Source of the DNA: Myxococcaceae bacterium
Lineage (GTDB): Bacteria > Myxococcota > Myxococcia > Myxococcales > Myxococcaceae
Assembly: GCA_040400045.1 (NCBI GenBank)
Contig: JBBAQZ010000018.1
Span: 1 to 43,591, forward strand
DNA: 43,591 nucleotides
Direction of reading: 5' to 3'
Numbering within the stretch: position 1 is the stretch's first letter; each line of letters opens with the position of its first letter. A program made the translations under genes and the position numbers. The notes under the pieces are model-generated. The model searched no databases. It was not told where the DNA came from and worked only from the letters and a program-made list of their open reading frames with translations. This document shows positions 1 to 43,591 of this stretch, piece by piece.

Positions 1-8075: not shown

Positions 8076-9926
8076 TTGCGCACAGAGCCGGCACCCGAGG
8101 GTTGCGGCGCAACTCTTGCGCCGTCCACCGGGACGACGCAACGGCCGACGGTCGGCGCGCGGCGTGCACTGCTGCCGAGGGTGCGCTCCATCGCCGACAT
8201 TCTCGACGCGCACTCGGGCGATTCCAAGCGGTTGGTGCAAATCCTCCTCGAGGTGCAGCGGGAGTCCGGCAACTGGTTGCCGGCAGGGGTTCTGACCGAG
8301 GTCGCCCGCGGCCTCGGCTTGCCGCGCGCGAAGGTCGAGGGCGTCGCCGGCTTCTACGCGTTCCTCCACCTGGTTCCGGTCGGCCGCTTCCGGGTGCTGG
8401 TGTCGGACAACATCACCGATCAATACGCGGGGAGCCGGGAGCTGTCGGGCGAGCTGTGTCGACGCCTGGGCGTGGAACGCGGGCACGTGCGCAGTGACGG
8501 TCGGGTCTCGGTCGACTTCACGTCGTGCACGGGACTGTGCGACCAGGCGCCAGCCCTGCTCGTCAACGGCGTCGCGGTGCCCCACGTCGTCGGAGCGCGC
8601 GTGGCCGAGGTGGTGCGGCTGATCGAAGCGAACACACCAGTCGATTCGTGGCCCGTGGACTTGCGGCACGTCGAGGACGGCGTTCGCCTGGAAGGGCCGG
8701 TGCTGCGCGCGGTGGTGGAGCCGGGTGCGGCGCTGGAGAAGATGCTGCGGTCGTCGCCCGCCGAGGTGCTTCGCGTCCTCACCGCGTCGAAGCTGCGCGG
8801 CCGGGGGGGCGCTGGCTTCCCGGTCGCCACCAAATGGGACACCTGCCGAGAGGCGCCGGGTGACAGCGTGGTGGTGTGCAACGCCGACGAAGGCGAGCCC
8901 GGCACGTTCAAGGACCGGTTGCTCCTCGCGCATCGGGCCGACCTCGTCCTCGAGGGCATGACCATCGCCGCGCGCTTCACCGGCGCGACCGCGGGGTTCA
9001 TCTACCTGCGCGGTGAGTACGCCTTCCTCGCGCCCCACCTCGAGGACGTCATCGCTCGCCGCCGGGCTGCGAAGCTTCTCGGCACCTCCATCGCGTCGGA
9101 GCGCGGCTTCGACTTCGACGTCGAGCTGCACCTCGGCGCCGGGGCCTACGTCTGCGGCGAAGAGACCGCGCTGCTCGAGTCGCTCGAAGGCAAACGCGGC
9201 GTGCCCCGGCATCGGCCTCCGTTCCCTGTCACCCACGGTTACCTCGGCAGGCCCACCATCGTGAACAACGTCGAGACGTACGCCGACGCCGCCGTGGTGT
9301 TCGCCAACGGGCTCGACGCGTGGCGCGCGCTGGGCACCGAGCAGTCGAGCGGCTCGAAGCTCCTCTCGGTCGCTGGCGACGTCGACCGGCCCGGCATCTA
9401 CGAGGTGCCGTGGGGCACGACGCTGCGTGACGTGCTGTCGCTCGCGGGCGCGCGCAACCCGAAGGCGGTGCAGGTCAGCGGGCCCTCGGGAGTGCTGGTG
9501 GGGCCGGAGCAGTTCGACCGCCGCCTCGCGTTCGAAGATCTGCCGTGCGCTGGCGCCATCGCCGTCTTCTCGGAAGCGCGCGACCTGCTCGAGGTCGTCG
9601 TGAACTACGCCCGCTTCTTCGCGCACGAGAGCTGCGGCTTCTGCACGCCGTGCCGCGTGGGCACGCACGTCGCCGTGAGGAGCCTCGAGAAGCTGCGCGA
9701 AGGTCTCGGCTCCCAGACCGAGCTGCAGGAATTGGCGACGCTGACCCGGCTGCTGCGTGACACGTCTCACTGTGGCCTCGGGAGCACCGCACCCAACGCG
9801 TGGCGGCACTACCTCGACACGTTCGGCCTCGACGTGACCCGCCGCTTGAGCGCGACGTTTCAGCCTGCGTTCGACGTCGGCGCGGCGCTCCAGGGCGCGC
9901 GAGCCAGCCGGGGAGGCTCGACATGA
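8076..9926 (+). CDS. hoxF: NAD-reducing [NiFe] hydrogenase diaphorase subunit HoxF, a fused NuoE-like (thioredoxin-fold 2Fe-2S) plus NuoF-like (FMN/NADH, 4Fe-4S) protein. The true start may be the GTG at 8181.
   Basis: GRGGAGFPVATKW (FMN site of 51-kDa subunit family), EGEPGTFKDR, an ESCGFCTPCR cysteine cluster, and an N-terminal NuoE-like region (CTGLCDQAPALLVNG). Only one ATG (8076) precedes the conserved region. The GTG at 8181 with an upstream GAGG is an alternative start. Confidence 0.85.
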   Translation: MRTEPAPEGCGATLAPSTGTTQRPTVGARRALLPRVRSIADILDAHSGDSKRLVQILLEVQRESGNWLPAGVLTEVARGLGLPRAKVEGVAGFYAFLHLVPVGRFRVLVSDNITDQYAGSRELSGELCRRLGVERGHVRSDGRVSVDFTSCTGLCDQAPALLVNGVAVPHVVGARVAEVVRLIEANTPVDSWPVDLRHVEDGVRLEGPVLRAVVEPGAALEKMLRSSPAEVLRVLTASKLRGRGGAGFPVATKWDTCREAPGDSVVVCNADEGEPGTFKDRLLLAHRADLVLEGMTIAARFTGATAGFIYLRGEYAFLAPHLEDVIARRRAAKLLGTSIASERGFDFDVELHLGAGAYVCGEETALLESLEGKRGVPRHRPPFPVTHGYLGRPTIVNNVETYADAAVVFANGLDAWRALGTEQSSGSKLLSVAGDVDRPGIYEVPWGTTLRDVLSLAGARNPKAVQVSGPSGVLVGPEQFDRRLAFEDLPCAGAIAVFSEARDLLEVVVNYARFFAHESCGFCTPCRVGTHVAVRSLEKLREGLGSQTELQELATLTRLLRDTSHCGLGSTAPNAWRHYLDTFGLDVTRRLSATFQPAFDVGAALQGARASRGGST

Positions 9927-10636
9927 GCGCGACGTTCACCCTCGATGGAGTGGAGATTCCGTTCGAGCCCGGCCAGACGCTCATCGAGGCCGCGCGCGCG
10001 AAGGGCGTCTTCATTCCGTTCCTCTGCGCCCACCCGGAGTTCCCTGCCCACGGCTCGTGCCGCGTCTGCACCGTGTTGGTGAACGGCCGGTCCATGGCGT
10101 CGTGCACCACGAAGGCCGCCGAGGGCCTGGTCGTCGAGAGCAACACCAGCGCGCTCGAGGGCGACCGACGGGCGCTGGTGCAGATGCTGTTCGTCGAGGG
10201 CAACCACTTCTGCCCCGGGTGCGAGAAGTCGGGAAGCTGCACGCTCCAGTCGCTCGGCACCGAGCTTGGTGTGACGTCGGCCGGGTTCGCCCACGAGTCG
10301 CCGACCCGCCCCGTCGACGCGTCACACCCCGACATCCTCCTCGACTTCAACCGCTGCATCCTCTGCGAGCTCTGTGTTCGCGCCTCGGCCGACGTCGACC
10401 ACAAGGAAGTCTTTGCGCTCTCGGGCCGCGGGCTGAGCAAGCACCTCATCGTGAACGCCGAGTCAGGCCGGCTCGCCGACACCGGCATGTCCACCACCGA
10501 CAAGGCGATGACGGTGTGCCCGGTGGGCGTCATCTTGAGGAAGCGGGTTGGCTTTCACACGCCCATCGGTGAACGCCCGCACGACCTCGAGTCGCCCCGT
10601 CAGCACGTGGAGCACCCGAAGGGCAGGGCGCCATGA
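9923..10636 (+). CDS. hoxU: Hydrogenase diaphorase iron-sulfur subunit HoxU (NuoG N-terminal-like: 2Fe-2S ferredoxin plus 4Fe-4S clusters).
   Basis: Start MSATFTLDGVEIPF overlaps the hoxF stop (ATGA). Cys motifs: FLCAHPEFPAHGSCRVCTV (2Fe-2S), HFCPGCEKSGSCTLQ, and CILCELCVRAS (4Fe-4S). The 9800-9922 extension of the tracked ORF is rejected. Confidence 0.85.
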   Translation: MSATFTLDGVEIPFEPGQTLIEAARAKGVFIPFLCAHPEFPAHGSCRVCTVLVNGRSMASCTTKAAEGLVVESNTSALEGDRRALVQMLFVEGNHFCPGCEKSGSCTLQSLGTELGVTSAGFAHESPTRPVDASHPDILLDFNRCILCELCVRASADVDHKEVFALSGRGLSKHLIVNAESGRLADTGMSTTDKAMTVCPVGVILRKRVGFHTPIGERPHDLESPRQHVEHPKGRAP

Positions 10637-11172
10637 CGAACAGAGTGCGCATCGCGACCACGTCACTCGCGGGCTGCTTCGGCTGTCACATGTCGCTGCT
10701 CGACATCGACGAGCGCATCGTGCCGTTGCTCGCGCGCGTGCAGCTCGACCGCTCGCCGTTGACGGACCAGAAGCACGCCGGGCCGTGCGCGGTCGGGCTC
10801 GTCGAGGGTGGCGTCTGCAACGAAGACAACCTGCGGGTGCTGCAGGAGTTCCGTGCGCAGTGCACGGTGCTGGTGGCGGTCGGCGCGTGCGCCATCAACG
10901 GGGGGCTGCCCGCCCAGCGAAACCACGTCGAGGTCGGCGAGCTGCTGCGGCAGGTCTATGACGAGGAACCCGGGCTCGCGCGCCGTGGCGTTCCTGACGA
11001 CCCCGAGCTGCCGCTGCTGTTCGACAAGGTCCGGCCGCTCCACGAGCTGGTGAAGGTCGACTACTTCATCCCCGGGTGCCCGCCGCCCGCCGAGGCGTTC
11101 TGGACGTTCTTGAACGACCTGTTGGACGGGCGCGAGCCACGGCTGCCGCCGGGAGCAATCCGGTATGACTGA
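10633..11172 (+). CDS. hoxY: [NiFe] hydrogenase small (delta) subunit HoxY.
   Basis: The N-terminal ATTSLAGCFGCHMSLLD proximal-cluster Cys motif and the C-terminal FIPGCPP match group-3 hydrogenase small subunits. The start overlaps the hoxU stop (ATGA). Confidence 0.85.
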   Translation: MTNRVRIATTSLAGCFGCHMSLLDIDERIVPLLARVQLDRSPLTDQKHAGPCAVGLVEGGVCNEDNLRVLQEFRAQCTVLVAVGACAINGGLPAQRNHVEVGELLRQVYDEEPGLARRGVPDDPELPLLFDKVRPLHELVKVDYFIPGCPPPAEAFWTFLNDLLDGREPRLPPGAIRYD

Positions 11173-12601
11173 CACGCTCCGAAGAATCGCCATCGACCCC
11201 GTCTCTCGCGTCGAGGGTCATGGGAAGGTGACGTTGCTCCTCGACGACGCCGGCCACGTGCACGAGGCGCGGCTGCACATCGTCGAGTTCCGCGGCTTCG
11301 AGGCCTTCATCGTCGGACGGCCCTATTGGGAAGTGCCCGTCGTCGTGCAGCGCCTCTGCGGCATCTGCCCCGTCTCGCACAACCTCTGCGCGTCGAAGGC
11401 CCTCGACGCCGTCGTCGGCGCAGTCCCTCCTCCCTCCGCCGTGAAGCTGCGTCGCCTCATGCACGCGGGCCAGATGCTCCAGTCGCACGCGCTGCACTTC
11501 TTCCACCTCGCCTCGCCCGACCTGTTGTTCGGCTTCGACAGCGACCCCTCGAAGCGCAACCTGATGGGCCTCGTCGAGTCCCACCCCGAGATCGCCAAAC
11601 AGGGCGTGATGCTGCGCAAGTTCGGCCAGCAGGTGCTCGAGGCCGTCTACGGCAAGCGCATTCATGGGACGGGCGCCATTCCGGGTGGCGTGAACAAACA
11701 CCTGGCGCTCGCGGATCGCGACACGTTCCTCGCGCAGCTCCCACAGGTGAAGACGTGGGCGCTCGAGGCCGTCGCGCTCGCGCGGCAGCTCACCGAGTCG
11801 AACATGGCGCGGCACGTGGGCTTCGGCAGCGTGCCGTCGAACCTCCTGGGCCTGGTCGCCGCCGATGGCTCGCTCGACCTCTACGACGGCGCGCTGCGCG
11901 CGAAGGACGCCGAAGGCCGCGTGCTCTTCGGTGGCTTCGACGGGTCGACGTACCGGCAGCTGATTCGAGAAGAGGTGCGGCCGTGGTCGTACATGAAGTT
12001 CCCCTATCTCTCGGCCATGGGCCCCGAGGCAGGTTGGTACAAGGTAGGCCCGCTCGCGCGGCTGCAGGTGTGCGACCGCCTGTCGACGCCCCTGGCCGAG
12101 GCGGCGCGGCGGGACTTCATCGCCAGCTCGCCGAAGACGATTCACGCGCCGCTCGCGTCACACTGGGCGCGGCTCGTGGAGCTGTTGCACTCGGCCGAGG
12201 AGATCGAGCTCCTGCTCCATGACTCGGACCTGCTGCACGGCGACCTCGTCTCGACGGGGCAACGCCAACGCGAGGGCGTCGGTGTCATCGAGGCGCCGCG
12301 CGGCACGCTCATTCATCACTACGAGGTGGACGAGGACGACCTGGTGACGCGCTGCAACCTCATCGTGTCCACCACCCACAACAACCAGGCCATGAACGAG
12401 GCGATTCGCTCGGTTGCGCGCCAGTACCTCGATGGGCGCAGCGTGACCGAAGGCCTGCTGAACCACCTCGAAGTGGCGGTGCGGGCGTTCGACCCGTGCC
12501 TGTCGTGCGCGACCCACGCCATGGGCCAGATGCCGCTCGAGGTGACGCTCGTCGACGCCGCGGGCGCCGTCGTCGACGTGATGCGCAGGGACGCGTCATG
12601 A
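11165..12601 (+). CDS. hoxH: [NiFe] hydrogenase large (beta) subunit HoxH, group 3d.
   Basis: The L1 motif RLCGICPVSHNLCASKA and the C-terminal L2 motif DPCLSCATHAMG are the Ni-Fe ligands. The C-terminal extension after CATH is the cleavage substrate of the maturation protease. It overlaps hoxY by 8 nt. Confidence 0.9.
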   Translation: MTDTLRRIAIDPVSRVEGHGKVTLLLDDAGHVHEARLHIVEFRGFEAFIVGRPYWEVPVVVQRLCGICPVSHNLCASKALDAVVGAVPPPSAVKLRRLMHAGQMLQSHALHFFHLASPDLLFGFDSDPSKRNLMGLVESHPEIAKQGVMLRKFGQQVLEAVYGKRIHGTGAIPGGVNKHLALADRDTFLAQLPQVKTWALEAVALARQLTESNMARHVGFGSVPSNLLGLVAADGSLDLYDGALRAKDAEGRVLFGGFDGSTYRQLIREEVRPWSYMKFPYLSAMGPEAGWYKVGPLARLQVCDRLSTPLAEAARRDFIASSPKTIHAPLASHWARLVELLHSAEEIELLLHDSDLLHGDLVSTGQRQREGVGVIEAPRGTLIHHYEVDEDDLVTRCNLIVSTTHNNQAMNEAIRSVARQYLDGRSVTEGLLNHLEVAVRAFDPCLSCATHAMGQMPLEVTLVDAAGAVVDVMRRDAS

Positions 12602-13044
12602 AGTCACGCGTGCTCGTCTTCGGCTGGGGCAACCCCTCTCGTGGTGATGATGGGCTCGGGCCCGCGTTCGTCGGCGAGGCCAAGCGGAAGCCTGGCGTGG
12701 AGCTCCTCGTCGACTACCAGCTGCAACCGGAGCATGCCCTCGACCTCGTCGGCCGCGACGAGGTCCTCTTCGTCGACGCCAGCACCACCACTCCCGAGCC
12801 CTTCGAAGTGTTCGAGGTCAGCCCGGGGCCGGCGGTGACGTTCACCACCCACCACCTGTCGCCTGGCGCGCTGCTGGCCATCTTCGAGCGCATCACGGGA
12901 AGGCCCGCGCCGCGCTCGAGGGTTCTGGCGATTCGCGGCTGGTCGTTCGCGCTGGGGGAAGTGCTGAGCGAGCGGGGGCGGGCCAACCTCGACGCGGCCC
13001 TCGCGTGGTGGAACACGGAGCACCACGAGCGGCTCGCGCACTGA
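12598..13044 (+). CDS. hoxW: Hydrogenase maturation endopeptidase (HoxW / HyaD / HycI family).
   Basis: Internal start MKSRVLVFGWGNPSRGDDGLG (the GNxxxGDDGxG protease signature) overlaps the hoxH stop (ATGA). The Arg-rich 12496-12597 extension of the tracked ORF is rejected. Confidence 0.8.
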   Translation: MKSRVLVFGWGNPSRGDDGLGPAFVGEAKRKPGVELLVDYQLQPEHALDLVGRDEVLFVDASTTTPEPFEVFEVSPGPAVTFTTHHLSPGALLAIFERITGRPAPRSRVLAIRGWSFALGEVLSERGRANLDAALAWWNTEHHERLAH

Positions 13045-13054
13045 GGCGATGACG

Positions 13055-13876
13055 CTACCTGCGACGCGCGCGCACGAACGGCAGCGTCGCCACGAAGCAG
13101 AGCGCGAGCAGCAGCACGATGGCCGCGCCCGACGGCGCGTTCAGTCGCGTCGAGACCAGCACCCCGCCGACGCCGCTCACGGTCGCCACGATGACGCTGG
13201 CCCATGTCAGGCCCGCCACGCTGCGCGCCACGTTCCGCCCGGCAGCCGCGGGCACGAGCAGCATCGCCTCGACCATCAACGCGCCCAACACCTTCACCGA
13301 CGCCACGATGACGAGGGTGAGCAGGGTCACCAGGCCGTACTCGAGCGCGGCCGATGGGAGTCGCCGGGCCGCGGCGGTGCGGACGTCGAGCGCGTCGACG
13401 AGCAGCGCGTTGTGCCATCTCGCCAGGACGGCGAGGACCACGGCCAGCGTCACGCCCAGGACGGTGAGGTCGACCCGATTCACCGTGAGCACCGAGCCGA
13501 ACATCACCGCTTCGAGCTGGTGCACGTTGAAGCGCTTCGTCACGACGACGAGGAGCAGCACGCCGAGCCCGAGCGTGAAGGCGAGCAGCACGCCGACGAG
13601 CGTGTCGGACGGCAACGACGAGCGACGCCGAACGAAGACGAGCCCGACGCCACACAGCAGCGAGAAGCCGAGCACGCTCGCCCAGGGTGCGTCGACCGGC
13701 TCGCCCAGCAACACGCCGAGCGAGACGCCCGTGAGCACCGCCTGGCCGAGCGCCGCCGAGAAGAAGGCGAGCCGCCTCGTCATCACCAGCGGGGACAACA
13801 GCCCGAGCATCGGCGCGGCGAGCAGCACCGCCAGGAGCGCGCGCTGCACGAAGTCGAGCGAGAGGGCCTGCGTCAT
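13055..13876 (-). CDS. znuB: Metal (Zn/Mn) ABC transporter permease (ABC-3 / ZnuB-TroCD family).
   Basis: 273 aa with 7-8 hydrophobic helices and family-typical composition. It overlaps the upstream ATPase gene by 4 nt. Confidence 0.8.
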   Translation of the reverse strand: MTQALSLDFVQRALLAVLLAAPMLGLLSPLVMTRRLAFFSAALGQAVLTGVSLGVLLGEPVDAPWASVLGFSLLCGVGLVFVRRRSSLPSDTLVGVLLAFTLGLGVLLLVVVTKRFNVHQLEAVMFGSVLTVNRVDLTVLGVTLAVVLAVLARWHNALLVDALDVRTAAARRLPSAALEYGLVTLLTLVIVASVKVLGALMVEAMLLVPAAAGRNVARSVAGLTWASVIVATVSGVGGVLVSTRLNAPSGAAIVLLLALCFVATLPFVRARRR

Positions 13877-14487
13877 GCCGCGCTCCCGGACAGCGAGGCG
13901 GTGCGCGTGGCGAGCTGCCCGACCGCCTCGAGGTCATGCGAGATCCACAGGGTCGCGAGGCCCGTCGTTCGAGCGTCCCTCAGCGTCGTGAGCAGCCGGG
14001 CTCTGGCCGCGGCGTCGAGGCCGGCTTCGGGTTCGTCGAGGAGCAACAGCGAAGGCTTCGTCGCCAGCGCGTCGGCGAGCAGCACGCGGCGCAGCTCACC
14101 TCCCGACAACTCGGACAGTCGAGCGCCGAGGAGGGCCGAGCACCCTGTGAGCTCGAGGGCCTGCTCCACGGCCCGCCGCGTGGCACGAGGGACGCCCAGC
14201 CACGAGGGCCGTGAGGTGCGTGAGGCGGCGAGGAACTCGAGCACCGTGACGGGCGTGGTCGCGAGCCCTTCGAAGCGCTGCGGCACGATGGCGAGCGTCT
14301 GGTTCGTTGCCAGCTCCAGCGTGCCTGTGAATGGCACCAGCCCCAGCACGCAGTCGAGGAAGGTCGACTTCCCGCTGCCGTTGGGACCGACGAGCGCGAG
14401 CACCTCACCACGAGACAGCTCGAGCGACAGCGGCCGTAACCGGCCCGGCACCGTGACCGCGCCTGCCACGAGGAGCCGCTCACTCAT
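13873..14487 (-). CDS. znuC: Metal ABC transporter ATP-binding protein (ZnuC-like), 204 aa.
   Basis: Walker A GPNGSGKST, ABC signature LSGGELRRV, Walker B LLLLDEPEAGLD, and an H-loop HDLEAV. The start ATG at 14485-14487 on the reverse strand gives MSERLLVAGAVTVPG. The longer 456-aa ORF is an N-terminal shadow extension. Confidence 0.8.
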   Translation of the reverse strand: MSERLLVAGAVTVPGRLRPLSLELSRGEVLALVGPNGSGKSTFLDCVLGLVPFTGTLELATNQTLAIVPQRFEGLATTPVTVLEFLAASRTSRPSWLGVPRATRRAVEQALELTGCSALLGARLSELSGGELRRVLLADALATKPSLLLLDEPEAGLDAAARARLLTTLRDARTTGLATLWISHDLEAVGQLATRTASLSGSAA

Positions 14488-15317
14488 CGCGTCATCACCT
14501 GGACGATGGCGTCGAGGTTTCGCTGCAGCTCTGCTTCGAAGCGCGTTGGCGTGAAGTCGCCCGTCGCGACGTGGCTCACCACCACCACGCGCGCCCCGGC
14601 CTCTTCGAGCACCTTCGCCATCGCTGGTGGAAACGTCTCTTCCGAGAACACGACGCGCACCTGTCTGGCCTTCAGGCGCTGCACGACGTCGCCGAGCTCC
14701 GAGGCCGAGGGGAGCAGTCCATGCGCGGGCTCGACGACGCCGGCCAGCTCGAGGCCGAGCTCCTGGAGCAGGTAGGCGTAGCCGTCGTGCACCGTGACGA
14801 CGCGTCGCTGCTTGACGGTCGAGAGCGCTGACACGGTGGCCGCCCGCATCGCCCGCAGCCGCCTCGCGAAGGCCGCGGCGTTTCGCTCGAGCGTCGGTCT
14901 CCACTCGGGTCGCAGCTGCGCCAGGGCTCTCGCCAACGTGTATGACTGCAGCGCCCCGTTCCCCATCGACAGGAAGGTGTGCGAGTTGGGTGCGGTGCCG
15001 CCGTGAGTCAGCAACAGCGGCGTGCCTTCGTTCATCCTGATTCGGGTCAGCTTCTCGTTGCCGGCGGCGCGCACCATCTCGTCGAGGAAGGCGTCGTGGC
15101 CCAGGCCATTCTCCACCAGCACGTCGAGCGTCTTCAGCGTGGCGACGTCTTGTGGCCGCGGCTGGTAGCTCCCGATGTCGACGTCGCCTGGCACCACCGC
15201 GACCAGCTCGACCGGCAGCCCCTCGGTCACCCGCGCCGCCCACGAGTAATAGGGGTGGAGCGTCACGCCCAGCTTCAGCGGCGCCGCGGCCACGATGAGG
15301 CAGAGGAGCGCGCTCAT
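14484..15317 (-). CDS. znuA: Metal ABC transporter substrate-binding protein (ZnuA/TroA family), 277 aa with a signal peptide.
   Basis: Start MSALLCLIVAAAPLKLG (ATG at 15315-15317, reverse strand) is followed by a TroA-like fold (VVTVHDGYAYLLQELGLE, VRVVFSEETFPPAMAKVLEEAGARVV). It overlaps znuC by 4 nt. Confidence 0.75.
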   Translation of the reverse strand: MSALLCLIVAAAPLKLGVTLHPYYSWAARVTEGLPVELVAVVPGDVDIGSYQPRPQDVATLKTLDVLVENGLGHDAFLDEMVRAAGNEKLTRIRMNEGTPLLLTHGGTAPNSHTFLSMGNGALQSYTLARALAQLRPEWRPTLERNAAAFARRLRAMRAATVSALSTVKQRRVVTVHDGYAYLLQELGLELAGVVEPAHGLLPSASELGDVVQRLKARQVRVVFSEETFPPAMAKVLEEAGARVVVVSHVATGDFTPTRFEAELQRNLDAIVQVMTR

Positions 15318-15552
15318 GGCCTCGAGCCCTCGGGCCCCGGCAACGGCGCCCCGTCGACGCTCGCCCGGGGAATCCGACGCGACGCGGCGCACGCGAGCAG
15401 GCCAGACGAGAGAGCCGCGAGGTGGCGCATCGAGAACGGCGTTATGCCGCAACTGCCCCGCGATGCCACCCCAGTGACAGGCGCGAGACTGACGGACCGT
15501 CGCGAGGTCACCGAAGGAGACGCGCGGCGACCCTGGGGTACACTCTCGGCTC

Positions 15553-16845
15553 GTGACTGTTCTCGAGCCCGGCACCACATTTGCCGACAAGTACCTGATC
15601 GACGGAGTGCTCGGCAAAGGCGGCATGGGCGCGGTGTATTCGGCGACCAACCAGTCCATCGGCCGGCGCGTCGCCATCAAGGTGCTCGTCGCGGACCTCG
15701 CCGATCGCGATGACATCAAGGCGCGCTTCTCGCTCGAGGCGCGCGCTGCGGCCGTCATCAACCACCCCGGCATCGTCGACGTCCTCGACATGGGTGAGAC
15801 CGAAGACGGCGAGCCCTTCATCGTCATGGAGCACCTCGAGGGGGCGACGCTGAAGGCCGTCTTCAGGAAGCACGGCGTCTTCGCACCGGAGCAGGCGGTC
15901 GGCGTCCTGGTGCCCCTCCTCGATGCGCTCGCCGCCGCCCACCAGGCAAACGTCATTCATCGAGACATCAAGCCCGCGAACGTCTTCCTCTGCACGAAGC
16001 CGCAGCGACTGGTGAAGCTGCTCGACTTCGGCATCTCCCGTTTCGGACAGAGCACCGGACTGACGCACTCGGGGACGGCCGTCGGCACGCCGAAGTACAT
16101 GGCTCCGGAGCAGCTGCTCGGCGAGAAGACCATCGGGCCCTCGGCCGACCTCTACTCCGTCGGCGCAGTGCTCTACGAGCTGCTCGGTGGCCGCGCGCCC
16201 TACGACGCCGACAGCGACATCGCGACGCTCGCCAGGCTCCTCAAGGAAGAGCACCAGCCGTTGATCGAACTTCGCCCCGATCTGCCCGCGCAGTTGTGTG
16301 ACTTCGTCGATGCGCTGCTCGTCAAAGAGCCGGAGCGCCGCGCGAAGGACGCCGCGAAGGTGAAGGAATCACTCCTCGCCCTCGTGAAGGCGGGCGAGCT
16401 CTTCAGGCGGGACACCTCGCCCTCCGACGGGGCCCGCGCGCCTGCCTGCCACGTCTCCCGGCCGCCGGAACTCCGTCAACCGCATGCCCGCCGCTCAGGT
16501 GACGCTCGACGACGACGCGCCAGCGACCCGACCCTCTGCGAAGCGGGGCCCCGCCAGGACTCCGCGGACGCCGCCTCCCGTCGTCCTGAACCCGACGGCC
16601 CCGGCGCTCGAGCCGGTGGGAGATCCGCCGCGACGCTCGGGTGTCATGGCGGCCGCCGTCATCGTGACCGTCGGCCTCGTCGGCGGTGCGAGCCTCTTCC
16701 GCGTGCTCGGCAAGACGGGCCAGGCTCCAGCCGCGCCGGTGGTGGTCGAGACGCCCCCGAAGCCGTCGACGCCGCAGGACAGCGCGCCCGTGAAGACGCC
16801 CGCGAACGCCCTGGGGACTCCCATCGTGGTCAGCCTGGCGGCTGA
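15553..16845 (+). CDS. Ser/Thr protein kinase. The catalytic domain is intact (about 15553-16400), but the reading frame beyond about 16400 looks wrong, suggesting a frameshift.
   Basis: GKGGMGAVYSA (Gly loop), AIKVL (VAIK Lys), HRDIKPANVFL (catalytic loop), DFGIS, and GTPKYMAPE are present. After the kinase domain this frame becomes Arg/Gly/Pro-rich low-complexity typical of an off-frame. A second frame (16388-17008) encodes a plausible Pro-rich linker, a TM helix and a PEGA-like domain. Confidence 0.6.
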   Translation: MTVLEPGTTFADKYLIDGVLGKGGMGAVYSATNQSIGRRVAIKVLVADLADRDDIKARFSLEARAAAVINHPGIVDVLDMGETEDGEPFIVMEHLEGATLKAVFRKHGVFAPEQAVGVLVPLLDALAAAHQANVIHRDIKPANVFLCTKPQRLVKLLDFGISRFGQSTGLTHSGTAVGTPKYMAPEQLLGEKTIGPSADLYSVGAVLYELLGGRAPYDADSDIATLARLLKEEHQPLIELRPDLPAQLCDFVDALLVKEPERRAKDAAKVKESLLALVKAGELFRRDTSPSDGARAPACHVSRPPELRQPHARRSGDARRRRASDPTLCEAGPRQDSADAASRRPEPDGPGARAGGRSAATLGCHGGRRHRDRRPRRRCEPLPRARQDGPGSSRAGGGRDAPEAVDAAGQRAREDARERPGDSHRGQPGG

Positions 16846-17008
16846 CCCTGCGAGCGCGCGCTTCGAGGTCGACGGCGAGAAGCTCGACGGCAACCCCGTC
16901 ACGCTGACGCGCGAGCAGGGCAGCGAGGCGTCCATCCCTGGCGATGCAGGAGCGTGTGCCCGGTGGTGGGCAGCAGATCGTGTTGGGTACGTCGGTTCCG
17001 GTCGGTGA
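16388..17008 (+). pseudogene. Frame-shifted C-terminal continuation of the Ser/Thr kinase: Pro-rich linker, TM helix (MAAAVIVTVGLVGGASLF) and PEGA-like domain, in a +1 frame relative to the kinase. A further possible shift into a third frame at 16944-17150.
   Basis: Frame 2 opens after a TGA at 16385 and encodes PPPVVLNPTAPALEPV, then a TM segment, then PIVVSLAADPASARFEVDGEKLDGNPVTLTR. This is the usual architecture of myxobacterial kinases, but it is not in frame with the catalytic domain. Confidence 0.35.
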
Positions 17009-17185
17009 CACCTTCAGCTTCCGGCTTCGCAACCTCGATGGCGGAGCGGGTGTGCCGGCGGTGGTGGCCTCGTCGGTGGAGCAGGGGTGGCTGTTCGTCG
17101 GCTGGCGCGACACGACCTCGATTCGGGTGCGGAAGGTCTGCGCTCCCTGAAGGTCGTGAACGGCTGGGCGCGGAGTGACGCCGAC

Positions 17186-17956
17186 TCAGGGGTCGTCGAT
17201 GAACTCAGCCACTTCTGCCGCGAGGCGAGCGCGATCGGCGTCGTGGGGCAGAATGTGGAAGCCGCGCTGGAGCACCAGGAAGCGGGAGCCCGGCATGTCG
17301 GCATGCAGCGCCTCGATGCTCTGGAACTGCACGACATGGTCCTGCACGGCCGCCGCGATGAGCGTCGGAGCAGTCACTCGCGGCGCTGCTCGCCGCGCCA
17401 ACCGCTGCAGCTCGAATAAGTCGAGGAGCCTGCCAAGCGGGTACCTCGGCAGCACCGGTGATTGCGCGCGCGCCGCCTCGTCTTCGAGGTCGGTCGTCTT
17501 CTTCTCGAGCCATCGCGCGGCGAAGCCCTGCACGACGCCCGGGCCCAGCCGCTCGAGCAGCCGGCCAGCGCGCTGCTGGACCCGCATCACCGGCGCCAGC
17601 AACACCAGCTTCGACGCCCGCGCGCCGTGTCGCTCGGCCACCAACAGCCCCAGCAACCCGCCCATCGAAAGGCCCGCGATGCAAACCCGAGGGAAGCGGG
17701 CGAGTGAGTCGAAGGCGTCCTCTGCAGCGGCCAGCCAGTCCCGCCACGTGACCCAGAGCATGTCTTCGGGAACGGTGCCGTGGCCCGGGAGTCGGGGGGC
17801 GCGAACGAAGAAGCCGCGGGCGGCGAGCGACTCCGCCAGCGGGCGGACCTCCCACGGGCTCCCCGTGAAGCCATGGAGCAGCAGCACCGCGGTCGTCGCG
17901 TCAGATGGGCCGAGATCGAACGATGACGTGCGAGCGGGGTCGAGAGGGAAGGACAC
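17186..17956 (-). CDS. Alpha/beta-hydrolase-fold carboxylesterase or thioesterase (Est/YvaK-like).
   Basis: 256 aa with an oxyanion-hole region LLLHGFTGSP and the nucleophile elbow GLSMGG. The C-terminal HILPHDAD holds the catalytic His/Asp region. Confidence 0.7.
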   Translation of the reverse strand: MSFPLDPARTSSFDLGPSDATTAVLLLHGFTGSPWEVRPLAESLAARGFFVRAPRLPGHGTVPEDMLWVTWRDWLAAAEDAFDSLARFPRVCIAGLSMGGLLGLLVAERHGARASKLVLLAPVMRVQQRAGRLLERLGPGVVQGFAARWLEKKTTDLEDEAARAQSPVLPRYPLGRLLDLFELQRLARRAAPRVTAPTLIAAAVQDHVVQFQSIEALHADMPGSRFLVLQRGFHILPHDADRARLAAEVAEFIDDP

Positions 17957-18054
17957 GGCGGGCGAGCCGATGGTGACAGGCCCTCGTGCCAGCGCAACAC
18001 GTTTGCGTTGCGAGTGTTCACCTCGTGCGGTCGCCGGGGTAGACCGTCGGCATC

Positions 18055-18345
18055 ATGAGTGAAACGCCGAAGCCGCCCGAGATTCAGCTTCAAATCCAGC
18101 TCGACGACGACGTGGCCAACGGCCGCTATGCGAACATGGCGCTCGTCAACCACACCGAGACCGAGTTCACGCTCGACTTCATCTACGTGCAGCCGCAGCA
18201 GCCTCGCGCCAAGGTGCTCTCGCGCATCATCACCAACCCCAAGCACATGAAGCGCCTGTTGATGGCGATTCAAGAGAACCTCGCCAAGTACGAGTCGAAG
18301 TTCGGGCCGGTGGAGATCATCGACCCCGGCACTCCCGTTCACTGA
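18055..18345 (+). CDS. DUF3467 family small protein (96 aa).
   Basis: YANMALVNHTETEFTLDFIYVQPQQPRAKVLSRIITNPKHMKRLLMAIQENLAKYESKFGP matches the conserved DUF3467 core remembered from other bacteria (YxNxxxVNHSxxEFxLDF, PxAKVxSRIIMTP, HAKRLLxALQ). Confidence 0.7.
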   Translation: MSETPKPPEIQLQIQLDDDVANGRYANMALVNHTETEFTLDFIYVQPQQPRAKVLSRIITNPKHMKRLLMAIQENLAKYESKFGPVEIIDPGTPVH

Positions 18346-18356
18346 TGAGGGCGTGA

Positions 18357-19187
18357 ATGGTGGTGATCGCCGGCGCGTCGCAGCGGTTGATGCGGTCGAT
18401 GAGGTCTGGAGGACTGTGGTGTGCGCTCGTCCTGGTGATGGCGGCGGCTGGCGCGCAGGCGGCCTGTGAAGACGGAATTCGACTGTTCCCCGCGCCCGGC
18501 GCGACGGTGCCGACCAACGTGCAGTTCGTGCTCGAAGGCGTGTTGGCCGAGCAGGAGCGCGTGTCGAAGCTCGTCGGCTCGTCCGAGCTTGCGCTGCTGG
18601 GCGGTGGAGACCCGGTCGGCGTGACGGTCGAGAAGGGCTGGTCGTCGACGATGAATCGGGTCGCGGTGAAGCTGAAGCCGACGCGGCCGCTGCAGCCCAA
18701 CACCGAGTACACGCTCACCATCGGCCGTGTCTTGCCCCTGGTGAAGCTGCTCAACGATACCTGGGGTGACAACACCGCTCGGTGGCACACGGGGCCCTCG
18801 GCCGACACCGTGGCGCCGAAGTTCCTCACCAAGCCAGCCGTGTCAGAGGGGTTCTACCAGCGCACCCGCGGTGGGCTGACCCGCACCTTGAAGCTGCGCA
18901 CGCAGGTCAACGACATCGGCGCGTCCTATCTGTTGCTGACGATGGTGCGCGCCCGTGGCGTGGCCGCGAAGCAGCAATACGCGGTGCCAATCGACGGCGA
19001 GGGCGTGGTGGTCGGACACGACGTCTGCTCGGGCAGCTTCGGGTTCGACGACGGGCGCGCGTATCGCCTGGCGGTCGAGTTGTTCGACGCCGCTGGGAAC
19101 GCCGCGTCGAAGCCCTTCAACCTCGAGCTGTCGGCGCCGCGGCCGACAGGACCTGCGCCTGAGCTGGAGAAGCAAGAGGGCCGCTGA
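18357..19187 (+). CDS. Hypothetical secreted protein. The start is probably at an internal Met, around 18390-18399, just before the signal peptide.
   Basis: Signal peptide MRSGGLWCALVLVMAAAGAQA is followed by a coherent, non-repetitive 240-aa sequence. No domain recognised. Confidence 0.5.
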   Translation: MVVIAGASQRLMRSMRSGGLWCALVLVMAAAGAQAACEDGIRLFPAPGATVPTNVQFVLEGVLAEQERVSKLVGSSELALLGGGDPVGVTVEKGWSSTMNRVAVKLKPTRPLQPNTEYTLTIGRVLPLVKLLNDTWGDNTARWHTGPSADTVAPKFLTKPAVSEGFYQRTRGGLTRTLKLRTQVNDIGASYLLLTMVRARGVAAKQQYAVPIDGEGVVVGHDVCSGSFGFDDGRAYRLAVELFDAAGNAASKPFNLELSAPRPTGPAPELEKQEGR

Positions 19188-19524
19188 GTCAGCTCAGCGC
19201 GTTCCACCATCGGGAACCCAGGGCCAGGCGAAGAGACTCGTGTCGAGCGCGGTCGGTCGCAGCGCCTCCCCGCGCGAGCCGACCTTGCGGTTTGGCTCGT
19301 TCCAGCACATCTGGGTCCGCTCCAGCGGTACGCCAGGCAGCTCGTTGAGGACGCGAAGAAGGGTGAGGAGGTGCGTGTGCAGTCGAGGCAACAGGTGCCC
19401 GGGCGAGTGCACGGAGGCGTCGGTGCTCCGACGGTCCAGAAACGCCAAGGCACCTGACACGGGCACCCAGTGTCTGGGGTGAAACCACTTGAAATAGCTG
19501 GCGTTTTCATCGTTCTCTCAGAAG

Positions 19525-19983
19525 TTGGCAAGGCGCTCGCACAGCAGTCCCGGCGAAGGGGAACTCACCGTGCGCGCTCTGCTCCTCACACTCGTCGTCG
19601 TGCTCTCGGCTGCATGCACGGGGGAGTACTCCGCGACGCCCGAGGAGCTCGCCCGCTACGAGTTCTTCGCCGAAGTGAAGGTCAACCCGACGGCGCCGGT
19701 CGCCGGCCGCATGGTGAACCTGAACCTCGAGCTGTCGAGCCGATCCAACCAGCTGGTGGTCGTCGACGTGATTCTCCGCGCGGTGCGCGCTGACGGCAGC
19801 GTGATGAACGAGCAGGTGTGGCCGCGGGTGACGTTCCACCCTGAAGAAGTGTGGAACCTCACGCAGGGTTTCCTGTCGCGCACCGACGAGCGCGGCACCT
19901 TCGACGTCGTCATCGAGACCCGCGAGTCGGCGTCGGGCAAGGTGCGCTGGACCGGGCCCGGCCCGACCTACGCGTTCCGTTAA
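19525..19983 (+). CDS. Hypothetical lipoprotein (about 135 aa mature).
   Basis: Lipobox LLLTLVVVLSAAC near the N-terminus, then a beta-rich sequence. The stop abuts the convergent acyl-CoA ligase stop. Confidence 0.45.
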   Translation: MARRSHSSPGEGELTVRALLLTLVVVLSAACTGEYSATPEELARYEFFAEVKVNPTAPVAGRMVNLNLELSSRSNQLVVVDVILRAVRADGSVMNEQVWPRVTFHPEEVWNLTQGFLSRTDERGTFDVVIETRESASGKVRWTGPGPTYAFR

Positions 19984-21602
19984 GGCAGCGCGTAGTCCTT
20001 GAACCGATCGCGCAGCTGACGCTTCAGCACCTTCCCGGTCGGCCCCAGCGGCAGCGCGTCGACGAACTCGATCGCGTCGGGCAGCCACCACTTCACCAGC
20101 TTCGTCTCGAGAAACGCCTGGAGCTCGGCCTTCGAGACGTCCTTGTCCTTGTGTTTCACCACGACGAGGAGCGGGCGTTCGACCCAGCGGGGGTGGGGAA
20201 CGCCGACGGCCGCGGCTTGCGCGATGGCGGGGTGCAGGGTGGCGGCGTGCTCGACGTCGATGGAGCTGATCCACTCTCCGCCCGACTTGATGACGTCTTT
20301 GCTGCGGTCGGTGATCTGCATGTACCCCTCGCCGTCGATGGTGGCGATGTCACCGGTGGCGAACCAGTCTCCGTCGTGGTGCGAGCGGTCGTCGGAGTGG
20401 AAGTACGCGCTCGCCACCCAGCCGCCCTTCGCCTGCAGGTGGCCTGACGTCTTGCCGTCGTGAGGCACGATCTTCCCGTCGTCATCGACGAGGCGCAGAT
20501 CGACGCCGAAGATGGGCCGGCCCTGCTTGAGCTGAATGGCGAGGCGCTGCTCCTTCGAGAGGGCCTGGTGCGTGGGGAGCAGCACGCACGCCGTGCCGAG
20601 CGGCGACAGCTCGGTCATGCCCCAGGCGTGCAGCACCCGCGCGCCGTGCTCTTCCTGGAAGGCGGTGATCATCGAGGGCGGGCAGGCCGAGCCGCCGATG
20701 GTGACCTTGGTGAGCGTCGCCATTCTGACCTGCTTGGTCTTCGCGGCGGCCAGCAGCCCGAGCCACACGGTCGGAACGCCGAGCGCGCTGGTCACACGTT
20801 CGGCCTGAATGAGCTCGAGCAGGCTCACGCCGTCGAGCGCGGGCCCCGGCAGCACCAGCTTCGAGCCCACCATCGCCGCGGCGTAGGGCACGCCCCATGC
20901 GTTGACGTGGAACATCGGCACGACGGGAAGGGTGACGTCCTGCGCCGAGATGGCGAGCGCGTCGGCCATGCAGATGGCGTAGCTGTGCAGCACGGTGCTG
21001 CGGTGCGAGTAGAGGACGCCCTTGGGCATCCCGACCGTGCCCGACGTGTAGCAGAGCGAGCTGGCCGTGTTCTCGTCGAGGACTGGCCACGAGAAGGTCG
21101 TCGGCTGGCCCGGGAGCAGCGACTCGTACGCGCGCAGGCCTGTGATGCCGGTGTCTTTCGGCAGGTGCGCTTCGTCGGTCAGCGCGACGAACTGCTTGAT
21201 GGGCGTGGGCACCGACGCGAGGTGCTTCGCGAGCGGCGCGAAGGTCGTGTCGAAGCACAGCATCACGTCGCCTGCGTCGTTGGCGATGTACGCGAGCTGG
21301 TCGGGGGGCAGCCGCGGGTTGATCGTATGGAGCACCGCGCCCATGCCCGACACTGCGAAGTAGAGCTCGAGGTGGCGTTGGGTGTTCCACGCGAGGGTGG
21401 CCACGACGTCACCGGGCTTGATGCCTGCGGCCGTCAACGCGTTCGCGAGCTGGCGGACCCGATCGGCGAGGCCACTCCAGGTGGTGCGAACGATCGGCCC
21501 TTCGACGGTGCGGGTGACGATCTCGACCGAGCGGTGAAAGCGCGCGGCGAACTCGAGCTGCGACGAGATGAGCAGGGGCTGCGTCATCATGAGGCCGTTC
21601 AT
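19980..21602 (-). CDS. fadD: Medium/long-chain fatty-acid--CoA ligase (AMP-dependent synthetase/ligase, FadD-like), 540 aa counted from the internal Met.
   Basis: AMP-binding motif YTSGTVGMPKGV, HVNAWG, TELSP, FATGDIATIDGEGYMQITDRSKDVIKSGGEWISSIDVE, and the C-terminal LPLGPTGKVLKRQLR (A10 Lys). Internal ATG at 21600-21602 (reverse strand) has an AGGAG 7 nt upstream. It lies in frame with the upstream NUDIX domain with no intervening stop. Confidence 0.8.
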   Translation of the reverse strand: MNGLMMTQPLLISSQLEFAARFHRSVEIVTRTVEGPIVRTTWSGLADRVRQLANALTAAGIKPGDVVATLAWNTQRHLELYFAVSGMGAVLHTINPRLPPDQLAYIANDAGDVMLCFDTTFAPLAKHLASVPTPIKQFVALTDEAHLPKDTGITGLRAYESLLPGQPTTFSWPVLDENTASSLCYTSGTVGMPKGVLYSHRSTVLHSYAICMADALAISAQDVTLPVVPMFHVNAWGVPYAAAMVGSKLVLPGPALDGVSLLELIQAERVTSALGVPTVWLGLLAAAKTKQVRMATLTKVTIGGSACPPSMITAFQEEHGARVLHAWGMTELSPLGTACVLLPTHQALSKEQRLAIQLKQGRPIFGVDLRLVDDDGKIVPHDGKTSGHLQAKGGWVASAYFHSDDRSHHDGDWFATGDIATIDGEGYMQITDRSKDVIKSGGEWISSIDVEHAATLHPAIAQAAAVGVPHPRWVERPLLVVVKHKDKDVSKAELQAFLETKLVKWWLPDAIEFVDALPLGPTGKVLKRQLRDRFKDYALP

Positions 21603-22298
21603 CGGGGCTCCTGGGCGAAAGGAACCCCCGATGTACCCCGGGCCCTCGACCGCGGGGGACGGTTTGAGGTGACGCGCCGCACCAGCGGCAGGAGGCGCTC
21701 GACGATGGTCGCGCCTGGCGCGGATTCCGCCCCATCGAGCGCTTCTCGGAAACCCGGTCGCCGTTCGCGCCTTCTCGAGCATTCGACGGAGCGGTGCCTC
21801 ATCAGCGCGAGCCAGCGCGTCGTCCCAGGTGAGCCACTGCGCGCCATGCGATTCGGCCGGGTCGTGCTTCAACGCGTCGGGGGCCTCGGCGACGACGAGG
21901 TAACGCACGTCGAGGTGACGGTGCTCCGGGTCGCCTCTTCGCGCGGGAATGACGTGAACGTCGACGTCGAGTGGACGTGGCGCGTGGGGGTGGAGTGCGA
22001 CGTGAAGCCCCGTCTCTTCACGCGCCTCTCGCAGCGCCGTCGCTTCCATCGAGCCGCCATCGGCCGCGTCTGCGTGCCCGCCCGGTTGGAGCCATCGGTG
22101 GAGCTTCGCGTGGAGCAGGAGACAGACCCGCGCGCCGTCGGGGGTCACGACGACAGCGCTGCCGGTGAAGTGGGCGGGCCACTGGGTGCGCGAGAACGGC
22201 TCGGCGAGGGTGGACGCGAAGTCACGCATCGCTGAGAGATCGAGGCGCTCCTTGTCGTCGAGTGGCCGGTGCGCTGCGAGCAGGTCGATCAGGGTCAT
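21603..22298 (-). CDS. NUDIX hydrolase domain. This is the N-terminal 232 codons of the continuous 772-aa ORF 19980..22298, and it is either a separate gene or an N-terminal fusion to the acyl-CoA ligase.
   Basis: NUDIX-fold blocks VCLLLHAKLHRWLQPGGHADAADGGSMEATALREAREETGLHV (Nudix-box-like REAREETGL), DVDVHVIPA, and HLDVRYLVV. No stop codon separates it from the ligase frame. The linker is Arg/Pro-rich. Confidence 0.45.
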
Positions 22299-23530
22299 GG
22301 GGTGAGCGGGAGCGGAACGACGCGCAGCTCTCGCGCGGTCGTGCCCAGGAGGAAGAGGAAGTCGCGGCTCGCGCCCACCAGGTCTGACGGGAGCAGGTCG
22401 AACGACGTGCCGTCGCGGCGCTGCGTGAGGAGCACGATGCGCCGTGGGCCAGCGTCTGGGGAAGTGAGGAGGATCGGCGGGAACCCCCCAGCCAGCTCAA
22501 TCACCTCGGTCTGCGCGGGCTGGAGTCCGGGCGGCAAGGGCACCGTGAGCGCGACGCCCGCGTCAAGCACGACGGGGCGTTTGACGAGACTGATGGACGT
22601 GAACTCGCCAAAGGGGGCGAGGGGCGTCGTTCCCCTGTCGACCAACCAGAGGTACGACGAATCGAGCCCGAGGAAGCGGGCGTCATCTCCGTTCACCACG
22701 CAGCGGCTCTGATCTCCTGGTCGTGCCGTGACTTCGCAGATCGACCCCGGCGTGACGCTGAGCACCCGAGGGCCCTCCGACCACCGCGCGCCCGACGAGA
22801 GCCCGTGGTCCCGCCGTTCCAAAGTCCCGGCGTCGAAGTCGTAGCGCGAAGGGCCGACGATCGCGCTGAGCTCGTCGGCCGAGCTGCCAGCCCCGGCCAG
22901 GAGCAGGGTCGCCGTCGCGGTCAGCACCAGGCCGGCGTCAAGCTGGTCCTCATACCTGCGGATGTCGGAGCGCCCGATCGCCCAGGCGACGTTGCCCACG
23001 GTGAGCAGCCGCTCGACGCCAGTCAGCGTAACCGACTGACCATCGCGCGATGCCAGGAAGCCACCGTCTCGAGTCGCGCAGAACTGGGTGCCCGTGGTGG
23101 TCCGCGCCGGGCGAACACAGGGCTCGGGAAACCGCAGCAGGAAGCCCGCGTCGCCTTGACGATCGGTGCCGACGAAGACCGGCAGCTGGACGACGCCAAG
23201 GGTCGGCTCGACGAACACCTGCAGAAAGTGAGTCCCTGCAGCGAGTGCCGGAAGGGCGACCTCGAGCTCGACCGTCCCCCCGACCTGGATCAGCCGCGTC
23301 ACCTCGACCGGCACCCGCGTCCCCGACGGAGTGGTCAGCAGTGACTGTGCGCTCAGCGCACCCTCGGGGAGGGGGCACGCGGTGCCCGTCAGGACGAACG
23401 AGAACGCCTGCGGCACACCTGCGCTCATGAGGAGCGCGGCAGGGAGAGGGCGAGGCGCGGCGACCAGGGTGCAGTCCCCGGTCGAAGGAGGACACGAGGT
23501 CAGCAGCAGGGCGAGCCAGAGGTGCTTCAC
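22295..23530 (-). CDS. Hypothetical lipoprotein (about 411 aa) with a GTG start. Only the C-terminal two-thirds of the tracked 642-aa ORF is taken as real.
   Basis: GTG at 23528-23530 (reverse strand) gives VKHLWLALLLTSCPP, a lipoprotein signal with a lipobox Cys. A coherent sequence follows. Upstream of it the frame is Arg/Gly junk. Its stop overlaps the NUDIX start by 4 nt. Confidence 0.45.
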   Translation of the reverse strand: MKHLWLALLLTSCPPSTGDCTLVAAPRPLPAALLMSAGVPQAFSFVLTGTACPLPEGALSAQSLLTTPSGTRVPVEVTRLIQVGGTVELEVALPALAAGTHFLQVFVEPTLGVVQLPVFVGTDRQGDAGFLLRFPEPCVRPARTTTGTQFCATRDGGFLASRDGQSVTLTGVERLLTVGNVAWAIGRSDIRRYEDQLDAGLVLTATATLLLAGAGSSADELSAIVGPSRYDFDAGTLERRDHGLSSGARWSEGPRVLSVTPGSICEVTARPGDQSRCVVNGDDARFLGLDSSYLWLVDRGTTPLAPFGEFTSISLVKRPVVLDAGVALTVPLPPGLQPAQTEVIELAGGFPPILLTSPDAGPRRIVLLTQRRDGTSFDLLPSDLVGASRDFLFLLGTTARELRVVPLPLTP

Positions 23531-23758
23531 GAGGCGTTCATAGACACGCGGTGAGGCGCTGCGTGAGCGTGCAGAGAAGGAAGGTGACTTGACCGGTCGT
23601 TCGGACACATGGGAGCTCAGTCTCAGACCTTCCCCGCACCCCGGCGGGCCCCAACGCCCCCTCGACGCCCTTCCCGTTTTCAGCTGTGTTCGACTCGTTC
23701 TTTTCTTGTTCTTCGCAGCACAAGCCCCTGTGGGAGCCGAACGCCTGCGGCGTGTGAC

Positions 23759-24229
23759 ATGGGGTCCAGTGCAATGACCGCTGAAGACTGCGACGCCTGT
23801 GCTGCACGAGGCGCGCTGACCTTCGACGCCGACACCGTGAGCGATCCTCCGAAGGGCTCGCCCATGTTGTTCAGGTTTCATCAGGATGTGCGCCGGGAGT
23901 TCAGTGGCTCCCGGAGTGTCGAGGAGCAGCGCGTCGCCTGTCCTGATTGCGGGCGGCTGTACCTGCGAACGCTGACCAACGCGACCCGGTGCTCGTGCGG
24001 CCAGTCCTTCGTCGTCGTCTTCACGGAGCGCGTGGACTTCCGCGACGGGTCCGACACGCAGGTCGAGCTCGCGGTCGCACTCTGGCCCGCAGAGCGCGAA
24101 GGCCTCGAGGGCGCGTTCCAACCACTCACGCTCACGAAGCTCGTCCGTGGCAGGGCCTTTCTCGTGAAGAGCACTGGAGACGCGCCGCGGTGGGTCGCCT
24201 CGGGCTTCTCCATCGGCCCGCACGATTGA
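23759..24229 (+). CDS. Small Cys-rich (zinc-ribbon-like) hypothetical protein. The start could be the ATG at 23759 or at 23774.
   Basis: CDAC ... CPDCG ... CSCG spacing suggests a Zn ribbon. The 23609-23758 extension of the tracked ORF is Pro/Arg junk. Confidence 0.4.
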   Translation: MGSSAMTAEDCDACAARGALTFDADTVSDPPKGSPMLFRFHQDVRREFSGSRSVEEQRVACPDCGRLYLRTLTNATRCSCGQSFVVVFTERVDFRDGSDTQVELAVALWPAEREGLEGAFQPLTLTKLVRGRAFLVKSTGDAPRWVASGFSIGPHD

Positions 24230-24377
24230 GTTCGTCTCTTTCGCGCGACGGCCGACTCAGGGGCTCGACCTCTTCAATCACTGCACCACCAACCACCGGC
24301 CCACGCGGCGAACGAGACCGCCCAGGCAGCCGGCGCGACCGTTCGGCCAGAGCCCCTGCCGTCGCGGGGCCGCCTGG

Positions 24378-25502
24378 GTGACGCTGCAGCCCATGAAGCG
24401 GCTCTCGCGGTGGTCCCTCTTCCTCGTCGCTGTGCTGGCCCTGCAGGTGCTGCGGGTCGAGGCGTGCGTCAGCACCTCGCAGGCCGATGCCGAGGCGCGC
24501 CTCGCGTACCTCGCGCGCAGAATCGACGACGGCTCGTTCCCCGGCCTCGCGCCCGGGCCGCCCTTCGACGGTGAGTGGAAGGTCGGCACGCTGTCGATGT
24601 CGTCGCTCGCCGCGCTCAACCTCGCGCACGCCCGCCCCACGACGCGCCCGGCGCGCGCCGCGATGGTGTCGGCCTGGGCCGCGCGCATGCTGCGCGACGA
24701 CGTGCGCGCGTTCGACGCCGCGAAGTGGCGCTCCGACGCGCTGGCGACGCTGACGGGCCCCGAGGGCCATGCCGGCTACCTGGGGCACCTGGCGGTCGTC
24801 TTCGGGGCCCGATGCGCGCTGACTGGCGTCGTCGAGCCGCTGCACGCGCAGGTCGTCGACGCGCTGGCCCGCCGGGTGGATGCGTCCGAGAGCGCGCTCC
24901 TCGAGACGTACCCCGGGGAGACGTACGTGCCCGACAACGTCGCCGTCGCCGCCGGCATCGCGATGTTCAACGCCTGCGCCGGCACGGGGGCGCATGCGCC
25001 GACCCTGGAGCGCTGGGTGCGGACGATGCGAGCGCGCTGGCTCGACGAGCGCACCGGTGTGCTGGTGTTCGCGCCGGGGCAGGGCGCGAGGGGCTCGGGC
25101 GCGGCGTGGAACGCCATCTTCCTCCCGTTCGTCGACGAGGCCTTCGCGCGGGAGCAGGCCGAGCAGACGTGGCACACCCTCGGAGACGAGGCGCTCGGCG
25201 GGTGGCTCGCCGGCGTGCGCGAGTGGCCCGTGGGTGAGACGCGGGGCGGCGACGTCGACTCCGGCCCCCTCGTCTTCGGCGTCTCGCCCTCCGCGACGGG
25301 CTTCATGCTCGCCGCGGGGCTGCACCAGGAGCAGCTCCTGGCCACCATCGAGCTCGCCGGGTTCTCGTTCGGCGTGGAGGAGCGGCGGTACCTGCTCAGC
25401 CCGCTCGTCGGCGACGCCATCATCCTCGCCGCGAAGACGGCAGGCGCGAGGCGGGGCCGAGGCTTGTCGGTGGGCGCTGCCGACGGCGCGCCTGCTCCGT
25501 GA
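24378..25502 (+). CDS. Hypothetical secreted protein (start is the GTG at 24378 or the ATG at 24393).
   Basis: Signal peptide MKRLSRWSLFLVAVLALQVLRVEA, then a 350-aa non-repetitive sequence. The antisense 537-aa ORF 24132..25745 is rejected as a shadow. Confidence 0.5.
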   Translation: MTLQPMKRLSRWSLFLVAVLALQVLRVEACVSTSQADAEARLAYLARRIDDGSFPGLAPGPPFDGEWKVGTLSMSSLAALNLAHARPTTRPARAAMVSAWAARMLRDDVRAFDAAKWRSDALATLTGPEGHAGYLGHLAVVFGARCALTGVVEPLHAQVVDALARRVDASESALLETYPGETYVPDNVAVAAGIAMFNACAGTGAHAPTLERWVRTMRARWLDERTGVLVFAPGQGARGSGAAWNAIFLPFVDEAFAREQAEQTWHTLGDEALGGWLAGVREWPVGETRGGDVDSGPLVFGVSPSATGFMLAAGLHQEQLLATIELAGFSFGVEERRYLLSPLVGDAIILAAKTAGARRGRGLSVGAADGAPAP

Positions 25503-25783
25503 GGACGGGGCGCCGGCCAGCTGCCGACGGTCGGTTTCGAGGGTCAGCGCCTCGTGTTCGAGCGGCGGTGGGCCGTCCATCACGTCGCCGCGAGGCCCGA
25601 CGCGCACGTGTCCGATGGCGTGGCTGACGAAGGCCCTGCGGCACCCATTCGCGAAGCACCTGCGCCCATCCTTCACCGTGGCGCCAGGCTTGTCGTCGCT
25701 CCGCACCACGCTGCCGGTCGCCTCACCGGCGGAGCAGCTCATCATTCGCTCGCGCAGGCACGCGCCTTGCGTAGCGGGTCGCC

Positions 25784-27886
25784 ATGCGACGAACGTGGTG
25801 GTTGATCCTCCTGGCGGCGTGCGGCGACCGGCTCGTGGTTCCCGTGGGTTCAGGCGAGCTGGGCCTGCCAGACGCCGTTCAGTTCCCCGCGACCGCCCTC
25901 AGTTTCCCGAGGGAGCAGGCCTTTCCAGTGGTGAACCGTGGGCGCGCGCCGAAGACCGTCACGCTCTCGACCGCGGCGCCGTTCAGCGTGCCGACGGCGG
26001 TCCTCGAGGTGCCCGGCGGGGCGGAGGTCGCGCTCTCCATCGCCTTCACGCCCGTCGCGCTTGGCGTGGCGCAGGGCACGCTCGAGGTCGACGGCGTCTC
26101 CATTCCGCTCGAGGGCCTTGGCGTCACGGCGCCGGAGTGTGGCGCGGCCGGTCCGTGCGAGGTGGTGCGCTTCGACCCGAACACCGTCTCGTGCGTGCGG
26201 GGAGCGAAGGCGAACGGTACCGCCTGCGAGGACGCGCTCGGGTGCATCGAGGCGGGCGCGTGCGAGGAGGGGCGCTGCCTCGGCCGCGCGGCCCGCTGTG
26301 ACGACGCCGACGCGTGCACCACCGACGCGTGCGCCGTCGGCCGGGGCTGCCGACACGAGGCCGTCGAGTGCGCCGCCTCCACCACCCCCTGCCTCGCGCC
26401 GCGCTGCGACCCGCGCCTTGGCTGCACCACCTCGCCGGTCCAGGACGGCACGCCCTGTGGTGCGGTGAGCTGCGAGCTGGCCAACGTCTGCCTCGCGGGC
26501 GCCTGCCGCACGGTCGTTCCACCCGAGGGCTTCACCTGCGCGCCGGAGTCTGCCTGCCGCGGGGAAGGCGTCTGTCGCGCCAAGCAGTGCGTGACACCAC
26601 CCCAGCGAGACCTGAAGCCGCGCTGGACGTACACCTCGAACGACGGCGACCTCCGCTTCGAGGGCGTCACCGACGCGCAGGGCCACTGGTACTGGCTCGA
26701 GTGCGGCGCCGGCGCGATGCCGCAGCCCGGCCATCGGTGCTCTGCCGTCTCGCGCACCGCCGACGGGCTCGAGCGCTTCCGCACCGACGTCACCGGACCC
26801 GGCGTGCTGCGCGGGACGACCTCGCACACGCAGCTCCTCGCGGACGGCCGCTTCATCTTCGTCACCAACGAGACCACCCTCGTTGCGGTCGACGCGACCT
26901 CGGGCGCGCTGGTCTGGCAACGCACGATGACCAGCCTGCCTTCGACCGGCTTCAGGGGCATCGCCGAGCTCGCAGAGGACGGCCACGGCCAGCTGTGGAC
27001 AGTGGTACGCAGCGAGCAGAACCGCCAGCTGCGAGACGCCCTCGTACGCCTCGACGCCTCCACCGGTGCCCTACGCGGAGAGTCGATTCAGCAGGCGAGC
27101 CTGCGTGGCCTCGTGCTCGACGACGCCGGGCGTGCGTTCGCGCTCCGGCGCCCCCCTGATGGCCTTCCAGGAGGCTTCTCTGCGCTCGTCCGGTTCGAGC
27201 CCGACGGCTCCGAGCGCTTCGCCGTGCAGCTGCCCATCGGCCAGCTCCCGGTGATGGTGCTGGGAGAGCGCGTGGTGCTGCAGGACGACTCGGTGCGCAG
27301 CGCGATCGATGGCCGTGAGCTCGAGCCGCCGCTCATGGCCGACTGGACGGCCTGGCAGTGGACTGGCGTCGGCGCCGACGCGACGACCCGCTTGCGTGTC
27401 ACCCAGTCCACCCTCGACTTGCTGCCCTCGACCATCGCGCTGCACGTGACGACGCGAGGGCAGCGCCTGAAGGCCTTCGAGGTCGTCGCGAGCCGCGCGA
27501 GCGATCTGCACCTCACGGCGGGCGGCGAGGCCCTCTTCCTGACTGCCGACGAGCAGGGCCGCGCGTCGGCCGCCGCCGCGACCCATGTTCGGCAGGTGCA
27601 CCCGCGCGGGCTCGAGCTGATGAGCTGCAACCTCGTGGACGAGGCCTTCTGGCGCGGAGGCGCGCCGCTCGGGCCGCTGCAGTTTGGCCGGGAGACGGGC
27701 TTCAATGGCCGATGGCTCGCGGTGCGCTCCCTGCCTCTCGACGGTCCGGCCTGGCAAGCCGATTTCGATTTCTGGGCGCCGCCTCGGCTCGCCTTCTACG
27801 ACCTCGGTCGTCCGGGCCCAGGCGTCGGCCCACGCGGCTGGGTCGGCCCACGGGGAACGCCTGGCGGAAGTCAGCGAGCGCGCTGA
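25784..27886 (+). CDS. Large lipoprotein with myxobacterial Cys-rich repeats (CxxDACTTDAC-type) followed by a beta-propeller-like region.
   Basis: Lipobox WWLILLAAC. The Cys-rich module spans roughly 26130-26590 (CDDADACTTDACAVGRGC, CAASTTPCLAPRCDPRLGC, CGAVSCELANVCLAGAC). Later come repeated ...LVAVDATSGALVWQ... propeller-like strands. Confidence 0.65.
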   Translation: MRRTWWLILLAACGDRLVVPVGSGELGLPDAVQFPATALSFPREQAFPVVNRGRAPKTVTLSTAAPFSVPTAVLEVPGGAEVALSIAFTPVALGVAQGTLEVDGVSIPLEGLGVTAPECGAAGPCEVVRFDPNTVSCVRGAKANGTACEDALGCIEAGACEEGRCLGRAARCDDADACTTDACAVGRGCRHEAVECAASTTPCLAPRCDPRLGCTTSPVQDGTPCGAVSCELANVCLAGACRTVVPPEGFTCAPESACRGEGVCRAKQCVTPPQRDLKPRWTYTSNDGDLRFEGVTDAQGHWYWLECGAGAMPQPGHRCSAVSRTADGLERFRTDVTGPGVLRGTTSHTQLLADGRFIFVTNETTLVAVDATSGALVWQRTMTSLPSTGFRGIAELAEDGHGQLWTVVRSEQNRQLRDALVRLDASTGALRGESIQQASLRGLVLDDAGRAFALRRPPDGLPGGFSALVRFEPDGSERFAVQLPIGQLPVMVLGERVVLQDDSVRSAIDGRELEPPLMADWTAWQWTGVGADATTRLRVTQSTLDLLPSTIALHVTTRGQRLKAFEVVASRASDLHLTAGGEALFLTADEQGRASAAAATHVRQVHPRGLELMSCNLVDEAFWRGGAPLGPLQFGRETGFNGRWLAVRSLPLDGPAWQADFDFWAPPRLAFYDLGRPGPGVGPRGWVGPRGTPGGSQRAR

Positions 27887-28029
27887 GCCCCGGCCCTCGC
27901 CGCGTGAAGCCCGCGAAGGTGCGCTCCGCGCAGGCCTGCCAGCGCGTGCGGGACCGCAGAAGTCGCGCCTTCACGCCACCACGCATGCAGGAGGGCGCCG
28001 TCGGCGACGCTGGTTATGGTGCCGACGCC

Positions 28030-28572
28030 ATGATCGCCTCGACCCGCTCACTCCTCGTCTCGTTCGCACTGCTCACCGGGTGCACTGCCAGCACGACGGA
28101 GCGCCTCAAGCTGTCTCCCCTGGCGACGGTCCCGAAGGTCGAGCTCAGCCGCTACCTCGGCACCTGGTACGAGATCGCCAGCTTCCCGCAGCGCTTCCAG
28201 CGCGGGTGCACGGGGACGACGGCGAACTACACGCTCCGGGAAGACGGGCAGATCGACGTGCTCAACCGCTGCCGCAAGGAGCGCCTCGAAGGTGAGGAGA
28301 GCGTCGCGAAGGGCCGCGCGCGCGTGGTGGACTCGACGACGAACGCGAAGCTGCAGGTCAGCTTCTTTCGTCCCTTCTGGGGCGACTACTGGGTCATCGA
28401 CCTCGGCGCGGAGTACGAGTTCGCCGTCGTCGGCCACCCCGGCCGCGACTTCCTCTGGGTCCTGAGCCGCACGCCGACGATGGAGCCCGCGATGTACGAG
28501 GACATCGTCTCGCGGTTGAGAGCGCACGGCTACGAGACGGACCGGCTGGTGAAGACGCTCCAGCCGGGCTGA
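28030..28572 (+). CDS. blc: Bacterial lipocalin Blc (outer-membrane lipoprotein), 180 aa.
   Basis: Internal ATG at 28030 gives the lipobox LLVSFALLTGC. The lipocalin SCR1 motif YLGTWYEIA and conserved FAVVGHPGRDFLWVLSRTP are present. The 27358-28029 extension is rejected. Confidence 0.8.
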   Translation: MIASTRSLLVSFALLTGCTASTTERLKLSPLATVPKVELSRYLGTWYEIASFPQRFQRGCTGTTANYTLREDGQIDVLNRCRKERLEGEESVAKGRARVVDSTTNAKLQVSFFRPFWGDYWVIDLGAEYEFAVVGHPGRDFLWVLSRTPTMEPAMYEDIVSRLRAHGYETDRLVKTLQPG

Positions 28573-28620
28573 TCGGGCTCAACCCGCCGGCGGCCGCCAG
28601 TGCGCTCCGAAGACCTGCCG

Positions 28621-31113
28621 TCACTGCGCGGGAATGCGGAACGTGCCTTCCTTGCAGCCGACCTGCACCTCGTTGATGAGGTTGGGCGCGGTGGGGTCGA
28701 ACACGAAGCTCTGCACCGCGAACTCCCGGCGCGCGCCGGGAATGAGCGAGGCGAACGCCATGCGGCGCTGGCCGGGGGCGTAGAGGGTGCAGGCGTTCCA
28801 GCTGAACTTCGAGGTGTTCTGCAGGAAGACGGCCCAGACCGGGTCGGTCTGCAACTTGAGCAGTCCGGTCATCGAACCCTTCCCAGCAGCCGGTGCGCCC
28901 GTCGCGGCCGCCGCGGGAGCGCTCCCCGTTGCGTCGAGTGACGCGAAGCGCGCGCCCGTCGCCTTCGCGGCGTCGGGATCGAGCAGCACGCGACCCAGCT
29001 TGCCCTGCACCTCCATCACGGTCGCCGTGCCGAGCTTCAGGCGCTTTCCGTCGTTCTGCGTCGGGCCGACGATGACGAGCTCCTGGCCGGCGACGAGGCC
29101 TTCAGGCTTGCCGGCGCGCACGTACAGCTTGTCGCCGTCGGCGAAGAGCTCGACGGCCTTCTTCACGTCGAGGCTGTTGCTGGGCGCCGCGACCTCTTTC
29201 ACGTCACCGATGGCGACGAAGCGGTCTCCCGACGCGCCCGTGGCCTCGGCGTCGAGCGCGAGCCGCGACATCTTCGGGAACACCTCCATCACGGTGCCGG
29301 TGCCAACGCGCGTGCGCTTTCCATCGGCGCCCGGGCCGCTCACGATGACGAGGGTCTGGCCCACGACGAGACCGTCCGGAGTGCCCGCGCGGGCATACGT
29401 CTTGTTCGCGTCGGTGAAGAGCTCGACGGCCCGCTTCACCTCGATGCTCACCGGGCCACCCGGCTTCGAAGGCGCGGTGACCTTCACGTCGCCCAGCGCA
29501 GCGAAGCGGGCTCCCTGGGCTTGAGCCGCGGCCGCGTCGAGCGCCACGCGAGCCATCTTCGGGAAGAGCTCCATCACGGTGCCGCTGCCGACCTGCTGCC
29601 GCTTCCCGTCACTCCCGGGCGCGCCGATGATGATCAGCGTGCCGCCGACGACGAGGCCGTCTCCCTGGCCCGCGCGCACGTACGTCTTGTCACCGTCGAC
29701 GAAGAGCTCGGCGGTCTTCTTCGCCTCGACGACGTCTCCGGTCGCCGCCTGCACCGTGTCGGTGATGGGCGGAACGATGACGGGCGTCGGGTCCTTCGGT
29801 GGCTCGGGCGGGCGCTCGTCAGGCGGTGGCGTCGGACCGCCTTTCACCACCTCGACGGGCTTCAGCGGCGCGACCGCCACCGGCGTCTGCTCGATCGTCA
29901 ACGTGCTGCTGCGCATGGAGGAGATGGCGTACCCGCCGCCGATGAGCACCAGCGCAGCGGCGAGGACGGCGCCGATGATGACGGGCGCTTTCGACGGTGG
30001 AAGGGCTGCGGCCTGGAGTTGCGCGGTGGTCATGGGGGCTCCCTGGTCTGGTGAAGGTGCTGCGGCAGGCGAGGTGCGCTCGACGGCGCGGTGCGTGGCG
30101 GTCGGCTTGACGAGGGTCGGCTCGATGGGGTCCGAGACCGGCAGGCTCCGAAGGGTGGTCACCCGCGTGAGCAGCGCCTGCGTCGACTGGTACTCCGACG
30201 CGCAGAACTGCTTCACGAAGTCACCGATCTGCACCTTCGACGGCATGCCCGACAGCTTGAGCAGCTCGTCGAGCAACGCGCGGGCGAAGTCGTCGGTGGT
30301 GGGGAAGCGATGGTCGGGGTCCGCCGACAGCGCCTTGAGCACCACGGTCTCGAGCGAAGCGGGCACTTCGGGGCGCAGCGGCGAGATCGGCTTGAGCGCG
30401 GGTGTCGCCATCGCCACCACCATCTCGGTGAGCGTCCCGCGCGGCACGAAGGGGCGGTTGGCGAGCAACTCCCACAGGCAGATGCCCAGCGCGTATTGAT
30501 CGGCCCGGTGGTCGACGTTCTCGCCGCGCGCCTGCTCCGGCGCCATGTAGCCGAGCTTGCCCATCACTGACGGGGCGCCCGTCATCTTGCTGCGCGCTTC
30601 CGACTTGGCGATGCCGAAGTCGATGACCTTCACCTCGCCCTCGTACGACACCATGAGGTTCTGAGGGCTGACGTCGCGGTGCACGATGTTCATCGGCGAG
30701 CCGTCGACGGCAGTCTTGCGGTGCGCGGAGCCGAGGCCTTCGGCGGCCTGCTGCACCAGGTAGACGCTGACCGGCACCGGCAGCACCTGGTTCGAGTCAC
30801 GCACGTGCTGATGGAGCCGCGCGAGATCGACGCCCGCCACGTACTCGAGCGCGAGGTAGAGCGTGCCGCCCTCGTCACCCATGTCGAACACCTGGGCGAT
30901 GTTCGAGTGCTGTAGCTGCGTCAGCACCCGGCCTTCATGGAGGAACCGCGAGACGAACGACTGGTCCTTCGCGATGGCGGGCAGCACCATCTTCACGATG
31001 CAGAGCTTCTCGAAGCCTCCGGTGCCGGTGAGGCGCGCGAGCCAGACCGAGCCCATGCCGCCTTCACCGAGCTGTTCGAGGAGCTCGTATCGTCCCAACT
31101 TCTGAAGCGCCAT
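28621..31113 (-). CDS. Ser/Thr protein kinase (830 aa) with an N-terminal kinase domain, Pro-rich linker, single TM helix, three tandem ~90-aa extracytoplasmic repeats and a C-terminal Cys-containing domain.
   Basis: GEGGMGSVWLA, CIVKMV (VAIK-like Lys), HRDVSPQNLMV, DFGIA, and GYMAPE. TM segment VIIGAVLAAALVLIGGGYAI. The repeats are described separately. Confidence 0.85.
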   Translation of the reverse strand: MALQKLGRYELLEQLGEGGMGSVWLARLTGTGGFEKLCIVKMVLPAIAKDQSFVSRFLHEGRVLTQLQHSNIAQVFDMGDEGGTLYLALEYVAGVDLARLHQHVRDSNQVLPVPVSVYLVQQAAEGLGSAHRKTAVDGSPMNIVHRDVSPQNLMVSYEGEVKVIDFGIAKSEARSKMTGAPSVMGKLGYMAPEQARGENVDHRADQYALGICLWELLANRPFVPRGTLTEMVVAMATPALKPISPLRPEVPASLETVVLKALSADPDHRFPTTDDFARALLDELLKLSGMPSKVQIGDFVKQFCASEYQSTQALLTRVTTLRSLPVSDPIEPTLVKPTATHRAVERTSPAAAPSPDQGAPMTTAQLQAAALPPSKAPVIIGAVLAAALVLIGGGYAISSMRSSTLTIEQTPVAVAPLKPVEVVKGGPTPPPDERPPEPPKDPTPVIVPPITDTVQAATGDVVEAKKTAELFVDGDKTYVRAGQGDGLVVGGTLIIIGAPGSDGKRQQVGSGTVMELFPKMARVALDAAAAQAQGARFAALGDVKVTAPSKPGGPVSIEVKRAVELFTDANKTYARAGTPDGLVVGQTLVIVSGPGADGKRTRVGTGTVMEVFPKMSRLALDAEATGASGDRFVAIGDVKEVAAPSNSLDVKKAVELFADGDKLYVRAGKPEGLVAGQELVIVGPTQNDGKRLKLGTATVMEVQGKLGRVLLDPDAAKATGARFASLDATGSAPAAAATGAPAAGKGSMTGLLKLQTDPVWAVFLQNTSKFSWNACTLYAPGQRRMAFASLIPGARREFAVQSFVFDPTAPNLINEVQVGCKEGTFRIPAQ
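28924..29712 (-). repeat. Three tandem in-frame ~270-nt (~90-aa) repeats inside the kinase gene (consensus AVELFxDGDKTYVRAG.PDGLVVGQTLVIVG.PG.DGKR..VGTGTVMEVFPKM.RLALDA.A.GA.GARFAAxGDVK).
   Basis: The same motif series (ELF-DG-K-Y-RAG ... GLV-G-L-I-G ... DGKR ... GT-TVME ... ARFA) recurs three times in the translated sequence. It is also visible in the + strand ORF 28787..29524 as triplicated text. Confidence 0.7.
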
Positions 31114-31131
31114 GTGGTGGTCCTCAGTCTT

Positions 31132-32643
31132 CTACGCCTTCGACGATTCACCACCTGCTTTCTGCACCCGGCGCTTCACACCCTGGGTCACGGCCCACGC
31201 GGCGAGGCCGATGCCGAAGATGACGCTGACCCAGATGGTGAGTGAGGGGACGGCGTAGAGGCTCCCGCTCCCCAGGGGCAGCGAGAGGCCTGCCAGGCCC
31301 GCCAGCACGGCATCGAACGCGGGGTCGCTCGCGTGACCGAGCTTCACCAGCATCAGGCCAGACGACGTGAAGCCGACGTAGAGCATCCAAGCGGAGGCGC
31401 AGAGGTAGAGGAACGCAGCCGCGAGGCCCAGCGCGCTCGGTCTCGGCGTTCCCTCGAGCGGCTTCACGGCGAGGCGGAAGAGGCCGGCGACGGTGAGCGC
31501 CGCGAAGAAGACCAGAATGGCGCCGACGTTCGCGAGCACCGTGCGGAGCTCGTGGGTGAAGAGCACCAGGAGCGAGAGGGCTCCCTGGAGCAGCACCGCC
31601 GCGGTCGGCGCCTGGCCCTCCGTCCCCGCGAGGAACGAGGGCAGCACGCCGTCCTTCGCCATCACCGCGTACACCCGCGGGCCGACGAGCGTCATGGCGC
31701 TGATGGCCGAGATGAAGAGCACCAGGGTCACTGCGCTCATCACCTTCGCCGCGCCCGCACCGAGCAACTTCGCCATCACGGCCTGGCCGAGCGTCACGGT
31801 GTCGAACTGGGCGGCGCCCGAGGTGAACGCATCGTACCGGAACACCACCGTGCCCTGCTCAGGGGTGAGGTTGGCGACGAAGATGAAGTTCACCACCAGG
31901 TACAGCAGCGCCACGACGAAGCAGCCGATCATCATCGCGCGCGGCACGGTGCGCTCGGGATCCTCGAAGTCGTCAGCCGCGTACACCGCCGCGTTCCAGC
32001 CCGAGTAGGCGAACGCGATGTAGAAGAGGCTCGACGCGAACCCGCTGAAGCTCTCTCCATCAAACGACGGCGGCGTCCACGTCGGCCACGCAGCCGAGCC
32101 CGCGAACAGGCCCACCAGCACGAAGCCCATCAGCAGCGCGACCTTCACCGCGACGAGCCCGTTCTGCACCCGCGCCGACAGGTGCAGCCCGAGCGCGTGG
32201 AGCAGGGTGAGGAGGATGATGAGGCCAGCTCCGAAGAGGCGCGGGTCGAGCACGGGGAAGAGGACCCGCGCGAACGCTCCGGCCGCGAGCGCGTCGAGAG
32301 CGATGGGCGCCGAGAAGCCGACGAGCAGCGAGCCCCAACCTGCGACGTACCCGAGCGCCGGGTGTAGCAGCGTACCGACGTACCGGTACTCGCCGCCGCC
32401 AGAGGGAAGGAAGCGGGCGATCTCTGCGTACGCGCGCGCTCCGGCGAGCGCGAGGACTCCACCCACCACCCAGGCGAGCAGAATGGTGCCGGGCTTCATC
32501 GACTGCGCCATGAAGCCGGTGGAGAGGAAGACGCCGGCGCCGACCATGTTGGCGATGACGAGGCCGACGCCCGACCACAGCCCGAAGGAACGAGTGGTGC
32601 TCACGGAGCCGCGGGGTGTACCGCAGCACCGCGCTGAATACAT
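31132..32643 (-). CDS. APC-superfamily amino-acid permease, about 503 aa with 12 predicted TM segments.
   Basis: Internal ATG at 32641-32643 (reverse strand, MYSARCCGTP, GAGG upstream) precedes the first TM GVGLVIANMVGAGVFLSTGF, an APC-family signature region. The 88-codon N-terminal extension of the tracked ORF is non-protein-like. It ends 18 nt before the kinase start. Confidence 0.8.
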   Translation of the reverse strand: MYSARCCGTPRGSVSTTRSFGLWSGVGLVIANMVGAGVFLSTGFMAQSMKPGTILLAWVVGGVLALAGARAYAEIARFLPSGGGEYRYVGTLLHPALGYVAGWGSLLVGFSAPIALDALAAGAFARVLFPVLDPRLFGAGLIILLTLLHALGLHLSARVQNGLVAVKVALLMGFVLVGLFAGSAAWPTWTPPSFDGESFSGFASSLFYIAFAYSGWNAAVYAADDFEDPERTVPRAMMIGCFVVALLYLVVNFIFVANLTPEQGTVVFRYDAFTSGAAQFDTVTLGQAVMAKLLGAGAAKVMSAVTLVLFISAISAMTLVGPRVYAVMAKDGVLPSFLAGTEGQAPTAAVLLQGALSLLVLFTHELRTVLANVGAILVFFAALTVAGLFRLAVKPLEGTPRPSALGLAAAFLYLCASAWMLYVGFTSSGLMLVKLGHASDPAFDAVLAGLAGLSLPLGSGSLYAVPSLTIWVSVIFGIGLAAWAVTQGVKRRVQKAGGESSKA

Positions 32644-32686
32644 GTGTCCTCGCCTCGTCCGTGCCGTTCGGAGATTCTGCGCGAAC

Positions 32687-34246
32687 ATGCACACCAGGCT
32701 CGCAGTCCTCACGGTGACCGTCTTCGCGTCGTTCGGGTGCTCCGCAGCGTTTCTGGCGGCGAAGCGTGGGCAGGATGCGCTCGACCGCGGCGACGTCGAA
32801 GCGGCGATGGCGGAGTACTGGTCGGCCTGCCGGCAGAGCGACGACAAGGACTGGTGCGAGCGCGCTGACCGGCTGTACCTCGACTTGAAGGTGACGCTGC
32901 TCACCGAGGCGACGCCGGTGTGCGGTCAACGCGGCCAGGAGCGGAGGTGCTTCGACATTCTCAACCGTGCGCGACGCATCAAGGATGACCCACAGCTCGC
33001 CGCGCTCGCTGACGCGTCGGGAGGGACGTGGCTCGAGTCGTGCCGCGCGTCACCGGTGAATACCACCATCGACGCCGTCGTTCGCGTGCGCTGCATCAGC
33101 ACGGTGAAGGCCGACGTGAACACGCCGGCCTACGAGCAACAGCTGACCCGGGAGCGACAGCAGCTCGCGCAGTTCGTCGGCGCGCAGGCGAAGGTCGCGT
33201 CGGACAGCGGGCTGAAGGCGAACGCGGTCGGTCTGGGTTCGCTCGCGCGGTGCTTCTCGAAGGACGCCGTGTTGCCCGTGCCGCTCGACGTGCTCAATCG
33301 CGAGTTGCTGGTGAGGCTGCCGGTGTCTGCGGCGCTCGCGAGCGATGGGTTGGTCTCGGCGTCAGGCGCCTGCGCGGACCTGCAGCGGCTCTCGAAGGGC
33401 CGGCTGCGGTGTGTCGCCACCGGCGCCGAGGTCGGCGTTCGCGTGGGCCTCTCTCGCAGTCAGATGAGCCATGAGTGGAACGACACGCTCCACGATGTCA
33501 CCTACGTCGCGCGCCGGGAGCGCTACGACAACCCCGAGTGGTACCGGCTCGAAGGCCGCCGCGTCGAGTGTGAACGAAACGCGCGGACCGCGAGGCAAAA
33601 CGCGAAGCTGGCGGCCGATGACTGCTCGCTCGCGCAGAGCGACCTGAGCCGCGCGCGGTATTGTCAGAACTGCGAGGCCAGGCGAAACGAAGAGGCGTTC
33701 TGCCGCCGCAAGTCGACGATGGAGGACCTGCGTCGTGACGCGGAGCGCGAGCTCGACGACGTGGAGTCGCACCAGCGCCGAACCGACCGGGAGCTCATCA
33801 GGGAGATCACCGACGTCTACCGGTACACCCGCCGCACGCACACGTGGCAGCAGAACTTCCGTGTCGTCATCGCTGCCGCTGGGTCGCAGCTCCGCTCGCG
33901 TGATTTCACGGTGACGCTCACGCGCACGGGCGTCGACCAACCCGACTTCCAGCCGGCTGGCGTGAGTGGCTCGACGGCGCGCGTGCCGAGTCAGGACTCG
34001 CTGGACGCTGACGGTTTCGAGGAACTCGAAGAGGCGCTCGGAGCCTGGGTGAACGAGTCGCTGGGCACGCTGGCGCAGGCGCGGGAGGCGACCTGTTCGC
34101 CGGAGCAGGGCCGCCCGCAGCAGCTCGAGTGCAGGGTCGGCGCAGCGTTCCTGCGTGGCGAGGAGCCGGGCCGGTTCTACGTCGCCGAGTTGGGGAGAGA
34201 TGCAGACCGCGTGGCGAAGTACCCCGCAGCGCCGTGTTCGCCGTGA
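32687..34246 (+). CDS. Hypothetical lipoprotein, about 519 aa, rich in Arg/Glu/Cys.
   Basis: Internal ATG at 32687 gives MHTRLAVLTVTVFASFGC (lipobox). The upstream part of the tracked ORF is antisense to the permease. No domain recognised. Confidence 0.55.
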   Translation: MHTRLAVLTVTVFASFGCSAAFLAAKRGQDALDRGDVEAAMAEYWSACRQSDDKDWCERADRLYLDLKVTLLTEATPVCGQRGQERRCFDILNRARRIKDDPQLAALADASGGTWLESCRASPVNTTIDAVVRVRCISTVKADVNTPAYEQQLTRERQQLAQFVGAQAKVASDSGLKANAVGLGSLARCFSKDAVLPVPLDVLNRELLVRLPVSAALASDGLVSASGACADLQRLSKGRLRCVATGAEVGVRVGLSRSQMSHEWNDTLHDVTYVARRERYDNPEWYRLEGRRVECERNARTARQNAKLAADDCSLAQSDLSRARYCQNCEARRNEEAFCRRKSTMEDLRRDAERELDDVESHQRRTDRELIREITDVYRYTRRTHTWQQNFRVVIAAAGSQLRSRDFTVTLTRTGVDQPDFQPAGVSGSTARVPSQDSLDADGFEELEEALGAWVNESLGTLAQAREATCSPEQGRPQQLECRVGAAFLRGEEPGRFYVAELGRDADRVAKYPAAPCSP

Positions 34247-34345
34247 GCTGACGTCAGCTCCGCCCTCTCGCGTCGTCGGGTACGAGTTCACCTCCACTCG
34301 AAAAGCCGGCTCCTCGCGCTCGAGCCGGTCGCCTATCATCGGCGG

Positions 34346-37180
34346 GTGCGGCTGCAGTGTCCGGAGTGTCTGACGATCGTGACTGTCGACGACGCGACGC
34401 CGGCCGAGCGGCTCCCGACGCATTGTTCCCGGTGCGCGATCAATCGAACGATGCAGGCTGAGGCTGCTCCGGCCCCGCGCCTTCAGGTCGTCACGCGACT
34501 TCGGTGTGCGCGGTGCGAGAACACGTGGGACTGGCCCGCGCAGGAACTCGAGGCGACCGGCGCGAGGGTGCAGTGTGGCCGCTGTCACCTGACGTTCGAG
34601 CCCGGAGCGAGTGACGGAGAACCGTCTGACTCCGCCCCGGACGAGCGCGTCGTCCTCGGAACGCCTCGTGCGTCTGCGCAGACGCTGGTTTTTTCATCCG
34701 AGCCCCCGCCAAGGAAGGTGATGGTCTTCGGGACACCGTCAGAGCCACCCGCAGGGCCATCAAGAACCAATCAAACGATGTTCTTTGGGCCGCCTCCTGC
34801 TGCACCGCCGCCTGCGTCGGATGAGGGAGGACGTCCGTCAGCGACCGGCAGGGGCAACAGGTTCGGCGCAGAGCCGCTACCACCGCGGACGAGGGCCATC
34901 TCTTTCGGGGTCGGTGGGGTGCTCCAACTCGACGCCTCGCGGCGCCCGCGACCAGCCTCAGTGAAGGACCCGCGTGTCGGCGATCGTGGTGACGAGTGGC
35001 GAACCATCGACGCGACCTGTCCCGACTGCCAGGAACGCTACGAAGTGTCGTACTCGGAGGTGCCCGAGGGTGGACGCCTCGTTCAGTGCGGTCGGTGCCG
35101 AAGTGCCTATCGTATCTTCAGGCTCGGCGAGCAGCCTGCCGAGGCACCTCGACAACGCCTCGTTCGCTGTGGCCTGTGTCAGGCCTCGTGGGAACTCACA
35201 GCGCAGGCCATCTCGAGTGACGCCGAGGTGTCGTGCCCGGGGTGTGGCCATCGCTTCCGCCCATCACTCGGCCCACCAACTCCTGCAGTCGAGGCGGCCG
35301 AGAGCTACCGCGGTCATGTCGGACGCGTCACGTTTGGCACGCCACACAACCAGGTGATGGTTTTCGGATCGCCGCAGCCGAGTCTCCCAGGCGCCGAGGG
35401 CCGACGCGACGAGCTGCGCTTCAGGCTGCCACTGCCACCCCCTGCGCCGCGCGACCCGGTGCAGCGCGTTCAATGCGGCAACTGTAAGGCGTCATGGGAT
35501 CGCACGCCCGACGAGCTCGCCGCGGGGTCGTTTTGTCCGGAGTGCCAGCACCCGCTCGGCGGCCACCCGGGTCCTCCGCGGGCAGTCAGGACGGTTCGTC
35601 AGGTTCCCGACCGGAATGAACGTGAGCTGGTGCGATGCGAGGCGTGTGGCACCACGTACCTCGTCGACGCGCACGTCGTTGCCAGGGCCGCCCAGGTGCA
35701 ATGCACCCAGTGTCTGCATGTCTTCGCCGCGCATCGCCCAGGTTCGACGCATCGTCTGCCGCCGAACGTGCCGTCAGAATTCTTCGATGATGAGCCGATC
35801 GCGGAGGCGCCGCCGCCGGCCCCGCCGGGTCCTCCGCCTCCGGCCGCGGGGGAGCCGGGTCTGACGGCGCCTCCGTTTCGTCCTCGCCGGGGGTTCATCG
35901 GCGTCACCGCCGCGCGCGCCGGAAGGCACCTTCAGGACCATGGGCGCCGATTGCCCATCGATGTCTGGCTCGCGCTCGCCGATCGCCTGGTGGCAACGCT
36001 CGACGCGGTGCCCAATCACGCTCCGCAGTTCTGGGCGCGGTGGACCGGCCCACACGCTTTCGGCGTCGACCTCGACGGTGAGTTCGTCGCCTTCGACGAC
36101 TCGCAGCAGCGGACCAGACTTCACGAAGACTGGGTGCACCCGACGTTGCGCGGGTTGGGGGACTACGAGGTTCTTCAGCCGGTGCGGGTGTGGGCGGTCT
36201 GCCGAGCGCTGGTGTGGCTGCTCGACCCCTTCCCGTCCTTGATGGACGCCCCTCACCGTCGCGAGGAGCGCGTGTTCGAGCACCCGCAGTTGCCGCCAGC
36301 TCTTCACGCGGTGCTCGACTCGGGACTCGGGTTGACGGGGCCTGCCGAGCTCCCGGCGCTTCGCGAGGCCATCACGAAGGCGATCGACGTGAAGCCTGCC
36401 TCGAGGGAGCGCGTGAAAGCGGTGATGCTCTCGGTCGGGTGCGAGGTCCCCGAGCCGGACGAGCTGCCGCCAGCGCTGAGGAACGGGGTGCTTCACGTCC
36501 AGCTCGATCAACTGCTCGAGCACGCAGTCCCCATCGCCAGCTTCCCGGCCGACCCGCGCGCGGTGATGTCCAACCCACTGGCGATGCCGCTGCGGCCCAC
36601 GCGCACGCTCGAGCTCACGATGCGCACCGACGGTCGTCTGATTCGGCGGGTCCCGGTCACGGCCGCGCTCGGCTTCCCTGAACGAATCGCGCTCCCGCAT
36701 GGCACCCTGCTCCGCGCAGGCGATCGCGTCCAGCTCGAGGTCTCTCACCCTGAACAGCGGGCGTTCAAGGTCAGCCTCGAGGCGACGGTCGGCGCTGACG
36801 GGTTCGCGACGCCCCTCGTCGACCCGCGGACGAAGGCAGAGCTCGACGTGTTGCAGTCCTCGCTCGACGCCGAAGCGGTCGGGCCAGCGCTGGTGCCCCC
36901 ACGCCCCCAGCCTGATTGGCGCCAGGTCGAGGAGCGCTTCTGGAACCCGGAGCCCCCGGGGCCGGCGCAGCGCATCAGGACGATCGAGACCCGGCTCTGG
37001 CTCCTGTTTCTCGTCCTGGTGGTGTCGTCCGTGTTGTCGATTCCCATCATCCTCGTCGCCGGCGTTCTGGCGTTGCTCGGGGTGGTCACCATGAAGACGC
37101 TCCTGTGGACCAGCGCCATCACCATCGGCGTCCTGGCAGTGCTCCTGGTGTTCAGCTTTGCGAACGAGTCGACCGAATGA
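34346..37180 (+). CDS. Multi-zinc-ribbon membrane protein (944 aa): six MJ0042-type CxxC...CxxC zinc ribbons separated by Pro-rich spacers, a central globular region, and two C-terminal TM helices.
   Basis: Ribbons: CPEC..CSRC; CARC..CGRC; CPDC..CGRC; CGLC..CPGCG; CGNC..CPEC; CEAC..CTQC. Each is followed by VxFGTP / VMVFGSP-like Pro-rich tails. The C-terminus LWLLFLVLVVSSVLSIPIILVAGVLALLGVV plus LLWTSAITIGVLAVLLVF gives two TM helices. It has a GTG start. Confidence 0.65.
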   Translation: MRLQCPECLTIVTVDDATPAERLPTHCSRCAINRTMQAEAAPAPRLQVVTRLRCARCENTWDWPAQELEATGARVQCGRCHLTFEPGASDGEPSDSAPDERVVLGTPRASAQTLVFSSEPPPRKVMVFGTPSEPPAGPSRTNQTMFFGPPPAAPPPASDEGGRPSATGRGNRFGAEPLPPRTRAISFGVGGVLQLDASRRPRPASVKDPRVGDRGDEWRTIDATCPDCQERYEVSYSEVPEGGRLVQCGRCRSAYRIFRLGEQPAEAPRQRLVRCGLCQASWELTAQAISSDAEVSCPGCGHRFRPSLGPPTPAVEAAESYRGHVGRVTFGTPHNQVMVFGSPQPSLPGAEGRRDELRFRLPLPPPAPRDPVQRVQCGNCKASWDRTPDELAAGSFCPECQHPLGGHPGPPRAVRTVRQVPDRNERELVRCEACGTTYLVDAHVVARAAQVQCTQCLHVFAAHRPGSTHRLPPNVPSEFFDDEPIAEAPPPAPPGPPPPAAGEPGLTAPPFRPRRGFIGVTAARAGRHLQDHGRRLPIDVWLALADRLVATLDAVPNHAPQFWARWTGPHAFGVDLDGEFVAFDDSQQRTRLHEDWVHPTLRGLGDYEVLQPVRVWAVCRALVWLLDPFPSLMDAPHRREERVFEHPQLPPALHAVLDSGLGLTGPAELPALREAITKAIDVKPASRERVKAVMLSVGCEVPEPDELPPALRNGVLHVQLDQLLEHAVPIASFPADPRAVMSNPLAMPLRPTRTLELTMRTDGRLIRRVPVTAALGFPERIALPHGTLLRAGDRVQLEVSHPEQRAFKVSLEATVGADGFATPLVDPRTKAELDVLQSSLDAEAVGPALVPPRPQPDWRQVEERFWNPEPPGPAQRIRTIETRLWLLFLVLVVSSVLSIPIILVAGVLALLGVVTMKTLLWTSAITIGVLAVLLVFSFANESTE

Positions 37181-37251
37181 AGCGAGCGACCTCGGTCAGG
37201 TGCTTGAAGAACCCGCTGTGCACCGCGCCGTCGTCCTTCGACGCTCTGGGG

Positions 37252-38217
37252 TCACTTCACCTGCGTCGGAGGCGGAGCTGTTCCGCGATACGCGAGCACG
37301 CCTTCGACCAGCGGGAACGCCGCGACCTGTCCGCCGACGGCCCAGACCCCACCTGAGGGATCGATCCACGCCGCGTGGAGATCGTCGAACACGCCCGGCC
37401 CTTCGTCGGTGACCCAGCCCTTGTCGGTGCGCCTGATGACCGAGCCGTTCGCTCCGACAGCCCAGCCGCCTGTCTCCGACAGACGGACGCCGATCATCTG
37501 CTTCAGCTCGGGTGGCGAGACGTCGACCCAGCCCATGCCTTCGTTCTCGAGCACCACGCCGGTGCCAAAGCCTCCGACGGCCACGAGGCGTGACGCGGTG
37601 CCGTGAAGCGTGAAGAGCGTGCGGTTGGTCGGCGTGGAAATCGTCTCGACGGCCGCTCCGTTCCAATGCAGGCACAGGCCCTTCGAGCCGACGAACCAGA
37701 CGTCGTCCGCCGCACGTCCCCAGACCTTGAAGAGCGAGTTCGTCGTCGCGACGCCAGCCGGGAGCGGCACGTCTCTCCAGCTCGTGCCATCGAAGCGCCA
37801 GGCGAAGGCGTTGGCGTTCCCGTCTCCACCGACGGCCCAGACGTCGGTCGGTGAAGCGCCCCAGAGGCCGAAGACCGTCGCCATCGTCGGCGCGGGCGGC
37901 GGCAGCGCCTCGAAGCTCGACTCCACGCGACGGAGCGTGAGGCCTCGGCTGCCGCCGAAGAAGACGGGGCCCGTCTCGAAGCCGAACACCCACCAGAGAT
38001 CGCCCTTCACGCCGGTGTCGAAGTGCTTCCACTGCGCGCCCTCGAGGTGCAGCACTTCGGGGCCACCGCCCGGGTCGCCGCCGACGGCCCACACGTCGCT
38101 GGGCGAACGTCCCCAGACCGAGATCAACGCTCCCGGCTGGTTCCTGAGCGCGACGGACCAGCGCGCGTCACAGGCGCACAGCAGGAGCAGGAACAGCGGA
38201 ACGACCCGGCGCTTCAT
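37252..38217 (-). CDS. Lipoprotein with a repeated W-A-V-G-G beta-propeller motif (321 aa).
   Basis: Lipobox LFLLLLCAC. The ...DVWAVGG... motif recurs at least six times at ~45-aa spacing, as in Ycf48/BNR-like propellers. Confidence 0.65.
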   Translation of the reverse strand: MKRRVVPLFLLLLCACDARWSVALRNQPGALISVWGRSPSDVWAVGGDPGGGPEVLHLEGAQWKHFDTGVKGDLWWVFGFETGPVFFGGSRGLTLRRVESSFEALPPPAPTMATVFGLWGASPTDVWAVGGDGNANAFAWRFDGTSWRDVPLPAGVATTNSLFKVWGRAADDVWFVGSKGLCLHWNGAAVETISTPTNRTLFTLHGTASRLVAVGGFGTGVVLENEGMGWVDVSPPELKQMIGVRLSETGGWAVGANGSVIRRTDKGWVTDEGPGVFDDLHAAWIDPSGGVWAVGGQVAAFPLVEGVLAYRGTAPPPTQVK

Positions 38218-38326
38218 CTTTGACGACCACCAGACCCGAGCGACCTGAAGTGGTCAATCGTCCTCACGCGCTCGCGCGAGAGGCGTGTGTCCCGGTCCGG
38301 ACCGATGACCCGCACGTGACGTGACG

Positions 38327-39712
38327 TCAGAAGCAGAGCTTGCTGCAGTTCGTCTTGCCGCTGCGCTCGCACGAGAGCCCTGAGAAGGCCTGCTTGAGCA
38401 CTTCCCATTCGGCCTTGACGGGGTCGAGCTTCCACACGTCGTTGACGGTTCCGCAGTCGGAGCGGCCACCGAACATCAGGAAGCCATTTGCTCCGGCGTT
38501 GACGAAGACGTGGCCCTCACGACGCTCGGGAGACATCAGGTCGGCCGTCGTGAAGTTCGAGGGGAAGTCACAGAACCCGTTGCCCGCGGTGAGCAGGGTG
38601 TCGCCGGTGCGCACGCGGTCCCACCGATTGGCGGCGAGGTTGATGGCCCACAGCTCGTTCGTTTCGCCGAGCTGACCGTCGTCATGGCCGCCGAAGACGA
38701 GAATGCGGTTGCGGTCAGGGTCAGCCGCCATCGCGGGCCGAATGCGGCCAAGGGGCTTCGTGCCTGCCAGCGCCAGCGTGGTCCACGCCCGCGTCGAGAG
38801 ATCGAACGCCACGACGTCGGTGAAGAACGGGCCGAGGAAGGCGTTCGCGTCGCCACCCGAGAACGCGACGAGCCGGTTGCGCGGAAGGTCCAGCACCATG
38901 CCGTGGAAGAGCCGCGCAGGAGGGACTCCTGCCGTGGGGACCAGCTCGGTCCATGTGTTGTCGGTGAGGGCCAGCGCGAAGACGCGACCGTTCGGCACGA
39001 AGGTGCCGCCGTCGTTGCTGGTGTTGCCACCGAAGACGATGAAGCGGTCGCCCGTCGGATCGTACACGGCCGTCGCGCTCGAGAGTGGGGGCGGCGGCGC
39101 GCCGAGCGTGGTGAGCGGGCTCCAGAGGTGGGTGCCGTCGGCTTCGAAGCGCAGCGCGTGCGTGTCGTTGTACGTCGTGTACAGGCCCGACGCGCCGGCG
39201 CGGTAACGCCCTCCGAAGACGATCAACCGCCGGCGCTTCGTGTCGAAGGCCGTCGCGTGACGCGAGCGCGGTGACGGGCCCACCTCGGTGGACAAGCGCC
39301 AGGTGTTGCACCCGGGAGAGTAGAACCACGTCTCGTCCGAGAACGCCGGTCGGCCCTGGCAGTTCACCGCGACGCCCGGGTCTCCGCCGAACACGACGAG
39401 TTGGTTCCCGACGGCGTCCCAGGCTCCGCCGAAGTCGCTGCGGCCTGTCGGCGAACTGGTGGACGCTTCACAGTTGCCCGCGTCTGGCACGACGCCCGCG
39501 TCCACGACCGCGCAGGCCCCGCTCGTGCAGCCCGAGACGCAGACCGCGCAGGTGCCGCCCTTCGCGCCGCAGGCGTCGTTCGTGCTGCCGAGCCGACAGA
39601 CGCCGGTCGCGTCGCAGCACCCTTCACACGTCGAAGCGTTGCACGGCGGTTTCGTGCCGCAGCCGCTGAGCACGAGGAGCAGCGTCGCGAGGAGGAGAAA
39701 TGCAGTCTTCAT
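38327..39712 (-). CDS. Kelch-repeat (galactose-oxidase-like beta-propeller) lipoprotein with an N-terminal Cys-rich segment, 461 aa.
   Basis: Lipobox LLLVLSGC, then CNASTCEGCCDATGVC. Repeated Kelch strands follow: LVVFGG, LIVFGGR, FIVFGGN, LVAFSGG, ILVFGGH, and FLMFGGR, each followed by a W/Y. Confidence 0.75.
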   Translation of the reverse strand: MKTAFLLLATLLLVLSGCGTKPPCNASTCEGCCDATGVCRLGSTNDACGAKGGTCAVCVSGCTSGACAVVDAGVVPDAGNCEASTSSPTGRSDFGGAWDAVGNQLVVFGGDPGVAVNCQGRPAFSDETWFYSPGCNTWRLSTEVGPSPRSRHATAFDTKRRRLIVFGGRYRAGASGLYTTYNDTHALRFEADGTHLWSPLTTLGAPPPPLSSATAVYDPTGDRFIVFGGNTSNDGGTFVPNGRVFALALTDNTWTELVPTAGVPPARLFHGMVLDLPRNRLVAFSGGDANAFLGPFFTDVVAFDLSTRAWTTLALAGTKPLGRIRPAMAADPDRNRILVFGGHDDGQLGETNELWAINLAANRWDRVRTGDTLLTAGNGFCDFPSNFTTADLMSPERREGHVFVNAGANGFLMFGGRSDCGTVNDVWKLDPVKAEWEVLKQAFSGLSCERSGKTNCSKLCF

Positions 39713-39725
39713 CGTTGGTCTCTCT

Positions 39726-40226
39726 TCATGGTCCGAAGGGCACGACGGTTCGGGAGTCCGTGGCGGAGCGGCCCGCGCTATCGGTCGCGGTGAGTTCCAT
39801 GGTGACGCGCTTGCCCATGACTTCCGCCGGGTCGGGCACCAAGGCAGTCATGGCGTACCACTCGAAGAACGAGCGGTTCTTCACCATCGTCACGCGGTAG
39901 TCGGTCGACGTCAGGAAAGGCCCATCAGCCAGCCTCACCGTCACGGAGAGGCGAATGAGCTTCGGATCGAGGGGCGCGCGGATGCGGGCGGCGGCCCAGA
40001 GGTGAAAGCCGCCTTGAGGCCCAGCGATGACCCGGGCGCTCTGGCCGTCGCTGAGCCGCTCGAAGCTCTGGGTTCCGGTCCCGAGCTCGAGCAGGGGAAG
40101 CGCACCACCATCTTCGGTCGTCATCGGGCCAGCATCGGCTTCCGGCAGCGTGAGGGTCGGTGGCGTGCAGCCAACCAGCGCCGCCAGAGCCGTCGTGACC
40201 ATGATGCTTCGGAGCCCAGCCTGCAC
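39726..40226 (-). CDS. Small hypothetical lipoprotein (start perhaps the internal Met at 40202).
   Basis: TALAALVGC lipobox, then a 140-aa beta-rich sequence. It lies 13 nt downstream of the Kelch lipoprotein gene on the same strand. Confidence 0.45.
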   Translation of the reverse strand: MQAGLRSIMVTTALAALVGCTPPTLTLPEADAGPMTTEDGGALPLLELGTGTQSFERLSDGQSARVIAGPQGGFHLWAAARIRAPLDPKLIRLSVTVRLADGPFLTSTDYRVTMVKNRSFFEWYAMTALVPDPAEVMGKRVTMELTATDSAGRSATDSRTVVPFGP

Positions 40227-40374
40227 GCTGTGCGCCTATCGCCAGCGGCCACGCAACGCAATCAGAGCCCGGATGCCCCCGGCCTCGCGCACTGCGCTGA
40301 CGCGAGCGTCCACGCCAGACCCGGGCGTCGACGAGCTCCGTGAACCAAGCCCGCTCGTGCTACGTCGCGACGAC

Positions 40375-41550
40375 ATGTTCCTGCCCGTTCTTGCCGCCGT
40401 GCTCGCTCAGGCTCCTGCTGCTGTTCCCGCTCCTGCACCCTCGTCGGAAGCGCTCGACTTCACGAAGCAGGTGAAGGTGCTCTTCCGCGTCGTCGCGTGC
40501 GCCGGTGACGAGCCGATTCCCGCCGCGTTCGACGCGAAGGTCATCGAGGCGCACTGCAAGGAGCTCAAGCGCCGCGCGGACGCGTACAAGAAGACGTGGG
40601 TCGGCGAGGCGATGCCCTTCCTTCAGGCGCTCAAGCCGGCCGGGCTGCCCACGACCGTCGTCTACCCGTTCGGCGGCGGCGACCTCATCTCGGCGCTCAC
40701 CACGTACCCCGACGCCACCGACATCACGACGATGTCGCTCGAGCACGCGGGCGACCCGCGCCGCATCGACACCGTCACCTCGAAGGAACTCGCCCAGTCG
40801 CTCGCGCTCATCCGCTCTACCTCGTCGGGTCTGCTCGTCGCCAACGACTCGAAGACCGAGAACCTCATGAAGGGCCAACGCGGAGAGCTGCCCGGCCAGC
40901 TGTCCTTCTTCCTCATCGGCCTCGCGGTGCACGGCTTCGAGCCGGTCTCGCTCAAGTACGTCAAGCCGAACGCCGACGGCACGCTGCGCTACCTCTCGGC
41001 CGCCGAGCTACAGGCGTCGGAAGAGAAGAGCGCGAAGCTGCTCCACAAGGCGTGGGTGTCGCCCGACTTCTCCGAGGCCTTCGACAACCTCGAGCTCGTC
41101 TTCGTGAAGAAGGGTGAGGACCCGAAGACGAAGGCGCGCGTGCACCGCCACTTCGCGCAGAACCTGGCCGACTCGAACTTCGACCCGGGCATGCAGAAGT
41201 TCCTCGAGGGGAAGGGCCGCATCGTCGCGATGACGAAGGCTGCCAGCTATCTGCTGTGGCGCGACCACTTCTCACTCATCCGCAACTTCCTGCTCGGGCA
41301 CATGGAGTTCATGGTGAGCGACTCGACGGGCATTCCCCCGGTGTTCGCGAAGAAGGCGGGCTTCGAGCAGCAGGCCTACGGCAAGTTCCAGGAGTCGTTC
41401 CTCGGCGCGAACCCGCAGTACAACGCCGACTTCCGCGAGCTCTGGAAGACGGCGAAGGCGCTGCCATTCCGCTACGGCTACCTCGACAAGAACCTCTCGA
41501 AGCACATGCTGGTGACGTTCAAGAAGCCCGTCGAGGCCGCGAAGCCCTGA
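40375..41550 (+). CDS. Hypothetical secreted protein, 391 aa.
   Basis: Internal ATG at 40375 gives the signal peptide MFLPVLAAVLAQAPAAVPAPA. The body is Lys-rich with protein-like composition. The upstream 116 codons of the tracked ORF are antisense junk. Confidence 0.55.
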   Translation: MFLPVLAAVLAQAPAAVPAPAPSSEALDFTKQVKVLFRVVACAGDEPIPAAFDAKVIEAHCKELKRRADAYKKTWVGEAMPFLQALKPAGLPTTVVYPFGGGDLISALTTYPDATDITTMSLEHAGDPRRIDTVTSKELAQSLALIRSTSSGLLVANDSKTENLMKGQRGELPGQLSFFLIGLAVHGFEPVSLKYVKPNADGTLRYLSAAELQASEEKSAKLLHKAWVSPDFSEAFDNLELVFVKKGEDPKTKARVHRHFAQNLADSNFDPGMQKFLEGKGRIVAMTKAASYLLWRDHFSLIRNFLLGHMEFMVSDSTGIPPVFAKKAGFEQQAYGKFQESFLGANPQYNADFRELWKTAKALPFRYGYLDKNLSKHMLVTFKKPVEAAKP

Positions 41551-41551
41551 C

Positions 41552-42334
41552 GTGCTGACCCTCGTCGTCGCCGTCGCGTTGACGCAGACTCCGGAGCCGC
41601 TGTCGCCGGCGATGGCGTCGATTCGCGCGACGACCGAGAGCGAGTTCGCCGACCAGCTCAATGAGGACGGGCGGCACGTTCGCTTCGGCACGAAGGACCA
41701 GGGCGCGGTGCACGTCTGGAAGCCGCGCGCGTACAAGGCCGCCACTGCGGTCACCGTCATCTACCTCCATGGGTTCTTCACCGACGTCGACCGCGCGGTG
41801 CTCGAGCATCAGCTCTTCACGCAGTTCCGTGACTCGGGCCGCAACGCGCTCTTCATCGTGCCTGAGGCGCGCAGCGGGCGGACCGACCCCGTCTTCTGGA
41901 GCGACGTGAAGGCGCTGCTGACCCTCGTGGAGCGGCGCACGCGCATCAAGCCTCCTGAGCGGCTCGTCGTCGTCGGCCACTCCGGTGCGTACAAGACGGT
42001 CGTCGACTGGCTCGAGCACGAGTCGCTGGAGCAGGTGGTGCTCGTCGACGGGCTCTACGGCAACGACGAAGAGTTCCGAGACTGGGTCACCGCGGCGGAA
42101 GAGAAGACCCGCCAGCTCGTGCTCGTCGGCTTCGACACCCAGCAGCGCACCGAGTGGTTCCTCAAGAAGCACCCCGAAGCCGTGAAGCTCGACGACCTGC
42201 CGTACCTCTACGACGAGCTGCCGCAGCGCGTGCGCAAGGCGAAGCTCATCTACTTTCAGTCGGAGCGCTTCGATCACATGGGCATGGTGACGACGGGTCG
42301 TCTGGTGCCGTGGTTGCTCCACGTGTTCCGGTAG
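41552..42334 (+). CDS. Hypothetical protein with an alpha/beta-hydrolase-like core (GHSxG-type motif), 260 aa, GTG start.
   Basis: VIYLHGFFTD (oxyanion-hole-like) and LVVVGHSGAY (nucleophile elbow). It starts 1 nt after the preceding gene's stop. Confidence 0.5.
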   Translation: MLTLVVAVALTQTPEPLSPAMASIRATTESEFADQLNEDGRHVRFGTKDQGAVHVWKPRAYKAATAVTVIYLHGFFTDVDRAVLEHQLFTQFRDSGRNALFIVPEARSGRTDPVFWSDVKALLTLVERRTRIKPPERLVVVGHSGAYKTVVDWLEHESLEQVVLVDGLYGNDEEFRDWVTAAEEKTRQLVLVGFDTQQRTEWFLKKHPEAVKLDDLPYLYDELPQRVRKAKLIYFQSERFDHMGMVTTGRLVPWLLHVFR

Positions 42335-42586
42335 CCGTCAGCGTTGCGTTCAATTGCGGGGCGGGAGCAGCCGAGTTCGAATTGGCCCACGATGGAGAGC
42401 CCGAGCGCGCCGATGGCCACCATCGCGTCGCGGCCTCGAGCAGCGTTGGCCCGGCGTACGCACGAATCGCCGAGAGCACCCTCTCGTGTCTGGCGAGCGG
42501 CTCAGGTCGTCGAGCACCTCGGCGCCTGCGATTGCGTCGATGATTCGTCGGACCGCGCGCATGCCGTGGCGCTCCAGGGTCGGCGT

Positions 42587-43555
42587 TCAGATCGTCAGCA
42601 AGAAGACCGTCAACATCACCGCCACGAAGACCAGCAGCAGGCCGGCCGTGAGGACCAGCTTGTTGAGCGCCTCTTTCTCGTCAGGCGTCTCGGCCCCGTC
42701 GCGCATCAGGTGCAACACGTTCCACAGCATGTTGCCGCCGAGCTTCCCCTCGCGACCCTTGCGTCTTGCCCTGGCCTCTTCTTCTTCCTTCTTCTCCTTG
42801 AGCAGCCGTTCGTGCGCCGCGCTGACCGCGATGGACGTCGCCGCGTTGGGGTTGTGTGGGTCGCGCACGGCCGGGCCATCGAGCACGAACTCCTTCTTCT
42901 TCGCCTTCAGCTCGTCGGTCGACTTTGAATCGAGCAGCGTTCGACCCAGGGCGAGCCCGTCCTGACCGGTGGTGCGGTCGACGAGCTCCTTGAACCCGTT
43001 GTCCGTCAGCGCCTTCTCGAACTGCTTGAGCGCCTTCGCCTGGTCTTCGGGCCGCATGGCGGTGACGGGCGTGTTCGGAACGTGGGCGTCGGGGTGGGCA
43101 AGCTCGACGAAGCGCTCGGCGTAGGCCGCGAAGAACTCCATCAACCGTTCGGCGTTCTCGGCTTTGGGGAGCCGTTCGTCGACGAGCTGCTGCTTCATCA
43201 GGAGCAGGTCCGAGCCGAAGCGCTGGCCGAGGCTCCTGGGGTCGAGCGACTTCGGGTTGGGAAGGAGCGCCTTCACGTCCCGGACGGGCGTCGCGCCACC
43301 ACCGAGCGCGTCACGTAGCGAGGCGCCGAGGCCTTCTTTGAAGACGTCCGTCAGCTCGGGGTTGGCGAGCAGCTGTTTGACTTCGGTGACCTCGTTTGGC
43401 CTCAGCGAGCCAGCCTGCGCGGTCTCCAGCAGCGACGTCGCGGCCACGCGGGCCTGGGGCCCACCGGAACGAACGGTCCTGAGAAGGTCTTTCACCGCCA
43501 TCGCGCCAGCAGTTTGACGCAGAGTCGGGGCACGACGAAGGGGCATACGCGCCAC
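42587..43555 (-). CDS. Hypothetical protein with a single C-terminal TM helix (tail-anchored type). Start may be the internal Met MAVKDLL.
   Basis: The C-terminal LVLTAGLLLVFVAVMLTVFLLTI hydrophobic anchor is preceded by a Lys/Glu-rich helix. The rest is a coherent helical sequence. No domain recognised. Confidence 0.5.
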   Translation of the reverse strand: MARMPLRRAPTLRQTAGAMAVKDLLRTVRSGGPQARVAATSLLETAQAGSLRPNEVTEVKQLLANPELTDVFKEGLGASLRDALGGGATPVRDVKALLPNPKSLDPRSLGQRFGSDLLLMKQQLVDERLPKAENAERLMEFFAAYAERFVELAHPDAHVPNTPVTAMRPEDQAKALKQFEKALTDNGFKELVDRTTGQDGLALGRTLLDSKSTDELKAKKKEFVLDGPAVRDPHNPNAATSIAVSAAHERLLKEKKEEEEARARRKGREGKLGGNMLWNVLHLMRDGAETPDEKEALNKLVLTAGLLLVFVAVMLTVFLLTI

Positions 43556-43591
43556 GCCGGGGCTACAGTGTCTGCCATGAGTGACAGTGAC

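Follow-up and report, generated by a model that had tools for sequence, protein, structure and literature searches.

Fusions of adjacent genes through a small mutation that removes a stop codon are familiar among closely related bacterial genomes. A comparison of Treponema pallidum subspecies reported one fusion caused by a frameshift mutation and one protein elongated by a read-through mutation of the stop codon (PMC3265458). The locus described here is one more instance of this kind. It lies in a stretch of 43,591 nt from a Myxococcaceae bacterium (contig JBBAQZ010000018.1 of assembly GCA_040400045.1), in the following called the window, in which the gene of a NUDIX hydrolase reads in frame into the gene of an acyl-CoA ligase. 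Our literature search found no description of a fusion between a NUDIX protein and an acyl-CoA ligase or synthetase. We consider it probable, at roughly 85%, that the open reading frame (ORF) is a very recent strain-level gene fusion caused by a deletion of 331 nt and not an evolved bifunctional enzyme.

The read-through ORF encodes 772 amino acids and occupies positions 19980..22298 of the minus strand, stop codon included, and the ORF scan showed no internal stop in this interval. Three parts can be distinguished, all on the minus strand. The NUDIX hydrolase part (residues 1-188; 21735..22298) corresponds to a stand-alone protein of 188 amino acids in conspecific strains and is followed by a linker of 44 codons (W189-P232; 21603..21734). 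The acyl-CoA ligase gene proper is DmdB/FadD-like and comprises 540 codons plus stop (residues 233-772; 19980..21602), with its own ATG at 21602-21600. Upstream of this ATG lies an AGGAG Shine-Dalgarno motif (21608..21612, minus strand) which is invariant among all aligned relatives. The ATG of the NUDIX part at 22298 overlaps, as ATGA, with the TGA of an upstream 377-aa gene (22295..23428, minus strand). This gene showed no significant Pfam match, and a gene of equal length is predicted in two conspecific assemblies (L086 and L088, see below). An earlier note on this DNA had described a single 772-aa ORF with a NUDIX domain followed by a full ligase, which is borne out by the ORF scan, Pfam and NCBIfam. 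It had also rightly recognised the NUDIX domain, the linker and the AGGAG motif, but three of its measures have to be corrected: the NUDIX part ends at residue 188 instead of residue 180, as indicated by the conspecific stand-alone proteins; the linker, described as Arg/Pro-rich and 50 aa long, has 44 residues, 68% of which are Gly, Ala, Arg or Pro; and AGGAG stands 5 nt before the ATG instead of 7 nt.

The ligase part is complete and readily assigned. Pfam identified an AMP-binding domain (PF00501, residues 262-633, 237.5 bits) and its C-terminal counterpart AMP-binding_C (PF13193, residues 682-756, 60.1 bits), and residues 231-772 are matched by almost the whole length of the NCBIfam ligase profiles (positions 3-541 of 545). 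With 551.7 bits against a cut-off of 476 for PRK06187 (NF004837), the part belongs to the PRK06187 subfamily of acyl-CoA ligases within the ANL superfamily. The cut-off of the equivalog profile for 3-(methylthio)propionyl-CoA ligase (PRK07008, NF005426) was narrowly missed (803.2 bits vs 822). In the PDB the best match was DmdB (6IHK, 659 bits) over the full length. The window ligase thus aligns with DmdB (6IHK/6IJB, NF005426) from end to end, but as the equivalog cut-off is missed its substrate specificity is not fixed by the score. Moreover, stand-alone ligases of 540 amino acids were recovered (P0122, P0125, P0126 and P0128), all of which begin with MNGLMMTQ or MHGLMMNQ, and one of them (P0126) differs from the ligase part of the window by a single residue.

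For the NUDIX part, the Pfam NUDIX domain (PF00293) was found at residues 48-174 with 47.3 bits (cut-off 21.1), which places it in the NUDIX hydrolase superfamily. The strict NUDIX box, searched for as the regular expression GX5EX7REUXEEXGU, was not matched; REAREETGL at residues 90-98 is the only part of it in the sequence, with a different spacing upstream. The same variant of the box is kept throughout the homologue family. The closest solved structure is 3FCM (E = 9e-9), an uncharacterised NUDIX protein from structural genomics. With the CoA pyrophosphatases of the NudL, Nudt7 and PCD1 type the part shares the general NUDIX fold and the REUXEEXGU half-box. It differs from them in the profile NF007980 (CoA pyrophosphatase, NCBIfam), for which it reached 15.5 bits (cut-off 134), and in the NuCoA motif LLTxR[SA]x3Rx3Gx3FPGG, for which the regular expression gave no match upstream of the NUDIX box. 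Judged by profile and motif, the NUDIX part is no recognisable CoA pyrophosphatase.

The origin of the fused frame was revealed by comparison with conspecific loci. Three loci from as many assemblies, L086 (a 385-kb JGI contig), L087 (GCA_964202185.1) and L088 (JGI), share 98-99.8% DNA identity with the window. In each of them the NUDIX gene encodes 188 amino acids and ends with TGA, followed by a spacer of 458-460 nt and a separate gene for the 540-aa ligase. The NUDIX protein encoded at these three loci (P0124, 188 aa) differs from the NUDIX part of the window by one residue and ends with ...GFPRSAR directly before the stop. Alignment and megablast showed that the window and a second sequence, the Logan contig L003, lack 331 nt of the spacer which correspond to L086 6567-6897. 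According to the megablast breakpoints, the left homology extends to window position 21733, equivalent to L086 6566 (the G of TGA), and the right homology starts from window position 21733, equivalent to L086 6897, so that the microhomology at the breakpoint amounts to 1 nt only. The deletion takes the third base of the TGA and the stop therefore becomes TGG (Trp189; 21732..21734, minus strand), with the junction at 21733/21732. The frames are in register, as TG is completed by G and the following 129 nt make up 43 codons up to the ligase ATG. Close relatives have the two parental genes side by side, in the same orientation and unfused, and the locus shows the genomic features of a gene fusion by deletion of a stop codon together with intergenic DNA. 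The alignment, in which 331 nt are gone, led us to reject a mere point mutation in the stop codon. The earlier note had offered either a genuine NUDIX-ligase fusion or a stop lost by point error or read-through. Its first option fails the orthologue check that had been set beforehand, because conspecifics stop at codon 189 and have a separate ligase behind the spacer; of the second option the loss of the stop stands, with the deletion as its cause in place of a point error or read-through.

Past the junction codon, the linker consists of the retained 129 nt, which in the conspecific loci form the 5' untranslated leader of the ligase gene. An example peptide from the region W189-P232 is HLKPSPAVEGPGYIGGSFR. 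Compared with the non-coding leader of L087, the nearest relative without the deletion, the retained 129 nt show no difference; L086 and L088 deviate at 1 nt. This identity with L087 means that the fusion is very recent. In the homologous leaders of the loci L007, L094 and L095 there is an in-frame TGA. The coding signature of the genome is missing in the linker: at codon positions 1/2/3 its G+C contents are.73/.75/.67, while the NUDIX part has.80/.49/.81 and the ligase.66/.46/.92. The linker thus stands at 0.75 for GC2, where the coding parts on either side have 0.46-0.49, and at 0.67 for GC3, where they have 0.81-0.92. By these measures the linker is non-coding DNA by origin. The 129-nt leader is free of stops in each of its three frames, and at the local base composition a run of 43 codons would lack a stop with a probability of about 0.56; the open linker is no more than chance would give. 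In a window with a G+C content of about 69%, an open frame across an intergenic leader is no evidence of a designed fusion, and it is the conspecific loci that decide. A single-base frameshift error near the end of the NUDIX part was rejected as well, given that neither alternative frame gives a stop where it would be expected; one of them is closed by the ATGA where the ligase starts, and the other stays open as far as 21409.

A search for other fusions led to the same picture. When the NUDIX part plus linker was used as query, the 120 best homologues were all stand-alone proteins of 179-196 amino acids, which end 3-20 residues past a conserved EKAR. With the full 772-aa sequence as query and one genome per species, all 80 loci returned matched the ligase part only, and at none of these 80 loci a NUDIX gene was located upstream of the ligase. 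In the 90%-identity cluster, NUDIX proteins (185-188 aa) and ligases (540 aa) each stand alone; among the 15 cluster members listed, the only fused one was the window's own sequence, derived from a Logan contig. Judged by its orthologues, the ORF is not an evolutionarily maintained fusion protein.

The deleted DNA itself has a recognisable past. Its opposite strand codes for residues 198-268, NUDIX box included, of an NAD+ diphosphatase of the NudC type, and this reading frame is interrupted by an in-frame stop in L086 and by a frameshift in L087. To judge from these residues, the 331 nt were what was left of a decayed nudC gene in divergent orientation. An intact nudC was found in L007, where it is divergent from a ligase gene whose product is 97% identical to the window ligase. 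Its product contains Zn_ribbon_NUD and NUDIX-like domains and scored 267 bits for NF001299 (cut-off 158). nudC is detectable also in L093-L095. The loci L089-L091 encode a NUDIX protein of about 95% identity, and there the 3' end of nudC lies behind the NUDIX gene in convergent orientation. A 181-aa convergent gene known from L001 and L084 was also considered downstream in the window, but just an 18-codon trace of it was seen, and this in L089 and L090 and not in the window. In a related species (JAUYSO010000017.1) the NUDIX gene (14545-15102) and the ligase gene (84500-86122) are located on the same strand and 69 kb apart, and the neighbours upstream of the NUDIX gene and downstream of the ligase match those in the species of the window.

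The most economical history would comprise three steps. A rearrangement or deletion of about 69 kb would have brought nudC and the ligase gene beside the NUDIX gene, after which nudC would have eroded to a remnant of about 330 nt. Finally, the strain of the window would have lost 331 nt, that is, the remnant and one base of the stop codon. The arrangement of the species is that of the three conspecific assemblies, with a 188-aa NUDIX gene and a 540-aa ligase gene adjacent, co-oriented and separate, and the roughly 460 nt between them comprise the eroded divergent nudC remnant plus the ligase's own leader. As the two genes became neighbours only recently, and another gene stood between them, their adjacency does not allow any functional link to be deduced.

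Regarding the products, and assuming that the sequence is right, a ribosome starting at the NUDIX ATG would read through the 44 leader-derived codons into the ligase and yield a chimera of about 84 kDa. Since such ribosomes encounter no stop before 19980, the genetic code makes the chimera obligatory for them, again provided that the sequence is correct. AGGAG, the ATG and the conserved leader blocks have all been kept, and for this reason a free ligase of 59 kDa is probably still made by internal initiation. One of these blocks, GGTGCGGCGCGTCACCTCAAACCG (21660..21683, minus strand), is a non-coding stretch of the ligase leader that is conserved across species, occurs once in the window and now lies within the linker; it may be a regulatory element. 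The conservation of the leader suggests that the ligase may be transcribed independently. A simple scan for a sigma-70-like promoter gave none, and the terminator scan returned one weak terminator-like hairpin which is found in relatives, too.

The reading that competes best accepts the same deletion but regards it as a loss of function: the chimera would misfold or be degraded, the strain would in effect be a NUDIX mutant and only the internally initiated ligase would work. That the ligase retains its own Shine-Dalgarno sequence and ATG fits this reading, as do the Gly/Ala/Arg/Pro linker, a low-complexity sequence that was never selected, and the decay of the region, in which nudC was eroded stepwise by deletions. 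On the other hand, both domains are intact to the residue, and long flexible linkers normally let two domains fold independently. We regard loss of function as possible but doubtful.

An assembly or sequencing artefact would mean that the true arrangement is undeleted and that the gap of 331 nt results from the assembly or from chimeric reads. All other recovered conspecific loci keep the spacer and the stop, and there are further length differences between assemblies nearby, namely one of 103 nt (window 23703-23805) and one due to a tandem array of 136 nt that only L086 has. Against this, two assemblies agree base for base at the junction. Across the junction, over 4566 nt (23635-19070), the Logan contig L003 (from run SRR11430613 and reported for 2 samples) matches the window at 100% identity; it is unbranched for 4.5 kb through the junction and carries an identical prediction of the 772-aa protein. 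The deletion allele is known from these two assemblies, which possibly stem from the same or related samples. No direct repeats of at least 10 nt flank the breakpoints, which rules out a collapsed repeat as the source of the junction, and with a microhomology of 1 nt a de Bruijn graph has no path that would skip the 331 nt. The JGI metagenome contigs, in which neither the junction nor the undeleted allele was matched, are uninformative here. We therefore rank the fusion by deletion above an artefact, which we hold to be unlikely.

The weakest reading, which takes up the genuine fusion of the earlier note, is that of a selected bifunctional NUDIX-ligase whose NUDIX domain would use the acyl-CoA or acyl-AMP made by the ligase as substrates; although both domains are complete and in frame, and the variable length of the NUDIX C-terminal tail among homologues means that an extension may be tolerated, we give it almost no credence, as no fused orthologue was found and conspecifics carry the stop, the linker is an unchanged non-coding leader, and the proposed coupling of a CoA pyrophosphatase with a ligase is not supported in view of the low NF007980 score, the missing NuCoA motif and the recent adjacency of two genes that are widely separated in a related species and had nudC between them here.

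The recent fusion by deletion has consequences beyond this locus. Annotation pipelines will name the ORF, as happened in the Logan gene call, a NUDIX/AMP-binding protein of 772 aa, and this architecture could enter databases and function inference of the Rosetta-stone type. If the allele is real, the strain could be a natural test of how far raw fusions are tolerated. That the allele is real and that, in addition, the 84-kDa chimera is stable and active, which would mean that a bifunctional NUDIX-acyl-CoA ligase is seen arising within a population, appears very unlikely to us; in that case an unmodified piece of 5' UTR would have been taken over as the linker, and positive selection might act on the allele in the strain.

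Among known enzymes, the ligase of the window finds full-length counterparts in DmdB and in the Thermus LC-FACS (1ULT, 471 bits). The N-terminal NUDIX domain is absent from the known enzymes of both types and present in the window ORF. Among known events, the closest likeness is to the strain-level fusions of the Treponema type, in which adjacent, co-oriented genes likewise became one ORF in one strain by a small mutation that removed a stop, while sister strains kept them separate. The only unusual thing about the locus is how completely the steps can be reconstructed. It is a clean and precisely datable case of a fusion being born: a 69-kb gap closed, nudC eroded and a stop codon clipped by a deletion. 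In contrast to the Treponema cases, the mutation was a 331-nt deletion that took a single base of the stop together with a pseudogene remnant, and the linker was supplied by the 5' leader of the downstream gene.

Two blocks in the non-coding leader of the ligase gene, GGTGCG.CGCGTCA.CTCAAA.CG (21683-21660, minus strand) and CCGG.GTACATCG (21641-21628, minus strand), are kept across species whose DNA is approximately 70-90% identical. The divergently oriented nudC and ligase genes, nudC encoding NAD+ diphosphatase, may have their operator or promoter in these blocks. In the window, translation of the linker between the NUDIX and ligase parts now takes in both blocks.

In the loci L093-L095 of related genomes the nudC homologue lies upstream of the ligase gene (approximately 4040-4840, minus strand), where it carries no gene call and is found by tblastn as two pieces that overlap near the C-terminus. 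The nudC homologue may be frameshifted in these genomes as well; a frameshift there would point to nudC having decayed repeatedly in this group.

Further length differences were observed between the window and the conspecific loci L086 and L088. Upstream of the 377-aa gene that precedes the NUDIX part, 103 nt of the window (23703-23805) are absent from L086 and L088, and approximately 111 nt of L086 (4629-4739) are absent from the window. Indels of 100-330 nt appear to arise readily in the intergenic DNA of this neighbourhood. Directly 3' of the ligase stop, L086 contains a tandem array with 3.3 copies of a 136-nt unit (8683-9127, TRF score 708), whereas the window has one copy at approximately 19888-19998 and no array. 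The 136-nt unit is a copy-number variant at strain level; it overlaps the 3' end of a convergent ORF of 137/152 aa.

In related genomes, three tandem paralogues of 373-427 aa without a Pfam family are flanked by a sigma-54 activator on one side and by the NUDIX gene on the other (L001, 1209-5004; L084, 6006-10004; in the window, the 377-aa gene at 22295-23428), and the last paralogue overlaps the NUDIX start by ATGA. Elsewhere in the window, positive AT-skew spikes at 13001-14000 and 31001-33000 coincide with minus-strand membrane-protein genes, namely permease-like ORFs of 273 aa (13055-13876) and 590 aa (31132-32904), respectively. These spikes are an ordinary compositional effect.
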